A DNA stretch of 64,000 nucleotides from Candidatus Altimarinota bacterium. Lineage in GTDB: Bacteria; Patescibacteriota; Gracilibacteria; CAIRYL01; GCA-016699755. Within the stretch, counting starts at the first letter, position 1. Each line of letters starts with the position of its first letter. Below the pieces are notes generated by a model, which did no database searches, was not told where the DNA came from, and worked only from the letters and a program-made list of their open reading frames with translations. Of this stretch, positions 1-64,000 are shown piece by piece. The position numbers and the translations under genes are program-made. The stretch spans positions 768,001-832,000 of the forward strand of contig OY760935.1 in NCBI GenBank assembly GCA_963664295.1, written 5' to 3'.

Positions 1-245
1 TCTTCTTCCAGGAAAATAACTTCTTTCACCTCCACAGAATTAAGAGCAGAAAAATTAGCATGCCAAACCTGCATATAAACATCATCAACACTACTATGAG
101 CCATCTCCAAAGCACTATCTAACTCACCTTTGTCAATCAAATCAAAAAATTTGTTAATAGTATCAGCTTCATCCGATTGAGAAGCGGAACAACCAGCAAA
201 AACCAATAAAAATCCAACACAAGTCACAAACAAAAACTTTTTCAT
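1..245 (-). CDS. Putative lipoprotein, partial (runs off window start)
   Basis: ATG at 245 (minus); manual translation MKKFLFVTCVGFLLVFAGCSASQSDEAD... has a signal peptide with an FAGC lipobox; not in the ORF track. Confidence 0.7.
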   Translation of the reverse strand, partial: MKKFLFVTCVGFLLVFAGCSASQSDEADTINKFFDLIDKGELDSALEMAHSSVDDVYMQVWHANFSALNSVEVKEVIFLEE

Positions 246-348
246 AAACAATAAAAAATTTAATTTCTTTGTACATTGTAGCAAAAAAATTAAATTTCAT
301 ATAAATTTAATGCTTTATTTGAAAAAAAATTAAATAATTACAAAGTTT

Positions 349-1392
349 TTAATTATTCTCATCTAATATTTTATTCAATCTTCTTATGGTTTCAGAAATC
401 ATTCTATTGCTTGTTCCTCCTAATGTAACCTCTTCCGTAGTCCCATCTTTTCTATATGCTGTTATTCTTGTTGCTTTAAATTCTCTACTGCTTCCTGAAA
501 TCTTAAGTGGAATTTTTTCCACAGTCACATCACTAACTTCAGGATTATCTTTTAAAAGAACTCTTAATTGATTTAAAACTGGACCATCAGGTAATCCTGT
601 GATATTAATTTCATGTTGCAAGTTTGTTGAAGATTTGTCTTCTAATCTTTCTTCGTTTTCTTCTTCAAAATCAGGCTTATTCTCATCTAATATTTTATTC
701 AATCTTCTTATGGTTTCAGAAATCATTCTATTGCTTGTTCCTCCTAATGTAACCTCTTCCGTAGTCCCATCTTTTCTATATGCTGTTATTCTTGTTGCTT
801 TAAATTCTCTACTGCTTCCTGAAATCTTAAGTGGAATTTTTTCCACAGTCACATCACTAACTTCAGGATTATCTTTTAAAAGAACTCTTAATTGATTTAA
901 AACTGGACCATCAGGTAATCCTGTGATATTAATTTCATGTTGCAAGTTTGTTGAAGATTTGTCTTCTAATCTTTCTTCGTTTTCTTCTTCAAAATCAGGC
1001 TTATTCTCATCTAATATTTTATTCAATCTTCTTATGGTTTCAGAAATCATTCTATTGCTTGTTCCTCCTAATGTAACTTCTTCCGTAGTCCCATCTTTTC
1101 TATATGCTGTTATTCTTGTTGCTTTAAATTCTCTACTGCTTCCTGAAATCTTAAGTGGAATTTCTTCCACAGTCACATCACTAACTTCAGGATTATCTTT
1201 TAAAACAGCTCTTAATTGATTTAAAACTGGACCATCAGGTAATCCTGTGATATTAATTTTATGTTTCAAGTTTTCCAATCTTTCTCTGCTACTTGCCTCA
1301 GTGGTTTCTTGTTTTTTTGATAAATTTTCTAAAAACACCAAACGATTTTCTTTGTTGTTTATAAAATCTGTATATTTAATTTGTTTTTTCAT
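349..1392 (-). CDS. Hypothetical protein with three tandem ~108-aa repeats
   Basis: 347-aa ORF; unit INITGLPDGPVLNQLR...RRLNKILDEN occurs three times. Confidence 0.8.
   Translation of the reverse strand: MKKQIKYTDFINNKENRLVFLENLSKKQETTEASSRERLENLKHKINITGLPDGPVLNQLRAVLKDNPEVSDVTVEEIPLKISGSSREFKATRITAYRKDGTTEEVTLGGTSNRMISETIRRLNKILDENKPDFEEENEERLEDKSSTNLQHEINITGLPDGPVLNQLRVLLKDNPEVSDVTVEKIPLKISGSSREFKATRITAYRKDGTTEEVTLGGTSNRMISETIRRLNKILDENKPDFEEENEERLEDKSSTNLQHEINITGLPDGPVLNQLRVLLKDNPEVSDVTVEKIPLKISGSSREFKATRITAYRKDGTTEEVTLGGTSNRMISETIRRLNKILDENN
353..1259. repeat. Intragenic tandem repeat, 324-bp unit, about 2.8 copies
   Basis: TTATTCTCATCTAATATTTTATTC starts at 353, 677 and 1001; copies nearly identical. 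Confidence 0.95.
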
Positions 1393-1460
1393 TTTTATTA
1401 TTAAAAATCTTTTTATTATACATTATTTCTAAAAATAAAGCAAGTAAACCTATTAAATTT

Positions 1461-1485
1461 AAAAAACCACCACTTTGTGGTGAGC
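1461..1485 (-). terminator. Intrinsic terminator
   Basis: Minus strand CACCAC-AAA-GTGGTG hairpin followed by GTTTTTT; directly follows the duplicated tRNA-Arg 3' end. Confidence 0.6.
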
Positions 1486-1486
1486 T

Positions 1487-2746
1487 TTGTATGGTACCCC
1501 CTAACAGACGAAATTCGAGCTGAGATTTATATATTTAGTGAGAGAGTGAAGAATTTTAAGGAGAATGTGCAATACTCAAAAACTTGCATTCACAGCTCTT
1601 GCAATAATCTCTTCTAGATGCTCTTTGTCTTCATAAAAATTAATTTTATATTGAGAAGTGTAAAATTCAATAGACTCCTTTTCCTTTTTTAATTCTTCTT
1701 TATATTCAACACTTGCCACAAATATAATTTCTATACCTAATCCCATAGTAAAACCTGCTTCAACAAAAACGCTTGGTCTTTGCCCTGTTAAGTCAACTAC
1801 AACAAAACGGCTTTTACGAATTTCACCAAAAGCTTTATCAAGGATAGTTTCAGAATATTGTTTTTCTTTAATGCAAATTGCTTTATAGCCTTTTTCTTTA
1901 TTCCTTTCTATGCCTCGTTCGATTGCTTTTATAAATTGATCATGATCATCATGAAATCGACAAGCTATAAATACTTGTTTTGACTCTTTGTTTTTTTGTT
2001 TCAACTCTTCAACCTTTTGCCAACCTTCCACGGAAAGTCTTACTCCTTTTCCTACACTTAAAGGTGCATTATCAAATGTTTCTAAATATCCAAGTTTAAT
2101 TACAGATTGAATTATAAATAAAAAATCATCTTTATCTCTTGAATAGCTCAAAGGATATTCATTAGGTGGATCTATCGGTCGATACTTACCTTTTTTGTTT
2201 TTAGTTAAATTTCCAAAATTTTCTATAAATTTATCAATTTGTTGTATAGGATTTTCAGGAATAAATACTGTTTGCAATAATTCATCAATCGTAAAATTAG
2301 TTTTTTCTTCTTCTTTAGGTGTTGATCCTGAAAGTAAAATTATATGATTGTCATTATTTATTGTTCTTTGTTTTAAAATGCCTGAAATAATATGTCTATT
2401 TTCATCATTAACACCTGTTTTGTCGTCAAAAAACTCTCTTGTTGCGGAATATTTTCCACAAACAGGACAATTGAATTTATGGATTAAGTTTTCAGGCCTT
2501 ATTACTACATTAGAACTGCGATTACAGATAGGACATGGTAAAATATTTGGTTCGTTCATTTTAAACTAAAATTAAGTATTTATAATTAAACCATAATTGT
2601 AATTTATAACAAGAAAATATAGCATTTAATTGAAAAAATGTTCAAACTTTGTCCTGTGCGCCCCTCGCACATAAAATCACTAAATTCGAACCTAAAAAAT
2701 CACTTAAATAAAGCATTTATAAGGTTTTCGTCTTGTATGGTACCCC
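1487..2746. mobile_element. Small tRNA-Arg-anchored genomic island remnant bounded by 14-bp direct repeats
   Basis: TTGTATGGTACCCC at 1487-1500 and 2733-2746, the second copy overlapping the tRNA 3' end; one cargo gene, no integrase. Confidence 0.6.
1576..2559 (-). CDS. Zn-ribbon plus C-terminal TIR-like / nucleoside 2-deoxyribosyltransferase-like domain protein (putative defence)
   Basis: CPIC...CPVC at the N-terminus; C-terminal QVFIACRF...IRKSRFVVVDLTGQRPSVFVEAGFTMGLG resembles the NDT/TIR-like signature D-L-T-x-x-x-P-N/S-V-x-x-E-x-G. Confidence 0.65.
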   Translation of the reverse strand: MNEPNILPCPICNRSSNVVIRPENLIHKFNCPVCGKYSATREFFDDKTGVNDENRHIISGILKQRTINNDNHIILLSGSTPKEEEKTNFTIDELLQTVFIPENPIQQIDKFIENFGNLTKNKKGKYRPIDPPNEYPLSYSRDKDDFLFIIQSVIKLGYLETFDNAPLSVGKGVRLSVEGWQKVEELKQKNKESKQVFIACRFHDDHDQFIKAIERGIERNKEKGYKAICIKEKQYSETILDKAFGEIRKSRFVVVDLTGQRPSVFVEAGFTMGLGIEIIFVASVEYKEELKKEKESIEFYTSQYKINFYEDKEHLEEIIARAVNASF

Positions 2747-2814
2747 GGACAGGATTCGAACCTGTGACCTTCGCCTTAGAAGGGCGCTGCTCTATCCAGC
2801 TGAGCTACCGGGGC
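2738..2814 (-). tRNA. tRNA-Arg(UCU)
   Basis: GCCCCGGTAGCTCAGCTGGATAGAGCAGCGCCCTTCTAAGGCGAAGGTCACAGGTTCGAATCCTGTCCGGGGTACCA; cloverleaf, anticodon TCT, encoded CCA. Confidence 0.97.
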
Positions 2815-2900
2815 AAAACACTACGCCATTTTGTCTTTTTTTTATAATTTAGTCAACATTAAGGCTGTACTTTTTTCCCTAAATTCGCCATAATCTACGT

Positions 2901-3575
2901 ATGGTTGAAGAATTTGAATTATTTGGCGCCTCACCCCAAGGCAAAGAAAAAACCGGCGAATCTCAAGAAAAATTTCAAGAAAGATACAGGCAAGCCCAAT
3001 CCGCAATTCAACAAGTAAAAAAAGAGGAAAAAAAGAAAAAACAAGATGATGATTTATTGGCGGATATTGTTATTCAATTTTTAAACGAACCTCAACACAC
3101 AAAACATTTTCTTTTAATTTCCCGCTTAGTAGCGCGCAATATGCCATCTGACATTATTATTGCCATCATTGCACTTATTTTTGAGCCTGCCAGAGTTCAT
3201 ATTGAACAAAAATTTGGCGAATCAAATCTAAAACTAGAAGCACCAAAAGAAGCTAATTTTTCAGATAGTGCAAAAACCGCAATCAATTCATGGCTAGGCG
3301 GTATAAACAATGTCGCCACAGTAGAACCACATAGAATTTTGGAAACTGGCCTAGACCACGAACAAAAAATCTATTTTGGCTTAGTACAGTTCACAACAAT
3401 TTGTTTACAAGAATTTTTAGAAAATCAAAAAAACGAAGAGATTAATTTTGATAATATTCAAAATTTTTGTAGTGCTTTTTGGCAAAACCTCTTTACTCGC
3501 ATAGCTGATCAAACTGAAAACCAAACTCTAATCGACAATCCAGAAAATAGCCCTGAAGATCAATCAACACTATGA
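2901..3575 (+). CDS. Hypothetical protein
   Basis: 224-aa ORF with ATG start; no motif recognised. Confidence 0.75.
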   Translation: MVEEFELFGASPQGKEKTGESQEKFQERYRQAQSAIQQVKKEEKKKKQDDDLLADIVIQFLNEPQHTKHFLLISRLVARNMPSDIIIAIIALIFEPARVHIEQKFGESNLKLEAPKEANFSDSAKTAINSWLGGINNVATVEPHRILETGLDHEQKIYFGLVQFTTICLQEFLENQKNEEINFDNIQNFCSAFWQNLFTRIADQTENQTLIDNPENSPEDQSTL

Positions 3576-4034
3576 TTCTTTAATTTCTTCAAATAAATTA
3601 AGCTGATTAACAAGCGCTATAGCCAGCTCTTCCCCTTTTTGCATACGCGCAATGGCTTGTTCTGTTGTGTTGCAAGTTAATACCCCAAAAATCACTGGAA
3701 TATTGTATTTTAAATTTAAATCCATTATTCCGCGTGTACATTCTGCACAAATATAATCAAAATGTGGTGTTTCTCCGCGAATTACTGCTCCAAGGGTAAT
3801 AACTCCATCAAACTCCCCTGTTTCTATCAACTTTTTTGCTATAAATGGTATTTCAAATGCACCAGAAACATGAGAGACTGCTATATTTTCCGGGTTTATC
3901 TTACATTTTTTAAGTGCCTTAAAACAATTATCAAGTAATTGTTCGGTAATTTCTTCATTAAAATCAGAAACTACAATTGCCACTTGATAATTTTTTTCTG
4001 CTTTTGGATAGGCAGAAAAAGAAAAAATCGCCAT
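3570..4034 (-). CDS. ribH: 6,7-dimethyl-8-ribityllumazine synthase
   Basis: VSGAFEIP, LGAVIRGETPHFDYIC and PVIFGVLT motifs; ATG at 4034 preferred to TTG at 4043. Confidence 0.95.
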   Translation of the reverse strand: MAIFSFSAYPKAEKNYQVAIVVSDFNEEITEQLLDNCFKALKKCKINPENIAVSHVSGAFEIPFIAKKLIETGEFDGVITLGAVIRGETPHFDYICAECTRGIMDLNLKYNIPVIFGVLTCNTTEQAIARMQKGEELAIALVNQLNLFEEIKES

Positions 4035-4071
4035 ATAAATCAATAATAAGTGATTTTATTTTGTCATTTTA

Positions 4072-6699
4072 TCAGCTATCTGACAACACTTGTTCTATTG
4101 TTCCATGCACTTTTACATAATGAGTTGTAATAATGCCTTGAATTTCTGGATCCAAAAGGTCTAAATGGGACAATCTGTGATCTTGGCTTTTTTCTAGGGC
4201 AATAAAAAACCCTGGCCTTACTTCCAAAAGATTTTCTCTTATGCGTGCTCTTATTCCTTCCTTTTTTTCTTTAGCACATTTTCCATATATGCCATTTACA
4301 TGATCCTTCCCTCTTTTAATAGCTGTGTATTGCTCTTTGTATTGCTCAGGATTTTTTTCAAGCTCTTCTGCGCTAATATCAGGATTTTGTTTCAAAAATT
4401 CTTTTTTTTGTAAATCTTCTAAAATTTTTGCCTTTTTAGCTACTGGGTCTGTTGAAAGATCAAATGCGCGCTCTTCAAGTTTTTGCAATTGTGCTTCAGA
4501 AATTCCCTTAAATTCACGAGCTATAGCATTTGCAACCTGACAAGCCTCATAAATAGCATGGTGGGCAAGCCCTGTCTCATTTGTATTTCCAACAAGAACA
4601 ATTTGTATTTCATAACTAACTCCTTCCAAAGTTTCACCTACTATTTTCATATCTTGAAAAAATTCATATTTTGTAGCATCTGTATGTTCAAATCCAGCAA
4701 ATCCTAACTGAAGCATTTCTATTTCACGATCATCTTCTTCGTCAGAAGTAAAAACGTTTTTACTCCTAAATTTAATCGAGTCTCTTCGGCTTGTGCTTTT
4801 CAGCTTTCCTCCTTCTCTCATTAAATATCTAACAAAATTCAAAGCACTTTCCATATCAGGAACCTCAGATCTAATACCCATAAAATCAGTCACTAAATTA
4901 GTGGCAAGTGCTTTTGGCTTATTTAACATTTTTAAAGCAATTCTAATTGTATCCTTATCGCGAGATGTAACTTCACCATGAGTTAATACCTTATTTTCTT
5001 CATTATCATACCTGTTTGCAAATTTCCGCATAACAAAACTATGATCTTCCATGCCTAAATAGTCTCTTGCTTTTGCTTTAATCTCTCCTAATGCCTCTGG
5101 TGTCATTCTTAAGGAGGCTTCTTTAGCAATAGCCCTCTTAACTGCCTTTTGTATCTGATTTTCATCAATATCCGGATTATCTTTCCTTACTCTTTTTTCA
5201 ATTTCTTGCATATCTTCGTTACTCAAAATTGCATTAGCAATTAAAATCAGTCTATCTGTCACAGATTTTTGCTCGGCTTCCTCACGCAATTCGCTCATAA
5301 TTCTTTTTCTTTTTTCACCATCACTTTCTCTTGCCTCAAAGGTTCGCCATTTGTCATGACCACCTTCTTTTTTTTGTACTTTTTTGCTTTTTTTCAACTT
5401 ATCTGCATCTTCTTTTTCTTGAATTGTAATCCCTGAATCATAATCCAAAATTCCAGCCTCAAAATCCGGCATATGTTCCCTTAATTCCTCAAACTTACCT
5501 GCTTCTAATGAAGCAATAATGTGTCTAATAAAAGATTTTCCTGCATCACCTGGCTGATCTTTGCATTCAAAACCTTTTGTTTTAAGAGTCCACAAAAAAC
5601 ATTCTATTAATTTTACCTTTTGCTCAAGTGGAACATCTGGACTTACCAACTGATGTAAGCGTTTTTTTAAGTCAGATTCCCAAGGCATGTCCAATAAACA
5701 AACATCTTTCCATAAAACAGAGGCTGTTTGAAGAGCTCTGGTAAATTTACCTATATTTTCCTTTTGAATAAGTTTCTCAATATTATTGATATCTAATTCA
5801 TCTGCACTTTTTGCAAGTTTTACACCATTTTTTAAGTTAAAAATCATAAAATTAGCCTCTTGCTCAAAAATACTAATAAATTTTTCTACCAATGAACGAT
5901 CAAAGTTTCTTAATATTTCATTTTTTAAACATTTTGCTCTGACAAGGTCATTAATCTCATTTAACAATTCTTTATTTTGCATTTTTGGATACTTTTTAAT
6001 AAGCCTAGCCATGGCCTCAACCACTTCTTCAACAAAAATTTGTAGCCTGCGTTGACGCTCTTTTGGCTTTAATATTGCAAAAACAGAATCTTTGCCTAAA
6101 AGAACTTTGCTGTTCTGAGATATAAATTTCAATATAGACCCACTGCGACTTGTAATAGCGTAAGTAGCTCTATTGATTTCATTTCTCATTTTAACTTCCT
6201 CTTTTGGATCTTTTTTTGCTTGCTCAACAATGCTAGCAATTTCCTCTTTAATAAATCTTCTAAGAGCAAATTCTTTCTCCTGTGTTAAGCAGTCCAAATT
6301 ATCATCTTTACAAATTGCATTTATAACATTATCAACCTCTATTTCTGTCACGCCATTATTTGCTCTTAAAACATTATCTACAGCACTTAAAATGGCATCT
6401 TGAACAATTTCTGATTGTTTTCTTTCTTGCTTTTTTGTGTTTACTAAATCTTGTTTTTTGCAACTTGTTCCATTTCTCAAATACCCCAAAAGACCTAAAA
6501 CTTTATCAGCTGTATGCCCGCCAATATAAGAAACTGCATTTGAGCCAGAAAAAAACATACCTACAGACTCTTTATTAGCACCAAAATCAAAATCATTACT
6601 ATCAATAGGTGTCACCACTGTTTCAGTTGTATCAACAGGAACACCTTTAGAAATATGCTCTATAAGCTCTGCCTTTGATTCTGGGTGACATTTTTGCAT
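4072..6699 (-). CDS. Large protein with C-terminal RelA/SpoT-like nucleotidyltransferase domain
   Basis: EVTSRDKDTIRIALKM, TDFMGIR, YEIQIV and HHAIYE appear in the order of RelA/SpoT synthetase motifs. Confidence 0.6.
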   Translation of the reverse strand: MQKCHPESKAELIEHISKGVPVDTTETVVTPIDSNDFDFGANKESVGMFFSGSNAVSYIGGHTADKVLGLLGYLRNGTSCKKQDLVNTKKQERKQSEIVQDAILSAVDNVLRANNGVTEIEVDNVINAICKDDNLDCLTQEKEFALRRFIKEEIASIVEQAKKDPKEEVKMRNEINRATYAITSRSGSILKFISQNSKVLLGKDSVFAILKPKERQRRLQIFVEEVVEAMARLIKKYPKMQNKELLNEINDLVRAKCLKNEILRNFDRSLVEKFISIFEQEANFMIFNLKNGVKLAKSADELDINNIEKLIQKENIGKFTRALQTASVLWKDVCLLDMPWESDLKKRLHQLVSPDVPLEQKVKLIECFLWTLKTKGFECKDQPGDAGKSFIRHIIASLEAGKFEELREHMPDFEAGILDYDSGITIQEKEDADKLKKSKKVQKKEGGHDKWRTFEARESDGEKRKRIMSELREEAEQKSVTDRLILIANAILSNEDMQEIEKRVRKDNPDIDENQIQKAVKRAIAKEASLRMTPEALGEIKAKARDYLGMEDHSFVMRKFANRYDNEENKVLTHGEVTSRDKDTIRIALKMLNKPKALATNLVTDFMGIRSEVPDMESALNFVRYLMREGGKLKSTSRRDSIKFRSKNVFTSDEEDDREIEMLQLGFAGFEHTDATKYEFFQDMKIVGETLEGVSYEIQIVLVGNTNETGLAHHAIYEACQVANAIAREFKGISEAQLQKLEERAFDLSTDPVAKKAKILEDLQKKEFLKQNPDISAEELEKNPEQYKEQYTAIKRGKDHVNGIYGKCAKEKKEGIRARIRENLLEVRPGFFIALEKSQDHRLSHLDLLDPEIQGIITTHYVKVHGTIEQVLSDS

Positions 6700-6814
6700 T
6701 TAGAAATTAGTTTTTAAATATATTATATTATTATAAAATATTTTTTAAAAAAAAACAAGGGAGTGTGTCTCTTTTATTGCGGGGAATTTAAGCTTAATTT
6801 TTTATTCCCCGAAT

Positions 6815-7939
6815 TTAAAAGAGGCCGTTAAAAAAGCCCTTGTTATCAACAATTTCGACCTTAGCTGTTTTTGCTAATTCTTGATAATGTTTTTTTTCTT
6901 CAGAACTAACCTTTTTAGGAACTTCAACTTGTATATGCACATAATGATCACCATAACCGGCACGATTAACATGTGGCATGCCCTTACCTTTTATGCGAAA
7001 AATTTGACCAAATTGAGTACCTGCAGGAATTTTTAATACAGTATCTCCATGCATTGTTTTAATACTTTTTTTTGTGCCAAGCACCGCCTCTGTAAGATGT
7101 AAAGTTTGCATTGTGTGAATATCGCTTCCTTCCCTTTTATAACCTTTTAGCGGAGTTATGTCAATATTTACAAACAAATCTCCACTTTTTGCACCTCGTT
7201 CACCTGCCTCACCCTTACCAGGAATACGCAATGTCATACCACTTTCAATGCCTGCTGGTATTTCTATTTTTATGTCAAGTTTTTGACGAACTCGACCAGT
7301 GCCATTACATTTTTCACAAGGTTTTTCTGGAACTTGCCCCCTACCTCCGCACTTATGACAAATAGTGCTAGTTTGCACATAGCCCAATGGTGTCCTACGA
7401 CGCTCTGTTTTTTGTCCTGTTCCCTGACACTCCGAACAATTCACATATTTTGAATCTTTTGCATGACCCTTGCCTTCACACTCAGCACAAGCAACAAAAG
7501 TTTCTAAGCTAATTGTCTTTGTTGCTCCTTCAAAGGCTTCTTTAAGAGTTATTGTGATGTTGGTTTTTAGGTCACGACCCTTACCACTTGGTTTTCTAGC
7601 TCTTCCTCCCATGCCTCCCATGCCACCACCAAAAAAAGTTTCAAAAATATCACCAAGTCCACCAGTAAAATCAAAATCAACTCCATTAAAACCACCAAAA
7701 CCGCCACCAAAACCTCCTGCACCTGGTCCACCAGTGGTGCCAAATTGATCATATTGTGCTCTTTTTTGTGGATCAGAAAGCACTTCATACGCTCCTTGGA
7801 TTTCTTTAAACTTATCCTCTGCGCCTTTTTCTTTATTCACATCAGGATGATATTTAGCAGCCAATTTTCTATAAGCACGCTTAATATCCGCATCTGATGC
7901 TTTTTTATCTATGCCTAAAATTTGATATAAATCTTTCAT
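6815..7939 (-). CDS. dnaJ: Molecular chaperone DnaJ
   Basis: J domain with HPD, G/F-rich region, four CxxCxGxG repeats. Confidence 0.98.
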   Translation of the reverse strand: MKDLYQILGIDKKASDADIKRAYRKLAAKYHPDVNKEKGAEDKFKEIQGAYEVLSDPQKRAQYDQFGTTGGPGAGGFGGGFGGFNGVDFDFTGGLGDIFETFFGGGMGGMGGRARKPSGKGRDLKTNITITLKEAFEGATKTISLETFVACAECEGKGHAKDSKYVNCSECQGTGQKTERRRTPLGYVQTSTICHKCGGRGQVPEKPCEKCNGTGRVRQKLDIKIEIPAGIESGMTLRIPGKGEAGERGAKSGDLFVNIDITPLKGYKREGSDIHTMQTLHLTEAVLGTKKSIKTMHGDTVLKIPAGTQFGQIFRIKGKGMPHVNRAGYGDHYVHIQVEVPKKVSSEEKKHYQELAKTAKVEIVDNKGFFNGLF

Positions 7940-7990
7940 TAGCGTTTTTTGAGGATAATTATTATACTAAAACACGCTTTTATCAAAACA

Positions 7991-8039
7991 ATTTTAATTT
8001 TTTTATTAAAAATTGTCAATCTAAGCTCTAGAGTGCTAA
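7991..8039 (-). promoter_or_regulatory. CIRCE (HrcA operator) overlapping the sigma70 promoter of dnaJ
   Basis: Minus strand TTAGCACTC-N9-GATTGACAA (8039-8013); the TTGACA in the second arm is followed by N17-TAAAAT (7996-7991). Confidence 0.8.
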
Positions 8040-8063
8040 AATTTTTCTACTTTAATATAAAAA

Positions 8064-8516
8064 ATGTATTGTCCAAAATGTAAAGCTGAAGACACTCGTG
8101 TAATCGATTCCCGTATTGCTGAAGAAGGACGAACTATTCGCAGAAGAAGAGAGTGTGAAAAATGCGGAACCCGCTTTACTACATTTGAAAGAATTGAGCT
8201 CGTTGGTCTCATGGTACGCAAAACTAATGACACAACAGAACCATACTCTAGAAAAAAACTCGAAAGAGGAATTAGTCTTTCTTGCGGAAAAAGACCAGTC
8301 ACCCGAGAACAAATCGACGAAACAATTCGTTTACTAGAAGAAAAATGGAGTATGCGCAAAGAAATAAGTTCAAAAGAAATTGGCGAAAACCTAATGCAGG
8401 AGTTAAAAAAACTTGATCATGTGGCTTTCATTCGCTTTGCTAGTATTTATCGCAACTTCAAAGATGTTGAAGAGTTTAAGAAAGAATTAAGCACACTTTT
8501 TAACAAAAACAAATAA
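8064..8516 (+). CDS. nrdR: Transcriptional repressor NrdR
   Basis: CPKC...VIDSR...IRRRRECEKCGTRFTTFE Zn ribbon plus ATP cone ending VAFIRFASIYRNF. Confidence 0.97.
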   Translation: MYCPKCKAEDTRVIDSRIAEEGRTIRRRRECEKCGTRFTTFERIELVGLMVRKTNDTTEPYSRKKLERGISLSCGKRPVTREQIDETIRLLEEKWSMRKEISSKEIGENLMQELKKLDHVAFIRFASIYRNFKDVEEFKKELSTLFNKNK

Positions 8517-8574
8517 ACTAGCTTTTTTTATTAGTTTTATGGAAAATAAGGTGTGAAATATTTTTTAATTTGCT

Positions 8575-8817
8575 ATGGCAGATAAAAAAATCAGAAAAAA
8601 AGCCAGTAAGTTTCTCCTAGGTGTAGTCATAGGTAGTGCAGTAGGTTCCATACTAGGCTTAACAATGGCTCCAAAATCCGGTCGAGAAATGCGCGGAGAA
8701 ATAGCAAAAAACTCCAAAAAAACTTGGCAAAAAGTCGAGAATGTTATTGAAAAAAAATCAGCTTCCAACCGTTTTTGGGAATTTCTTCATCATATTTTTA
8801 TTCGCAAAAAAAAGTAA
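8575..8817 (+). CDS. YtxH domain protein
   Basis: FLLGVVIGSAVGSILGLTMAPKSGREMR matches the YtxH pattern. Confidence 0.85.
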   Translation: MADKKIRKKASKFLLGVVIGSAVGSILGLTMAPKSGREMRGEIAKNSKKTWQKVENVIEKKSASNRFWEFLHHIFIRKKK

Positions 8818-8874
8818 TAATTAATTATTACTTTTTCTCTTAAATTAAGAGAAAACAGCAAAAACAATTAAAAA

Positions 8875-10671
8875 ATGATAATTCAGCCTTTCAAAAAACC
8901 AAGCTTTGCAAGCATAAAACTTCCCGGTTCAAAGTCTATAACTAACCGGGTTTATTTATATTCTGCATTAGCACAGGGAACAACAGAATTAAATAATGTT
9001 CTTGAAAGTGAAGACACAGAGATAATGCGCACTGCCTTAGAACAATTTGATATAAATATCGAAAATAATAAAGTTCACGGAAAAGGCGGAAAATTCACAA
9101 AAAAAGGTGACCTAGAAATATATTGTGGCAATGCTGGCACAGCTACCCGCTTTCTCATAGCAATAGCAGGATTAAGAAAAGGTACAACAATTTTTAAAGG
9201 CAAAGAAAGAATGCACTCAAGGCCAATAGAGCCACTATTGCAATCTTTAAGAGATTTAGGAGTAAAAGCAGAAAGCATTAACAATAATAATTGTCCACCA
9301 GTAAAAATCATTGGCACAGGCAAAATAAAAGGAGGTAAAACAAAAATGCGTGGAGACCTTTCCAGTCAATTTTTTTCTGCACTTCTAGCCCTTGCGCCAC
9401 TGTGTGAAAATCCAGTAGAAATTGAAATTGAAGAAAAACTAGTTTCCAAGCCATATCTTGAAATGACTATTGCTCTTTTAAAAAAATTTGGTATTCAAGT
9501 TGATTTCAGTGGACAATTTCTCAAAATAAAACCACAAAAATATATTTCACCAAAAAAATTTGAAATAGAAGGAGATGCCTCATCAGCAAGCCACTTGCTT
9601 AGTATAACCACAGCAGTAGGAGGTTATCTCGAGGTTTATCCATTGCCCGCAGATTCAGTTCAAGGTGATGCAAAATTCTGCACTGTCCTAGAAAAAATGG
9701 GTGCAAAATATGAACAAAAAGAAAATAAATTAATTTTAATTCGCAATCCCGAAAAATACTTAAAACCATTAGTAGAAATTAACCTTGAAAACATGCCTGA
9801 TGCAGCCATGAACGCAGTGGTATTATCCACATTAGCCAGTGGAGAATCGACAATTAAAGGCTTATCCACGCTTCGCCACAAAGAAACAGATAGAATAAGT
9901 GCATTAACAACAGAATTAAAAAAACTAGGAGCAATTGCGGAAAAAGGAGACGACTTTATAAGCATAAAAGGAGGAAAAGAACTAAACGGAGCAGAAATAG
10001 AAACCTACGACGACCATAGAATGGCAATGTGCTTTGCCGTATTAGGAGCAAAAATAAAAAATATAGATATAAAAGATCCAGATTGTGTTAAAAAAACTTT
10101 CCCCAATTTCTGGAAAGTTTTTGAAAAAATGAAACCCAAAAAAAACATAGTATTAAGCGGAATGCGCTGTTCAGGTAAGACAGAACTAGGAAAAAGACTA
10201 GCCAAAACTTGGGAATGGGATTTTTTTGACACGGACCAATATATAGAAGAAAAAGCAGGCAAAACAATTAACGAAATTGTTGCAGAAAATGGCTGGGATT
10301 ATTTCCGCGAACTCGAACACATTGCCTGTAAAAAAGCCAGTGAAATGAGCAATACAGTAATTGCTCTCGGCGGAGGCGCAATCACCTTTCCAAAAAACCA
10401 AGAATTACTAAAAAACTCCCTCAAAATATTCTTACAAATGCCATTAGAAATACTTTGTGATCGCATAGCAAAAACAAGCGATAGGCCATCATTAACCGGT
10501 CAATCACACATTGAAGAAATGGAAAAAATCTGGGACGAACGCAAAAAAATCTACTTAGAAACAGCAGATTTAGTAATAAAATTCAATAATAACGATATTG
10601 AAGACAATGCAAATAATCTATTGACAAAATTGGAAACTTTGTATAAGATAATATCCTTTGCCAAGAGCTAA
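8875..10671 (+). CDS. aroA: Bifunctional EPSP synthase / shikimate kinase (AroA-AroK fusion)
   Basis: PGSKSITNR, GNAGTATRFL, SSQF, LRHKETDRI, DHRMAM, KTFPNF, then a P-loop SGMRCSGKT with FRELE and GGGA. Confidence 0.95.
   Translation: MIIQPFKKPSFASIKLPGSKSITNRVYLYSALAQGTTELNNVLESEDTEIMRTALEQFDINIENNKVHGKGGKFTKKGDLEIYCGNAGTATRFLIAIAGLRKGTTIFKGKERMHSRPIEPLLQSLRDLGVKAESINNNNCPPVKIIGTGKIKGGKTKMRGDLSSQFFSALLALAPLCENPVEIEIEEKLVSKPYLEMTIALLKKFGIQVDFSGQFLKIKPQKYISPKKFEIEGDASSASHLLSITTAVGGYLEVYPLPADSVQGDAKFCTVLEKMGAKYEQKENKLILIRNPEKYLKPLVEINLENMPDAAMNAVVLSTLASGESTIKGLSTLRHKETDRISALTTELKKLGAIAEKGDDFISIKGGKELNGAEIETYDDHRMAMCFAVLGAKIKNIDIKDPDCVKKTFPNFWKVFEKMKPKKNIVLSGMRCSGKTELGKRLAKTWEWDFFDTDQYIEEKAGKTINEIVAENGWDYFRELEHIACKKASEMSNTVIALGGGAITFPKNQELLKNSLKIFLQMPLEILCDRIAKTSDRPSLTGQSHIEEMEKIWDERKKIYLETADLVIKFNNNDIEDNANNLLTKLETLYKIISFAKS
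10621..10649 (+). promoter_or_regulatory. Sigma70-type promoter inside the 3' end of aroA-aroK
   Basis: TTGACA (10621-10626)-N17-TAAGAT (10644-10649); predicted start ~10656 coincides with the first helix of the downstream structured element. Confidence 0.6.
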
Positions 10672-11140
10672 TAATGTAAGTCAGTTAAATCAAACATTTG
10701 TTTTGGCAAAGAATTGGGCAAGAGACGGGGAATTTTTCACCTGCTCACTCAACAAATCATTGGTGTAGCAGAGGTGTCCCCCCGTCTCAACGATACTCAT
10801 TACGATCATCAAAGGGACAAATCGAATGAGCTAGGTGCAAAATCGTCGACTCGGCGAAAATGCATCAGCTCCCTACCGTTCTTTGGCATATCTGTAAACC
10901 GGAATGCCAGCGGTATTTTTTGTTTTTATTTTTTTTGGACCTGCTATACGCAAGGTTAAAAACAATTTTTTTATTTTTGTTTTTTTTGTTCACCTCACAA
11001 GGAGGCTACTTTTTAATGGTGTCGGCCAGAGTCGAGTGGCCATCAAAAAGTAGGGAGGAAGAGAGCTTGAATATTTTTATGTTTCAATTAAGATTAATTT
11101 GGTTTCAAGCCCCAATTCCTAACTACCATTTCCGTCTCTG
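10656..11140 (+). ncRNA. Unassigned large structured non-coding RNA candidate
   Basis: At least eight stem-loops plus long-range pairings; G-U wobbles favour the + strand; GC-rich stems in an AT-rich genome; no credible ORF. Confidence 0.65.
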
Positions 11141-11242
11141 TCAAAGATCAAGTTATCAGATAATTTTATCAAAAATTTTCTCATCAGTCAATCACTTCCT
11201 TTTTCTTAACGTTTCATACTATAATACTATAATTTAAAATAA

Positions 11243-11833
11243 ATGTCAAATCTAAAAGGTAAATTATTTTTACTCATCGGACCCTCTGGAGTAGGCAAAG
11301 GCACAATAATAAAAAACCTCAAAAAACAGCATAAAAACTGGGTATTTCCGGTTTCCGTCACAACTCGCAAAAAAAGACCCGGCGAAAAAGAAGGCAAAAC
11401 TTATTATTTTTACAGCAAAGAAAAATTCGAAAAACAAAAAAAAGAAGGAGCTTTCCTGGAGTGGGCATGTGTACATGGCAAAAATTATTATGGTCTCCTC
11501 AAAAAAACAGTTTTTGATGCACTAAAAAAAGGCAAAGTTGTCTTTCGTGAAATAGATATACAAGGATTTGAAAGCGTGCGCGAAATCGTACCAAAAGAAA
11601 ACTTAGTATCAATTTTTCTTTTACCGCCAAGCCTAGAATTGCTAGAAAAAAGAATTCGAGAAAGATCACCACTAACAGACGAAGAAGTAGCCAATAGATT
11701 AAAAAGCGCAAAAAAAGAAATATCCTTAGCAAAAGAGTGTACTTATCAGGTACAAACAGTGAACCTAGAAATCGAAAAAGGTGTAAAAGACATAGAAAAT
11801 ATTGTTTTTAGTGAACTTGCTGACAAAAGCTGA
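11243..11833 (+). CDS. gmk: Guanylate kinase
   Basis: GPSGVGKGT, SVTTRKKRPGEKEGKTYYF, FLEWA, EIDIQG. Confidence 0.97.
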   Translation: MSNLKGKLFLLIGPSGVGKGTIIKNLKKQHKNWVFPVSVTTRKKRPGEKEGKTYYFYSKEKFEKQKKEGAFLEWACVHGKNYYGLLKKTVFDALKKGKVVFREIDIQGFESVREIVPKENLVSIFLLPPSLELLEKRIRERSPLTDEEVANRLKSAKKEISLAKECTYQVQTVNLEIEKGVKDIENIVFSELADKS

Positions 11834-11866
11834 TTTTGCTAAGCTATTGCTTGTTCTAAAAAATAA

Positions 11867-11941
11867 TGCCCGGTAGCCAAGCGGTAAGGCAGGGGACTCT
11901 GAATCCTCTATGCGTAGGTTCGAATCCTACCCGGGCAGCCA
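11867..11941 (+). tRNA. tRNA-Gln(CUG)
   Basis: TGCCCGGTAGCCAAGCGGTAAGGCAGGGGACTCTGAATCCTCTATGCGTAGGTTCGAATCCTACCCGGGCAGCCA; anticodon CTG, encoded CCA. Confidence 0.97.
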
Positions 11942-11950
11942 TTTAAAAAC

Positions 11951-11977
11951 AGTTGTCACAAAGTGACAATTTTTTTA
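11951..11977 (+). terminator. Intrinsic terminator after tRNA-Gln
   Basis: TTGTCAC-AAA-GTGACAA followed by a T run. Confidence 0.7.
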
Positions 11978-11989
11978 AATTATTGTTTA

Positions 11990-12125
11990 GGTAGGATCGA
12001 GAACCTGGTTCGACACTCAAGCGAGCGAGAGAATTTGCGCTTGTGCAAAATTCCGAGCAAGCGCAGAAGGCCTTGTTTTTGAGGAGCAAAGCTCCGAAAA
12101 AATGAGCATCCTACCCGGGCAGCCA
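11990..12125 (+). repeat. Palindromic mini-element ending in an 18-bp duplicate of the tRNA-Gln 3' end
   Basis: ATCCTACCCGGGCAGCCA at 11924-11941 and 12108-12125; GGTAGGAT (11990-11997) is the reverse complement of 12108-12115; internal hairpins. Confidence 0.8.
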
Positions 12126-12186
12126 GTTGCTTAGCGATAATTACAAAATTATCGTCTTTTTTGTCAAAAAACAGTAAATTATAAAT

Positions 12187-13038
12187 ATGAAAATATTACT
12201 TAAAATCACTATTTTCTACTTGTTTATGGTAAGCTTTCTGTCAAGCACTATGGCAACAGCCGGCTGGGCAGAATGGTCTTATGATTTTGAATATAATAAT
12301 TTTATTGAACTTAACAAATGGGTACCTGACGATGAATGCAAAAACTGTTTTCATATAATATCAAAAAGCAATCGCTATCAAGAAAGAACTATAAAACCAC
12401 TAAAAAAAATAAGCATACCTAAAAATAATAATGAGCCATTGCTTATAGCACAAACAATAGATGATATTTGGCATATATATAACTCTCAAAAAAACGAAGT
12501 TATTTTAAGTGGAAACAAAAAGGACATTCTACAAAAATGGCAAGGATTAGGTTTTCAAAAACCAAAATTTATTAATGATGATTTATCAGATGTATTTAGC
12601 GAAACGCATTACTCTAAAGCGCAAAACGAAAAGCATGATCAACTTTTACTAATACTAAGTTTATATATGATACTTCCTGTTTTATTACCTATATCAATTG
12701 CTATTTTTTTATGGATATTTTTTTGCTTGGCATTAAAATTTAAAATTATTAATAACAAACTAAATTATAAATATTTTTTAATCTATCCTCAATTTATAAT
12801 GTTTTTTGAGGGCTTAGTATTAAAAAAATGGCTCAATGACTCTTTTAATATAAACACAGCTAACATTTTTATCGACTATTGGATCTGTTTCTTGCCTTTT
12901 ATAATTTTCCCGCTAATTTTGTTAATCAGTAAAATTAATAAAAAACAAATCAATAAAATTAATCTTTGGGAATTTTTTCTATTTTATCCTGCCACAACAG
13001 GTTTTTATTTCTATTTTCTATTTTTTGTACTACTATAA
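12187..13038 (+). CDS. Hypothetical membrane protein (signal peptide, exported domain, about four TM helices)
   Basis: 283-aa ORF with hydrophobic C-terminal half; lower GC than neighbours. Confidence 0.7.
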   Translation: MKILLKITIFYLFMVSFLSSTMATAGWAEWSYDFEYNNFIELNKWVPDDECKNCFHIISKSNRYQERTIKPLKKISIPKNNNEPLLIAQTIDDIWHIYNSQKNEVILSGNKKDILQKWQGLGFQKPKFINDDLSDVFSETHYSKAQNEKHDQLLLILSLYMILPVLLPISIAIFLWIFFCLALKFKIINNKLNYKYFLIYPQFIMFFEGLVLKKWLNDSFNINTANIFIDYWICFLPFIIFPLILLISKINKKQINKINLWEFFLFYPATTGFYFYFLFFVLL

Positions 13039-13043
13039 GCCCC

Positions 13044-13790
13044 ATGAACATAACAATAAAAACACCGGAAGAAATTCAAATCATGCGTGAAGGTGGCAAA
13101 ATCCTTGCCACAATCTTAAAAACACTCAAAAAAGAAGTTAAAGAAGGAATAAGCACAGCAGAACTCAATCAAATTGCACTCAATATGTGTGCGCAATATA
13201 ATGTTCAACCTAGTTTTTTAGGATATGGAGGATTTCCTGGTGCAATTTGCGCCAGCGTAAATGAAGAAATAGTTCATGGAATTCCTTCAGATAAAAAACT
13301 AAAAAAAGGCGATTTAATTAGCATCGATTTTGGTGTATATCATAAAGGACTACACACAGACTCCTGCATTACTGTACCAGTTGGTGAGATTTCTCCACAA
13401 AAACAAAAATTATTAAAAGTCACAAAAGAAGCTCTAAATAATGCCATTTCCCTAGTTCGCGATGGCGTTCAGCTTGGTGATATTTCTAATATTATCCAAG
13501 AAACTGCGGAAAAAAATGGCTTTAATATAGTAAAAAACCTGACTGGACATGGTATAGGTGAAAATCTCCACGAAGAACCTCAAGTTCTTAATTTTGGCAA
13601 AAAAGGCACAGGAATAGTTTTAAAAAAAGGCATGACCATTGCAATTGAGCCAATTATTACTATTGGAAGCCCAAAAAACTACACCCTGAGTGACGATTGG
13701 ACCATTGTCACAGAAGACGGGTCGCTATCTGGTCATTTTGAACACACAATGGCAGTCACTCAAAACGGCGCTGATATACTGACAACCTAA
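13044..13790 (+). CDS. map: Methionine aminopeptidase, type I
   Basis: SVNEEIVHGIP, DLISIDFG, GHGIG, HEEP, AIEP, HFEHT; ATG at 13044 preferred to the track start 12966. Confidence 0.97.
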   Translation: MNITIKTPEEIQIMREGGKILATILKTLKKEVKEGISTAELNQIALNMCAQYNVQPSFLGYGGFPGAICASVNEEIVHGIPSDKKLKKGDLISIDFGVYHKGLHTDSCITVPVGEISPQKQKLLKVTKEALNNAISLVRDGVQLGDISNIIQETAEKNGFNIVKNLTGHGIGENLHEEPQVLNFGKKGTGIVLKKGMTIAIEPIITIGSPKNYTLSDDWTIVTEDGSLSGHFEHTMAVTQNGADILTT

Positions 13791-14725
13791 AAACTAAGTC
13801 GATAAGCCTGATCTCCCTCTAAAAGCAACAAAATGCTATCCTCGCTTTCGCAATTTATTTGTAAAAGAGGTTTGTTGATTGAAAAATCAATTATTTGTGT
13901 TTTGTCTACCAAATCATCGACACTTATTTGATAAAAAGCGTTATTTTCCACAATAAAAAAACTTTTTTTATTATCTACAACACAAATTGAATTTAAATCT
14001 GTATCAAAATTAAACTCTTGAAAGTCTTCATCGTTTTTTCTAAACAAAATTCCACCTTCAGCCTGTACAAACAAAAAATTCTTATCAAAATAAACTTCTT
14101 TTATCTGCTTTCCTGCCAATAATTGATATTTTCTTTTTCTTTTTATGTCAACTTCAAAAAGTTGATTATCCGCTACAACAAATGCTTTATTGCCAGCAGG
14201 ATAAATATCTGCCTTTTCTATTCCCTCAAATTGAGATACAAATTCACGCTTTCCGTTTACGCCTAAAAAATAAAACTTATTATCTTCTCGGCTCAAAACA
14301 AAAACATTACCAACTTCATCAACAGCATAAAAATCTTCAACAGAAAAAGAAGAAATTGGCGTTAAATTTTCTTTAAAAACTGCTGGCACTTGTTCAAGCT
14401 GATCCAAAGAGGGTATTTTTTTAGGCTTAACAAGAACTACTTTGTGTTGACCTAATGTAGCATTTACCTCTGCAGAAGTTTGAAAAAATCCTTCTTTATT
14501 AATTCGCACAATATATTTATCTGGAGGTAAAGAAAATTCGCAATTTTCTTTTTCACATTGCAAACGAGCATGACCAACAAAATCTGCCTCAAAAGGAGCT
14601 TTAATGCCCTCAAAAGAAACAAAGCCTTTATTTAACCAAACTCTAAAAATCAACAAGCCAATTAAAACTATTGACGCAAGTAATAAAAACTTTTTGTTCT
14701 GAAATAAATTAGCTAGAAAGTTCAT
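13787..14725 (-). CDS. Membrane-anchored exported protein with PEGA-like domain
   Basis: N-terminal TM helix; LPPDKYIVRINKEGF is PEGA-like; beta-rich C-terminus. Confidence 0.6.
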   Translation of the reverse strand: MNFLANLFQNKKFLLLASIVLIGLLIFRVWLNKGFVSFEGIKAPFEADFVGHARLQCEKENCEFSLPPDKYIVRINKEGFFQTSAEVNATLGQHKVVLVKPKKIPSLDQLEQVPAVFKENLTPISSFSVEDFYAVDEVGNVFVLSREDNKFYFLGVNGKREFVSQFEGIEKADIYPAGNKAFVVADNQLFEVDIKRKRKYQLLAGKQIKEVYFDKNFLFVQAEGGILFRKNDEDFQEFNFDTDLNSICVVDNKKSFFIVENNAFYQISVDDLVDKTQIIDFSINKPLLQINCESEDSILLLLEGDQAYRLSF

Positions 14726-14743
14726 AAGCTAATTATACATAAA

Positions 14744-15081
14744 AATCGGCGCCGTATAAGCCGAATTCTGTCGAGGGCAATCATCTATCTAGACATATTG
14801 TTGCCAATATGTTCCAGCAGCGGGCGAATTTATAAACCCAAAGCAAGGTTAAATTATAAATTCCCCATCCCGCCTTGCACACAAGTGGGGTTTACCAAGA
14901 CTTCTTTGTCGCCAAAGATCTCCCCGAAAACTAAGGGGCGTTTCATATTTCTCGTCTCTGCGGCACTTTCCGTACCTGAATCTTATTAGGTTTTCAGGTC
15001 ATTTCCGTTAGAAATCACTTTTGCTTTTGTGTGTTCGGACTTTCCTCCTCGCAAGCGAGGCGATTGCCACGGCGCCAATTT
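14744..15081 (-). ncRNA. rnpB: RNase P RNA
   Basis: Minus strand GAGGAAAGTCCGAAC near the 5' end and ACAGAATTCGGCTTA near the 3' end; terminal helix GGCGCCGT/ACGGCGCC. Confidence 0.96.
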
Positions 15082-15450
15082 TCAAAGAGCTCATATATTA
15101 TTCATAAAAAAATATATTTTGTAAAGAGTTAGCAAAATTAATTGAGCAACTATAGAAATTAAAGTATTAGTTTAATAAAGGAAAGGTTTTTAGCAGAATG
15201 CGAGGAGAACGGTGCGAAAAGTGGAGTGGGCGAATTAAATCAATGAGCACACGGAACAAAAAGCATGATTTTTAAAGAAAAAAGCTTTAGTTTTTTCAAA
15301 AAAACCAAGTCCGACCCATTCGAGTTTCTTTTTGCTTACAAAAAGAAAAGATAGAAAAATAAAAATAGTTCAAAACAATGATGATCAATAAAAACAACCT
15401 TGAACAATCCCTCTCAAAAAGGCAAAATTACATATATATTAAAAACTCAC

Positions 15451-16770
15451 ATGCAAATCGAAAACGTGAATTTAAAACCAAACTTTTGGGATAAAATAAA
15501 TAATTTTCCAGAAAAAATTTTCATAGTACTAATCGCCACAAAACCAGACATAATCAAACAAGCACCGCTATATCTTGAGCTAAAAAAAAGAGGAATGGCA
15601 GTCTTACTAGGGCACACAGGACAACATTATGACTTCAATCTCTCTGGCGGAATGCTTGAAGAATTCGGGATTGAAGCTGATTTTAATCTTAATATTCGTG
15701 GATCATTGCATCAAAAAACTTCACAAATTATCTCTCGCCTGGGTGACTTATTAGCAGAATTAAAAAAAACAGGAAAAACACCAATTCCTATTGTACACGG
15801 AGACACAACTACTGCCTCAGCCTCTAGTAATGCCTCTTGGTGCAACTGCCTTGCTGTTGTGCACAATGAAGCAGGAATTCGCACCCTAACACCAAAAAAA
15901 GAATTCTTTCATGAATTACTAGAAAAAAAAGATATCAATAAATGGTTCGAAGTCATGAAAAATCGTAATAATTTTCAAAGAGGTTCAACCGAACCAACAC
16001 CAGAACAATTCAACACTCGCATAACAGAGCCAGCAACTGGAATTTACCTAGTTCCTCATGAACTAGATAAAGAATTTTTATTAAAAGAAGGTTATCCAGA
16101 AGATCGCATGTTTACAGTGGGTAATTCTGTTGTTGATGCAACTCGTCAAGCACTAAAAGAAAGCGAGAAATCAGATATTTTTGAGCAATATCCTGCCCTA
16201 AAAAAAGGCTGTATTCGTTTTTGTATTCACCGCAGAGAAAATTGTGAAAATGAAAAACGCTTCAAAGCAATATTTAAAGCAATAAAAACCATGGTCGAAA
16301 GCGGAGAAACAGTGCTTTTAATATCACTCTTCGCAACAGAAAGCGCAATTGACAATTTTGGATTAAGAGAAGAAATAGAAGAGCTTAAGAAAAAAGAAAA
16401 CTTTATCTACTCCCCTGTTTGGCCTTATTATCGTGATGTTATCAAAGCAATGAGCTATGCCAAAGTCTGTGCAACTGATTCTGGAAGTATGCAAGAAGAA
16501 ATGAATGAATTAGGCGTACCATGCGTCACTCTTCGCTTTGGATCAGATCGTCCAGAAACATTTTTTGCAGGCAGTAATGTAATCGCTCCACCAATAAATG
16601 GAGACTTGATCGCAGATATAATCAAAAAAGTAATCAATGAAAATTTATTAAAAAACGCACCAAAAATATATGGTGAAAATGTATCTGAAAAGTGCGCAGA
16701 AGTGCTTCAAAAAATCACAAAAAAAGAAAATATCTTAAGAACAGAAGAAGAAAGACTTGAAATCACATGA
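15451..16770 (+). CDS. wecB: UDP-N-acetylglucosamine 2-epimerase (non-hydrolysing family)
   Basis: ATKPDIIK, HTGQHYD, VHGDT, HNEAGIR, HRREN, TDSGSMQEE, DRPE; ATG at 15451. Confidence 0.9.
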   Translation: MQIENVNLKPNFWDKINNFPEKIFIVLIATKPDIIKQAPLYLELKKRGMAVLLGHTGQHYDFNLSGGMLEEFGIEADFNLNIRGSLHQKTSQIISRLGDLLAELKKTGKTPIPIVHGDTTTASASSNASWCNCLAVVHNEAGIRTLTPKKEFFHELLEKKDINKWFEVMKNRNNFQRGSTEPTPEQFNTRITEPATGIYLVPHELDKEFLLKEGYPEDRMFTVGNSVVDATRQALKESEKSDIFEQYPALKKGCIRFCIHRRENCENEKRFKAIFKAIKTMVESGETVLLISLFATESAIDNFGLREEIEELKKKENFIYSPVWPYYRDVIKAMSYAKVCATDSGSMQEEMNELGVPCVTLRFGSDRPETFFAGSNVIAPPINGDLIADIIKKVINENLLKNAPKIYGENVSEKCAEVLQKITKKENILRTEEERLEIT

Positions 16771-17402
16771 AAGCAGTAATTTTTGATATGGACGGCGTAC
16801 TAATCGACTCAGAAAAAATCTGGGCAATCCATGAGGTTGAATTTGTAAACACAATAGCCCCAGGCTTTTCCAGCAAAGATCACAGCAAAATAACAGGCAA
16901 AAGTCCCACAGGAACTTATGCTTATTTAAAAGAAAAATATAACTTAAAACTCACAAAAGAAGAATTTTTAGAAATTTATAAAAATTTTGCCCTAGAAAAA
17001 GTCTATCCATTTAGTAAAATCTCTCCCCATGCACTCGAATTCATTAAATATCTTCAAACAAAACAAATTCCAATGGCAATAGCCAGTTCTTCAATCCAAG
17101 CTTGGATTGATTATATTGTTAATAAATACGAATTAAAAAAATATTTTCAAGCAATAGTAAGTGCAGATCACATCGGTGGAATAGGCAAGCCAGCTCCAGA
17201 TATTTTTCTATACACTGCTAGGCAATTAAACATAAAACCAAAAAATTGCCTTGTTTTAGAAGATTCTGAAAATGGCGTAATTGCAGGAAAAAACGCAGGT
17301 ATGACAACCTATGGCTACAAAAATGGCTATAACGAAAAGCAAGATCTTTCTCAAGCTGATAAAATTTTTACTAATTTTTTAGAACTTAAAAAAATATTCT
17401 AA
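16767..17402 (+). CDS. HAD-superfamily phosphatase (beta-PGM/CbbY-like)
   Basis: IFDMDGVLIDSE, GKPAPDIF, LEDSENG; ATGA overlap with wecB. Confidence 0.92.
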   Translation: MKAVIFDMDGVLIDSEKIWAIHEVEFVNTIAPGFSSKDHSKITGKSPTGTYAYLKEKYNLKLTKEEFLEIYKNFALEKVYPFSKISPHALEFIKYLQTKQIPMAIASSSIQAWIDYIVNKYELKKYFQAIVSADHIGGIGKPAPDIFLYTARQLNIKPKNCLVLEDSENGVIAGKNAGMTTYGYKNGYNEKQDLSQADKIFTNFLELKKIF

Positions 17403-17405
17403 GTT

Positions 17406-17513
17406 TTAATTAAGAAAAACAGTCAAACTCGGCAAAAGAGCAATGCCAATAAGAGAAAGTGTGGCAAGAATAGCTAAGCTAATGACAAAAATTCTTTGTG
17501 TTTTTTTCTTCAT
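17406..17513 (-). CDS. Small single-TM membrane protein (35 aa)
   Basis: Manual translation MKKKTQRIFVISLAILATLSLIGIALLPSLTVFLN*; begins 12 bp after the PKD gene stop and fills the gap. Confidence 0.6.
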   Translation of the reverse strand: MKKKTQRIFVISLAILATLSLIGIALLPSLTVFLN

Positions 17514-17525
17514 AAATGATAAAAA

Positions 17526-19616
17526 TTATTCTTGTGAAGCAGAAACCTCAATAGTCAAAGTTTCTGTAGATACATTATTTTTATCATCAAACACCTTCAA
17601 TTGTACAGTATAAACTCCAGGCTCTTTAAAAGTATGGGTCGGCTTTCTGGTTTTTTGCTTAATACCATCGCCAAAATCCCACTCCCAAACATCAGTAGAG
17701 CCAATAGTGCAAGAGGGATCAAAAGAAACAGTAAGAGGAGAAGTGCCCTCAGTTCTACTAGCAAGAAAACAAGCGGTAAGAGGTATTTCACGCACATAAA
17801 CTTTTTTTGTTGTTTTTGCACTTCTATCAGTATTGGTATAAATAGTTAAACTAACATCATAAATACCAACATTAGGATAATAGTGTTGAACCTGAGCACC
17901 AGTAAGCTCTGGATTAGATCCATCACCAAAGTCCCACTCAAAAGATACAATATTGCAACTATCTTCATCACACCAAGACTCAGAACCATCAAACTCAACA
18001 GTTAAAGGAGCAGTGCCAGTAGAAGGATTAGCCATAATCTCTGCTTGCAATTTTTGTTTTTCCGCAATAATTTTTATAATTTTTTCAACCACATTATCAT
18101 CAGCATCAATAAGTGTTAATTTAACATCATATTCTCCCTCTTCTCTAAAAATATACTCCACAACACTACCATTATCATCAACCTTATCATCACCATCAAA
18201 ATCCCAATTATAATCAATAATATTATTATCTTTATCCAAAGACTTAGAAGCATCAAATTTCACTGTTAAAGGTAATTGACCTTGCACAATACCTTTAGTA
18301 TTAGCTTTTGGTGTTGTTGTGATCACAGCCTCAGGCACAGAAATAGGCGCTTTAACTGTCACTGCTTTTTCTGTTTGATGAATATTACCCATTTCATCTT
18401 TTACAGTTAATTCAATATTATAAGTCCCTGGCTCTTCAAAAATATGAGTAATGGTTTCACCATGAATTGCAACAGAACCATCATTAAACTGCCATTGATA
18501 ATTTATAATTCTACCATCAACACTAAAAGAATCAGTACCAGTCAAAACAACTTTAAATGGAGCTGTTCCGCTATTTTCTGATATAAAGTTAATTACCGCA
18601 CCTATACGACCAGCACTCTCTCCTGTCACAGTAATTTTTTTCTCAAAAAGCTTAACATTACCACTATTATTTACAGCCCTGAGCTTAACATCATAAACAC
18701 CGATTTTCTCATAAGTAAAAACAGCTTTTGGCGTTTTTGTTGTCTCGTCAAACTCACCATCACCATCAAAATCCCAATCATAAGTACCTGTGCTAATGCT
18801 TTTTGTCACACTACTAGCATCAAAATTAACCCTGAGCGGTGCATCACCAACAGAAGGATCAGCCATAAACTCAGCTCCTTCTATTTCTAGTGTCAATTTA
18901 TAAGGACTAAAATCATTTTGTTCTTCTGTCACAACTTCAAGCTGAATTAAAAACTCACCAGAGGTACTAAAATGTTGAATAACACTATCTTCGGTTCTCA
19001 TTGGCTGAAAAACACCAGTACCAAAGTCCCACTTAAAACCCTCAACAGTATAGCCTTTTCTTTCAATGGATTTACGCACATCTTCTGCAGAAAATTTAAT
19101 ATCAATAGGCGCTTTTAAGTCTTCTGGGTCACCCTCTGTATACATCAAAATATTTGCGCCTGAAGAAGATTCAACAACAAAAGCATTTACAAAATTCCAC
19201 ATTCCCAACCACACAAGAATAACCACAAAAATCATTGCCGCACTGGTCAAGGATAATATAAAAGACCCTCGCCTCTTTAATTTCTGTTCTTTTTTTGTTG
19301 CTAAACCAAGAAAAAGAGCAATAGTAAATACAATTAAAAGCAACAACGAAAATCCACCAAAAACCCAGTTAACAAGTCCTAATAAAAAGTTTTTTGTGTC
19401 ATCTTCTGGCACCCCAAAAGCCTTTAAAACAGGATTTCCAGACCCTCCCACGCTCATTACAAAAATAAATAACGCAATAATCAACAAAAAAAGCATAAAA
19501 ATAGCTACAAATAAAGCTATTGCTGATTTTTTCTTTTTAGGTTTATTTTGCTTATCTCCAGAAGAACCTGTTTCCAGTTCTTGTAAAAATATACTTTTTT
19601 GTTTGTCTGTAGGCAT
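17526..19616 (-). CDS. Multi-PKD-domain membrane protein
   Basis: Three N-terminal TM helices then about six PKD repeats (WDFGDG/WDFDGDG, PGxYxVxLxV). Confidence 0.9.
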   Translation of the reverse strand: MPTDKQKSIFLQELETGSSGDKQNKPKKKKSAIALFVAIFMLFLLIIALFIFVMSVGGSGNPVLKAFGVPEDDTKNFLLGLVNWVFGGFSLLLLIVFTIALFLGLATKKEQKLKRRGSFILSLTSAAMIFVVILVWLGMWNFVNAFVVESSSGANILMYTEGDPEDLKAPIDIKFSAEDVRKSIERKGYTVEGFKWDFGTGVFQPMRTEDSVIQHFSTSGEFLIQLEVVTEEQNDFSPYKLTLEIEGAEFMADPSVGDAPLRVNFDASSVTKSISTGTYDWDFDGDGEFDETTKTPKAVFTYEKIGVYDVKLRAVNNSGNVKLFEKKITVTGESAGRIGAVINFISENSGTAPFKVVLTGTDSFSVDGRIINYQWQFNDGSVAIHGETITHIFEEPGTYNIELTVKDEMGNIHQTEKAVTVKAPISVPEAVITTTPKANTKGIVQGQLPLTVKFDASKSLDKDNNIIDYNWDFDGDDKVDDNGSVVEYIFREEGEYDVKLTLIDADDNVVEKIIKIIAEKQKLQAEIMANPSTGTAPLTVEFDGSESWCDEDSCNIVSFEWDFGDGSNPELTGAQVQHYYPNVGIYDVSLTIYTNTDRSAKTTKKVYVREIPLTACFLASRTEGTSPLTVSFDPSCTIGSTDVWEWDFGDGIKQKTRKPTHTFKEPGVYTVQLKVFDDKNNVSTETLTIEVSASQE

Positions 19617-19631
19617 TTTTATTATTAAAAA

Positions 19632-19895
19632 TCAAAGTGAATCAATTTCAGATTCAATTTCTTTAATTATCTGTTCTTTTTCACTATTTTCATTGTGTTT
19701 TGTCAAATCTTTAAGTTGATTTTCCTTAAATTTCTTAAATTTTTCAAGCTCAAGAACTAAAATTTCCATTATTTTTAACCTCTTATCATCTGCTAAGTTC
19801 TGCACTTTTGCCAAAAAACTAGCTTTATTCTCACTTGGTATTTCCAAAGCGTCTAAAATTAACTCCACCTGATCTAAAAATTCTTTTTGGTCCAT
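19632..19895 (-). CDS. Hypothetical protein
   Basis: 87-aa ORF, co-oriented and closely spaced with the PKD gene. Confidence 0.65.
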   Translation of the reverse strand: MDQKEFLDQVELILDALEIPSENKASFLAKVQNLADDKRLKIMEILVLELEKFKKFKENQLKDLTKHNENSEKEQIIKEIESEIDSL

Positions 19896-19958
19896 TTATA
19901 GATAATTATTCATATAATTATACCAAAAAGAAAGCAGTTTTTCAAGTGAATAAGCTAG

Positions 19959-20627
19959 TTAAACCCTTTTTTCTTGCTCATCCCCAAGACCAGCATCAGC
20001 AATAAAAATATTATTTTGCTCAATTTTTCTAGTTGGTTCATAAAACCAACCCTCTGGCGTATCTTCTATTGCGCTATTTATAGACGCAAACATTTCCTCT
20101 TTTGGCTTTGCGAACAATTGATAATCTTTTGCAAAAAAATCAGCAACAAATTTGCCAGGTGTTTTTAAAAATTTACCTTTATCATGCCTTTTAACATAAG
20201 AAAAAGCACTTTCCAAAGAAGCAAGTATTGTCTCAACTTCATTGGTATCTAACTCTAAAAATCCTTTTTCACCAAGTCCAAACCAAGTGTCTTTTTTATA
20301 AAGCTCAATAACCCTTTCTAAAGCTGTCACAAAATAAAGTGGCTCAAGCATGCCCTCTTTGGCACTAATCATCTCATTAATTTCTTGTGCTACAAATTGA
20401 CCAACTTTTTCTTTTGTAGCCTTACTACCCTTTGCCTTTTCAAGGCGCTTATTTAAATCCTTAATTTGTTCAACTAAAAAAGAAGTTTTATGAGTAAAAA
20501 GCTCTGCTAATTGTGTTCTATTAGCAACTTCAATATTACCATTTTTAGCCAAAATAAAATGTTCTTTTACTTCTTCGGACCGATCCGGATCTTCACTTGG
20601 CCTTTTCGCAAAAGCAAATTCACTCAT
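19959..20627 (-). CDS. Hypothetical protein
   Basis: 222-aa ORF with ATG start. Confidence 0.7.
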   Translation of the reverse strand: MSEFAFAKRPSEDPDRSEEVKEHFILAKNGNIEVANRTQLAELFTHKTSFLVEQIKDLNKRLEKAKGSKATKEKVGQFVAQEINEMISAKEGMLEPLYFVTALERVIELYKKDTWFGLGEKGFLELDTNEVETILASLESAFSYVKRHDKGKFLKTPGKFVADFFAKDYQLFAKPKEEMFASINSAIEDTPEGWFYEPTRKIEQNNIFIADAGLGDEQEKRV

Positions 20628-20667
20628 TTTTATTTTTTATATTATATTATTATAACATAAAAAATAA

Positions 20668-21261
20668 TCAGAGTAAACTAAAATGCCACCACTCAGATTT
20701 TATCCCCTCAAAACCAGATTTAATCATCACACTCTTTAGTAATTCCCTATTTTTCTGAGCTTTTTTGTCTTTTTCTGTTTTCGGTGGATTTTTTTGAAAA
20801 AAATCCATATGAGCTTTTTCTGAAAAATCATCAAAATCTGTGCCCATTTCTAATAAAACATTTTTTTCTTTATCAAATAAAGTTAAATCAATAGTAAAAC
20901 CATGCTGATGCAAAGCTCGCTCATCAGGAAAGGCAACAAAAATATTAGTCATTTCCAATAATTCATCATTCACTAGAGATGGAAATTGTTTTTTTCTTTT
21001 TTGATAAAGCTCATCAAAAAGTTCTTTCTGAAGCTCTAAAGGGCGAAAACCATCCCAAAACAAAAAACAAATATTATCAGGCAACAATTTTTCTGCTTTT
21101 TTTAATACCTCCAAAGCCTCTTTTTTTAAATAAACTTTTTCCAAAGCCCACTTATAACCACGATCAAAATACTCTGGCTTTACTAAAAATCCATATTTTT
21201 CTGCACACAAAAGATTATCAGGACAATTAGGATTAATTTTTTGATAATCAGCAAGGATCAT
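20668..21261 (-). CDS. D-alanyl-D-alanine dipeptidase (M15, VanX/DdpX family)
   Basis: WDGFRP, HQHGFTIDLTL, MGTDFDDF, EWWHFS. Confidence 0.9.
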   Translation of the reverse strand: MILADYQKINPNCPDNLLCAEKYGFLVKPEYFDRGYKWALEKVYLKKEALEVLKKAEKLLPDNICFLFWDGFRPLELQKELFDELYQKRKKQFPSLVNDELLEMTNIFVAFPDERALHQHGFTIDLTLFDKEKNVLLEMGTDFDDFSEKAHMDFFQKNPPKTEKDKKAQKNRELLKSVMIKSGFEGIKSEWWHFSLL

Positions 21262-22844
21262 AAAATTTCTTTAAGGCGACTAATTACAAAATCACGATCC
21301 AAAGCAGAAAGCAAAAAACCAGCCTTAGGACCACTTTCCCTACCTAAAAATGCTTTATAAATCGGCACAAAAACATCTCTTGGCGCAAGAGCAAGTTCTT
21401 CTTTTAATTCATGGAAAAATCCATGCAAATCATGCCCGTAAACTTCTTGGTGGCTTTCAAAAAATTCCAAGATTTTTTCCAATACTTTTTTATTTTCTTC
21501 TGTAAATTCACTCTTATCAATTGGTAATTCGTCAGAAATTTTAAATATAAACTTCTCTGGCGCTTGTTCATTAAGCCATTTTTGTACATATTCAATTCTC
21601 CTTTGTGAAGCATCTTTTTCGTCAGAAGTAAGTGGTGCTTCCTTCATTTCTTCCAACTTTTCTGCAATATCAACATGCGGAACTTGAACCAAAAAAGCCA
21701 AATCACGAAAACGAGGCCTAAAAATAGGTTTTTGATCAGGTAAATCATTAAAATCAAAACAAATTTGATACTGTCTTGCAAAATCAGCCTTACTTTCATC
21801 ACCTTCAAAATAAATTTTCTCTAAACGATCAAATTCATCAAAAAGATTTGGAATAGTATCCCCAGTAGGATCAAAATCAATTGCTCTTTTTGGTGGTTTA
21901 CCAACTAATAAAAGCCTAGTTATTTCCTGTGGTAAAAGATCAGAAATCTCTTTAGCGCTTGCTCCTGATCCTTTTGAGCTAGACATTTTTTTACCACCAA
22001 CTAAGACAAACTCGTGTGGAATATCAAAAGGTGAAGAATGTTTAAATACTTCTTCGCAAATAGCACGAGAAACATCTCTTGAACCTCCTTTGGTATAATG
22101 ATCTTTTCCTGCCCCCTCAATATCTACACCAACTACAGCCCACTTTGCTGCCCATTCTACTTTCCAAGGTAAAGTTGCTTGACCATCAAAAGGCGAAATT
22201 CTGCCTTTTTCTCCACAACCTTCAGCCCAGGAAACCTGATCTGGTAAACACTCAAAAGCTACAGTCTCTCCATCAAAATCAGAAACATGAGTAGTGCCAA
22301 CCTTGCCACATTTTGGACAAACAACGTTCAAAGGAAACCAAGTATCTGGCTTTTCGCTTTTGGCAACTCTTTTATAAATTTCACGGATTTGATCCGCATG
22401 CTCCAAAGCTAAACGAATTACATCATTAAATTTACCAGCTTGATATAAATCAGAAAGTCGATAAAACTCTGGCTTAAAATCAATTGATTCAATTACTTTT
22501 TTGTATTCACCTGCATAAAACTCTGCAAAATTTTTTGCTTTTCCATCAGGCGAAGGAATGGTATATAAAGGCTGTCCCATGTATTTACGAAAACTTTCAT
22601 CAAGACCCACAGGAAAGCCGTCCATAGGATCTGTGTCATTAATTTCAAAAAGAAACTTTGCCTTCACTCCTTTTTCATTTAAAACCTGAGCAACAAGCCC
22701 ATGAATAGCTGCGGCACGCAAAGATCCAATATGAACCCTGCCTGAGGCTGTTTTTTCATCACGCACAACAAGTTCCTCACCATTTTTAATTCTGTCTGCA
22801 AATCTATTTTGAATTTGCTCTGTAATATCATCTGCCCAAAACAT
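21258..22844 (-). CDS. lysS: Lysine--tRNA ligase, class I
   Basis: MFWAD, SGRVHIGS (HIGH-like), WKVEWAAKW, GKDH, KMSSSKG. Confidence 0.95.
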   Translation of the reverse strand: MFWADDITEQIQNRFADRIKNGEELVVRDEKTASGRVHIGSLRAAAIHGLVAQVLNEKGVKAKFLFEINDTDPMDGFPVGLDESFRKYMGQPLYTIPSPDGKAKNFAEFYAGEYKKVIESIDFKPEFYRLSDLYQAGKFNDVIRLALEHADQIREIYKRVAKSEKPDTWFPLNVVCPKCGKVGTTHVSDFDGETVAFECLPDQVSWAEGCGEKGRISPFDGQATLPWKVEWAAKWAVVGVDIEGAGKDHYTKGGSRDVSRAICEEVFKHSSPFDIPHEFVLVGGKKMSSSKGSGASAKEISDLLPQEITRLLLVGKPPKRAIDFDPTGDTIPNLFDEFDRLEKIYFEGDESKADFARQYQICFDFNDLPDQKPIFRPRFRDLAFLVQVPHVDIAEKLEEMKEAPLTSDEKDASQRRIEYVQKWLNEQAPEKFIFKISDELPIDKSEFTEENKKVLEKILEFFESHQEVYGHDLHGFFHELKEELALAPRDVFVPIYKAFLGRESGPKAGFLLSALDRDFVISRLKEIL

Positions 22845-22926
22845 AGTATTAATTAAATAAGCTTTAGTATTCTAGCTCTAAATAAGATACTGGACAATAA
22901 AAATTATTGCTTTAAAATAAGCTCAC

Positions 22927-23970
22927 GTGAACACAAGAGCAAAAAATATAGTTTATAATGCTTGGGAGATAGTTAAAAAAGAGCGCCATCTCATTAAGTT
23001 TGGATTTTGGCCATCTTTTTTTGTGCTCATTGTTAGTGGTGCTTATATTTTTTATCAAATCCAAGCTTTTATGCATTCACCTTTGTTCTCAAGTAAGCAT
23101 ATTAACTACACAAAAATATTTAGCATTGTATTAGATTTTGCAAAATCCAACCAAGGAATATCAATAGCTTTTATTATTACAGCCATTTTAGTACTTATTG
23201 CTTATTTCTTTCTGCCAATTATTTGCGAAGGTGCATTAGTTCATTTAATTTCTAATATCTACCATGGCAAAGAATCAAAACATGGTCTTTCCACTGGTAT
23301 TTTTCGCTTTTTACCACTCTTTGAGACTAATGTTGTAAAAGGCACAATGAAGCCAACTTCATTTTTTACAGAATGGTCTTTTGTAATTCGCAATCTTGGA
23401 CCTGGCCGTGCCTGGCTTCTAACTCCATTTTTAATATTTTTTCTTTTAATCGGCGTTGTAATGCTTTTTTTCTTCGCTTTTACAAGCCAATTTATAGTAT
23501 TAGAAAAAGACAGCTTTGCACTTAGTATAAAAAACTCAATCAAAATGGTAATTCGTAATATAGGCACTACCTTTTCACTCTTTTTAATCTTTATCTTAAT
23601 TGAACTTAGAGTAATTCTAAATATTGCAGTAATTTTATTTATCCCAATAGCTGTAATTTTTATTAGCGGTATTTTTAACACACTTCTTTCTATGGAAACA
23701 GTGGCAATAATAATTGCCGGAATAGTTGTTTTAATTTTGTTAGTATTAACAGCCTACATCACAGGCACCTTATCTGTATTTGCAAACGCCATTTGGACAT
23801 TAGCTTATTTAGAATTTAAAAAAGAAGAACAAGAAGATGAAATAGTAAAAACGCCACCTTCACAAGCAGAAGAAGACCAAGAAAGTCCAGATAGTCCTGA
23901 ACAAGCTATAAATCCTTCACCAAATACAAACCCTGATCCAAATAACCCAATTTCCGCCAATAATTTTTAA
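22927..23970 (+). CDS. Polytopic membrane protein
   Basis: Several TM helices, GTG start, Pro/Asn-rich tail; 3' end overlaps elp3 by 65 bp. Confidence 0.75.
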   Translation: MNTRAKNIVYNAWEIVKKERHLIKFGFWPSFFVLIVSGAYIFYQIQAFMHSPLFSSKHINYTKIFSIVLDFAKSNQGISIAFIITAILVLIAYFFLPIICEGALVHLISNIYHGKESKHGLSTGIFRFLPLFETNVVKGTMKPTSFFTEWSFVIRNLGPGRAWLLTPFLIFFLLIGVVMLFFFAFTSQFIVLEKDSFALSIKNSIKMVIRNIGTTFSLFLIFILIELRVILNIAVILFIPIAVIFISGIFNTLLSMETVAIIIAGIVVLILLVLTAYITGTLSVFANAIWTLAYLEFKKEEQEDEIVKTPPSQAEEDQESPDSPEQAINPSPNTNPDPNNPISANNF

Positions 23971-25573
23971 CACCAATTCCTGAAATAACAGCCATTTTTT
24001 GATAGCCAAACTTTTCTTTAGCTATTTTTTCCGCTTGTTCAACTAATTTCTTACCCAACCCGCTATGCTGAGCTTTTTTTTCTTTTTTCACACCAACGGG
24101 CACAACTTCACCATAAGTATGTAATTCCCTAATTAAAGCCACATTTTCCAATTCTTCAAAAATCGGCTTATTTTTTGATGGAATTCTAAGTCGCAATAAG
24201 GTCAAAAGCTTATCATTTTCCGTTTCATAAGAAAGAAAAAACTCTTTTCCGCCAGAAGCACCAAACTCTCTACAAATAAAATTAGCCTCCTTAAAATCTT
24301 CACCTTTTATTTCTCGACAACGAATACAATTACACTTTTCACCTTTTTTCTTTAATTCTTCTAGTAAATGTTGGCGCATATTTGTTGTTTTTGAACCAGC
24401 CAAAATAGAAGTAGCAGGAATGTCGCGCACAAGCCTAGATATGCGCACCCACGGCGGACACATTTTTTTAATTTCCATCAAAAGAGGAAATAATTCTTTT
24501 TCTGTCAAAGGTTGATATTTGCCAGATTTATACCACTCTGCCAACTCAGAAAAAGGCGCAACAGTGCAAGGATATATCTTCAAAAAGTCCGGCTTAAAAT
24601 CATCATGCTCAAAGATTTCCTTAAAAACTTGTATATCTTTCTCGGGATCAGATCCAGGCAAACCCGGCATAACATGATAACCAATTTTAAAACCAGTATC
24701 TTTAAGCATTTTCACAGCATCAACACTCTCTTTTCTGCCATGACCTCTTTTACAAAGCTCTAAAGCTTCATCATCGGTACTTTGAACACCAAGCTCAACC
24801 TTGGTACAACCTAATTCACGCAAAAACTTAACTTCTTCTTTGTTGATATAATCAGGCCTAGTCTCAATAACTAAAGCAATACAGCGATGATCAGAATTTT
24901 CATTTTCTTTTTGTGCTTGCCCTAAATCAACTTCTCTATTTTCATCATCCTGATTTAGTGCCTGCAAAGCACGAGTCACAAATTCTTCACGATAATCATT
25001 GGGTAGATCAGAAAAAGTTCCACCCAAAATAATCAATTCAATTTTTGAGGTATCATGTCCTGTCAAAGTTAATGATTTTAAGCGTGATTTAACCTGAGTA
25101 AATGGATCAAAATCTGCCAAAAGAGCTCGCGAAGCCGCAGGTTCATTAGAAAAATAAGACTTCGGCATTACATCATTGCCAGATTTTTTATATTCAGATG
25201 GAATAGCATCAGCATTTTTCTTGTCTTTTGCATCTTGCTCAAAAAGAGTTTCTCCTTTTTCTCCAGCAATTTCCTGTGGACAAAAAACACACTTACCAGG
25301 ACAAGAAAAAGGCTTAGTCAAGATAGTAATAACCGCAACTCCGCTTTGAGTGCGCACTTTTCTTTTTTGCAACAACTTAATAATGTTTTCTGGAAAACCA
25401 ATCCCTGTACGCAAAACTTCAATATTAGAAATCGTAGGGATTTTTTCTGTTTCACAAATTTTATTTTTAATTTTCTCTAATTCTTCAAAAGTTTCTGGCT
25501 TTTGTTTAATAATCTCTCTGGCTATCTTCAGAGCTAAATCTTTATTTTTTGGCTTATTAAAAGGAAAATTCAT
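23906..25573 (-). CDS. elp3: Elp3-family radical SAM / acetyltransferase (tRNA U34 modification)
   Basis: VRTQSGVA, CPGKCVFCP, MPKSY, GGTF, ETRPD, VELGVQ, LKIYP, RDIP, CIRCRE, RELHTYG, QHSGLG, ISGIGV; ATG at 25573. Confidence 0.93.
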   Translation of the reverse strand: MNFPFNKPKNKDLALKIAREIIKQKPETFEELEKIKNKICETEKIPTISNIEVLRTGIGFPENIIKLLQKRKVRTQSGVAVITILTKPFSCPGKCVFCPQEIAGEKGETLFEQDAKDKKNADAIPSEYKKSGNDVMPKSYFSNEPAASRALLADFDPFTQVKSRLKSLTLTGHDTSKIELIILGGTFSDLPNDYREEFVTRALQALNQDDENREVDLGQAQKENENSDHRCIALVIETRPDYINKEEVKFLRELGCTKVELGVQSTDDEALELCKRGHGRKESVDAVKMLKDTGFKIGYHVMPGLPGSDPEKDIQVFKEIFEHDDFKPDFLKIYPCTVAPFSELAEWYKSGKYQPLTEKELFPLLMEIKKMCPPWVRISRLVRDIPATSILAGSKTTNMRQHLLEELKKKGEKCNCIRCREIKGEDFKEANFICREFGASGGKEFFLSYETENDKLLTLLRLRIPSKNKPIFEELENVALIRELHTYGEVVPVGVKKEKKAQHSGLGKKLVEQAEKIAKEKFGYQKMAVISGIGVKNYWRKLGYLDQGLYLVKDL

Positions 25574-25577
25574 AATA

Positions 25578-27353
25578 TTAGCTTGCCTCAAGTAATGCTT
25601 TTTGTCTTTCTATTCTAGTTATTTCTACAATTTTTTCAACCACCATTCTGCGTAAATGAACTGGAACTTCTCCTTTTAATTCTTTTAATGTTTCCAATGA
25701 AGAAACATCATTTGGAATGTCTTGTAAAACTTGTCTTAAAGCATTTTCCTGACCTTTGTCAGTGCTATAAATATTAACTTTTTCAACAAAAGCTTCTGTT
25801 GTTTTCTTTTCTACTGGCTGACTACCAGGAAAACCAGCACGAACAGGCAAAGAAGCTTCCACTACTTCCGAAATAAGCTCATCTTCTGCCTCTTCTGCTA
25901 CCTTGCTAGCAGGTAATATTTCTTCTTGTAATTCTGATAATATCTCCAACTCTTCTGATTTTTGATCCAACATTTCTGCTCTAATTTCTGGATCAAGCAC
26001 AATTTCTTCTTCAGACAAAGCCTGCAGTTCTTCAGTAAAAGTTTCCAAATGAGCCTCTGCCATACCTCTATTGTCAGTAGAGGCAAGACTATGAACTTCC
26101 CATAAAGTTTCTTTTGTTGCTCTTGCTTTTACTGCCACAGGATCAGTAGAAAAATTTTCCAAAGCTTCTTCTATGGCTTTTTTAGCAGGAAAAAATTCAT
26201 CGTTCGGAGTAGAAAACTGCAAATATTTTTTACCTTTTTGTAGCTCAAGCTCAACAACAGTAAGCAAACTAGGATCAAGCTCAACTGCTTTATTTAAATT
26301 ACTAAAAAAATTATCAAAATCTTGTTCTGATTTTTCTATTTCACCTTTTTTAATTGCCAATAAGGCTTCATAAAAATCTCTTTTAGCTAGCGCTAAATAC
26401 TTTTCACCAGTCTCAGATTGAAATGTTAAAGACACATTTTCTTTTAACTTAGCAAAAGAACTTTCTAAATACTCTGTTTCTTTGTCTATAAAATTATCAA
26501 TATACTTTTGATCAAGCGCTATGTTTACTTGTACCCACTCTTCAGTCTTTTCTTCATTAGTAATTTTTTGTATTTCACCTAATCCCAAAAGAGTAGATCG
26601 CACCTCCTTGCCAGCTATCAAAATAATAGACTTACGGTTTCTTTCTCCTCTGTATGAAACCCTGGAGCTTCGCTCAAACATACGCACAATATTGATATTA
26701 CCATTTCTTTCAAGATCAAAAGCACTATTTTCTGGAGTAATCATTAAATCACCAGAATAAACTTCAATTCCTGTGTAATCACTTTTTTCACCTAATGTTT
26801 TTAGCCAAATTCGACCAAAATCAACCTCGATAGCAACAGTGCCAACATCAGAAACAATAGGATGGGGAACAAGATTTTTAATTTTTACTCTTGTGTTTGA
26901 ATCAAGCCTTAAAACCGAGTCCTCAAAAAACACAACAGAAGCAGATGAATCTTCACCAGTACGCAAAATATCACCACTACCCAAAATATCTTCAACCTCT
27001 ACAGAATAAAAATCAGAACCATTATCCGAAACCTCAACAACACCCTTAATATCTTCAATATAAGTTTTTTCACCAGCAGAAGTAGGTATAGAATATAAGA
27101 AAAAACCACCAATAAAAATTAGAAACACAGAAAGAGCACCAGTAAAAGCAAATCCTCTCATAAAACTTAACAAAGGTGCTTGTTGGGCTTTTCTTGGGTC
27201 TTTAACAGGGATAAAAGGAAAAATCTTATGAATAAGTGTTTTATTTTTTTCAAGACTTTTTAAGTAGATATTATTCTTTACTTTTTCTCGAAATTTTTGT
27301 GAAGGATTTACCCTACCTATCTGCCGTAATTTGTTTCGAAATCTTTTTTGCAT
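25578..27353 (-). CDS. FecR-domain membrane protein, putative anti-sigma factor
   Basis: Short basic N-terminus, TM helix, GDILRTGEDSSASVVFFEDSVLRLDSNT FecR-like motif; directly downstream of an ECF sigma. Confidence 0.8.
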   Translation of the reverse strand: MQKRFRNKLRQIGRVNPSQKFREKVKNNIYLKSLEKNKTLIHKIFPFIPVKDPRKAQQAPLLSFMRGFAFTGALSVFLIFIGGFFLYSIPTSAGEKTYIEDIKGVVEVSDNGSDFYSVEVEDILGSGDILRTGEDSSASVVFFEDSVLRLDSNTRVKIKNLVPHPIVSDVGTVAIEVDFGRIWLKTLGEKSDYTGIEVYSGDLMITPENSAFDLERNGNINIVRMFERSSRVSYRGERNRKSIILIAGKEVRSTLLGLGEIQKITNEEKTEEWVQVNIALDQKYIDNFIDKETEYLESSFAKLKENVSLTFQSETGEKYLALAKRDFYEALLAIKKGEIEKSEQDFDNFFSNLNKAVELDPSLLTVVELELQKGKKYLQFSTPNDEFFPAKKAIEEALENFSTDPVAVKARATKETLWEVHSLASTDNRGMAEAHLETFTEELQALSEEEIVLDPEIRAEMLDQKSEELEILSELQEEILPASKVAEEAEDELISEVVEASLPVRAGFPGSQPVEKKTTEAFVEKVNIYSTDKGQENALRQVLQDIPNDVSSLETLKELKGEVPVHLRRMVVEKIVEITRIERQKALLEAS

Positions 27354-27383
27354 ATTTGTCCTATTATTTAAACGAAAAAGTTG

Positions 27384-27938
27384 TTATTTTGTTTCATCTT
27401 CTGTCATAATTTCTCGAAGTCTTTTTAGCCCTCTAGAAAGCAATATTCTTGTTGCCCCTTCTGATTTCTTGAGCACAGTTGCAATTTCTTGATTAGAAAG
27501 ATCAGAAAAATAACGCAAAGAAACTGCATCAGCCTGTAAGGCAGGAATTTGTTTCAATGCTTCTAATAATTTTCTTCGCTCAAAATCTCGCTCCGCATTG
27601 CGAATAATGTCATTTTCCGCATTCTTATCAACTTCCTCATCAGAAAGTTCTAAAGTGTCTTTTCTTTTACGCCAAAAATCAGTCACTGTGTTTTTTGCTA
27701 TTTGAAAAAGCCAAGCAGAAAAAGGAATATTTTTCCTTTTTTGAAAACTTGATAAATTCTCCCATGCTTTTAAAAAAACCTCTTCTGTTAAATCTTCAGC
27801 ATCTTCTGTAGTGTCAACTCGAAAATAAACAAATCTATAAATTGAAGTTAAAAATAAATCAAAAAGCTCACCAAATGCCTCTGCATCACCATTTTGAGAT
27901 TTTAAAACTAAGCCGTCAATATTTACGCCAAAATCCAT
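27384..27938 (-). CDS. ECF-family RNA polymerase sigma factor
   Basis: DAEDLTEEVFLKAW, FSAWLFQIAKN, region 4 LRYFSDLSNQEIA...SRGLKRLR. Confidence 0.95.
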   Translation of the reverse strand: MDFGVNIDGLVLKSQNGDAEAFGELFDLFLTSIYRFVYFRVDTTEDAEDLTEEVFLKAWENLSSFQKRKNIPFSAWLFQIAKNTVTDFWRKRKDTLELSDEEVDKNAENDIIRNAERDFERRKLLEALKQIPALQADAVSLRYFSDLSNQEIATVLKKSEGATRILLSRGLKRLREIMTEDETK

Positions 27939-27991
27939 AATACTTTAAACGCAAGTATTATCTTAATTTTGTCTTATAAATTCAAGCAAAA

Positions 27992-28450
27992 CTAACAAAT
28001 TCCCGCTTGCTTTTCTGCTTTTTTAGTATTAACCATAATTTGATACTCATTTTTAAAAATCTCAACAACCTTATCTAAAAAAGAAGAATTAAAAAAAGCT
28101 TTATGACTCAAAAATCCTTTTAACAAAGGCAATTCTCTTTCTGCTAAAATCGAAAATAAAAAACCTGTATCACATTGTTCACCACCATAAGTGCGATAAC
28201 AATTCACTGGCACTTCATTTATTTTGTTTAATTTTTCTTCAAAATTATTTATATATTTAAAAGCTATTTTTTTGTCTTTACAATCAGGCATCTCAGCTAA
28301 TGAATTTTTAATAAAATTCAAAAATTTTCTAGTTTTTATAAAATAATCATCTTCCACAACCCGCACCCTTTTAACAAATCTGGGCTTATCTATGCCTGCG
28401 CGCATTTGCGAAGTTATTTTTAATTGAGACTCAATAGTAAACTCAGACAT
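27992..28450 (-). CDS. Hypothetical protein
   Basis: 152-aa ORF with ATG start. Confidence 0.6.
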   Translation of the reverse strand: MSEFTIESQLKITSQMRAGIDKPRFVKRVRVVEDDYFIKTRKFLNFIKNSLAEMPDCKDKKIAFKYINNFEEKLNKINEVPVNCYRTYGGEQCDTGFLFSILAERELPLLKGFLSHKAFFNSSFLDKVVEIFKNEYQIMVNTKKAEKQAGIC

Positions 28451-28550
28451 CTTTTAATAAATAAGGATATTATTTTTAAACAAAAAAAATATTTTGTCAA
28501 GGAGTTGAAAAAAAAATTAAAAAAGGGGAAACTGTTTAGGTACAAAAATT

Positions 28551-29576
28551 ATGGCAAAAGTCAGCATAAATCCAATAACGGCTCCAGCTCAAAGCAAAGA
28601 AGAAGCTCAATTTGAAACCACGCTCAGACCACAGAGTTTTGATGATTTTATTGGGCAAAAAATTCTTAAAAAAAATCTTAAAATTCTTCTTTCTGCCTCA
28701 GAAAAAAGAGGAGATAGCCCAGAACATATCTTATTACACGGCCCTCCGGGTCTAGGAAAAACCACTTTAGCAGGCATTATTGCCAAAAAAGTAAACGGAA
28801 ATTTACGCATAACCAGTGGACCTGCTGTTGAAAAAACAGGTGATATAGCAAGTTTATTAACAAATCTCGAAGCTGGAGATGTGCTTTTTATAGACGAAAT
28901 TCACAGACTTAAAACCCCAATAGAAGAAATGCTTTTCTCTGCTATGGAAGATTTTGCTATTGATTTAATGATGGGCAAAGGTGCTGGCGCAAAATCAATG
29001 CGACTTCCCCTGCCTCCCTTTACTTTAATTGGTGCAACCACTAGAATTGGTGCAATTTCATCTCCCCTGCGAGATAGATTTGGCTTTGTTTCAAAATTAG
29101 AATTCTATAAAGACGAGGACATAATGCAAATTGCCGAACGCAATGCAAAATTACTTGATATACAAATTGAAGATCCTGCAAAAAAACTATTAGCTCAATG
29201 CTCACGCAGAACACCAAGAATAGCAAATCGCTTACTAAAACGCTTAAGAGATTTTGCACATCACAAAGACACAGAAAACATTGACTTAAAAGTTGCCAAT
29301 GAAGCCTTGGAATGCCTAGGCATAGACTCAATTGGCTTAAATCAAAATGATGTTGAATTTTTATCAGTAATTATTGAAAAATTTCAAGGAGGACCAGTAG
29401 GTCTTTCTACTCTTTCCGCCGCCTTATCAGAAGAAAAAGAAACAATCGAAGAAATAATGGAACCATTTTTAATTCAGCTAGGATTTTTAGAAAGAACAGC
29501 AAAAGGCAGAGTGGCAACAGAAAGAGCCTTTGAGCACTTAGGATTAAACAAAAAAATATCCCCAAGCTTATTCTAA
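28551..29576 (+). CDS. ruvB: Holliday junction branch migration helicase RuvB
   Basis: LRPQSFDDFIGQ, GPPGLGKTTLA, FIDEIHRL, GATTR, PLRDRFG, GGPVGL. Confidence 0.98.
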   Translation: MAKVSINPITAPAQSKEEAQFETTLRPQSFDDFIGQKILKKNLKILLSASEKRGDSPEHILLHGPPGLGKTTLAGIIAKKVNGNLRITSGPAVEKTGDIASLLTNLEAGDVLFIDEIHRLKTPIEEMLFSAMEDFAIDLMMGKGAGAKSMRLPLPPFTLIGATTRIGAISSPLRDRFGFVSKLEFYKDEDIMQIAERNAKLLDIQIEDPAKKLLAQCSRRTPRIANRLLKRLRDFAHHKDTENIDLKVANEALECLGIDSIGLNQNDVEFLSVIIEKFQGGPVGLSTLSAALSEEKETIEEIMEPFLIQLGFLERTAKGRVATERAFEHLGLNKKISPSLF

Positions 29577-29588
29577 AAAAAATAAACA

Positions 29589-31091
29589 ATGAGTTTTAAA
29601 AAAATATCTTTAAAAAAAAGGCATAGAAAAAAACGCATAAAAAAGGCAATAAAAAAGTTTTTTGGCTTTTTCAAAAATCCATTCGCAAAAAAACAATCTA
29701 TTTTTAAAATTCATAAAAAGAAAAAATTGTTATCTGCGCTGGTAATAAGTCTGATGGTTGTTTTTGGTGGCATGGCAATATACAGCATGAGCAAAACTCT
29801 TTATCAAAAATTCGCTAATTTTAGCTTCAAAGATGTTATTGTGGATATAGTTGGTAAAGAGCTACCAAAAGATGAAAATGGCTACACTAATATTTTAATA
29901 ATGGGCATTGGTGGAAAATGGCACCAAGGAGGAGAATTAACAGACACTTTGATTGTTGCCTCAATTGACAAAGAAACAAATAGCGTGGTTATGCTTTCAG
30001 TTCCTCGTGATTTTTATGTAGAAACAGAGGCAACCAGTAGCAGAATTAACGAAATTTTACGCGATGCACCAAAATATTACCAAAAACAAGGTTATTCTGA
30101 TGAAAAATCTCAAGAATTAGCATTAAAAACTCTTGATAAAAAAATCACAGAACTCACAGGCTTAGAAATACATAAGTATGCCAAAATAGATTTTCAGGGT
30201 TTTGTAAAAATAATAGATGCCTTAGGCGGTATAGAAGTCGATGTTGAACGCACTATAGATGACCCTGCCTACCCAGATAATAATTGGGGCTATGAGAGAT
30301 TTTATCTTCAAGCAGGTAAGCAAAAATTAGACGGAGAAACTGCTTTAAAATACGCTCGCAGTCGTCATGATTCTTCTGATTTTGACAGAGCAAAAAGACA
30401 ACAAAAAATACTTGAAGCAATTCGTGAAAAATCTTTAAGCTTAGGCATACTCACTAGTCCTGAAAAAATTAGTAATATTTTTAATATTATTGATGAAAAT
30501 TTTACCAGCGATCTCAGCTTACAAGAACTTGTCACCTTAGCAGGCTTTGCTTCAAACTTTGATCGCAATAATATGTTTTCTCATGTTTTAAATGATGATC
30601 AATTTTCTGAAGGTGGTTTTTTAGTCACCCCCGATCGCTCTTTGTATGGCGGTGCTTTTGTTCTTGTGCCTTATTTAAATTTAGTTGAAGGTCATAAATA
30701 CGACCAAATTAAATTATTTTCTGAAATAATTTTTCAAAATCGCTACCTAAGTCTAAGTCCACCACAAATAGAAATTGCCAATGGCACAAACATAAGCGGT
30801 CTAGCCAGAGAATTAATGTATCATTTAAATCGCTATGGAATACCAATTAGCAGAATATATACCTCTGATGAAAAGCTGGAAAAAACAGTAATTATTTATA
30901 AAAAAGATAATCAAAATCAAAAAATTACCAATCTTTTACAAAAATTATTCCGTGCTGAATTAAAAGAGCAAACAAATGAAGCAATTACTGCTACAACAGA
31001 AAACACGGAACAAATCACAGAAGAAAAAGAGCCAAACATAATAACAATTATTATTGGCTCTGATTACAAAACTTTCCGAATTCCAGAATAA
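29589..31091 (+). CDS. LCP (LytR-CpsA-Psr) family protein with LytR C-terminal domain
   Basis: TDTLIV, SVPRD, YARSRH, SDFDRAKRQQ; C-terminal IEIANGTNISGLA. Confidence 0.92.
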   Translation: MSFKKISLKKRHRKKRIKKAIKKFFGFFKNPFAKKQSIFKIHKKKKLLSALVISLMVVFGGMAIYSMSKTLYQKFANFSFKDVIVDIVGKELPKDENGYTNILIMGIGGKWHQGGELTDTLIVASIDKETNSVVMLSVPRDFYVETEATSSRINEILRDAPKYYQKQGYSDEKSQELALKTLDKKITELTGLEIHKYAKIDFQGFVKIIDALGGIEVDVERTIDDPAYPDNNWGYERFYLQAGKQKLDGETALKYARSRHDSSDFDRAKRQQKILEAIREKSLSLGILTSPEKISNIFNIIDENFTSDLSLQELVTLAGFASNFDRNNMFSHVLNDDQFSEGGFLVTPDRSLYGGAFVLVPYLNLVEGHKYDQIKLFSEIIFQNRYLSLSPPQIEIANGTNISGLARELMYHLNRYGIPISRIYTSDEKLEKTVIIYKKDNQNQKITNLLQKLFRAELKEQTNEAITATTENTEQITEEKEPNIITIIIGSDYKTFRIPE

Positions 31092-31094
31092 ATA

Positions 31095-34000
31095 TTATTG
31101 ATTTTTATTAAAATCATCGCTTTCTTCTGGGGGTATCTCTTGCCAGTCGCTTTCTTCGGATTCTTCTGTTGTAGGCTTTTTTTCTGTTTGTTCTGATTTT
31201 TCTGGAACAACTTCTTCTGCAGGCTCTTCAAGAATTTCCCCCTCTTCCTCCTCCTCTTTCTCTGTTTCTTCTTTTATTTTTTCTGCTTCATCTTCTTGAG
31301 CATTATCTTCACTTTCTACTTCTGGCTTAATTTCTTCCTCTGACTTAATTTCCTCAGGCTTCTCTGGTGCTTCTGTTAAATTTTCTTCCTGAACTTCTTG
31401 TGCTTTTTCCTCTATTTTTTCTTGAGAATTATCAATAAATTCATCTTTTTTATTTTCTTCTGACAACTCTATTTCATTTTTATCTTCCTCTTGCTCCTCG
31501 TTTTTAAGCCAATCTGGTAAATCTTGCTCCATTTCTGTTTTTAAGCCAATTTTTTCTTCTGACAACTGGTCTTCAGCTTGCTCCTCTTGAGCCACTTGAT
31601 TACTATCTGGAGTTTCTACTTTTTCGCCAAAATTATTATTTGGTTGATTTTCTTTAGGTAAATCCTGATTATCTTGAACTTCTAAGTCATCATCGCCTGC
31701 TTGATTAGAATCAACTATTTGTTCCTCTACTTTTGCATCAGGAATTGCTGGTTCACTTAAAAGCACAGTCTCTTCCGGCATTTTTGAATCCTGACTAATT
31801 ATTTCTGGCTCTTTTGTTTCTTTTTCTACTTCAGGCTCAACTTTAGGTTCAACCACAGATTCCTCTTGTTTTACTTCTGGTTCTGGTGGTAAAACAAATT
31901 CATCTTCAATTTTTTCATCTTCAACTTGCTCTTCCTCTGCTTCATCTTCTTCGTGAAGCCAATCTGGAACTTCATCTTCTTTTGCGCTTTCCTCTTGAGG
32001 CAAACTATTTTCCAAGGCATCTACTGATTCGTCAGCATTTTTTAGCCACTCAGGCATTTCGCCGTCTTGCACATTAAGAGGTGCTGGCTCATCTGTTTCT
32101 GCTTCTTGGCTTTCTTCTGTTTTCACTGGCTCTGCCTCCACAGGTTCAGCTTCTATTTCTGCCTCTTGCTCTACTGGTTCAACAATTTCACCTGTCGCAA
32201 CTTGCTCTTCTGGCTCAGATGTAGAAATTTCCAATTCATCTATGTGATGTTTTTTTGTAAATTTTTCTTTTATTCCCTCAATAATCTCACCAAATGTCAA
32301 AGCTGGATTGCGTATTTTTTCAATCACTAAATAAATAGCTGGAATTAAAACAATAATTAACAAAATAATTAAAAACCAAACAAAAAAACCAAGTCCATCT
32401 TTTTCTGTTTCTGTAAGCTCTGTGCCATCTGGGTTAATAATTGTGCCATCTGGCAAAACAGTAGTTCCATCAGATTCAACCAAAGAGCCATCTGAGTTAA
32501 TAATTGTACCATCTGGCTTAATTTCTGTACCATCTGGCTTGATAGTTGTCCCATCAATTAAAACTCTGGTTCCATCAGGATAAACTTTTGTGCCATCTTC
32601 CTCTACGATAACTCCATCATCAAGCACTTCTCCTTCTTTTATGCCACCTTCTTCATCAGTCAAGCCTTCAATTAAAGGTATTTCAATAATTTCTACTTTT
32701 TTAGATGTTTTTTCAGCAATATCTGTCACAGTTAAAACCACTCTAAACCTTCCATGTTGCTTATATTCATAAATAGGACTTTGTTCCGAGCTAATCTCAC
32801 CATTACCAAAATCCCACAAAGAAATAAACTCTGTATTTGGAAGCTGGGAATCAACCTCAGATCCATTTGAAAAGGTCACTACATTTTTATCAATAAAATA
32901 AGTGAAGTCAGCTCTTGGAGCTTGCGTTCTGTCATCACCCTCCAGCGCATGAACTATAATTTTCTTCTTATAAACAACTAATTCCTGATCTTCGGTAGTC
33001 ATTGTCACCATAGCCTCAAAATCACCAGCTGATTCATACATATAAGCTATTGTTGCCTCTTGCGTTTCTGTTTCTATAATTCCATCACTATCAAAATCCC
33101 AAGCAAATTTAGCATTTTCTGGCGCAGGAAAAACTGTAAAGTTAATAGTATCTCCAGCGTCAATTTCATTTTTATCAACAACTAATTTGCCAACAGTCTC
33201 GAGGTCAAGATCATCTAAATTAATTTCAATATTTGCTGAACCTTCTTCAAAAACAACTTTTCTTTGTATTCTGCTTCCTTTTCCTTCCTTATCAACAACA
33301 GTCAGTTGCATAACAGCATCTCCCCATTCTTTATTATACTCAGTAGTCCACATATCGCCTGTATAAAAAGAATTATCTTCTTTGTTGTCAATGTCATTGG
33401 CAGGATCACCATCAGCATCAGAATCAATTTTAATATTTTTATCTATTCGATATTCAACAATGTCACCCACTGAAGAACCTGTATAAAAAGTCACTTTATT
33501 CTCATTTTCATAAAGATGAATTAAGCCTTTTTCATCAGCAGAAGGAAAAGTAGAAATTCTTGCTTCTAGCTGATCAACCTGAATAACATCATCACCAACA
33601 AAAAGAACCTTTACCTTATCAGTGTCTTTTTTGCCATATTTATCAATAACAGTAAGTCCAACCTCAATTGTCCCATCATCACGAAGAAAAGTTTTCTTAA
33701 AGGCAGATCCATCTGTTAGTGAAGTATGACCTTTGTTATCAATATCATTAGCAGGATCACCATCATGGTTTGAATCTTCAGCTAAGTTAAGGTCAAGATA
33801 GTATTCTTTAATTTCACCTATTGAAGAATTAGCAATAAAATAAACATCTCCCCTTTCTCCTTCAAGAGAAATTGTGTTTTCTGCTGACTTTTGCGGTAAT
33901 GTATTTAATTTTGCAAACAAATTATTACCAACATTAGCTGTCACCAATCCTTCACCAGTCACCAAAACATCAACACTGGTAGTTTTGGTTGAACCATCAC

Positions 34001-34259
34001 GCATATCCACAGACAAATTCAATAAATAAGTTCCTGAATCAACAAAATTGTAAGAAAAACTCTGCGCTTTTCCTTTTGTTAATATTTGTCCTGTGCTGTC
34101 TTTTAGTATCCATTGATAATTACTAGCTCCGGTGGCGCTTTTTGCATTAACTGAAAAATTCTCACCTACTTTAAGATGCACAATTCCACTAGCCTCAACA
34201 AAAACAGAAGAAGCGAAAAGAATTAAAAAGGCCGATAATATTAAAAATATTTTTTTCAT
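31095..34259 (-). CDS. PKD-domain surface protein with TM helix and long acidic C-terminal tail
   Basis: Signal peptide, PKD repeats, two DxxxDGDPANDIDN motifs, PDGT repeats, TM helix, ~400-aa Glu-rich tail; ATG at 34259. Confidence 0.85.
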   Translation of the reverse strand: MKKIFLILSAFLILFASSVFVEASGIVHLKVGENFSVNAKSATGASNYQWILKDSTGQILTKGKAQSFSYNFVDSGTYLLNLSVDMRDGSTKTTSVDVLVTGEGLVTANVGNNLFAKLNTLPQKSAENTISLEGERGDVYFIANSSIGEIKEYYLDLNLAEDSNHDGDPANDIDNKGHTSLTDGSAFKKTFLRDDGTIEVGLTVIDKYGKKDTDKVKVLFVGDDVIQVDQLEARISTFPSADEKGLIHLYENENKVTFYTGSSVGDIVEYRIDKNIKIDSDADGDPANDIDNKEDNSFYTGDMWTTEYNKEWGDAVMQLTVVDKEGKGSRIQRKVVFEEGSANIEINLDDLDLETVGKLVVDKNEIDAGDTINFTVFPAPENAKFAWDFDSDGIIETETQEATIAYMYESAGDFEAMVTMTTEDQELVVYKKKIIVHALEGDDRTQAPRADFTYFIDKNVVTFSNGSEVDSQLPNTEFISLWDFGNGEISSEQSPIYEYKQHGRFRVVLTVTDIAEKTSKKVEIIEIPLIEGLTDEEGGIKEGEVLDDGVIVEEDGTKVYPDGTRVLIDGTTIKPDGTEIKPDGTIINSDGSLVESDGTTVLPDGTIINPDGTELTETEKDGLGFFVWFLIILLIIVLIPAIYLVIEKIRNPALTFGEIIEGIKEKFTKKHHIDELEISTSEPEEQVATGEIVEPVEQEAEIEAEPVEAEPVKTEESQEAETDEPAPLNVQDGEMPEWLKNADESVDALENSLPQEESAKEDEVPDWLHEEDEAEEEQVEDEKIEDEFVLPPEPEVKQEESVVEPKVEPEVEKETKEPEIISQDSKMPEETVLLSEPAIPDAKVEEQIVDSNQAGDDDLEVQDNQDLPKENQPNNNFGEKVETPDSNQVAQEEQAEDQLSEEKIGLKTEMEQDLPDWLKNEEQEEDKNEIELSEENKKDEFIDNSQEKIEEKAQEVQEENLTEAPEKPEEIKSEEEIKPEVESEDNAQEDEAEKIKEETEKEEEEEGEILEEPAEEVVPEKSEQTEKKPTTEESEESDWQEIPPEESDDFNKNQ

Positions 34260-34260
34260 T

Positions 34261-37200
34261 TTATTCAACTATAAGCAAAATTGTCTCAGAAAGATCGCCT
34301 GAAACAGTATTATTAGCAGTCACTTCAACTAAAAGATTGCCAGCACCCAAAGGATGGATTGTACTCGCAGCTTCACCATTCATTGCCCTAGTGTTGTCGG
34401 GAATAATATTAGCAGACCCCTCAAGTACTCTAAAATCAACTTTACCTGAATAAGGACTTCCGTCTGCGTTTTTCACAAAAACCAAAAGATCCATTGTTTC
34501 TGTTGTTTGAAAAGTTTTATTTGGCGCCACTAAGAACAAAGTTGTAATTGGATTTATCGAATCAATTTGCAAACTTTTTTCTGCCTGATTACTAACAACG
34601 CTTTCTGCCTGCACAACTTGTCCACTTTTTTGAATAGACAAAGTTCTTTCAACAAAATCTTCTCCTTTTGTTTTATCTTTAACAACCAAACGAACCTGAT
34701 AAAATCCTTCATTAGGATAAATATATTCTGGGTCAAGTTCTGTAGAATCAGCATCATTATTTGCAACACCATCACCATCAGTGTCTGTGTTGGTGTCAAA
34801 GTCCCAAAAAAGTTCTAAGTCATTGTCTGGCACAGATGTATCTAATTTAGAATTACTACCATTAAATAAAACTTTTCTACCAGTAATTTGATAAGTAAAA
34901 GCCGCTAAAGGTAGTTTAGAAGTGCGTTCAACAAAAATTGTTCTTGTTTTTGAACTTGCCAAACCTCTGTGCACAACTTTCATGCGCACCTTATATTCAC
35001 CAGGTATATCAAATCTTCTCACCACATTCGGACCACTAGAAGTATCGTCAAAAATATTATCACCATCAAAATCCCAAGTAAAAGCACTATCTGGTATTTC
35101 TTCTCCTTGTGGATCAGACGCTTCTCCTGTGAATGTAATTGTTTCACCCATTTTTATTGATGTGCGATCAACTCTAAAATCAACCACAGGTGCAAGGTTT
35201 TCATTATTTTTAATATCAACAAATTGACTTGGTCCAAATAATTCTTCATTAGTAATAACTCCACCATTGTCATCTTTAATTTCTACAAAGAAATTCCAAC
35301 GATTAACCTGATTTGCCTGACCTCTCGGCAAGATGGTAATACTAGAAGAATTGATGCTTGTTGTATGTAAGTCCATCTTTTCTCCAGGATCAAGCTCCCT
35401 TTCTGCCCACCAAGTATATTGCACAATATGACCATCAGGATCATGCGCACCAACAGCAAGCAAAGGAATGTTAATAGGAGTTTCTTTTCTTCTGTCTGGA
35501 ACATTTATCTCAAAACGATCAAAAGAAGGTAGAGCATTTTTAATTTTAAAATACAAAACTTCTGAATCGGATTTTTTACTTTTATTGTCTGTCACAGTAA
35601 GAGTCACGGGAATACAGCTGTCTTCATCTGTTATTTCATTAAAGCGTTTTTTAATAATGCTATCAGACAAAAATGTTCCATCATGAAAATCCCAATTAGT
35701 TAATAAATTCGTTCGCTCTCCATCAACATTAACTGATTTTTTTGCACTTAATGTAAGTATATCTGATCTAGTAATTTCAAATCCTGGCTCACCATAACAA
35801 ATACCATCAGTTGGCATTAAATAAACACTATCTTTTTTAATATCATAAACTGCAGTTGGGCTATCTCTTCTTCCAACATGAACCCATTTTTCAACTGAAT
35901 TTTCTTCATCTAAATTACTTGTCACTGTTAAGCGAACTCGATATTTACCTTCTTGGTTAAAAACATGTGTTTGTGAGGCATTTGTGTTTATTTCTGTTAT
36001 TCCATCATCAAAATCCCACTTAAAGCCTATAGCATCTTTGCTAATAGCATTAAAAATAACTTCTTCACCAACATAAGAAATAAGCGTACTAGCTGTAAAA
36101 TCAACCTTAAAAGTAGAATCTATCTTAATGGTGCTCATTGCCGCAGCCTTTTGTCCAAAAGGATCTTCTATTTGTAATCTAACTTTATATGTTTTTGCTT
36201 CAGGAAAAGTGTAAAAAATCACCATTTCATTGGTATCCACAATGTCAAAAATACCATCATTATCAAAATCCCAAGAGTAGGTAAGCCTGTCGCCATCTGG
36301 ATCACTTGATCTACTTGCATCAAAACGCACAGTAGCAGGATCGGAATCTTTTAATATTGAATAATTAAACACTGCATATGGCTCTTGCGAATAAACTTTA
36401 AATTTCTCAGAACTAAACACGCTCTCGCCTTTTATGTCAGTCACTGTTAATTTTGCTTCATAATCACCAACTTTAGAAAATTTATAAGTAAAAGTTTTAT
36501 CACTTGATTCAAAGCTCTCTGGTCCTTTAATTTCCCACAAATAAGATTTAATACTGCCCTCACTTGCCTTTGAATTACTAGCATCAAACTTAAACTCACT
36601 ATCAATAGTTCCTTTTGTTGGATTTATGTCAATATCAGCAACATTATTTTTTACATAAACATAAACACTCTTTTCATCTTGTTCGCCTAAATTATCAGTA
36701 GTGGTCAAAGTTAATTGATATTGACCCAAATCGCCATAAGAATAGTTCACAATTTCTGAACTCGATCGTTCATCAACCGAACCGTTACCAAATTCCCAAA
36801 AATAATCCGTAATCTGACGACCTTCTGCTGGCTCACTCAAACTAGGATCAAGCGAAAGACCTTCTGTGGCCTCTTGTCTAGTTATTTGATAAATATTTCC
36901 TGGATCTTCACCATTGATATTAAATTGAACATTAGTACTAGCTGGCAAAACTCGAATAGTTTTATAAGCAAGTTCGTCCATTGCTGTTTTTGCACCATTT
37001 TCTATATCTAAAGTTTCAACAATTAAATTAACCACATATGAACCAGGGTTTTCAAAAAGTATTTCTTTTGTTGGTCCTGAGCCAAGGTCAACAGTCTGCC
37101 CACTATTATCAATATAAGTCCAGTGATAATTAGCATCAGGAATAGTTATATTATTTGGATCTGATGATGCTGAGCCATCTAAAAACACATACAAAGGTGT

Positions 37201-39366
37201 TTTACCGCTAACAGGTTTGGCATTTATCTTAGGATTCATTCTTGGAAAATCTTTTACCAAAGAGAAAAAATCTTGGTAATAAACCCTAAGGTCATTAGCG
37301 TTTGTTTCATTAGGGTCAGATGCCCAATTACCCAAAGCCTCAACTAAATATCCATAAGATTCAATCATCTCGTTTGTATGAGGAATAATGCTATAAAGTT
37401 GATCTAATTTTGTTTTAAATCTTGCAATAGTTCGCTCATCATCAGCGTCCATATTTCTATAAAGCGTATTAAGCCTACTTAAAAGATTGTCTACTGACTC
37501 TTGTGTGTAAACAACAATATTATCTCCTGTATAACTTTGTATATCTGTCACCAAACCACCAAACTGATTAGTGTCATCATCATAATCTTCAGGTTCTTCC
37601 ACTGTTTCATTGCCATCCGGGTCAGTCGTAGTCACTGTGCCATCTGCATCAGTCCTAATTATAGTGCCATCTGCTTTTTTAATAACAACTGTGCCATCTG
37701 GATAAGTTGTTGTAATAGTGCCATTAGGTTTTTTTACAATAATTGTTCCATCAGGTTTAGTAGTAGTTATGGTTCCATCAGCCTGTTCCACTGTTAAAGT
37801 TCCATCACTATATCTAGTAATCACAGTACCATTTGCCTTAGTGGTCACCATCTTTCCATTTGGATAAGCGGTAATTTTATCACCAGCTGTGGTCACAAAA
37901 TCAACACTGCCATCTGAATGCGAAGTATAAGTTGTGCCATTAGGTAAAGTAATTGCTGAGCCAGCCGGATTAGTTGTTGTTTGTCCGTCTGCGCTTGTAG
38001 TTGTACTCGTACCATCAGAGTTTGTTCTAATAGTAGTTCCATCGGCCAAAGTCACTGTAATAGTTCCGTCATCATTAACAACAACAGTTCCATCTGGTGT
38101 TCTAACTCCTGATCCATCAGAAATATAAGTACTACCATTTGTGTCTGTAATAGTTGCAGAAGGATTTGATCCATCAGGATTGTAAATAGTAATACTACCA
38201 TTACCATCAGGTATATTAGTTGTTGAAGTGCTACCAGCAGGATTTGTTATTGAAATAGTTCCATTACTAGTAGGCACACTTACAACAGGTGTATCGTCGT
38301 TAGGATTACCAACAACAATATTGCCATCGTCGTCATAAGTGACTACAACAGGTGCTCTATATGTTGCCATTGGATCAAGAGGGTTTACAGTAATACCTGT
38401 TGTAATACCAGCAGGCATAGTGCCATTTTCCATGGCCTCCAAAGTAGCAGGGGTAAGCACCCATTCCCATTCAGCAGGAACAGTCCCTTCTGGCATTGCT
38501 AATAATTCTGCTAATGTAATTCCCCAAACCCATTCTGAAGGTTCAGTTCCCGCAGGCATATTTTCAAGAGTTTCTGCAGTAAGGGTCCATTCCCATTCAG
38601 CAGGAACAGTCCCTTCTGGCATTGCTAATAATTCTGCTAATGTAATTCCCCAAACCCATTCTGAAGGCAAAGGTGCTACATCCATATCGGCAAGCCCGGT
38701 AAGTCCCTGCCAAACATAAGTAGGCATAACCCCTAAAGGATCAGGATTAAGATCTGCAATATCTCCTCCTTTTGGAAGGCGAGCAGTATACATATCATCA
38801 AGAGGAAGAGGGTTAACTCCAATATTGCTTGCAGTAGGATCAGGTGCTTGATCCATTGGATCAAGAGGATCTTGCTCAGGCGAATCACCCTCAATAACAG
38901 GAAGTGGCTCACTTTCATTAGCTCCATCACCCGCTCCAATAACCCAATTAACAACTGTGTAAGAAAGTAATATTAAAATAATACCCAACAAGGCATACAT
39001 AACGCCTTTTTTTCCTTTTCCAAACTGTTCTTCATTACCACCAGAAGTCACCCATAAAACACCAGAATAAATCAAAGCTGCCGTGGCAACCAAACCAGTA
39101 AAAGTTAAAAAATAATTGATAATCTTAATCACAACCTCGCGAAAAGTAAGATCCGGATTAAACTCCTCAGGAATATCACCTTCCGGAGCACTAAAACAAG
39201 GAATTTCATCAATCAAATTGCCTTCATCATCGTAAACTGGCCCACATTCACTACCAGGTAAATCACCGCTACCAATAGCCAAAGCATTGTCAGAAAAAAT
39301 CCCAACAATGCCTACAAAAATAGTAAAAATAAATGCGCCAATAATTATTTTTCTGAATATTTTCAT
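34261..39366 (-). CDS. Giant surface protein: pilin-like N-terminal domain, Thr-rich DG-turn repeats, multiple PKD domains, C-terminal Ig-like domain
   Basis: 1701 aa; LIYSGVLWVTSGGNEEQFGKGKKGVMYALLGIILILLSY pilin-like motif; many WDFDxDG repeats. Confidence 0.85.
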   Translation of the reverse strand: MKIFRKIIIGAFIFTIFVGIVGIFSDNALAIGSGDLPGSECGPVYDDEGNLIDEIPCFSAPEGDIPEEFNPDLTFREVVIKIINYFLTFTGLVATAALIYSGVLWVTSGGNEEQFGKGKKGVMYALLGIILILLSYTVVNWVIGAGDGANESEPLPVIEGDSPEQDPLDPMDQAPDPTASNIGVNPLPLDDMYTARLPKGGDIADLNPDPLGVMPTYVWQGLTGLADMDVAPLPSEWVWGITLAELLAMPEGTVPAEWEWTLTAETLENMPAGTEPSEWVWGITLAELLAMPEGTVPAEWEWVLTPATLEAMENGTMPAGITTGITVNPLDPMATYRAPVVVTYDDDGNIVVGNPNDDTPVVSVPTSNGTISITNPAGSTSTTNIPDGNGSITIYNPDGSNPSATITDTNGSTYISDGSGVRTPDGTVVVNDDGTITVTLADGTTIRTNSDGTSTTTSADGQTTTNPAGSAITLPNGTTYTSHSDGSVDFVTTAGDKITAYPNGKMVTTKANGTVITRYSDGTLTVEQADGTITTTKPDGTIIVKKPNGTITTTYPDGTVVIKKADGTIIRTDADGTVTTTDPDGNETVEEPEDYDDDTNQFGGLVTDIQSYTGDNIVVYTQESVDNLLSRLNTLYRNMDADDERTIARFKTKLDQLYSIIPHTNEMIESYGYLVEALGNWASDPNETNANDLRVYYQDFFSLVKDFPRMNPKINAKPVSGKTPLYVFLDGSASSDPNNITIPDANYHWTYIDNSGQTVDLGSGPTKEILFENPGSYVVNLIVETLDIENGAKTAMDELAYKTIRVLPASTNVQFNINGEDPGNIYQITRQEATEGLSLDPSLSEPAEGRQITDYFWEFGNGSVDERSSSEIVNYSYGDLGQYQLTLTTTDNLGEQDEKSVYVYVKNNVADIDINPTKGTIDSEFKFDASNSKASEGSIKSYLWEIKGPESFESSDKTFTYKFSKVGDYEAKLTVTDIKGESVFSSEKFKVYSQEPYAVFNYSILKDSDPATVRFDASRSSDPDGDRLTYSWDFDNDGIFDIVDTNEMVIFYTFPEAKTYKVRLQIEDPFGQKAAAMSTIKIDSTFKVDFTASTLISYVGEEVIFNAISKDAIGFKWDFDDGITEINTNASQTHVFNQEGKYRVRLTVTSNLDEENSVEKWVHVGRRDSPTAVYDIKKDSVYLMPTDGICYGEPGFEITRSDILTLSAKKSVNVDGERTNLLTNWDFHDGTFLSDSIIKKRFNEITDEDSCIPVTLTVTDNKSKKSDSEVLYFKIKNALPSFDRFEINVPDRRKETPINIPLLAVGAHDPDGHIVQYTWWAERELDPGEKMDLHTTSINSSSITILPRGQANQVNRWNFFVEIKDDNGGVITNEELFGPSQFVDIKNNENLAPVVDFRVDRTSIKMGETITFTGEASDPQGEEIPDSAFTWDFDGDNIFDDTSSGPNVVRRFDIPGEYKVRMKVVHRGLASSKTRTIFVERTSKLPLAAFTYQITGRKVLFNGSNSKLDTSVPDNDLELFWDFDTNTDTDGDGVANNDADSTELDPEYIYPNEGFYQVRLVVKDKTKGEDFVERTLSIQKSGQVVQAESVVSNQAEKSLQIDSINPITTLFLVAPNKTFQTTETMDLLVFVKNADGSPYSGKVDFRVLEGSANIIPDNTRAMNGEAASTIHPLGAGNLLVEVTANNTVSGDLSETILLIVE
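38461..38667. repeat. Intragenic 81-bp direct repeat with 126-bp period
   Basis: 38461-38541 equals 38587-38667; encodes PSEWVWGITLAELLAMPEGTVPAEWEW twice. Confidence 0.9.
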
Positions 39367-39896
39367 ACAGAAGCATTAATAAATAGATTTACCAGCACAT
39401 AAGACATTAAAATCACAATAATACCAATAGCTGTATAAATCATAATTTTCTTTCCTTTTTCAGCATTTTCTTCATTAGTAAATGAAGTTAAATACATAGC
39501 TCCAGCCCACAAAAAAGCAATAAAAGCTATAATGCCTGCTAAAATCAAAAAGAATTTAACCCAAGCCAGAACAACAACCGAAAAACTTGGATTATTGATA
39601 ATTCCCGTACCTGGGATCATTGTTTCCAAAACCTTAAGACCCCAATCCATTCCTCCACCAATAAAAACTGGTAAATCATAACAACCAGTTGCGGGATTTG
39701 GACAACCAATTCCTTCAAAACAGCCAGTTGCCGGATCAGGACAGCCAATAGCATCATAACAACCTTTATCATCAGGACAACCAATTCCTTCGATACAACT
39801 ATTTCCATCAACACAACCTCGAGCAACTGCTAATGCAGAACTTGTCTTGATTAAAAATAGAAATAAAAAGTAATATATTTTTCTGACTAATTTCAT
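39363..39896 (-). CDS. TrbC/VirB2-like pilin with Cys-rich repeat region
   Basis: Signal peptide, GC-x-x-x-IGCP repeats, then FLWAGAMYLTSFTNEENAEKGKKIMIYTAIGIIVILMSY. Confidence 0.8.
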   Translation of the reverse strand: MKLVRKIYYFLFLFLIKTSSALAVARGCVDGNSCIEGIGCPDDKGCYDAIGCPDPATGCFEGIGCPNPATGCYDLPVFIGGGMDWGLKVLETMIPGTGIINNPSFSVVVLAWVKFFLILAGIIAFIAFLWAGAMYLTSFTNEENAEKGKKIMIYTAIGIIVILMSYVLVNLFINASV

Positions 39897-40010
39897 TTTT
39901 GTTTTTATTTATTCATATTATTGTACCTTTTTTTAACAAAAAATACAAGGTTTAACTAATAAAAAACCATAAATCTCGACATTTTTTTGAAAAAAAGACA
40001 GAATATTTTT

Positions 40011-41174
40011 ATGAAAAAAATTTTAATTATTCTAGCAGGCGGAAAAGGAGAAAGATTTAAGCAAGACAAAACAATGGTTGAACTGCAAAAAAAACCTCTT
40101 ATTACCTGGTCATTAGAGACTTTTTATAAATCAAGAGAAATAGACGAATTTTATGTAATAAGTAATAAAAAAAATCATAATAAAATTAAAAAAATAGTGC
40201 CTAATTTTGTAAAAATATACGCATTAGCAGGAAAAACCCGCGCAGAAAGTGCAAAAAATGCAATAAAAAAAATAAAACCTAAAAAAAACGATTTATTAAT
40301 TATTCATAATGTAGCCAATCCACTGGTCAGCGTAAAAGAAATCAAAAATTGCCTAAAACAAGCCAAAAAATACGGTGCTTGCGGAGTAGCCCATCAAACC
40401 ACAAACACAATTCGCAACAAAAACGGCATAATTCCAAGAAAAAATTTACACCTAATGGAAACACCACAAGCAATAAAAGCAAATATTTATCTTGAAGGAC
40501 TAAAAAAAATCAAAAAAACCGAAGAAATAACTGATGATTTAATGATTGCGGAAAAAACAGGGGTAAAAATCAAAATAATTCCTGCAGATATCAATAATAA
40601 AAAAATAACTTTCCCTGAAGACTTAGAAAAAATGGAATTTTTATTACAAAAAAAAGAAAAAAAAACATTTAAAAATTTATTTAATTTTTTACCAAGCACA
40701 AAAAACATAAAAATCGGCATAGGACATGATTCTCATCAATTCGACAAAACAGGAATATGTGTATTAGGTGGAATAAAATTCAAAGAGTGCAAAAAATTAA
40801 AAGGAAATTCTGATGGCGATGCTTGTTTTCATGCACTAACAAACGCAATTCTCTCTGCAATAGGACACGGATCACTTTCACTTTTTTCTGATGAAATGTG
40901 CAAAAAAGGCATAAAAAATTCCCAGAAATATTTGGAAAGAGCATTAAAAATGCTCAAAAAAGAAAAATATAAAATTAAAAATATTTCCCTTTCTTTTGAG
41001 TGCTTAAAGCCAAAACTAGAAAAAAAATTTCCGGAAATGAAGAAAAAAATCAGTAAAATATTAAATATTAAAGAAAAAAATATTGGACTAACGGCAACAA
41101 GTGGAGAAAAATTAACAAATTTTGGACAAGGAAAGGGAGTACAAGTTTTTGCCACTGTTCTAATTCAAAAATGA
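40011..41174 (+). CDS. ispDF: Bifunctional IspD/IspF (MEP pathway)
   Basis: LAGGKGERF, ETPQ, TDD, NKKITFPEDL (IspD); IGIGHDSH, SDGD, HAL, ATSGE (IspF); ATG at 40011. Confidence 0.9.
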   Translation: MKKILIILAGGKGERFKQDKTMVELQKKPLITWSLETFYKSREIDEFYVISNKKNHNKIKKIVPNFVKIYALAGKTRAESAKNAIKKIKPKKNDLLIIHNVANPLVSVKEIKNCLKQAKKYGACGVAHQTTNTIRNKNGIIPRKNLHLMETPQAIKANIYLEGLKKIKKTEEITDDLMIAEKTGVKIKIIPADINNKKITFPEDLEKMEFLLQKKEKKTFKNLFNFLPSTKNIKIGIGHDSHQFDKTGICVLGGIKFKECKKLKGNSDGDACFHALTNAILSAIGHGSLSLFSDEMCKKGIKNSQKYLERALKMLKKEKYKIKNISLSFECLKPKLEKKFPEMKKKISKILNIKEKNIGLTATSGEKLTNFGQGKGVQVFATVLIQK

Positions 41175-41980
41175 AAGAAATAAAAATTCTCTCACCGGCA
41201 AAAATAAATCTAAATTTAAAAGTAGGTAAACTCCAAAAAAATAATCTCCATAAAATAGAAACAATAATGCAAACAATTTCACTATATGATGAAATTACAA
41301 TTAAAAATTTAGGTTTAATAAAAGGGCAACAAAAAATATCAATAAAAATCGCTGGCAAGCAAAAAAAAGGAGTGCCCTCAAATGCAGAAAACACTGTTTA
41401 TAAAGCTGCAAAATTATTTTTCAAAGAAAATAAAATAAAAGATAGTGTAAAAATAACAATCAATAAAAATATTCCCTCAAAAGCAGGACTTGGTGGAGCT
41501 TCTTCGAATTCTGCCTACACTCTAAAAGCCCTAGAAAAATTATTTAATTACAAATTAAAAAATCCAACAAAAACAGCTAGTCAAATAGGTAGCGATGTTG
41601 CCTTTTTTCTTCTCGGCGCCCCCTCTGCAATAGCCAAAGGCACAGGAGAAAAAATTAAAAAAATAAAACCAATAAATTTCCATTGCATTATTGCTATGTT
41701 GCCAAATATTTTTATTTCTACAGAATGGGCATACAAAAACCTACCCAAAACAAAAAAATATGAAAATGACTTTGAAAATCTTGCCTATAAATATTTTCCT
41801 GATTTATTGGATCTCAAAAATAAATTCATCAAAAATAAAGCAAAAAAAGCGAACTTAACAGGATCAGGGTCAGCAATATTCGCATTATTTAAAAATAAAA
41901 AAACTGCTGAAAATTGTGTACAAAATTTAAAAAATCAATGTTCTTTCATAGATTTAAACAAAACTCTTTTAGAGGATTAA
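41171..41980 (+). CDS. ispE: 4-diphosphocytidyl-2-C-methyl-D-erythritol kinase
   Basis: PAKINLNL, KNIPSKAGLGGASSN, GSDVAFF, ENDFE, LTGSGS. Confidence 0.93.
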   Translation: MKEIKILSPAKINLNLKVGKLQKNNLHKIETIMQTISLYDEITIKNLGLIKGQQKISIKIAGKQKKGVPSNAENTVYKAAKLFFKENKIKDSVKITINKNIPSKAGLGGASSNSAYTLKALEKLFNYKLKNPTKTASQIGSDVAFFLLGAPSAIAKGTGEKIKKIKPINFHCIIAMLPNIFISTEWAYKNLPKTKKYENDFENLAYKYFPDLLDLKNKFIKNKAKKANLTGSGSAIFALFKNKKTAENCVQNLKNQCSFIDLNKTLLED

Positions 41981-42015
41981 AAATATATGTAAAATAAAAA
42001 AGATTTTTTAAAAAT

Positions 42016-42678
42016 ATGCTTGGTTTTATAAAAATATTTCTGCCGGCAATTTTAATAACATTCAATACAATGCCAACAGAAGGCGATCCTATTGGAACAG
42101 AAGAAGTAATCGCAGAAGAAACAACCGAAGAAGTAGCTACTGAAGAGGGAACTATTGAAGCAGAAATTGCAATTCCAGAAAAGCCTGAAGAAATTGAAAA
42201 AATACCTGATGAGGAAAAAATTCTTATAGAAGTTTTTTCTGATTTTGAATGCACACACTGCAAAGAGCACGCTCAAATAATTCAAAAACTACGCGAACGA
42301 AATGATTTAAAAATAATTTTTTATAATCTCCCACTTTCTTATCATGAACTAGCAACAGAAGCCTCAAAGGCAGATATTTGTGCTCGCCAACAGGAAAAAG
42401 AATGGGAAATGAATAATTTAATTTTTGAAAATCAAAATAATTTAAATCGTGAGGCTTATCTTGAGTACGCAAAAACATTAGAATTAAACATAGACACTTT
42501 TTCTAGCTGTCTCGATTCAGAAGAAACAATAAAACAACTCGAAGAAGAAATAAAAAAAGGTAAAGAAAAAAAATTAAAAGGCATTCCAACAACAATAATC
42601 AATGGAGAAAAAATACTCGGAAATATTCCAATAGAAAACCTTGAAAAAATAATCAGAAAACATCAAAATAATTCTTGA
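42016..42678 (+). CDS. DsbA-family thioredoxin-fold protein
   Basis: FSDFECTHC, GIPT cis-Pro loop, N-terminal signal. Confidence 0.88.
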   Translation: MLGFIKIFLPAILITFNTMPTEGDPIGTEEVIAEETTEEVATEEGTIEAEIAIPEKPEEIEKIPDEEKILIEVFSDFECTHCKEHAQIIQKLRERNDLKIIFYNLPLSYHELATEASKADICARQQEKEWEMNNLIFENQNNLNREAYLEYAKTLELNIDTFSSCLDSEETIKQLEEEIKKGKEKKLKGIPTTIINGEKILGNIPIENLEKIIRKHQNNS

Positions 42679-42699
42679 TTTTAAATTTTATAAACAAAA

Positions 42700-43866
42700 A
42701 TGCCTCCAAAAAAGACAAATTCAAAGAAAACTACTGGCAAAAAAACTCCTGCAAAAAAGACTGTTGCAAAAAAAACAGTAACTAAAAAGCCTGCCAAAAA
42801 AAATGTGGCTAAAAAAAGACCAGTAGTTGCAACTACAACTCCGGCTGTAGCAAGCAAAAGCAAAACAACTGTAAGCAAAAAATCTTGCTGTTCATCAGTT
42901 GGCCTAAAAATTGTTTTATTTTTAGCACTTGTATTATTGGGTATTAGCTCAGCTGTAAACATCAACTATTATCAAAAAGAAAATGCTGACAAATCTGCTA
43001 ATACAGACTTTGACAAAGAACAGGAAAGAATTGTTGTTGATGGCAATGTGTGGCAAAATCTTGGTCTTTTAGTAGAGGTAAAAATTGTCACTGACTCAAC
43101 TTGCGAAACTTGCGCTGACCTCACAACAGAGCCTATGAAACAAACTATTCAAGGAGCTTTTCCTTTTGGTGAAGTTGTGGTGATAGATGTTGCAAAAGAA
43201 GAAGCACCAGCTGGCGTAGTTGGCGTACCTACTATCGTTATTGATAACAAGCTTGAAGAAAGTAAAATCTTTCCTCAAATCAAACCATATTTAACAAAAA
43301 TAGAGGGTGGCTATGAAATGCCTCCAGCTAGCCTTAATATCAGGTCAAACACAAAAGTAATTGATAAATCAATTTTACCTAGCGCAGATGGCGAAGAGGG
43401 ATTGGTAATTTTCGAATATTCTGAGTTTGCTTGTCCATATTGCAAAAGATTTGCTACAGAAACTTGGCCTGTGTTGAGTGAAAAATATGGAGATCAAATC
43501 AAATTAGACTTTAGACACTTTATTGTTCACCCTTCCGCAGCGCCAGGATCAGTTGCCTCTGAATGTGCAAGAAAACTTGGTGGCGATGAAAAATTTGAAG
43601 AAATGCATGATGTTTTATTTAGAGATCAAAAATTTGATGAAGAGTCAATTCTTGCTTATGGCGAAGAACTTGGACTAAATACAGAAGAATATACAACTTG
43701 CCTTAATGATCCAGAAATCATGGAACTTGTTAGTAAAACAAGTCAAGAAGCAAAAAGCTTAACCATTGTTGGCACTCCTTCTTTCTTAATCGGTGATACT
43801 ATTTACAGAGGTGCATTACCTGCTGAACAATTTGAAGAAATTATTGATAAAAAATTAAATCAATAA
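42700..43866 (+). CDS. DsbA-family protein with Lys-rich N-terminal tail and two thioredoxin-like domains
   Basis: KKTPAKKTVAKK repeats, TM helix, CETC...GVPT, then YSEFACPYC...GTPSF. Confidence 0.85.
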   Translation: MPPKKTNSKKTTGKKTPAKKTVAKKTVTKKPAKKNVAKKRPVVATTTPAVASKSKTTVSKKSCCSSVGLKIVLFLALVLLGISSAVNINYYQKENADKSANTDFDKEQERIVVDGNVWQNLGLLVEVKIVTDSTCETCADLTTEPMKQTIQGAFPFGEVVVIDVAKEEAPAGVVGVPTIVIDNKLEESKIFPQIKPYLTKIEGGYEMPPASLNIRSNTKVIDKSILPSADGEEGLVIFEYSEFACPYCKRFATETWPVLSEKYGDQIKLDFRHFIVHPSAAPGSVASECARKLGGDEKFEEMHDVLFRDQKFDEESILAYGEELGLNTEEYTTCLNDPEIMELVSKTSQEAKSLTIVGTPSFLIGDTIYRGALPAEQFEEIIDKKLNQ

Positions 43867-43868
43867 AA

Positions 43869-44207
43869 ATGACTGACTGTATTTTTTGCAAAATCATTAA
43901 CGGCGAAATACCATCAAAAAAAGTTTATGAAGATGAACAAGTAGTTGCTATTGAGGATATTAATCCAAAAGCACCAGTGCATATTCTAATTCTTCCAAAG
44001 AAACATATTAGCAGTATTGCTGAGATGGAAAAAGAAGATGAAAACTTAATTGGTCATATGATTTATATAGGCAAAAAAGTCGCCCAAGAAGCAGGACTAA
44101 AAGGCTGGAAAATGTTATTTAATGTTGAAAAAGAAGGTGGACAAATTGTTTTCCATGTCCACCTTCATATTCTTGGTGGTGGCTACGTTAATCTTAAAGA
44201 ATGCTAA
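43869..44207 (+). CDS. Histidine triad nucleotide-binding protein (HinT family)
   Basis: DCIFCKI, DINPKAPVHIL, GQIVFHVHLHILGG. Confidence 0.95.
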   Translation: MTDCIFCKIINGEIPSKKVYEDEQVVAIEDINPKAPVHILILPKKHISSIAEMEKEDENLIGHMIYIGKKVAQEAGLKGWKMLFNVEKEGGQIVFHVHLHILGGGYVNLKEC

Positions 44208-45262
44208 AGGTCACTAATAAATTATTGGAATTTTTAAACAAAAAAGGCTTAGATGCCTTTTTTGTAAATAACCCTGAAAATATTTTTTATTTAACTGGCT
44301 ATTGGAGCAATGAAGCTTGCCTTATTTTTGCTAAAAAAAATATTTATTTATTTGTCAGTCCTTTAGAAATTAAAAATTGTGAAAAATTAAAAAAGAATTT
44401 AGAGATAATTGAATTTAATTCAAAAAATTTCCAAATAATAATAAAGAAAGAAAAAATTAAAACCCTAGCTTATAAAAAAAACCATTTAACTGTTAGTAAT
44501 TTTGAAAAATTACAAAAAATCACAGACAAAAAAATCAAATTAAAAGGACTTGAAAATGTTTTTACCCCCCTGCGCACCCAAAAAACTGAACAAGAAATTA
44601 AAAAACTAAAAAAATCCTCACAATTAGCTGACAAAGTCTTAGAAAAAACAATCCCCTTAATAAAAATAGGTGTAAGTGAAAAAAAATTAGCCTGGAAAAT
44701 TGAAAAAATAGGACGAGAATTAGGAGCTAAAAAAACCAGCTTTGATTTAATAGTTGCTTTTGATAAAAACACAGCCACACCACACCACCAAGCAAGCACT
44801 AAAAAACTTACAAAAAATACTCCTATCCTGTTTGATATTGGATTTTCTTTAGATAATTATTGTTCTGATATAACTCGATGTTTTTATTTTGGTGCTCCAA
44901 ACGAGCAATGGATAAACACATATAAACTTGTTCAAAAAGCACAAAAGGAAAGTAAAAAAATAATAAAAAACAATCTCCCATGCACAGAGGCACACAAAAA
45001 AGCAGTAGAAATTTTTGATAAACAAAAAAAATATTTCACCCACTCTCTTGGGCACGGAATTGGCATAGAGGTGCATGAACTTCCACGCATATCAGATAAA
45101 TCAGAGGATATTTTTAAAAATAATATGACCTTTACTGTTGAGCCCGGTCTTTATTTTGAAAATAATTTTGGCATACGCATTGAAGACACCTGCCTTTTGC
45201 AAGATAAACTCATTACCTTAAATAAATTCACAAAAAAAATTGATGATGTAGTTTTAAATTAA
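44201..45262 (+). CDS. Xaa-Pro aminopeptidase (M24B)
   Basis: DIG...YCSDITR, HSLGHGIGIEVHE, TVEPG, GIRIED. Confidence 0.93.
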   Translation: MLKVTNKLLEFLNKKGLDAFFVNNPENIFYLTGYWSNEACLIFAKKNIYLFVSPLEIKNCEKLKKNLEIIEFNSKNFQIIIKKEKIKTLAYKKNHLTVSNFEKLQKITDKKIKLKGLENVFTPLRTQKTEQEIKKLKKSSQLADKVLEKTIPLIKIGVSEKKLAWKIEKIGRELGAKKTSFDLIVAFDKNTATPHHQASTKKLTKNTPILFDIGFSLDNYCSDITRCFYFGAPNEQWINTYKLVQKAQKESKKIIKNNLPCTEAHKKAVEIFDKQKKYFTHSLGHGIGIEVHELPRISDKSEDIFKNNMTFTVEPGLYFENNFGIRIEDTCLLQDKLITLNKFTKKIDDVVLN

Positions 45263-45801
45263 AACCTACCAACCACAGTAATATTTCTTAAATTTGTTTT
45301 ATCTCTTCGCCAACTTGCCAAAGATGTATCAAAAAAAGTATTTCGATCATCAATAATTACTTGGGGAAGTACATTTTTTATTGCACCTTGAAAATCAAAA
45401 ACAATTTTTTCTTCTTCATAAGTAAGAAATTGTTCACCAAATTTATTTTTAATTTGAAAAAAACAATCATCTTTTTGAATTTCAAACGAATGCATAAAAG
45501 GAGCAATAAAAATTTTTGGTTCTTCAAAAAATACCAACATTTTTTCAATAATCCCACCACAAAACCCTCTCCAACCAGCATGCACAATGCCAAATTTATC
45601 ACCTTCGACAAAAACAACAGGAGCACAATCTGCTGTTTTGATGCCTAATAAAAATTTTCCTGTAGTATAAATACCATCACAATCGCTCAAGTCTTCATTA
45701 CTTGTTTTTATTTCTCTAATGTTTATCCCGTGTGTTTGGGTTGGCAAAATAACCCCTTCTGGCAATTTTTCATTAGGTAAAAATGTCTTTATTTTGATCA
45801 T
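45259..45801 (-). CDS. YfiH/PgeF (laccase-domain) family protein
   Basis: QTHG, CDG, KTADCAPV, VHAGWRG. Confidence 0.9.
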   Translation of the reverse strand: MIKIKTFLPNEKLPEGVILPTQTHGINIREIKTSNEDLSDCDGIYTTGKFLLGIKTADCAPVVFVEGDKFGIVHAGWRGFCGGIIEKMLVFFEEPKIFIAPFMHSFEIQKDDCFFQIKNKFGEQFLTYEEEKIVFDFQGAIKNVLPQVIIDDRNTFFDTSLASWRRDKTNLRNITVVGRF

Positions 45802-46943
45802 TTATTTTTGGAAAATTTTTCCCATTCTTCTGTGATTATTTTTAATAATTCTTCTTCAAATTTTTCTTTAGAAAATTTTTCTGCATGCGATCTTAATTTT
45901 TTATAAATAAATTTTTGACTATCAAAATCATTTATTGCTTTTTTTAGATCACTTTTTTTCTGTTTATCAAAAAAAACAGCAACTTCTTCATTTAAGGTAG
46001 TCAAAACTCCACCTTTTTTTAAAGCAATCACAGGAGTACCCGAAGCTAAACTTTCCAAAGGCACAATTCCTGCATCTTCCACATGAGGAAAAATTACTGC
46101 TTTTGCTTGAGCAAAATACTCTGGTAGTTTTTCATCATCAACATAACCCAAAAAATCAATATTTTTATGACCTTCTGCTAATTTCTTTAATTCCTCTTTC
46201 ATTGGGCCTGTGCCAATTATTTTTATTTTTTCTTTTGGCAATTCTTTAAAAGTTTCTACTAAAAAATCTATACTTTTTTGTGCAACTAATCTGCCAACAA
46301 ATAAAAAATAATCATCTTTTTTTTGTTTTAATGAAAAATGATCAATATCCACAGGCGGAGGCAAGACCAAAGAATCTTTTTGCCAATATTTTTTAATTCT
46401 TTGTTGAATAAAATCAGAATTGGCTATATATAAATCAGGTCTTTCTGCAGAATATTTGTCCCAAATTCGCAAACGAGACAAAACAGGAGGTAAAAAATAT
46501 TTAATAAAAGCAGGTAAAGGATAATTTTTTAAAAACTCCTGCCATTCACCCCACAAAAATCTAGCCGGAGTATGGCAATAACAAATATGTAAAGTTTCTG
46601 GATTGGTAATAACTCCTTTTGCCACAAACGAAGAAGAAGAAATTACAAGATCAAAATCATTTAAATTCAAAGACTCAATTGCTTTTGGTAATAAAGGCAA
46701 TAAACTTCTGTGTTTTTTCCGAATACATTTTGGAAATTTTTGCAAAAAACTCGTTCGCACATCAGGATGATTACCAAGAGACTTCATTGCCTCAGAATCA
46801 AAAACAGTTGTGTATAGCGGAGCTTCTGGAAAAAGATGAACAAAAGATTCAATTACCTTTTCTGCTCCACCAAAACTGGTTAACCAATCTGCGACAATCG
46901 CTACCCTCAAAGACTGAATTTTATTCTTAGTCATCTTCATCAA
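45798..46943 (-). CDS. Glycosyltransferase family 4
   Basis: DWLTSFGGAEKV, YCHTPAR, EDAGIVPLESLASGTPVIA. Confidence 0.93.
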   Translation of the reverse strand: MMKMTKNKIQSLRVAIVADWLTSFGGAEKVIESFVHLFPEAPLYTTVFDSEAMKSLGNHPDVRTSFLQKFPKCIRKKHRSLLPLLPKAIESLNLNDFDLVISSSSFVAKGVITNPETLHICYCHTPARFLWGEWQEFLKNYPLPAFIKYFLPPVLSRLRIWDKYSAERPDLYIANSDFIQQRIKKYWQKDSLVLPPPVDIDHFSLKQKKDDYFLFVGRLVAQKSIDFLVETFKELPKEKIKIIGTGPMKEELKKLAEGHKNIDFLGYVDDEKLPEYFAQAKAVIFPHVEDAGIVPLESLASGTPVIALKKGGVLTTLNEEVAVFFDKQKKSDLKKAINDFDSQKFIYKKLRSHAEKFSKEKFEEELLKIITEEWEKFSKNK

Positions 46944-48222
46944 TAGGTAAAACCAAAGGTTCTCCTTTTATTATAGAAAATTTTGCTAATTTTTTCGCAG
47001 CTTTTTGTACGCTTTTCAAAGGAGCTTCATCTAAAAGTAATAAAACTGGCTTAGTTATGCTTTCACCGTTTGGTTTTTGATAAAAACCATTGATTGAAAC
47101 TTTTTCTTTTGCTAATACATTGGCAATTTTTGCCAAAGAACCTGGTTTATCTAGGGCAAAAACTCTTAACACAGACTTTCTTTTTAAATCTGAAAAATCA
47201 CCATATTTTATATTTTCTAAATCATTAAAGGGCAAAGATTGACAAAGGCTAATCTTGCAAAGATGAGAAGCAATTTCCACAATATCAGCAACAACTGCTG
47301 TGCCAGTTGCCAAACCTCCGGCTCCATTACCAGCTAATAAAATAGGTCCAGAAAATTCACCTTCAATCAAAATTGCATTTACAACCTTGTCAATTTGTCC
47401 AAGCTTGGAAAATCTTTTTACAAAAGTTGGCTTCATGCTGAGGTATATTTTCTTATCAACTTTCTCTGCGCACCCAACAAGTTTGATTTTATAACCCATG
47501 TCAGAGGCAAATTGAAAATCATCAGGAAGTAATTTGGAAATACCCTGCACATCAACTGCTGAATAATCAATCTTTGCACCATAAGCAAAGGCTGACAATA
47601 TAGCTATCTTATGAGCCGCATCTATTCCTTCAATATCAAAAGTTGGATCTTGTTCAGCATAACCTAATTTTTGTGCTGTTTTTAAAACTTCTTCAAAGCT
47701 ACCTCCTTTGTATTGTAAATGAGATAAAATATAATTTGCTGTACCATTTAAAATGCCTTTTATTTTAGAAATTTTAAAAGGATATGAACTTTTTCTAAGA
47801 GTACGCAAACAAGGAATAGCTCCACAAACAGATGCTTCCGCAAGCAACATAAGATTATTTTTCTTTGCTAAATCAAAAAGCTCATTACCATTCATTGCAA
47901 GTAAGTGCTTATTTGCTGTCACAACATGTTTATTTTTTTTAAGTGCTTTTTTAATAAAACTTTTTGCAAAACCAGTCCCACCTATTAACTCAACAACAAT
48001 GCTAATTTCTGGATCATTGATTAAGTCATCAGCATTGTTGGTAAACACTTTTTTGTCTAATTTTAATTTATTTTTTGTTGGTATTTTTAAATCACAAATT
48101 TTCTTAATAATAATTTCAATATTACTTCTATTCTTTATTTCCTTAACTCGCTTCAATAAGACCTCGACTGTGCCTTGTCCAACTACCCCAAAGCCCAAAA
48201 CACCAACATATATTTTTTTCAT
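46927..48222 (-). CDS. hom: Homoserine dehydrogenase with C-terminal ACT domain
   Basis: GFGVVG, VVTANK, EASVCGAIP, GILNGTANYIL, GYAEQDPTFDIEGIDAAHK, GAGG, DKPGSLAKI. Confidence 0.95.
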   Translation of the reverse strand: MKKIYVGVLGFGVVGQGTVEVLLKRVKEIKNRSNIEIIIKKICDLKIPTKNKLKLDKKVFTNNADDLINDPEISIVVELIGGTGFAKSFIKKALKKNKHVVTANKHLLAMNGNELFDLAKKNNLMLLAEASVCGAIPCLRTLRKSSYPFKISKIKGILNGTANYILSHLQYKGGSFEEVLKTAQKLGYAEQDPTFDIEGIDAAHKIAILSAFAYGAKIDYSAVDVQGISKLLPDDFQFASDMGYKIKLVGCAEKVDKKIYLSMKPTFVKRFSKLGQIDKVVNAILIEGEFSGPILLAGNGAGGLATGTAVVADIVEIASHLCKISLCQSLPFNDLENIKYGDFSDLKRKSVLRVFALDKPGSLAKIANVLAKEKVSINGFYQKPNGESITKPVLLLLDEAPLKSVQKAAKKLAKFSIIKGEPLVLPIDEDD

Positions 48223-48323
48223 TGGCTAAATTCTGCCATAAAACAATTTTTTAAACAAAGTTAAATCTTGCTTAAATAAAAAAGCTATGAGAAACTTCAT
48301 TTTGCCCAAGGTTGCAATATAAA

Positions 48324-49967
48324 ATGAAAAAAAAGCTTAAAAAAATCAGCAAAAAACTAAGCGGTAAACTAAGCATGAAATCAGGCTTATTTTTTTTGTT
48401 AATTGGTCTTTTTATGGCTATTCTTGCCAGCCTACTTGTTATTCCTGAGTTATTTTTTATTAAAAATTTTGAAGATTTTTTACCAGAAAAAGACTTAATT
48501 GGCTTTATAAAGGTAGAAAATTTCCAAGCACCTGAGCAATTAAGTGAAAAATATCCACAAGTTAAAACTGATTTTAATAAATATTTTTCTACTATTTTAG
48601 GAATTGACCTTGAAAAAACAAATATTTGGCGAGGAAAAAGAGCAGGAATAGCACTTTATGAAGATAATTTTAATGTTGAAAGTCCTTATTCTTGGGTTGT
48701 TCTTTTTGAAATTACCAACAAAAAAGAAGCTGAGATTTTTTTAAATAAATTAGCTGGTAATGAAGAAAATCTTGTTTATGACAATAGAAATAAAATAAAA
48801 GTCTCTATTTTAAAAAATCGTAATTTTAAATGCGCTTTATTTGAAAGCTATCTTGTTTGTTCTGATAAAGGCTCAAATATTTTTGACAAACTTTTAGCAG
48901 AAGAAAGGGCTATTGTAGCTTCTGCTGACTATCAACGTTGGCAGGCTCAAATGCCAAAAAAGGCTTATTTAAAAGCTTATTTTCGAACTGAAAAAATAAA
49001 TAAAATAATTCCTAATTTTGCCTCACTCATTAACGGAAACATTGAAACCGGCGGTCTTGTTTTGGAAGAAAAAGAAAACCAACTCGCAATTTCTATGTTT
49101 TTTGTTAAAAAACAAAAAAATGCAGAAATATTTTCACAAGAAGAACAAGAGGACTTGCTAACAATATTACCAAAAGAAACAATTTTCTTTTTAAACGGAA
49201 AAAACACCAAAAACACTATCGACACAGCGCTTAATGAAATGTCTCACAATGACCCTGAATTAAAAACTTATTTTTTAGCCAGAACAAGAGCAATTATACA
49301 AAATAATTATTTTAGCGAAACAGTTTCTCTTGAAAACGATATTTTTCCACTTTTTTCAAAAAACTTTGTTTTTGCCTTTGTAAAAACAGAAATAATCTCA
49401 AAGACAGAAGACCAAGAGGAAATAGAAGAAAAATTGGTCCCTTTGCTGATCATCAATACTGATGATGAAATTTTTGCAGAAGAAAAAAGAAAAAAACTAG
49501 CCAAAGGTTTTGAAGAGATCTTAATTAAAGAATCAGGAGAAATCATTGAAGAAACTTTAGAAAACGAAGAAACAATTAAAGAAATTTTTCCACTTGGCAG
49601 TGAGGCTATAAAAATTGAAAAAGATTTCAATGACGCAAAAACTGTTTATTTAAAAGGGAAAGATAAAGAAATGGCTATTGCTAGAAAAAATAATCTTTTA
49701 ATTATCTCTACTGATACCGAGATATTAAAAGAAGTTATTACCAAAATAGATCAAACAAAATTTAAAAGAGAAACAAGTAAAATTGTTGAAAATTTTAATA
49801 TCAAAACATTTTCCAGCGCAGACGAAACTTTTGCTTTTGACAAAAGCTTTGTTTCATCTCTGCCTATTGGGGATTATGTAAATAAATTATATTTTATAGA
49901 TACAGTTTCTGGAAAAATTGTAAGAATTCCTGATGCATTTAGGGTGGATATTCAGATTGCTTTTTAA
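48324..49967 (+). CDS. Membrane-anchored exported protein (DUF3352-like)
   Basis: N-terminal TM helix; two internally similar halves starting FLPEKD and ILPKET; family call tentative. Confidence 0.55.
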   Translation: MKKKLKKISKKLSGKLSMKSGLFFLLIGLFMAILASLLVIPELFFIKNFEDFLPEKDLIGFIKVENFQAPEQLSEKYPQVKTDFNKYFSTILGIDLEKTNIWRGKRAGIALYEDNFNVESPYSWVVLFEITNKKEAEIFLNKLAGNEENLVYDNRNKIKVSILKNRNFKCALFESYLVCSDKGSNIFDKLLAEERAIVASADYQRWQAQMPKKAYLKAYFRTEKINKIIPNFASLINGNIETGGLVLEEKENQLAISMFFVKKQKNAEIFSQEEQEDLLTILPKETIFFLNGKNTKNTIDTALNEMSHNDPELKTYFLARTRAIIQNNYFSETVSLENDIFPLFSKNFVFAFVKTEIISKTEDQEEIEEKLVPLLIINTDDEIFAEEKRKKLAKGFEEILIKESGEIIEETLENEETIKEIFPLGSEAIKIEKDFNDAKTVYLKGKDKEMAIARKNNLLIISTDTEILKEVITKIDQTKFKRETSKIVENFNIKTFSSADETFAFDKSFVSSLPIGDYVNKLYFIDTVSGKIVRIPDAFRVDIQIAF

Positions 49968-49970
49968 ATA

Positions 49971-51209
49971 GTGAAAAAAGTTTTTTTATCGGGCATTGGC
50001 GGGATTGGCATGAGCGCGCTGGCACGCTTTTTTTTGTCAGAAGACCTTGAAGTTATTGGGAGCGACAACAATAATTCTGATTTAATTGAAGAATTAAAAA
50101 AAGAGGGAGTAAAAATTTTTCTTGAACAAAAAAAAGGAAACATTACTCAAGATATTGATCTCTTTGTTTATTCCGAAGCAATACCAGAAAATAATCCTGA
50201 AAGAACTAATGCGCTTAAATATAAAATTCCTCAAAAAAGTTATTTTCAAGCACTTGGCGATGTTTCAAAAGAATATAAAACCGTAGCAATAGCAGGAACA
50301 CACGGAAAAAGCACAACAACTGCGATGGCAGGCTTGGCTATAAAAAATTCTACTGTTTTTGTAGGCACAAAAATTTTTGAGTGGAATAATAAAAATTTTC
50401 GCAAAGACAAATCTGATCTTTTAATTGTTGAGGCTTGTGAATATCGCAATTCTTTTCTTAATCTTGATCCTTATGTTGCAATAATTACCTCTCTTGAGCC
50501 TGAGCATTTGGACTTTTTTAAAACTAAGGAAAATTATTTTGCTTCGTTTAAAAAATTTATCAAAAAAGCAAAAATTTTAATTGCTGATTTTTCTGACCCT
50601 GCAATTAAAAAAATTAGTAAAAACTTTGCTGGTAAAAAAATAAATAGTGCGGATTTTATTTCTCATGTGCCTAAATTAAAAATACCTGGTGAACATAATA
50701 TTCAAAATGCTTCTAGGGTTTTGGCTTTATGTGATTTTTTAGGCATAAACTTAAATAAAACACAAAAATATTTATCTGAATTCAAAGGAACCTGGCGCAG
50801 AATGGAAAAAAAGGCAAAAAATGTTTATGACGACTATGCCCATCATCCAACAGAAATAAGGGCAACTTTAAAAGCATTAAGGAATAAATATCCTGACAAA
50901 AAAATCTGGTGTGTTTTTCAGCCTCATCAATATTCTCGGACCATTGCTTTTTTTGACGAATTTGCAAAAAGTTTTAATGATGCTGACTATGTATTTATTC
51001 CCAATATTTATAAAGTGCGAGATAGTGAAGAAGATGTAAAAAAAATCACAGCCAAAGATTTAGTGAAAAAAATTGGCAAAAAAGCTCAATACACAGAAAA
51101 TTTTGAAAATACCGTAAAAATACTAAAAGAAAAAGTGGATCCAAATGATATTTTGATTACTATGGGCGCTGGTCCTATAAATGAGGTAGCAGAAGAATTT
51201 TTAAAATAA
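49971..51209 (+). CDS. murC: UDP-N-acetylmuramate--L-alanine ligase
   Basis: GIGGIGMSALA, AGTHGKSTTT, VEACEY, DDYAHHPTEI, FQPHQYSRT, MGAG. Confidence 0.96.
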   Translation: MKKVFLSGIGGIGMSALARFFLSEDLEVIGSDNNNSDLIEELKKEGVKIFLEQKKGNITQDIDLFVYSEAIPENNPERTNALKYKIPQKSYFQALGDVSKEYKTVAIAGTHGKSTTTAMAGLAIKNSTVFVGTKIFEWNNKNFRKDKSDLLIVEACEYRNSFLNLDPYVAIITSLEPEHLDFFKTKENYFASFKKFIKKAKILIADFSDPAIKKISKNFAGKKINSADFISHVPKLKIPGEHNIQNASRVLALCDFLGINLNKTQKYLSEFKGTWRRMEKKAKNVYDDYAHHPTEIRATLKALRNKYPDKKIWCVFQPHQYSRTIAFFDEFAKSFNDADYVFIPNIYKVRDSEEDVKKITAKDLVKKIGKKAQYTENFENTVKILKEKVDPNDILITMGAGPINEVAEEFLK

Positions 51210-51237
51210 AAAAGCGGTTTTTAGACCGCTTTTTTAT
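51206..51237. terminator. Bidirectional intrinsic terminator
   Basis: ATAAAAAAGCGGT...ACCGCTTTTTTAT between convergent murC and the DUF11 gene. Confidence 0.85.
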
Positions 51238-51255
51238 AATCACTATTTATTATAA

Positions 51256-54200
51256 TTACCAAATCTCTTTTCTTAGTATTTCAAGAACTTTTTCTCTTTT
51301 TCGAACACCAAGCACAAACAATGCAGAAGCAAATAATACTAGTAAACTTGCTGTGACACCTGTTGTTGGATATTTTGGTGGAACCATAAGAACTTTTAAT
51401 TCATCATCATCTTCTAGTCGAATTGATCCTTCGTTTGCTACCAATTCAGCCATATTTTTAATTGAAGTTCCTGCTTTTACTTCTGGCTTTACTCTTGCTT
51501 TATAGTGATAAACCAAATATTGACCAGGCCTAAGAATAGATTTTCTATAAATTAATCTATTATCTTTTAGCTGACCTTTTGGATGATCAGTCACCTCCAA
51601 TAAATTAGCAGGGATATTGTCTGTAATAACTACATTGTTTAGATCGTAGTCATTGGTATTACGAGCAACTATTGTGTATGTCACTTCTTGTCCTGGCTTA
51701 GCTGCATATACATTTACAACTTTTGAAAAAATTGCTTCTTCATCTGGTTTTTCAGGAATAATTACAGACAAATGAGCTTCATCTGTCTCGCCTATCCCCT
51801 CAGATTTATTAAGCTTATAAAGAACGCTATCCTCTCTTTCAAATTCAAGATCTTCGATAGTCACTCTATTTACGCCACTGCCTTCTCCGATATTATCTAC
51901 ATCTGCTGTAAAGGTGAATATTGTTGTGCCATTGGCATTCACTTTATCAAGTGAGAATGTTTGATCTTTTTCATTCCAAGTAGCACCTTCAACATCACGA
52001 ATATTACTTTGTTTAAAGTCACCTTCAAACACATCACTAATTACAACGTTGTCTGCTGAAAAAGTACCATTATTTTTTACTAATACTCTATATTCAACAT
52101 CTTGTTTTTTATTAGCTTTAATTGCTACTGCCTCAATTGCTGTATCAGCATTTTGCCATTTGCCATTGCTGTCTTTTACTTGTTTTTCAATATTTAATAA
52201 AATAGCACCGTAGATTGTGCGACGGCCACCACCGCCACCTCCGCCACCACCACCTCCACCAGAGGTGCGACCAACAATTACTACAGCTTCATCATCTTGA
52301 TCTATTACAACTCCAGATCTTTGAAGTTCAACTGTATTTTGTACATTTGAGGTTTGATTAACAGGAACAGTAGCATTATCAGCATACATTTGATAAGTCA
52401 AAGTCATGACTGAGCCAGGTTGCATATCTGTGATAACTACTCCACTTGGATCTGTAATCATGCCACCTGCGTTTCCAGTGTTAATTGGATTAAAGCTCAT
52501 TTGATGCAATGTTGGACTTGTAAATGATAAAGTTCCACCGTTATCACCTTCAAAAACATTATCTGCATCATTAGATAAAGTATCTATTATTGATAAATTT
52601 TGATTTGTATTACTTAAATTTTCTACTGTAATTGTGTAGGTTGTATTTTCACCATTTACCAAAGAAGTGTCATCAGCAACTTTAGTAATAGTTGGCTCAA
52701 GAACTGGTATAGAAATATTCACAAGTGCATTGTCTGTTGCTCTTCTTATTGGACTTGTTGATTCAAGTGTTGCTATGTTTTCAAATTGATCATTTGGCAA
52801 AGAAACATTATTTACTACTGCTGAATAAGTGACTTCTTGTACTCCATCAGCAGGACTAAGAGGTCCTCCTAAATTACAATCAATTTCATCAAAAATACCG
52901 TCTGCATCTATATCAACAGGAGAACATCTGTTGTCACTAATACTGCCACTGTTAAGCGTAATTGCAACTTCATCAAAATCATCTTCAAGAGTAATTCCAT
53001 CAACAGAAAGACCAGACACGCTTTCAACATGATAAGCAAGACGGTAATAAACCGTATCACCTACTTGTGCTGTTGCAGTAGGATTAAAAGGTCCTGCCTG
53101 ATTAAGTGAAACTCCTTTTTCAAGACGTAAAAATGGTTCTTGAGGAGGATTCATTGTGATAGTTGTATTACAAGTACTACTAGCACCATTAATATTAAAA
53201 ACTTCCATTGTATATGTTGCATCTGCTGTCAAAGTAGGTGTGTCACCACTTCCGTCAGCAGTATATGGATCATGATTTGAATCTAAATCATCTGGTGTCA
53301 TTGTTGCAGTATTAACAGGGCCTTCAAGATCCCAGGTTAATGTTGCAAATTCTCCTGGATCAATTGGTCCACTATTTGTCAAAGTACAAGTTGGTACATC
53401 AACAGGAACAACATTAAGAGTATAAGGACATTGTGTTGTTAATGTCTCGTCTGTATTTGTTGCAGGGTCAACAACATGAGCACCTGTCACATCTAAAGCA
53501 TAATCAAAAACTTCCGCCTGGTTTTCATCTGCTAATCTTGGTCCAGACAGAAAATTTCCAGCACCACTGTTTGTAGCTGGATCAATTGTTAAGGTACCAA
53601 TTCCCTGATTTACTTCTGCGCTAACTGCATAATTAGCTGTCCAATCAAAAGTAGCACTATCACCATCTGTGATAGTATGACTATTTCCTTGTACGCCAGG
53701 GATTTGACAGCTACAAGTTGGACGAAGAAAAACAGAATCATCACAAGTAATAGTTGTTCCATCAAGACCAACTACTTCTAAAGAAGCTGTTGTTTCCATT
53801 TGATCAAGAGCCTGTGGCACTGTGTCATTATTATTTGAGCCAGTTAAAAAATAGTCTTGACCACCATAAGTCAAGGTTGCTGATTGCGCATTTGTAAACG
53901 ACCAATTAAAACTAGTGTCATAAATACCTGCATCCATAATTAAATTAGCATACTCAAGACTACAAGCAGGAGGGCCAATAGGCACAACACTGATATTTGC
54001 AGTACATTCTGTTTGCATAACACTCGCTGGATCATTTGGATCAGTCTGTGCACCATACACAGTCAAAACATACGGATTATCACCCAAAGGAGGAGTTAAT
54101 CCGCTTGCTGTACCGCTATTATTATTTTCACTGTTTGGTTGCAAATTGCCAAGATCAGGATTAGTCATAACCATAGAAGCATGTGTAAATGCCCAATCCA

Positions 54201-55785
54201 AACTTGCAGACTGTCCTTCGGTTATTGTTTGTGTTGCCGGAGTCAGCGAACAAGTTGGACGAATAAAAACAGTATCACTACAGGTAATAGTAGTTCCATC
54301 AAGACCAACTACTTCTAAATTAGAAATTGTTTCTGTCAAAGTTGGAATAATTCCTGATGATGAACCACTGCCATTTCCACTTGCATCAGGGGTCAAAGCT
54401 GTGCCATCAAGGTCAGCTGATACAGCATTTGTAAATGAATAATCAAGAGTTGTTTGTTCTCCTTCATTAAGAAGGTCTGGTGTGTATGTCAGGCTACAGG
54501 TAGGAGCACCTGCTGGAACAATACCTACTGTAGCAGTACTACTATCTGATCCAGCAGGGGTTGTCATGTCAATATCTGCCGTATTAGTAAAACTACCACT
54601 AGTGCCTGTAATTTCTGCACTATAAAGAATTGTTTCAGTATTATTTGCTGGCAAATTAGCAATATTACATACAATCTGGGTACCATCAGGTGTACAACTA
54701 GCATCTCCCTCGTCGATTATAGTAATACTATTTGGGTCTAAATTACTCTCATCAAAATTATCAGTAATAGTAATTCCTTGCCCCGCAGTGTTAGTATTGC
54801 TATTTACCTGATATGTAAGTTGATAATAAACCGTGCTACCTGTTGGTGCTGATGTGGCAGTAAGAAAAGGGCCTCCTTCGCTAGTGGAAACGCCTTTTTC
54901 AATATCTATAGTTGCATCAACAACCTCAACATCAGCAGTACAAGTGCCAGAACCATTGTCATTAGAAATATTTAATGTAAAAGTTTGTGAACCTACATTG
55001 TTTAATGGATGACTGTAACCACTTCCATCAACAGTATAATCATAATTTTGTGATAAATTAGGACTCATAGCTCCGTTATTTACTGTGCCTGTTATGTCCC
55101 AATTTAAAGTTGCCTGTTCACCAACTTGTAAAATATTGTTATCAACAGTTAATGCACAAGATGGCTCTGCACAGGCCTCCCATTTTCTTTGTATCGGCAC
55201 TGATCCACTAGCGTCATGTTGAGTTGAATGAGGATCATTAGGGTCTTCTAAATAAAAAGCTTTAAAATTAACTCTCAAAGTATAATCTCCAAGATCAACA
55301 CCTGGTTTTGGCTGAGTGCGAATCATAACATAGGCACACTGAAATTTTTCATCATCACCTAATGCGGCTTGATTATAACAATTATCTTGAGTAATAGCTT
55401 CTGATCCATCACCAGGCACCCTCCATGTAATAATATTATTATTAAAACCTACAAAATATTTATCAGAAATACCATCTCCATTTGGATCAATATCCTGACC
55501 ATTTGCATACACATGATCAATGTCAACAAAATCAAGTTGATCCGCAACATTGCTTAGGTCTAATGTTGCTTCGTAATAATAAATTGCCTGATTTGTATTT
55601 GCATCAGGGCCATATGTCCAAAGAGTTGTCACTGGACCACATTCGCCAGTTTTGCCATTATCTGGTTGAATGGTTAGATCTGCTTTAAACAAAGAAGAAT
55701 CTTGATAAAAATACAAAAATACTGCTCCCAGCACTATTATTAGTGTGGATATTAAAACAGCCTGAATTTTTTTATTTTTAAACAT
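51256..55785 (-). CDS. Large surface protein with DUF11 / Ig-like repeats and a C-terminal PxTG-TM-basic tail
   Basis: IEKGVS...GSTVYYQL, ITKVAD...TTYTITVEN, PGQEVTYTIVARN repeats; Cys-paired Ig-like units; poly-Gly linker; YPTTG then TM helix and RKREK. Confidence 0.85.
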   Translation of the reverse strand: MFKNKKIQAVLISTLIIVLGAVFLYFYQDSSLFKADLTIQPDNGKTGECGPVTTLWTYGPDANTNQAIYYYEATLDLSNVADQLDFVDIDHVYANGQDIDPNGDGISDKYFVGFNNNIITWRVPGDGSEAITQDNCYNQAALGDDEKFQCAYVMIRTQPKPGVDLGDYTLRVNFKAFYLEDPNDPHSTQHDASGSVPIQRKWEACAEPSCALTVDNNILQVGEQATLNWDITGTVNNGAMSPNLSQNYDYTVDGSGYSHPLNNVGSQTFTLNISNDNGSGTCTADVEVVDATIDIEKGVSTSEGGPFLTATSAPTGSTVYYQLTYQVNSNTNTAGQGITITDNFDESNLDPNSITIIDEGDASCTPDGTQIVCNIANLPANNTETILYSAEITGTSGSFTNTADIDMTTPAGSDSSTATVGIVPAGAPTCSLTYTPDLLNEGEQTTLDYSFTNAVSADLDGTALTPDASGNGSGSSSGIIPTLTETISNLEVVGLDGTTITCSDTVFIRPTCSLTPATQTITEGQSASLDWAFTHASMVMTNPDLGNLQPNSENNNSGTASGLTPPLGDNPYVLTVYGAQTDPNDPASVMQTECTANISVVPIGPPACSLEYANLIMDAGIYDTSFNWSFTNAQSATLTYGGQDYFLTGSNNNDTVPQALDQMETTASLEVVGLDGTTITCDDSVFLRPTCSCQIPGVQGNSHTITDGDSATFDWTANYAVSAEVNQGIGTLTIDPATNSGAGNFLSGPRLADENQAEVFDYALDVTGAHVVDPATNTDETLTTQCPYTLNVVPVDVPTCTLTNSGPIDPGEFATLTWDLEGPVNTATMTPDDLDSNHDPYTADGSGDTPTLTADATYTMEVFNINGASSTCNTTITMNPPQEPFLRLEKGVSLNQAGPFNPTATAQVGDTVYYRLAYHVESVSGLSVDGITLEDDFDEVAITLNSGSISDNRCSPVDIDADGIFDEIDCNLGGPLSPADGVQEVTYSAVVNNVSLPNDQFENIATLESTSPIRRATDNALVNISIPVLEPTITKVADDTSLVNGENTTYTITVENLSNTNQNLSIIDTLSNDADNVFEGDNGGTLSFTSPTLHQMSFNPINTGNAGGMITDPSGVVITDMQPGSVMTLTYQMYADNATVPVNQTSNVQNTVELQRSGVVIDQDDEAVVIVGRTSGGGGGGGGGGGGRRTIYGAILLNIEKQVKDSNGKWQNADTAIEAVAIKANKKQDVEYRVLVKNNGTFSADNVVISDVFEGDFKQSNIRDVEGATWNEKDQTFSLDKVNANGTTIFTFTADVDNIGEGSGVNRVTIEDLEFEREDSVLYKLNKSEGIGETDEAHLSVIIPEKPDEEAIFSKVVNVYAAKPGQEVTYTIVARNTNDYDLNNVVITDNIPANLLEVTDHPKGQLKDNRLIYRKSILRPGQYLVYHYKARVKPEVKAGTSIKNMAELVANEGSIRLEDDDELKVLMVPPKYPTTGVTASLLVLFASALFVLGVRKREKVLEILRKEIW

Positions 55786-55838
55786 TTTATTTTATAAAAT
55801 TTTGTTTTTATTTTTTATTTAATTTTTAATTATTAAAA

Positions 55839-58800
55839 TCATGAAATATTCACAGTTGGTCCTGAAGGATTTTCTTCAGGATTTGCATTAATATCACCAT
55901 CTACACGACCAGCACTTCCGTCGCCGCCTGGCCTTATTTCTTGACTTGCATCTCCTGCTCCCCCTGCTTGTTTTCTTATGTTAATCTCCACATCTTCTTC
56001 TCTTCTTCCTCCTGCTAATGAAATTGTCCATATATCTTTGTATGGTTTTAGTGGATCAGGCATTACTGATGTTCTTATAATTTTAGCTTTTCTAAGGAAT
56101 GTCTTCATTTCTTTGATGTCAGTATCAACACCAAAACTAAGGCCATGGGCAATAACTGGATTAAAACATTCAAATTCTTGCCCTCGAGTTCCATAAGAAA
56201 ACCCAACAACAGCATTAAGATCAAAACTTAAATTTACTATTTTCTTTTCACCAGTTTGCTTATTTTCAATTTTAATTAACTCATATGTATCAATTTTTTG
56301 GTTCTTTTTTAATTTTTTAAAAATCTCGTTAACAATTTCTTTTATGTTTGCGGGATTTTTTAAAAAATTAGCATCATTACCAAGTGCATCTGCCCATTGA
56401 TCGAGCACTTTTTTTATTGCTCTTTTAATTCTTGCTTTTATGTCTTCTTCGTTTTGTTCAACATACAATTTTAATGCTCCCCTGCTATCTGCTAATCTTT
56501 TTGTCACAGTTGGCACCTCGTCTTTAAAAGCAGTAAATTGACGCAAGGTCACACCTCCTCCACCAATTCCCTTTCTTGCGAGCATGATTGCTGTGGAACC
56601 ATGTATTAGTGAATCATAATCAAAAAGTGATCCTGGTATTTTTGCCAATTCAGCTTTAATTGCAGGAGCTTCGCCATTAGTTCCATGTTGATAAGCTGAT
56701 CTCTGAAAATCTTTTACTGTGTCAAGTAAAGCTTTCATTTCATCTACCAATTTATGAGTCAAAGTATATGAATACCTAAATTGCTCCTGTTTTGGCAAAA
56801 GTCCTGCAACATCATTCACCATTCCACTTGCCCGAAGCATATCTAAGCTATTTCCATCAAAGCCAGCGTCTGTGGAATTGCGCTCATAAACTTCATTCAT
56901 AACCCTGCGCACAAAAAGATATTCTTTGCCTCCCAGGCTTGTTTTCTCTTCTTCAGTAAGAAGATTTAATATTTGACCTTTTATTGCTGAACGATCTACG
57001 CCTAGATCAACCCCATAGTCAATAATTAAGTTCAACAAAGCTATCTTTTGATTATCTTCTTTGATCGCAGTTGCCAATTCTTCTGCCTTTTGAATTTCAT
57101 CTTTTGTTAATTCGTAATCATAATTTTTTATATCCGCTGGCTCTGCTTCTAGCGACTCTGATAATAAATGCTTATCAAAACTTGCTCCATGAAAACCTGC
57201 CGGAGCTACTGCTGTTGCTTTCCCTTCCGCATTTAAACTTGCTCCATTATTATCAACACCATAATTATTCACTCTCACTAATTTAGTGTCTTGATGTCGA
57301 ACATAAAAACAATAAGCGGATTTATCAACAGTTTTTTGCACCTCAGCAAAATTAAAATCTGTAGTATTATCAGTAATAATCACGGTTCTTTCCGATCTTC
57401 CTGTGTGTGCAGAGAGATTTCCCACTCGCACAGAAGGTATATTTGCTTTAGCTTCATCAAGATTAGATAGTGGCCCTAAATCAATAAACAAACCATTTTG
57501 AGGCATAATAGAGTGCGCCCTATTTGCAAAATCTGCAAATTTACCAGCAAACATAATCTTAGTATCTTTTGCTGGATTGGTTTTTGGCATAACTTGCAAA
57601 TAATAACGACCGTTATCCGCATTTTTGTTTATATTTGTTTCCCAACCCAATGCATTAAATGGCTCTTTATATAAATTTTCTAATTTTTTTATAGTCAAGC
57701 TCTCTTTGTTTTCTATGCTTACTGATCCTTCTTTTTCTTCATCAATAGCAAACTCAAGCTCGCCATCACTTGTTGGCACTGTGTAATAGCTTTCTTGACC
57801 TGTTATTGTTTTATTTCTTAAAACAACTTTTTCGTCAGGAGTAATTTGATCCATAAGAGCCAATTGCTCCATGAGCTGTCTTTCTTTGCCAAGCAATTGC
57901 TCGCTATATCCTTTTGCATGATATTTTGTTCCTGTTGCAAAAGAAAGGCTCAAAAATGGCAAAATCATGCCATTAAGCCAAGCAGCTACACCAAGACTAG
58001 TAATAGGCGTACGAGGTATTATTCCTTTTGGTGAACCATCAATAATAGCCAACTTAATTCTTTGTCTTAACTCTGCAGGAGGTGGAGCATTTTCTCCTAA
58101 TTCTATATTTAGAGTTTTGCCATCAAAAGTAGCGTTTACTCCTTCTGTAGAAATTCTTTCTGCAATTTGGTTCCACATTGACCGAACCGGACTGCGCTCA
58201 ACACCAGCAAATCCCATAAAGCCCAAAGTGCTATAACCTCCACCAAGAAACAAACTCCATTCTTTACTATCTCCAAAATTATAATGTGCTGTCAATGTTG
58301 TTGCGCCAAATGTGCTTGTTGCGCCAGCTGCTGAAAAATCAAGTCTAAATTTTTCTGTATTAAAAATAGTCCAATTAACACCACCAGAAACAAATGGAGT
58401 GTATCCAACCTTTCCTGTGTCCATGTTTTCCTGCCTGCTTCCACCAACACCAAGAAACAAAACAAAACCACGACCAAGATCAATGGCCTTGTTAACACTA
58501 AAAGCAAAAAGAAGTTCTTCTTCTGTGCCAACTTCGTTTCCATGCTGATTAGATGTTTGTATGTCTGTCACTTGACCATAAAGCAAAGCATGATAAAGAA
58601 CTTGCGATTGTGCTTCCTGACTAAAACTTACTCCTTCTGGCATTTCTTTTTTAATTTTATCAACAAAATAATTTGCAATAGCAATTTTTTGTAACACTTC
58701 TGCTTTTTCTTCTTCTCCTAATCCTAAACTATTAATATAAGCCTCTAATACTTCTTTTCCTTTTTGTGCTTTTTCATGCAAATCTGTAGGGTTAATTTTT

Positions 58801-60386
58801 GAAAACTTGAGCGCACTTCGAACTTCTTGGTTTTCTGCGAGTGGTCTTTGACTTGCTAAGCTAAAATCTTCTTTTCCTTTATTTTTAGGATTAAAATTTC
58901 TGCCCTCATACATTGCTTTTAAGCCAAAAATTACATTTTTTATTTTATATGTACTATTTTGAACACTTATCTCTTCATCAAGATCACCTTTCCCAAATTT
59001 AAAATTAGTTTTATATTTTTTTAATTTTGCAAGTTCTTCTTCATAATAATCTTCTTTTTCGCGAATTAACCAAATTTCTTTATCTAACTCATCAATTTGT
59101 TTTTCAATTTGTTTTCTTGCTTGTTTGTCTTTTTGCCCTTTTAGCGCAAGCTTTTTGTCTCCTATTTCTTGTTTTAAAGCTTTTATCAAGGTGTCTGCTG
59201 TGCCATCTTTTTTTGAATATTCTTCCATAAACTCTGCATATGCCTTACCTTTTTCACTAGCCAAATGCAATAATGCTCCAAATTTTTCCTCACTAAATTG
59301 ACCATTTTCATCTACACAAGCTGTGCGAATTTGATCATATAATTGAATTTCATCAACACCAATATCACCCATAATATTCACCCTTATTCTTTTTCCTCTA
59401 TCAACATCATCAACATTGGTTGATTTTTTAATGCCAGCTTCTATGTGTTTATCGTCATCAAAATTACAAAGTTGCCTCAAAGCAAGTTCATGGGAAGCTA
59501 AGGTTTCACCATCTTCTCCTGCAACTGCCAATCTGTCATTGCCTTTTGGCGCTTTTGCCATTTCATTAAAAGTAAGACCAGAAATTGCTTCGGCCAATCT
59601 TTTAAGATCTTCAATTAACTCATTTTTATAAATCCCGATTTCTGTCTTTCTTAAAGATGTTGATTCTTTTAAATAAATTTCATTCATCTTTTTTGCAAAC
59701 TCGTTTTCCGGCAAATCAACAATTGCCTCAATCAAATCATCATAGCTCACTTCTTTGTGCACTCCCCAAAAACCAGCTAATAAATTACGAAGAAACTTGT
59801 TGGTATTTGGACTAAGAACACCAAGTTTTTTCAAAGCATTCTCAACATGCTTAATACCATTAAGTCGTTCAAAATGGGAATTATCAAGCTGTTCACCACG
59901 CACACCTTTAAATCCATCAATAATTTCCTGATCTAGTTTAATTTTTTCATTTCCTTTGTCTAATCCTGCTTCAATTTGTTTTTCTGCAAGTTTTAATAAA
60001 TTTTTTTGCGTATCATCAACAACTTTTTGCATGTCTTTAAGTGCTTTTTCTAGTTTTTTTGTTTGTCTTTTGTCTAAACCTTGCCAAAATTGTGTTTCTT
60101 TTAGTATTAATTCATTTTTTGTAGCTTCTTCTGCGTTTTGTATTTTTTGTCTTAATTGCAAAATATTAATTTGCTTATCGTCTAGTGTAATTTTATGTTT
60201 ATCAATAATCTCCATTACTTTTGTGTGGTCATCTATAATCTCTGCACTTTTCGGATCATCATAAAGGCTTCTATTGACTGCACCAGGCATTGCAGTTTCT
60301 GGCACTGGCACTTTATTAAAACATCTTCTCTTCTCCAGCCAAAAAGAATTATAAAATCCTCTGTTTTTTTGCAATCTGTTTTTCAT
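55839..60386 (-). CDS. Very large hypothetical protein (coiled-coil N-terminal half, central Gly/aromatic beta-rich segment)
   Basis: ~1515-aa ORF; ATG at 60386 (track start TTG 60407); no family recognised. Confidence 0.8.
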   Translation of the reverse strand: MKNRLQKNRGFYNSFWLEKRRCFNKVPVPETAMPGAVNRSLYDDPKSAEIIDDHTKVMEIIDKHKITLDDKQINILQLRQKIQNAEEATKNELILKETQFWQGLDKRQTKKLEKALKDMQKVVDDTQKNLLKLAEKQIEAGLDKGNEKIKLDQEIIDGFKGVRGEQLDNSHFERLNGIKHVENALKKLGVLSPNTNKFLRNLLAGFWGVHKEVSYDDLIEAIVDLPENEFAKKMNEIYLKESTSLRKTEIGIYKNELIEDLKRLAEAISGLTFNEMAKAPKGNDRLAVAGEDGETLASHELALRQLCNFDDDKHIEAGIKKSTNVDDVDRGKRIRVNIMGDIGVDEIQLYDQIRTACVDENGQFSEEKFGALLHLASEKGKAYAEFMEEYSKKDGTADTLIKALKQEIGDKKLALKGQKDKQARKQIEKQIDELDKEIWLIREKEDYYEEELAKLKKYKTNFKFGKGDLDEEISVQNSTYKIKNVIFGLKAMYEGRNFNPKNKGKEDFSLASQRPLAENQEVRSALKFSKINPTDLHEKAQKGKEVLEAYINSLGLGEEEKAEVLQKIAIANYFVDKIKKEMPEGVSFSQEAQSQVLYHALLYGQVTDIQTSNQHGNEVGTEEELLFAFSVNKAIDLGRGFVLFLGVGGSRQENMDTGKVGYTPFVSGGVNWTIFNTEKFRLDFSAAGATSTFGATTLTAHYNFGDSKEWSLFLGGGYSTLGFMGFAGVERSPVRSMWNQIAERISTEGVNATFDGKTLNIELGENAPPPAELRQRIKLAIIDGSPKGIIPRTPITSLGVAAWLNGMILPFLSLSFATGTKYHAKGYSEQLLGKERQLMEQLALMDQITPDEKVVLRNKTITGQESYYTVPTSDGELEFAIDEEKEGSVSIENKESLTIKKLENLYKEPFNALGWETNINKNADNGRYYLQVMPKTNPAKDTKIMFAGKFADFANRAHSIMPQNGLFIDLGPLSNLDEAKANIPSVRVGNLSAHTGRSERTVIITDNTTDFNFAEVQKTVDKSAYCFYVRHQDTKLVRVNNYGVDNNGASLNAEGKATAVAPAGFHGASFDKHLLSESLEAEPADIKNYDYELTKDEIQKAEELATAIKEDNQKIALLNLIIDYGVDLGVDRSAIKGQILNLLTEEEKTSLGGKEYLFVRRVMNEVYERNSTDAGFDGNSLDMLRASGMVNDVAGLLPKQEQFRYSYTLTHKLVDEMKALLDTVKDFQRSAYQHGTNGEAPAIKAELAKIPGSLFDYDSLIHGSTAIMLARKGIGGGGVTLRQFTAFKDEVPTVTKRLADSRGALKLYVEQNEEDIKARIKRAIKKVLDQWADALGNDANFLKNPANIKEIVNEIFKKLKKNQKIDTYELIKIENKQTGEKKIVNLSFDLNAVVGFSYGTRGQEFECFNPVIAHGLSFGVDTDIKEMKTFLRKAKIIRTSVMPDPLKPYKDIWTISLAGGRREEDVEINIRKQAGGAGDASQEIRPGGDGSAGRVDGDINANPEENPSGPTVNIS

Positions 60387-60529
60387 GTTTGTTTTTAATT
60401 TTTTCAAACTCCAACACTTAGAGTTTTAATCATAATATTATCTCATAAAAAAAACATTTTTGCAAATAAAACAATAGACAAAAACTTATTCTATGCCCTT
60501 TGTCAAACTGCCAAAAAACCGCACCAAAA

Positions 60530-60988
60530 TCAGTCTTCGAAGACTTTATTGCGAAATTTATTCAAATTATATTCAATTTTTTCAAAAAACGCCTCCCATC
60601 TCTCACGAGATTTCTTTTTTGACTCCCAGCCAACAGCAATTCCAATAATCAAAGACAAAAAAGCAGTAATTGCCCAAGCAAAATTAGCACCCATCAAAAA
60701 AGGCCCAAAAATCAAAACGCCAATCGCAACACCAGCTACAAAAGCCATGGGTAAAAGCAATTTTGATGATTCAACTTTTGCTTGCTTTGGTGGTGCTTCG
60801 GTCAAATTGAGCAAAAAATCCGCCGGAAGAATAATTTGATCACGATAGCCCCTTGATCTAACCAAAAAAGCAATATCTTTTGCATCACAATGTTTCACAA
60901 AATCATGCGCAGGTATTTCCACCTGTCTTGTTAACACAGTTTCTTCGATTGGTTCAATTCGCCTAATTTCAAATGGTGAATTACTCAT
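60530..60988 (-). CDS. Hypothetical membrane protein (two TM helices)
   Basis: 152-aa ORF overlapping the upstream gene by ATGA. Confidence 0.75.
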   Translation of the reverse strand: MSNSPFEIRRIEPIEETVLTRQVEIPAHDFVKHCDAKDIAFLVRSRGYRDQIILPADFLLNLTEAPPKQAKVESSKLLLPMAFVAGVAIGVLIFGPFLMGANFAWAITAFLSLIIGIAVGWESKKKSRERWEAFFEKIEYNLNKFRNKVFED

Positions 60989-61773
60989 GACAAAAGATTT
61001 TTTATTTTTGTTATTTGTTTTTCAAAATCCTGATCAAAATTAACAGCAAAACCGCCCCAAGCACCAAGAACAATGTCCGCCTCAATTTGCTCTAATTTAA
61101 AATTCACAAAAAGCACTGCTCCATTTTCGCTAATATTTCCCAAAAATGCTTTTTGCTCATCTTTTTCAAAGAAAAAATATTTTTCCTGCTCATCGCTAAC
61201 AAATTTATTTTCTATAAATAAATTTTCTAATTTTCTAATTTCTGGATTTGCTTCGCTAATTTTCTTTCCTTGTAAATATTTTTCTTTAATCAACTCGCTC
61301 TCTAGGAAAACAACTTGAGTATTTAAATTATTTACTTTGCTGTGCACTTCTTCTTTGTTTTCTGGTTTTTTTCTTGTGACTTTTTTTGATCCTGCAACAA
61401 AGACTCTCCTCAAAACATCAAAAATTTTTAAAGATATTTTTTTAATCCAATTTACAATTTTCATCGGATCAAGTCCTTTGTCTGCCCAATCCGAAATAAT
61501 CGGCACTCTCCAAAAAAGTCCATTATTTGCGTTAATAAAACCAGCAACTGCCACTAAGACAGTAATTACATTCAATTTATCCAAATCCCATGGCAAAAGC
61601 GCAATTAAAACAGCAATTAAAAACAAAATTGTTGCCTGCTTTGCGTGAAACTGAATAAATTCTGAGTCTTTTCGAAAATACAAAATCAAAGGCGCAAGCA
61701 CAAGCGTCCAGCTTGCTGCTGCAACATCTTTATTTTGCTCTATATCCTTTCTTTGTTCTGTATTTATTTCCAT
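60985..61773 (-). CDS. DUF4870-like membrane protein with C-terminal extension
   Basis: DIEQNKDVAAASW...KDSEFIQFHAKQATILF...WRVPII pattern; ATG at 61773. Confidence 0.7.
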   Translation of the reverse strand: MEINTEQRKDIEQNKDVAAASWTLVLAPLILYFRKDSEFIQFHAKQATILFLIAVLIALLPWDLDKLNVITVLVAVAGFINANNGLFWRVPIISDWADKGLDPMKIVNWIKKISLKIFDVLRRVFVAGSKKVTRKKPENKEEVHSKVNNLNTQVVFLESELIKEKYLQGKKISEANPEIRKLENLFIENKFVSDEQEKYFFFEKDEQKAFLGNISENGAVLFVNFKLEQIEADIVLGAWGGFAVNFDQDFEKQITKIKNLLS

Positions 61774-61883
61774 TGTTTTATCATTATTCAATCTATTATC
61801 TCATATTTTTATCAAAAAATCAATGTTTAAAGTTGAGCAAAGCCCTTTTTTGTGGCAGAATGTGCCAAGATTTTTAAATTATA

Positions 61884-64000
61884 ATGGCAGAAAAATACAA
61901 TCATTTAGAAATTGAGAAAAAATGGCAAAAATTTTGGGAAGAAAATAAAACTTTTAAAGCAAGTGAAGATACACAAAAAGAAAAATTTTATGCTTTGGAT
62001 ATGTTTCCATATCCATCTGGAGCTGGTCTTCATGTTGGTCACCCAGAAGGCTACACAGCTAGTGATATAATCTGTCGCTATAAACGCATGAAAGATTTTG
62101 AGGTTTTACACCCAATGGGCTGGGACGCTTTTGGTTTGCCTGCGGAAAACCACGCAATAAAAACAGGTATTCACCCAAGAATATCAACAGAAAACAATAT
62201 CAATGTTTTTCGCAAACAAATTAGATCAATTGGTTTTTCTTATGATTGGGATCGTGAAATCGACTCCACTGACCCTGCTTATTTCAAGTGGACTCAGTGG
62301 ATCTTCCTGCAATTTTTTAATTCTTATTTTGATAAAGAAGCAAACAAAGCAAAGCCAATCACAGAATTAGAAAAAAAACTGGAACAAGAAGGAAAATTCG
62401 ATGGACTTAGCCAAAAAGAGCGCAATGAAATTTTAAGCAAATACAGACTTGCCTACGAAGAAAAAGCGCCAATCAATTTTTGCCCAAGCTGTAAAACAGG
62501 CCTAGCAAACGAAGAAGTTGTTGATGGAAAATGTGAACGTTGCCACACACCAGTAGAAAGAAAAAATATCCGCCAATGGATACTTAGAATTACAAAATAT
62601 GCAGAAAGATTATTAAATGATCTTAATCCTGCCACTGCTTTTGTTTTGCATGGCTATGGTGCTGACTCTGGTTCTAATTTTTTTCCATGGACAAAAAAAG
62701 AACTGGAAAAAAGAGGTTTCGAAACATACGCACCAGATTTTCCAAACACAGAAAATCCAAATTACGAAGAATGGAAAAAATATTTTGAAAAAAACTACGG
62801 AGATAAAATTGATGAAAAAACAATTTTAATCGGACACTCACTTGGTGGTAGCTTCATTCTCCGTTGGCTTTCCGAAACAGGCAGACAAATCGACCAGGCA
62901 ATATTAATAGCTCCTGCAAAAAACGACTGTGGGATAAGTCAAATTGGCAATTTTTTTGATACTGAACTGGATTTTGAAAAAATCAAAAATATAACAAATA
63001 AAATAATTTTAATTGGCAGTGATAATGATCAATTTATCCCCAAAACTGACTTTGATAGCATTGCAGAAAGCACCAATGCAGAATTTAATCTTCTTCCAGG
63101 TCGTGAACATTTAATGGATTTAGATCTGCCAGAATTATTACCTTATTTAGACAAAGCCTCAGAAAATATTCTTGATTGGCCAGACAAAATCAGCATTATG
63201 CAAAAAAACTGGATTGGAAAATCACAAGGAGCAGAAGTTGATTTTGAAATAAATAATGAAAAAGTGACTGTGTTCACAACTCGTCCGGATACTCTTTTTG
63301 GTGCTACTTATTTTGTGCTTTCTCCTGAACACCCATTAGTTGAAAAAATCACCACTCCTGAGCAAAAAGAAGAAGTGGAAAAATATATCAAAGAAGCTCA
63401 ACACAAATCCGACATGGAACGAACAGAGCTAAATAAAGATAAAACCGGTGTCTTTACCGGCGCTTATGCTGTCAATCCTGTTAATAATGAAAAAATACCT
63501 GTTTGGATTGCAGATTATGTACTCATGAGCTATGGAACAGGAGCAATTATGGCAGTACCTGCCCATGATGAACGGGACTTTGAATTTGCACAAAAATTTG
63601 ATTTACCAGTAATTGAAGTTGTTAAAGCGCCTGCAGGAAATGAGGAAGAATGTTTTGCAGGAAATGGCACAGCAATAAACTCTGGTTTTCTTAACGAACT
63701 CAGCACAGAAGAAGCAAAAGAAAAAATAATCAACTGGTTAGAAGAAAAAAAACTAGGCAAAAAAACAATAAATTACAAAATCCGTGACTGGATTTTTTCT
63801 CGTCAAAGATACTGGGGAGAGCCAATCCCAGTAATTCATTGTGAAAAATGTGGCACAGTTGCCATGCCAGAAAAAGAATTACCACTCGAACTACCAGAGG
63901 TAGAACAATATGAGCCTTCCGGTACTGGCGAAAGCCCACTTGTAAACATAACAAACTGGGTAAACACTACTTGCCCGGAATGCGGAGGGAATGCAAAAAG
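61884..64000 (+). CDS. leuS: Leucine--tRNA ligase, partial, with an in-frame inserted alpha/beta hydrolase domain
   Basis: Absent from the ORF track (no stop in window). Manual translation: MAEKYNH...[71 protein letters not shown]. Confidence 0.97.

Follow-up and report, generated by a model that had tools for sequence, protein, structure and literature searches.

A conserved, intricately folded, single-copy RNA gene of ~440 bases lies between the aroA-aroK fusion gene and gmk in a Candidatus Altimarinota bacterium. The element is real, and it represents a class-wide, uncatalogued structured RNA whose link to Shine-Dalgarno-independent start signals can be tested. It was recognised in a stretch of 64,000 nucleotides (the window), for which a preliminary description had proposed a large structured RNA transcribed from the + strand. 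The evidence laid out here upholds the structure and revises the strand: the RNA is very probably encoded on the minus strand, and its predicted transcript probably runs from ~11156 to 10715, divergently from gmk (Table 1).

Fold and conservation of the element

All 20 helix strands and the promoter hexamers listed in the preliminary description are present in the DNA where it had placed them, and the large structured RNA it envisaged is borne out both by folding energy and by the covarying helices, pseudoknot, and kissing loop found in homologues. The + strand folds at -144.3 kcal/mol compared with -113.2 +/- 5.2 kcal/mol for 100 dinucleotide shuffles (z -6.05, 0/100 shuffles), and because the minus-strand value (z -5.22, 0/100 shuffles) nearly matches this, folding energy leaves the strand undecided. 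The element occurs once in the closed 1.215-Mb genome by blastn. Relative to a close strain, compared through contigs of 4 sequencing runs of DNA or unspecified type, 13 of 217 aroK bases differ versus 1 place within the covered part of 10674-11158, a stretch from which the A/T-rich positions 10912-10993 were left out. That the element is a MITE or other selfish repeat is effectively refuted: it contains many inverted repeats, as such a repeat would, whereas it is held at one copy per genome with conserved synteny and covariation, has no dispersed copies, and was not found in the viral contigs, phages, and plasmids searched.

Table 1. Annotated and predicted features of the locus, in positions of the window
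Feature	Position	Strand	Remarks
aroA-aroK fusion gene	8875..10671	+	convergent neighbour of the RNA element
Convergent promoter TTGACA-N17-TAAGAT	10621..10649	+	inside aroK coding end; lineage-specific
Predicted ncRNA, ~440 nt	10715..11156	-	both ends inferred; 3' end may reach ~10650
3' domain Pt, long helix	10722..10788	-	conserved CACCUCU (10770-10776) and GUG internal loops
P3 helix (CUC/GAG)	10796..10830	-	
P4 hairpin	10836..10864	-	loop GAGUCGA (10846-10852) kisses P2 loop
Strand K, CCAAAGAACGGUAGGGAG	10869..10886	-	GUAGGGAG pairs with 11050-11057, closing P1
H-type pseudoknot	10884..10914	-	stem 1 10911-10914/10898-10901; stem 2 10904-10909/10884-10889
A-rich tract 2 (direct repeat D1)	10916..10936	-	abuts pseudoknot, immediately before it
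Variable hairpin between the two tracts	10939..10957	-	
A-rich tract 1, contains AAACAAAAAUAAA	10966..10987	-	
P2 hairpin	11006..11039	-	kissing loop UCGACUC (11029-11035); partner strand 11006-11019
Core strand CUCCCUACUUUUUGAUGG	11040..11057	-	5' strand of P1 and P2
Leader hairpin P0	11045..11131	-	arm 11116-11131 can pair weakly with 11045-11060; inner hairpin 11065-11110
boxA-like motif TTGATCTTTGAC	11140..11151	-	downstream of the minus promoter
Predicted promoter TTGACT-N17-TG-n-TAAAAT	11163..11191	-	predicted start near 11156
gmk	11243..11833	+	divergent neighbour of the RNA element; common, not universal

In the conserved architecture, helix P1 (CUCCCUAC/GUAGGGAG) closes a ring made up of the P2 hairpin, a variable hairpin, one to three A-rich tracts, and an H-type pseudoknot, and the ring is followed by P4, P3, and the 3' domain. 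Across 43 homologues, pairing stands at 97% for P1, 84% for pseudoknot stem 1, and 98% for stem 2, with two-sided changes. For the ring as a whole, a MAFFT alignment of these homologues has 92.2% of cells paired and 107 two-sided changes, a level reached by 0/500 shuffles, and the 3' domain Pt has 91.3% paired with 100 two-sided changes (0/500 shuffles); each alignment retains 43 of 64 rows, long insertions and failed anchors having been left out, and the shuffles ignore kinship. RNAalifold independently predicts the same 3'-domain helices. The loops of P2 and P4 covary as UCGACUC/GAGUCGA, CCAACU/AGUUGG, CGAUUC/GAAUCG, and CCGAUA/UAUCGG, and the kissing score is at least 12 in 84% of 43 testable homologues versus 32% of shuffles. 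The distance from the core to the 3' end has a median of ~412 nt (range 304-580). A core stretch of 12 nt, AAAAGTAGGGAG, recurs twice in the genome with one mismatch, both times outside the rRNA genes.

Upstream of the ring, the leader hairpin P0 retains at least 10 of 13 Watson-Crick pairs in 43 of 64 homologues versus 1.6% of shuffles and is missing from some, such as the loci L246 and L255. P0 can mask the core CUCCCUACUUUUC, and its pairing and that of P1 are mutually exclusive. A second leader pairing, with strand K, is weakly supported (7/7 pairs in 13 of 48 homologues versus 8% of shuffles).

Several individual pairings are also revised. The CTCC/GGAG long-range pair is kept and is longer than first described, being part of an 8-bp helix (CTCCCTAC 10869-10876/GTAGGGAG 11050-11057), and the TCGTCG/CGGCGA hairpin is likewise present, to which can be added that its loop kisses 11029-11035. 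The proposed TACCG/CGGTA pairing gives way to the better pseudoknot stem 10898-10901/10911-10914. Neither helix 1 (10656-10711, partly in the aroK coding end) nor the GAATTGGG/CCCAATTC pairing had a counterpart in the homologues viewed, as judged by eye and uncounted.

Strand, promoters, and transcript ends

A promoter on the gmk side facing into the element was found in 60 of 68 homologues; it is of the sigma-70 type and near-consensus, typically TTGAAA-N17-TG-n-TATAAT. Behind it, 36 of the 68 carry, by a strict pattern, a motif that we take to be boxA-like (TTGATCTTTGAC in the window), and a similar motif follows the tmRNA, RNase P, 16S, and 23S promoters and several further consensus promoters of this genome, in which NusB is also present. 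By contrast, the + promoter, which had been regarded as the RNA's own, was found in 12 of 60 evaluable homologues, all belonging to this order; it would be expected to yield an antisense transcript. Wobble pairs in the long helix of Pt, counted over 56 sequences in helices picked by a strand-neutral score, also favour the minus sense, with 54 G-U versus 9 A-C oppositions. One near-invariant opposition in P2 speaks for the + strand instead, being A-C on the minus strand and G-U on the +. Other counts are more even: the leader helix gives 66 G-U versus 77 A-C when edge positions are included and, for the 13-nt core alone, 40 versus 28; counting all stems without anchoring gives 87 versus 75, compared with 16 versus 42 in shuffles and with known-RNA controls almost devoid of countable stems. 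A U-rich tail, with at least 6 T within 10 nt after Pt, is present in 31 of 43 homologues.

The neighbourhood of the element bears on whether it might instead be a + strand leader or riboswitch of gmk, with P1 acting as an antiterminator against the P0 hairpin. The mutual exclusivity of P0 and P1 would suit such a device, gmk is next on the + strand in most loci, and the lineage-specific + promoter and the P2 opposition would fit as well. Against this, 48 of 60 homologues lack the + promoter, the element is kept where gmk does not follow (L035, L057, and the f10 loci), and in one genome (G127) it is inverted relative to gmk, with the -10-like hexamer staying at the CUCCCUAC end. In addition, gmk has promoter-like sites of its own, and both the G-U bias and the general promoter favour the minus strand. 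We consider a gmk leader very unlikely, and a riboswitch or T-box leader was rejected on the grounds that the general promoter points away from gmk and that context and orientation vary. The opposite, aroA-aroK side is variable, ssb, rpsT, and other genes taking that place in relatives.

Distribution and comparison with known RNA families

Among 151 genomes sampled from the class Gracilibacteria, at least 60 contain homologues, a count that is the union of two covariance models matching 31 and 54 of the same 151 genomes, and the covariance-model search of class genomes returned a single strong match per genome. They span ~20 Gracilibacteria families, with one clear copy in another class. By blastn, 15 of 61 genomes matched, including 7/7 of the family. 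An 18-base pattern gave 69 matches in a genome contig collection, of which nhmmer kept 30 and set aside 39 as chance; 27 of the 30 are labelled Gracilibacteria, Peregrinibacteria, Peribacteria, Altimarinota, or Patescibacteria and 3 Nitrospirota. These three records are probably misbinned, their labels being suspect because the ssb/gmk context is the same as in Peregrinibacteria records. Metagenome matches were filtered by a four-feature rule. When 39 model loci were read by eye, the architecture was seen in most, with two doubtful (G014 and G079), and a reading of 18 further loci away from gmk found the element in 6 genomes that the models had missed, with nothing clear beside gmk in the others. 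The ring model gave 6 matches outside the class, of which 5 were viewed; in one of them (G463), promoter, leader, ring, and tract are all present. The 3'-domain model gave no match beyond this genome in a phylum-wide sample of 151 genomes.

Judged by the comparisons made here, the RNA family is new, fitting no family tested. No Rfam family applies, in keeping with the possibly undescribed RNA of the preliminary description: nothing in the window reached the gathering threshold of Rfam 15, where three weak matches (E 1.7-2.8) lay far below their cut-offs, and in 20 homologue loci only tRNAs exceeded the cut-off, three weak matches falling below it. The literature, as sampled through titles and abstracts, contained nothing on such an RNA, although a large motif screen might list it, and a term search of PMC11109978 returned no passage on these taxa or gmk. 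The earlier exclusion of tmRNA, SRP RNA, RNase P RNA, introns, and T-boxes is upheld. RNase P RNA and 5S rRNA have their own separate genes elsewhere in the genome; no SRP model matched, and neither a large SRP RNA nor Ffh/FtsY was found in this genome. A group I or II intron was set aside for an element that is intergenic, has its own predicted promoter, and has no Rfam intron match. The 3' domain also resembles 5S helix II-III, a likeness not pursued further because the bulge sits on the other strand and 5S has a gene of its own.

The RNA resembles tmRNA (RF00023) in size, in its boxA-like leader, and in a helix-closed ring that holds an A-rich strand and a pseudoknot. It is not tmRNA, as it lacks a tRNA-like domain, a CCA end, and a tag reading frame, and the true tmRNA is a separate gene (G000:C1:748048-748482). 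The likeness of its ring of single strand, hairpin, and pseudoknot to the tmRNA loop, together with an AUG after 17 of 136 tracts, raises the slim chance that it is a translated, IRES-like or tmRNA-like RNA in which tract and pseudoknot launch a short peptide. No start or reading frame is conserved, however, and the distances from core to K are spread over all three phases; strand K was also considered for a conserved stop codon or ORF, an idea given up because CAG and UGG variants occur. The core of telomerase RNA has the order enclosing helix, hairpin, repeat-like single strand, pseudoknot, and 3' stem, and this matches the order seen here, which could speak for a telomerase- or DRT-like template for repeat synthesis. 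We regard this as extremely improbable: a PF00078 search of this genome found no reverse transcriptase, the chromosome is one closed contig, and the tracts differ within one RNA.

With 6S RNA (RF00013), the element shares its character as a single-copy, stand-alone RNA behind a strong promoter and its housekeeping-like spread, and no 6S gene was found in this genome, including by nhmmer with the 6S sequences of five relatives. A 6S- or Ms1-like RNA that binds RNA polymerase is nonetheless improbable. The fold is branched and 2-3 times longer than 6S RNA, with no RF00013 match to a rod of 150-200 nt with a central bubble, and of the 22 among 101 class genomes that have a separate 6S-like gene, 14 also carry this RNA.

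More weight attaches to the possibility, on balance still an unlikely one, that this is a stand-alone ornate RNA with a structural or catalytic job of its own, as an RNP scaffold, ribozyme, or oligomer in the manner of OLE, ROOL, or raiA, the A-tracts serving only as landing places for a general RNA chaperone. The invariant core nucleotides, pseudoknot, kissing loop, and conserved internal loops go beyond the needs of a sponge and would fit such a role, as would the marking of other intergenic RNA candidates and of terminators by the same motif. On the other side, some homologues lose P3, P4, and the kissing pair yet keep a tract, and no known catalytic core was recognised by Rfam in the window or the 20 loci. 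According to PMC12286853, ROOL and GOLLD cages are built by kissing loops, and OLE, ROOL, GOLLD, and the raiA motif likewise are large bacterial ncRNAs, here with a pseudoknot and kissing loop in common. The present RNA differs from them in matching none of their Rfam models, in being chromosomal and single copy, and in not having been found in the phage collections searched.

A-rich tracts, candidate readers, and significance

The single-stranded tracts follow the consensus AAACAAAAAYAAA, with A at alternate positions. In 162 tracts, aligned on the C and Y alone because an earlier column table was circular for parity, the five inner odd columns hold 19 non-A letters versus 58 in the four even columns. 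Within the motif, A-to-C changes outnumber A-to-G, which argues against pairing with a U-rich strand. In GC-rich relatives the motif drifts to ACACAAACACACA. The two-base pattern and this drift point to a motif that would be read by a protein rather than by base pairing. Some homologues in one family (f18) have weak ring tracts or none.

The same motif occurs before start codons. Shine-Dalgarno sequences are hardly used in this genome (GGAG in 4 of 513 start regions; the 16S 3' end is GGACCACCCCUU), and of the 23 genomic copies of the exact motif, 7 lie ahead of an ORF start versus 14 of 480 for 43 variant spacings. Across 151 genomes, motif plus ATG gave 155 matches in 63 genomes, compared with 22 when the pattern is written backwards and 24, in 18 genomes, when its spacing is shifted by one base; these are pattern matches, most not confirmed as true starts, 2 lie inside the RNA itself, and 14 come from one genome, many near contig ends and likely a repeated element. 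A reversed-PWM control (14/182 versus 11/137) is invalid because the motif is nearly symmetric. An AC-type motif before ATG was not enriched in the GC-rich family f9 (3 versus 2 in 20 genomes), the strict motif is carried by a small minority of genes in this genome, and motif plus ATG is also common in two families in which the RNA was not detected (f13 and f23). The motif is further found before terminators and in other intergenic elements and RNA candidates and therefore may be a general chaperone site. Within the RNA, a tract is followed by AUG in just the few cases noted above, and the last tract runs into the pseudoknot.

Since the RNA carries copies of the A-rich motif placed just before start codons, we tentatively favour the reading, short of an even chance, that this minus-strand, covarying, stable stand-alone RNA is a decoy that occupies the factor or 30S site recognising the A-rich start motif. 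The strong promoter with boxA would give high, antiterminated transcription, like that of this genome's rRNA, tmRNA, and RNase P genes. The P0 leader would first mask the core and then be displaced or trimmed, whereupon P1 could close the ring with its one to three AAACAAAAAYAAA tracts. The pseudoknot would occupy the place of an mRNA's AUG and make binding unproductive, the kissing loop and 3' domain would stabilise the particle, and the RNA would thereby present start-codon-less copies of the start-region motif that hold its reader. Of these elements, the fold, the promoter-like and boxA-like sequences, the tract motif, and its excess ahead of AUG are observed; that the RNA is expressed, switches its leader, binds a partner, and affects translation we infer.

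Stand-alone sRNAs such as CrcZ and CsrB-RsmY sequester proteins via copies of an mRNA start-region motif, which is A-rich in CrcZ, and the known sponges carry ARN triplets or GGA loops. To our knowledge, sponge RNAs need no core this elaborate, and the element differs from CrcZ and CsrB-RsmY in its two-base periodicity and conserved tertiary core. As with CrcZ, A-rich motifs are common to the RNA and to mRNA start regions, a parallel unsupported in f9, whereas the CrcZ model itself scored 10.2 bits against a cut-off of 95. A sponge of the CsrB/RsmY type was rejected, as CsrA was not found in this genome and the repeats are A-tracts rather than GGA loops, and so was an Hfq-titrating type, given no Hfq/LSM match among 259 of the 262 small ORFs; in 40 relatives LSM was not above cut-off. 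The recognition of A at every second position by the A-L motif of Gram-positive Hfq, described in PMC3675490, is paralleled in the tracts. As neither Hfq nor LSM was found, some other protein or the ribosome must read the tracts.

The genome offers several candidates for this binding: bS1 or the 30S platform, an 83-aa RRM protein (G000:C1:1064754-1065002), KhpA (501140-501403), and a PUR-domain protein (1156459-1156776), the last three having come from the small-ORF scan that covered 259 of 262. Upstream of the RRM, KhpA, PUR, and bS1 genes, no motif suggestive of autoregulation was seen. The genome also encodes HPF. A further reading, which we consider distinctly unlikely, is that the RNA serves Patescibacteria in a housekeeping role by directly clamping the 30S subunit, its Shine-Dalgarno-independent start signal held in a closed ring and its pseudoknot at the place of the AUG, and so parks or rations small subunits. 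Under that reading, leader refolding or trimming would switch the RNA on and, in this order, the antisense promoter would counter it.

Genomes of ~1 Mb keep very few RNA genes. That this one persists at single copy in no fewer than 60 of 151 genomes and ~20 families suggests a core role beside tmRNA, RNase P, and 6S. The RNA brings to light a defined motif of start regions (AAACAAAAAYAAA before AUG) in bacteria that, in the one genome checked, hardly use Shine-Dalgarno sequences, and start-site choice in such bacteria thereby becomes directly testable, and the RNA offers a ready bait for the factor at work. A decoy, if that reading is right, would amount to a novel form of sponge RNA, and if the RNA instead clamps the 30S subunit, it would represent RNA-based control of translation initiation in minimal cells.

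A-tract motif elements and homologues under other labels

The A-rich single-stranded motif of the RNA that is also found directly before AUG (the A-tract motif) occurs in further elements of the host genome (Table). A second stand-alone ncRNA candidate (L334) carries this same motif together with hairpins and the promoter TTGACA-N17-TACAAT, and its neighboring genes on both sides lie on the opposite strand. Two related intergenic elements each end with this motif plus a hairpin resembling a terminator, and the one on the minus strand contains three direct repeats starting TTTGACCTAGGATACACAC at a spacing of about 120 nt or less. The motif is also present in two direct repeats of ~40 nt each, which sit upstream of a dnaN-looking gene in a very AT-rich gap and may mark a replication origin. 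In another Patescibacteria class, several motif copies (L267) lie between mraZ-looking and rsmH-looking genes. Peregrinibacteria-type ssb-RNA-gmk loci (L055, L066, and L086) were encountered on contigs of Nitrospirota-labeled bins, and these contigs are probably misbinned.

Other RNAs and small RNA-binding proteins

Short 6S-like RNAs (150-165 nt) are present in Gracilibacteria (L311-L315 and 17 further genomes), most scoring under the Rfam cut-off, and the search of class genomes found none in the host's order. In the host genome, the 16S rRNA ends in a non-canonical anti-Shine-Dalgarno sequence (GGACCACCCCUU) and is not linked to 23S-5S. Downstream of tRNA-Phe, parts of the tRNA's 3' half are duplicated in tandem, a region called as a permuted tmRNA by ARAGORN at a relaxed threshold. 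The small RNA-binding proteins detected in the host genome were an RRM protein that stands alone, KhpA, and a protein with a PUR domain.

Coordinates of the features (host contig G000:C1 unless stated)
Feature	Position	Strand	Remark
L334 candidate	about 376690-376930	+
Intergenic element	about 756300-756800	-
Intergenic element	1191000-1191420	+
Direct repeats	984520-984720
L267	G483:C3:7279-7389
RRM protein	1064754-1065002
KhpA	501140-501403
PUR-domain protein	1156459-1156776		near rpsR
16S 3' end	about 568660
16S and 23S-5S	569-570 kb and 1134-1138 kb
tRNA-Phe region	965388-965753
Convergent promoter region	window 10621-10711	+	equivalents in L002-L008, L010, L011, L013, L184

Convergent promoter opposite the RNA

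Comparison of the homologue loci showed the convergent promoter to be specific to the order, in which a short hairpin or boxA-like motif often lies 3' of it. As read from the sequence, this promoter would produce an antisense transcript across the RNA.

Follow-up and report, generated by a model that had tools for sequence, protein, structure and literature searches.

A YdeN/RBBP9-type serine hydrolase nested in the leucyl-tRNA synthetase of a Candidatus Altimarinota bacterium and its recurrent pairing with LeuRS

The analyzed window, a stretch of 64,000 nucleotides from the single-contig genome (G000; 1.2 Mb, 33.5% GC) of a Candidatus Altimarinota bacterium, ends within leuS, the gene encoding leucyl-tRNA synthetase (LeuRS). 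The sequence-only reading had remarked that this gene was missed by the open reading frame track; the reason is that its frame is left open at the window end ('3open'). The leuS product scored 1060 bits against the equivalog model TIGR00396 (leuS_bact; cut-off 548). Upstream of leuS, two large open reading frames were located on the minus strand (51256-55785 and 55839-60407); the first encodes a surface-type protein of 1509 aa that contains DUF11 repeats, the second a 1522-aa product without a Pfam match.

Within leuS, 182 codons separate LLNDL (ending at 62624) from LDWPD (starting at 63171), and pairwise alignment of the product with a compact relative gave a net insert of 180 aa (Table 1). 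The insert lies outside the CP1 editing domain, in a short loop about 14 residues ahead of the WIG linker. This loop, designated site A, corresponds to loop 208-211 of T. thermophilus LeuRS, ahead of the linker into CP1. The span from IT.YA to WIGKS comprised 32-34 residues in insert-free relatives and 211-218 in carriers, and reached 360 in one carrier with a further nested stretch. The TTRPDT and PAHDERD motifs of CP1 were intact, as had been read from the letters, and so were HVGH and KMSKS. The separate 40-aa helical insert was also found in some hydrolase-free relatives (compared set: L006, L009 and L029).

Table 1. Features of leuS and of the synthetase-borne phosphatase of the same genome (window positions unless a genome position is given)
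Feature	Position	Strand	Basis
leuS, leucyl-tRNA synthetase, 1028 aa	61884..64000, then 970 bases past the window to G000:C1:832970	+	TIGR00396; model
HIGH-type motif HVGH (aa 50-53), synthetic site	62031..62042	+	
Separate 40-aa helical insert (aa 148-187) ahead of first zinc knuckle	62325..62444	+	alignment; model helices
Nested YdeN/RBBP9-type alpha/beta serine hydrolase (aa 248-429), site A loop	62625..63170	+	PF06821; phmmer; model
His-Gly after strand 1 (aa 256-257), predicted oxyanion-hole loop	62649..62654	+	invariant in alignments A1, A2, A6
Ser319, predicted nucleophile in GHSLGG	62838..62840	+	aligns with RBBP9 Ser75
Asp382, second D of SDND, predicted triad acid	63027..63029	+	alignment
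His409, predicted triad base	63108..63110	+	alignment
CP1 editing domain (aa 441-620)	63204..63743	+	PF13603, E 2.6e-70
TTRPDT motif of CP1, intact	63276-63293	+	
Asp565 of PAHDERD, CP1	63576-63578	+	
Histidine phosphatase in IleRS of G000	G000:C1 about 64510-65110 (L198:2511-3113)	minus	PF00300

The insert was assigned to the Ser_hydrolase family PF06821 and is YdeN/RBBP9-like as judged from its modelled fold and aligned triad. PF06821 matched aa 254-410 with 55.9 bits, above the curated cut-off of 22 (E 6.7e-15 for the insert alone), and this was the sole PF06821 match of the genome. A phmmer search with the insert matched 1uxo, 9fcr and 2qs9, and the top Foldseek matches of the insert model (pLDDT 96.5) were 1uxo, 2qs9, 7oex and 9fcr (TM 0.89-0.93). 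The model superposed on YdeN (1uxo) with a TM of 0.93 and an rmsd of 1.4 and on RBBP9 with a TM of 0.89-0.90 (7oex 0.90), displaying the small lidless alpha/beta hydrolase fold of the family. In the full-length model (pLDDT 89.5, pTM 0.84) the junctions were confident (pLDDT about 87-90) and the LeuRS part resembled solved LeuRS structures (target-normalised TM 0.82-0.85; 5omw 0.85).

The three predicted triad residues were invariant in all 13 aligned relatives, and the His-Gly pair after strand 1 would form the oxyanion hole, as in the family. The profile, the fold model and the triad therefore agree with the original proposal of a complete RBBP9/YdeN hydrolase in frame with a full triad, and the position given for its serine was correct. 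Across 81 synthetase-borne copies, which were found by HMM and hence are biased toward intact ones, the serine was kept in 81, the histidine in 80 and Asp or Glu in 73 (by column). In four close site-A pairs, dN/dS was 0.19-0.33 for the insert and 0.08-0.15 for the core; the insert is under purifying selection, looser than that on the LeuRS core. The retained triad and these ratios suggest that the hydrolase is likely to be catalytically active.

The host reading frame and motifs are left intact by the insert, as might be expected of an assembly chimera or of a self-removing element (intein, intron or transposon) that leaves a normal LeuRS. Both origins are very improbable. In the three runs X1-X3, all of one sample that may be the source, single contigs covered 61800-64000 with zero differences. 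In run X4, from another study, contigs 62388-62715 and 62845-63464 each bridged one junction, so that the junction-spanning check proposed from the sequence was passed in a second strain. P0001, whose insert is 65% identical, and G004 hold the insert at the same site. Within the order, 8 of 20 genomes had site A filled, as did four genomes from another family; altogether, at least 15 genomes or proteins besides this one have the insert there. The spanning contigs and these relatives rule out a chimera. Inteins start with Cys or Ser and end with His-Asn, whereas the insert begins NPATAF and ends SENI. No splice-junction residues, stop codons, terminal repeats or target-site duplication were detected at the insert, and the repeats near it were chance repeats in AT-rich DNA. 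Its GC content (0.34) matched that of the host gene (0.35-0.37), a further point against a self-removing element. The fusion of hydrolase and LeuRS was confirmed as genuine, in frame and recurrent.

Among the variants listed for the X4 strain, which came from low-depth single contigs and are given no weight, 7 silent and 5 changing ones fell in the insert and 18 and 8, respectively, elsewhere. Pattern scans of genome contigs and of metagenome contigs with the insert returned 190 and 247 stretches, none of which was confirmed as a relative.

A sample of 149 genomes of the phylum contained 145 with a LeuRS match and 13 (about 9%) with the hydrolase inside LeuRS. Across the sampled relatives, six LeuRS positions hold the hydrolase: before the first strand of LeuRS (site N), ahead of the CP1 linker as in this leuS (site A), at the start of CP1 (site B), inside CP1 (site D), in the second zinc knuckle (site C) and after KMSKS (site F). 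Tandem copies were present in P0002-P0004 and P0031. The proposed survey of site A in other LeuRSs found it filled by the hydrolase in several relatives and a plain loop in others. The pairing of hydrolase and synthetase recurs at these six loops across ultra-small bacteria and archaea, and related proteins were found in Ca. Magasanikbacteria and Woesearchaeota. These named relatives, with the reading of TGA as sense in some genomes of the class, point to a Patescibacteria (CPR) organism, probably of the Gracilibacteria.

Other synthetase hosts of the hydrolase were ValRS, IleRS and a Glu/Gln-type synthetase. The hosts outside the synthetases were UvrB, UvrC, SecA and aminopeptidase N, and peptidase S51 was also a partner. 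Serine hydrolases were held by a UvrB frame that also has a histidine phosphatase (L191:1561-4935), a UvrC frame (L192:1359-3899) and a C-terminal SecA frame (L193:1274-2932); under code 11, the N-terminal part of this secA is read from another frame.

The choice of host is not random. All 13 long PF06821 frames of the phylum sample (among 85 matches in the 149 genomes) were LeuRSs, while none of the 23 long frames of a control domain, the histidine phosphatase, was a LeuRS among the 150 of 178 matches listed from the same genomes; both counts include kin, which are not independent, so that a Fisher test on them overstates the contrast. The 21 classified phosphatase frames comprised 12 IleRSs, 5 ValRSs and 4 AlaRSs. 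In this genome itself, the 1221-aa IleRS, which adds the twelfth IleRS to the 11 among 20 frames fetched, holds a histidine phosphatase (E 2.3e-41) in its zinc knuckle. In a class sample with 97 matches, 15 of 19 identified fusions were LeuRSs, and further fusions could be hidden in the genomes that read TGA as sense, which occur in the class of this organism and in which frame lengths are shortened. A separate homologue search gave 13 LeuRSs, two IleRSs and one ValRS among 17 long matches. In a library clustered at 50% identity, which collapses LeuRS fusions, 26 proteins among the best 150 matches exceeded 290 aa; 7 were synthetases and 19 had other partners. The hydrolase strongly prefers LeuRS as its host, and this preference differs from that of the control domain.

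LeuRSs of the phylum carry other inserts as well. The commonest was NUDIX, which occupied one CP1 loop in at least 30 of 146 LeuRS matches (L098-L134; longer frames only). Ap4A is a by-product of synthetases, and NUDIX in CP1 could clear it. In the complete genome G000, no NUDIX (PF00293) match was found, and one free YbaK-type tRNA_edit gene is located at C1:553458-553838. Sites B, C and D also accept Y1_Tnp, DUF559, HAD, Ham1 and nucleotidyltransferase domains. Y1_Tnp, an IS200-like transposase domain, was inserted in frame at the CP1 start in L011, L126, L194 and L195; the DUF559 nuclease domain was found likewise in L016 and L020, and DUF559 inserts were flanked by peptide repeats of the PPTPL..G / SPL.KG.LG type. 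As extreme cases, the LeuRS frame at L134:2677-8061 is 1795 aa long and combines HAD, Ham1 and NUDIX with a nucleotidyltransferase and an unknown domain, and the 1837-aa IleRS frame at L186:490-6000 (code 25) contains a serine hydrolase and two histidine phosphatases besides NUDIX. A variant CP1 with S(A/T)HFEA for TTRPDT and a shortened GTG..C(S/A)HDERD loop was present in scattered lineages (L009, L179, L180, L184, L197 and P0067).

Phylogenetic analysis indicated a patchy history. On the backbone trees, presence at site A required five changes, 2-3 of them forced by starred branches. In G019, from a genus of carriers, site A was a plain loop from which the hydrolase was cleanly absent; this genome is 76% complete and its leuS loop was assembled. 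Since only 13 of 149 genomes of the phylum carry the hydrolase in LeuRS and G019 is without it, the domain is dispensable. A single clade of LeuRS-borne copies apart from free ones was rejected (p-AU 2e-13; 40 vs 27 rows), and site-A copies as one clade were neither rejected nor established (p-AU 0.17); these AU tests used a subset of 78 of 306 rows. The trees were quick and FastTree trees, whose deep branches are weak. The rejection implies that gain, or exchange with free genes, took place more than once. The UvrC and SecA copies fell inside a clade of 33 rows, mostly LeuRS-borne and without free members (SH-aLRT 89), and the UvrB copy in another LeuRS-rich clade. The leuS genes of the close relatives G013 and G017 were 83% identical in the core and only 34% identical in CP1, which suggests that leuS is a mosaic in which modules may have been swapped.

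Free relatives were occasionally found near synthetase genes. Among the 12 best class matches to the subfamily, nine were fused at site A, two were free near leuS and one was a free paralogue elsewhere. The two free genes near leuS belong to G229 and G462, members of one genus, in which the hydrolase gene precedes an insert-free leuS by about 0.9 kb and a single gene on the opposite strand lies between the two. A general rule that free copies lie beside leuS did not hold for the family, since only one of 72 non-fused PF06821 matches in the phylum sample adjoined leuS. Class Ia synthetases were encoded within the 0.8-1.5 kb flanks of 3 of 77 loci with free or otherwise fused hydrolases. At L169:855-1442, a free YdeN-type gene and the stop of a MetRS-like gene (metG) overlap by four bases, suggesting coupled translation.

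The sequence-only reading had raised extra editing or deacylation as a role. In this role the hydrolase would act in cis on tRNA-Leu mischarged with Met, Phe, Tyr, norvaline or D-amino acids, or on wrong adenylates. RBBP9 forms an acyl-enzyme with single hydrophobic amino acids (Leu/Ile, Met, Phe, Tyr and Trp were trapped), requires a free alpha-amine and, according to its authors, may cleave amide, ester or thioester bonds (PMC8866121). Sites A, B and D flank CP1 or lie inside it, the graft is almost linker-free with a confident model, and the complete genome has no DTD (PF02580) match. However, six scattered sites could hardly all face the CCA end, and across the family the six LeuRS sites and the non-synthetase hosts showed no single placement with respect to the 3' end of the tRNA. 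The domain is acidic, with a net charge of -14 and a median of -10 for site-A copies (medians of -3 for synthetase-borne and -5 for free copies, p 0.002), so a positive surface for tRNA binding was not supported. If it acted at the CCA end, an aminoacyl esterase lacking selectivity would destroy Leu-tRNA as well. CP1 is intact in this LeuRS, and its motifs were altered no more often in carriers (7 of 61) than in non-carriers (5 of 62; p 0.56; two further carriers are fragments and were left out), so that compensation for a broken CP1 was rejected. Replacement of DTD likewise gave no signal, as DTD was detected in 1 of 13 carriers and 14 of 136 others. With six loops in use, hydrolases of the same clades in UvrB, UvrC and SecA, an intact CP1 and a charge of -14, a positioned second editing site is unlikely, and editing in cis received a low probability.

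The explanation that we favour, at a probability of about 0.45 and ahead of an unrelated function or editing in cis, is that of an active helper that is tethered to LeuRS but works independently of its position, hydrolysing small diffusible aminoacyl esters, thioesters or short peptides nearby. The six LeuRS sites and the tandem copies argue for a tethered rather than a positioned helper, and the chemistry of RBBP9 together with the host bias toward LeuRS points, by analogy, to an aminoacyl-type substrate. The benefit would come from co-expression with LeuRS or proximity to it. LeuRS and IleRS, among other synthetases, produce homocysteine thiolactone, and clearing such by-products may be the task of the helper. 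Alternatively, it might free hydrophobic amino acids from imported peptides. In the literature, homocysteine thiolactone is described as a by-product of synthetase editing, with MetRS named, and BPHL, an unrelated alpha/beta hydrolase of alpha-amino-acid esters, is described as hydrolysing it (PMC4198189). Lineages could have passed the domain on by exchanging segments of leuS, and only rarely would it have moved to another loop or gene.

The retained triad under selection, the LeuRS bias absent from the control phosphatase, the nearest free relatives about 0.9 kb from leuS, the one overlapping the end of metG, and fusion to aminopeptidase N and peptidase S51 are all consistent with the helper. 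Other evidence weighs against it. The amine anchors of RBBP9 are not kept in this copy (Leu320, Ala345 and about Gln353), and the pocket loop varies widely among synthetase-borne clades without convergence. Copies from LeuRS-borne clades also sit inside UvrB, UvrC and SecA, proteins without aminoacyl chemistry. Most family members are free and distant from leuS, in 19 of the 26 longer proteins of the representative search the partner was not a synthetase, and the bacterial homologue ML-005 is reported to be a short-chain esterase (PMC6119806).

Several of these observations would also fit if the domain were an ordinary active esterase whose job is unrelated to aminoacylation and which merely rides inside leuS, a plausible competitor though the less probable one. 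It would persist because leuS is essential, always expressed, tolerant of insertions in its loops and often exchanged, and the LeuRS bias would reflect local hopping and a founder effect of early insertions. The acceptance of Y1_Tnp, DUF559, HAD, Ham1, NUDIX and nucleotidyltransferase at the same loops, the nesting of the UvrB, UvrC and SecA copies in LeuRS-borne clades, the patchy presence with a clean absence in G019, the apparently mosaic leuS and the missing amine anchors are all in agreement with such a rider. The mobility of the domain fits an accidental passenger. It fits less well that several hydrolase clades are found in LeuRS while the control phosphatase of the same genomes never is and sits in other synthetases, that both domains favour synthetases over other large essential genes, and that free relatives lie beside leuS and metG. 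The suggestion of a passenger domain at a permissive site thus held for the site, whose loops also accept NUDIX, DUF559, Y1_Tnp, HAD and nucleotidyltransferase, and failed for the passenger, which is neither inert nor randomly placed, given its selected triad and LeuRS bias.

As a broader generalization, which we regard as possible rather than probable, synthetases of ultra-small bacteria and archaea may be equipped with nested house-cleaning enzymes according to a pairing rule: the serine hydrolase with LeuRS, the histidine phosphatase with IleRS, ValRS and AlaRS, and NUDIX with CP1 of LeuRS. The hydrolase would then be an undescribed aminoacyl hydrolase in the direct service of LeuRS: it would supply leucine released from imported peptides, degrade by-products of editing or use serine-hydrolase chemistry to proofread mischarged tRNA. 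Synthetases of these reduced genomes are carriers of small hydrolases, and the host depends on the domain. An aminoacyl-directed activity would represent new chemistry for translation quality control or amino-acid supply; otherwise, the fusion would remain a clear example of enzymes carried within essential genes. In either case it offers an assayable lead to the function of bacterial YdeN-family enzymes.

The fusion is apparently undescribed. No description was found in the literature searched on LeuRS or other synthetases of CPR, Patescibacteria and DPANN, and metagenome annotation tables could list it; the automatic JGI label of P0014 reads 'leucyl-tRNA synthetase/predicted alpha/beta hydrolase family esterase'. 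LeuRS is among the best-studied enzymes, and no LeuRS with a serine hydrolase has been solved or, as far as we found, published. The LeuRSs of T. thermophilus (1h3n, 2bte) and E. coli (4aq7, 5omw) share all catalytic and editing motifs with this one; at site A the solved enzymes have a loop of about four residues (208-211 in T. thermophilus), whereas 180 extra residues are present here.

Extra enzymes carried by or beside synthetases are known from the INS/YbaK, AlaX and DTD factors, which are accessory or editing systems, and from an IleRS with a GNAT domain (NCBIfam NF040702). Known editing domains occupy one fixed site and bind the tRNA end; the nested domain differs in being a serine hydrolase, in using six sites and other hosts, and in being optional. 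Its closest likeness is to YdeN of B. subtilis (1uxo), the PF06821 family and ML-005, a YdeN homologue identified by metaproteomics, with which it shares the lidless fold, the G-H-S-L-G elbow, the Ser-Asp-His triad and the HG loop. YdeN and ML-005 are free-standing, whereas the hydrolase described here is nested in LeuRS without a linker. Human RBBP9 (2qs9, 7oex, 9fcr), reported as a serine aminopeptidase that acts on hydrophobic and aromatic residues (PMC8866121), has the same family and fold, and its triad aligned with that of the insert. Its cage residues Phe140 and Leu141 correspond to Phe384 and Ile385, and Leu103 is replaced by Cys349. The alpha-amine anchors of an RBBP9-type aminopeptidase, Ser76, Tyr99 and Glu108, were not retained in this copy, being replaced by Leu320, Ala345 and about Gln353, the last pairing being uncertain where the alignment crosses a 2-residue gap; most close relatives carry Glu at the position of Gln353.
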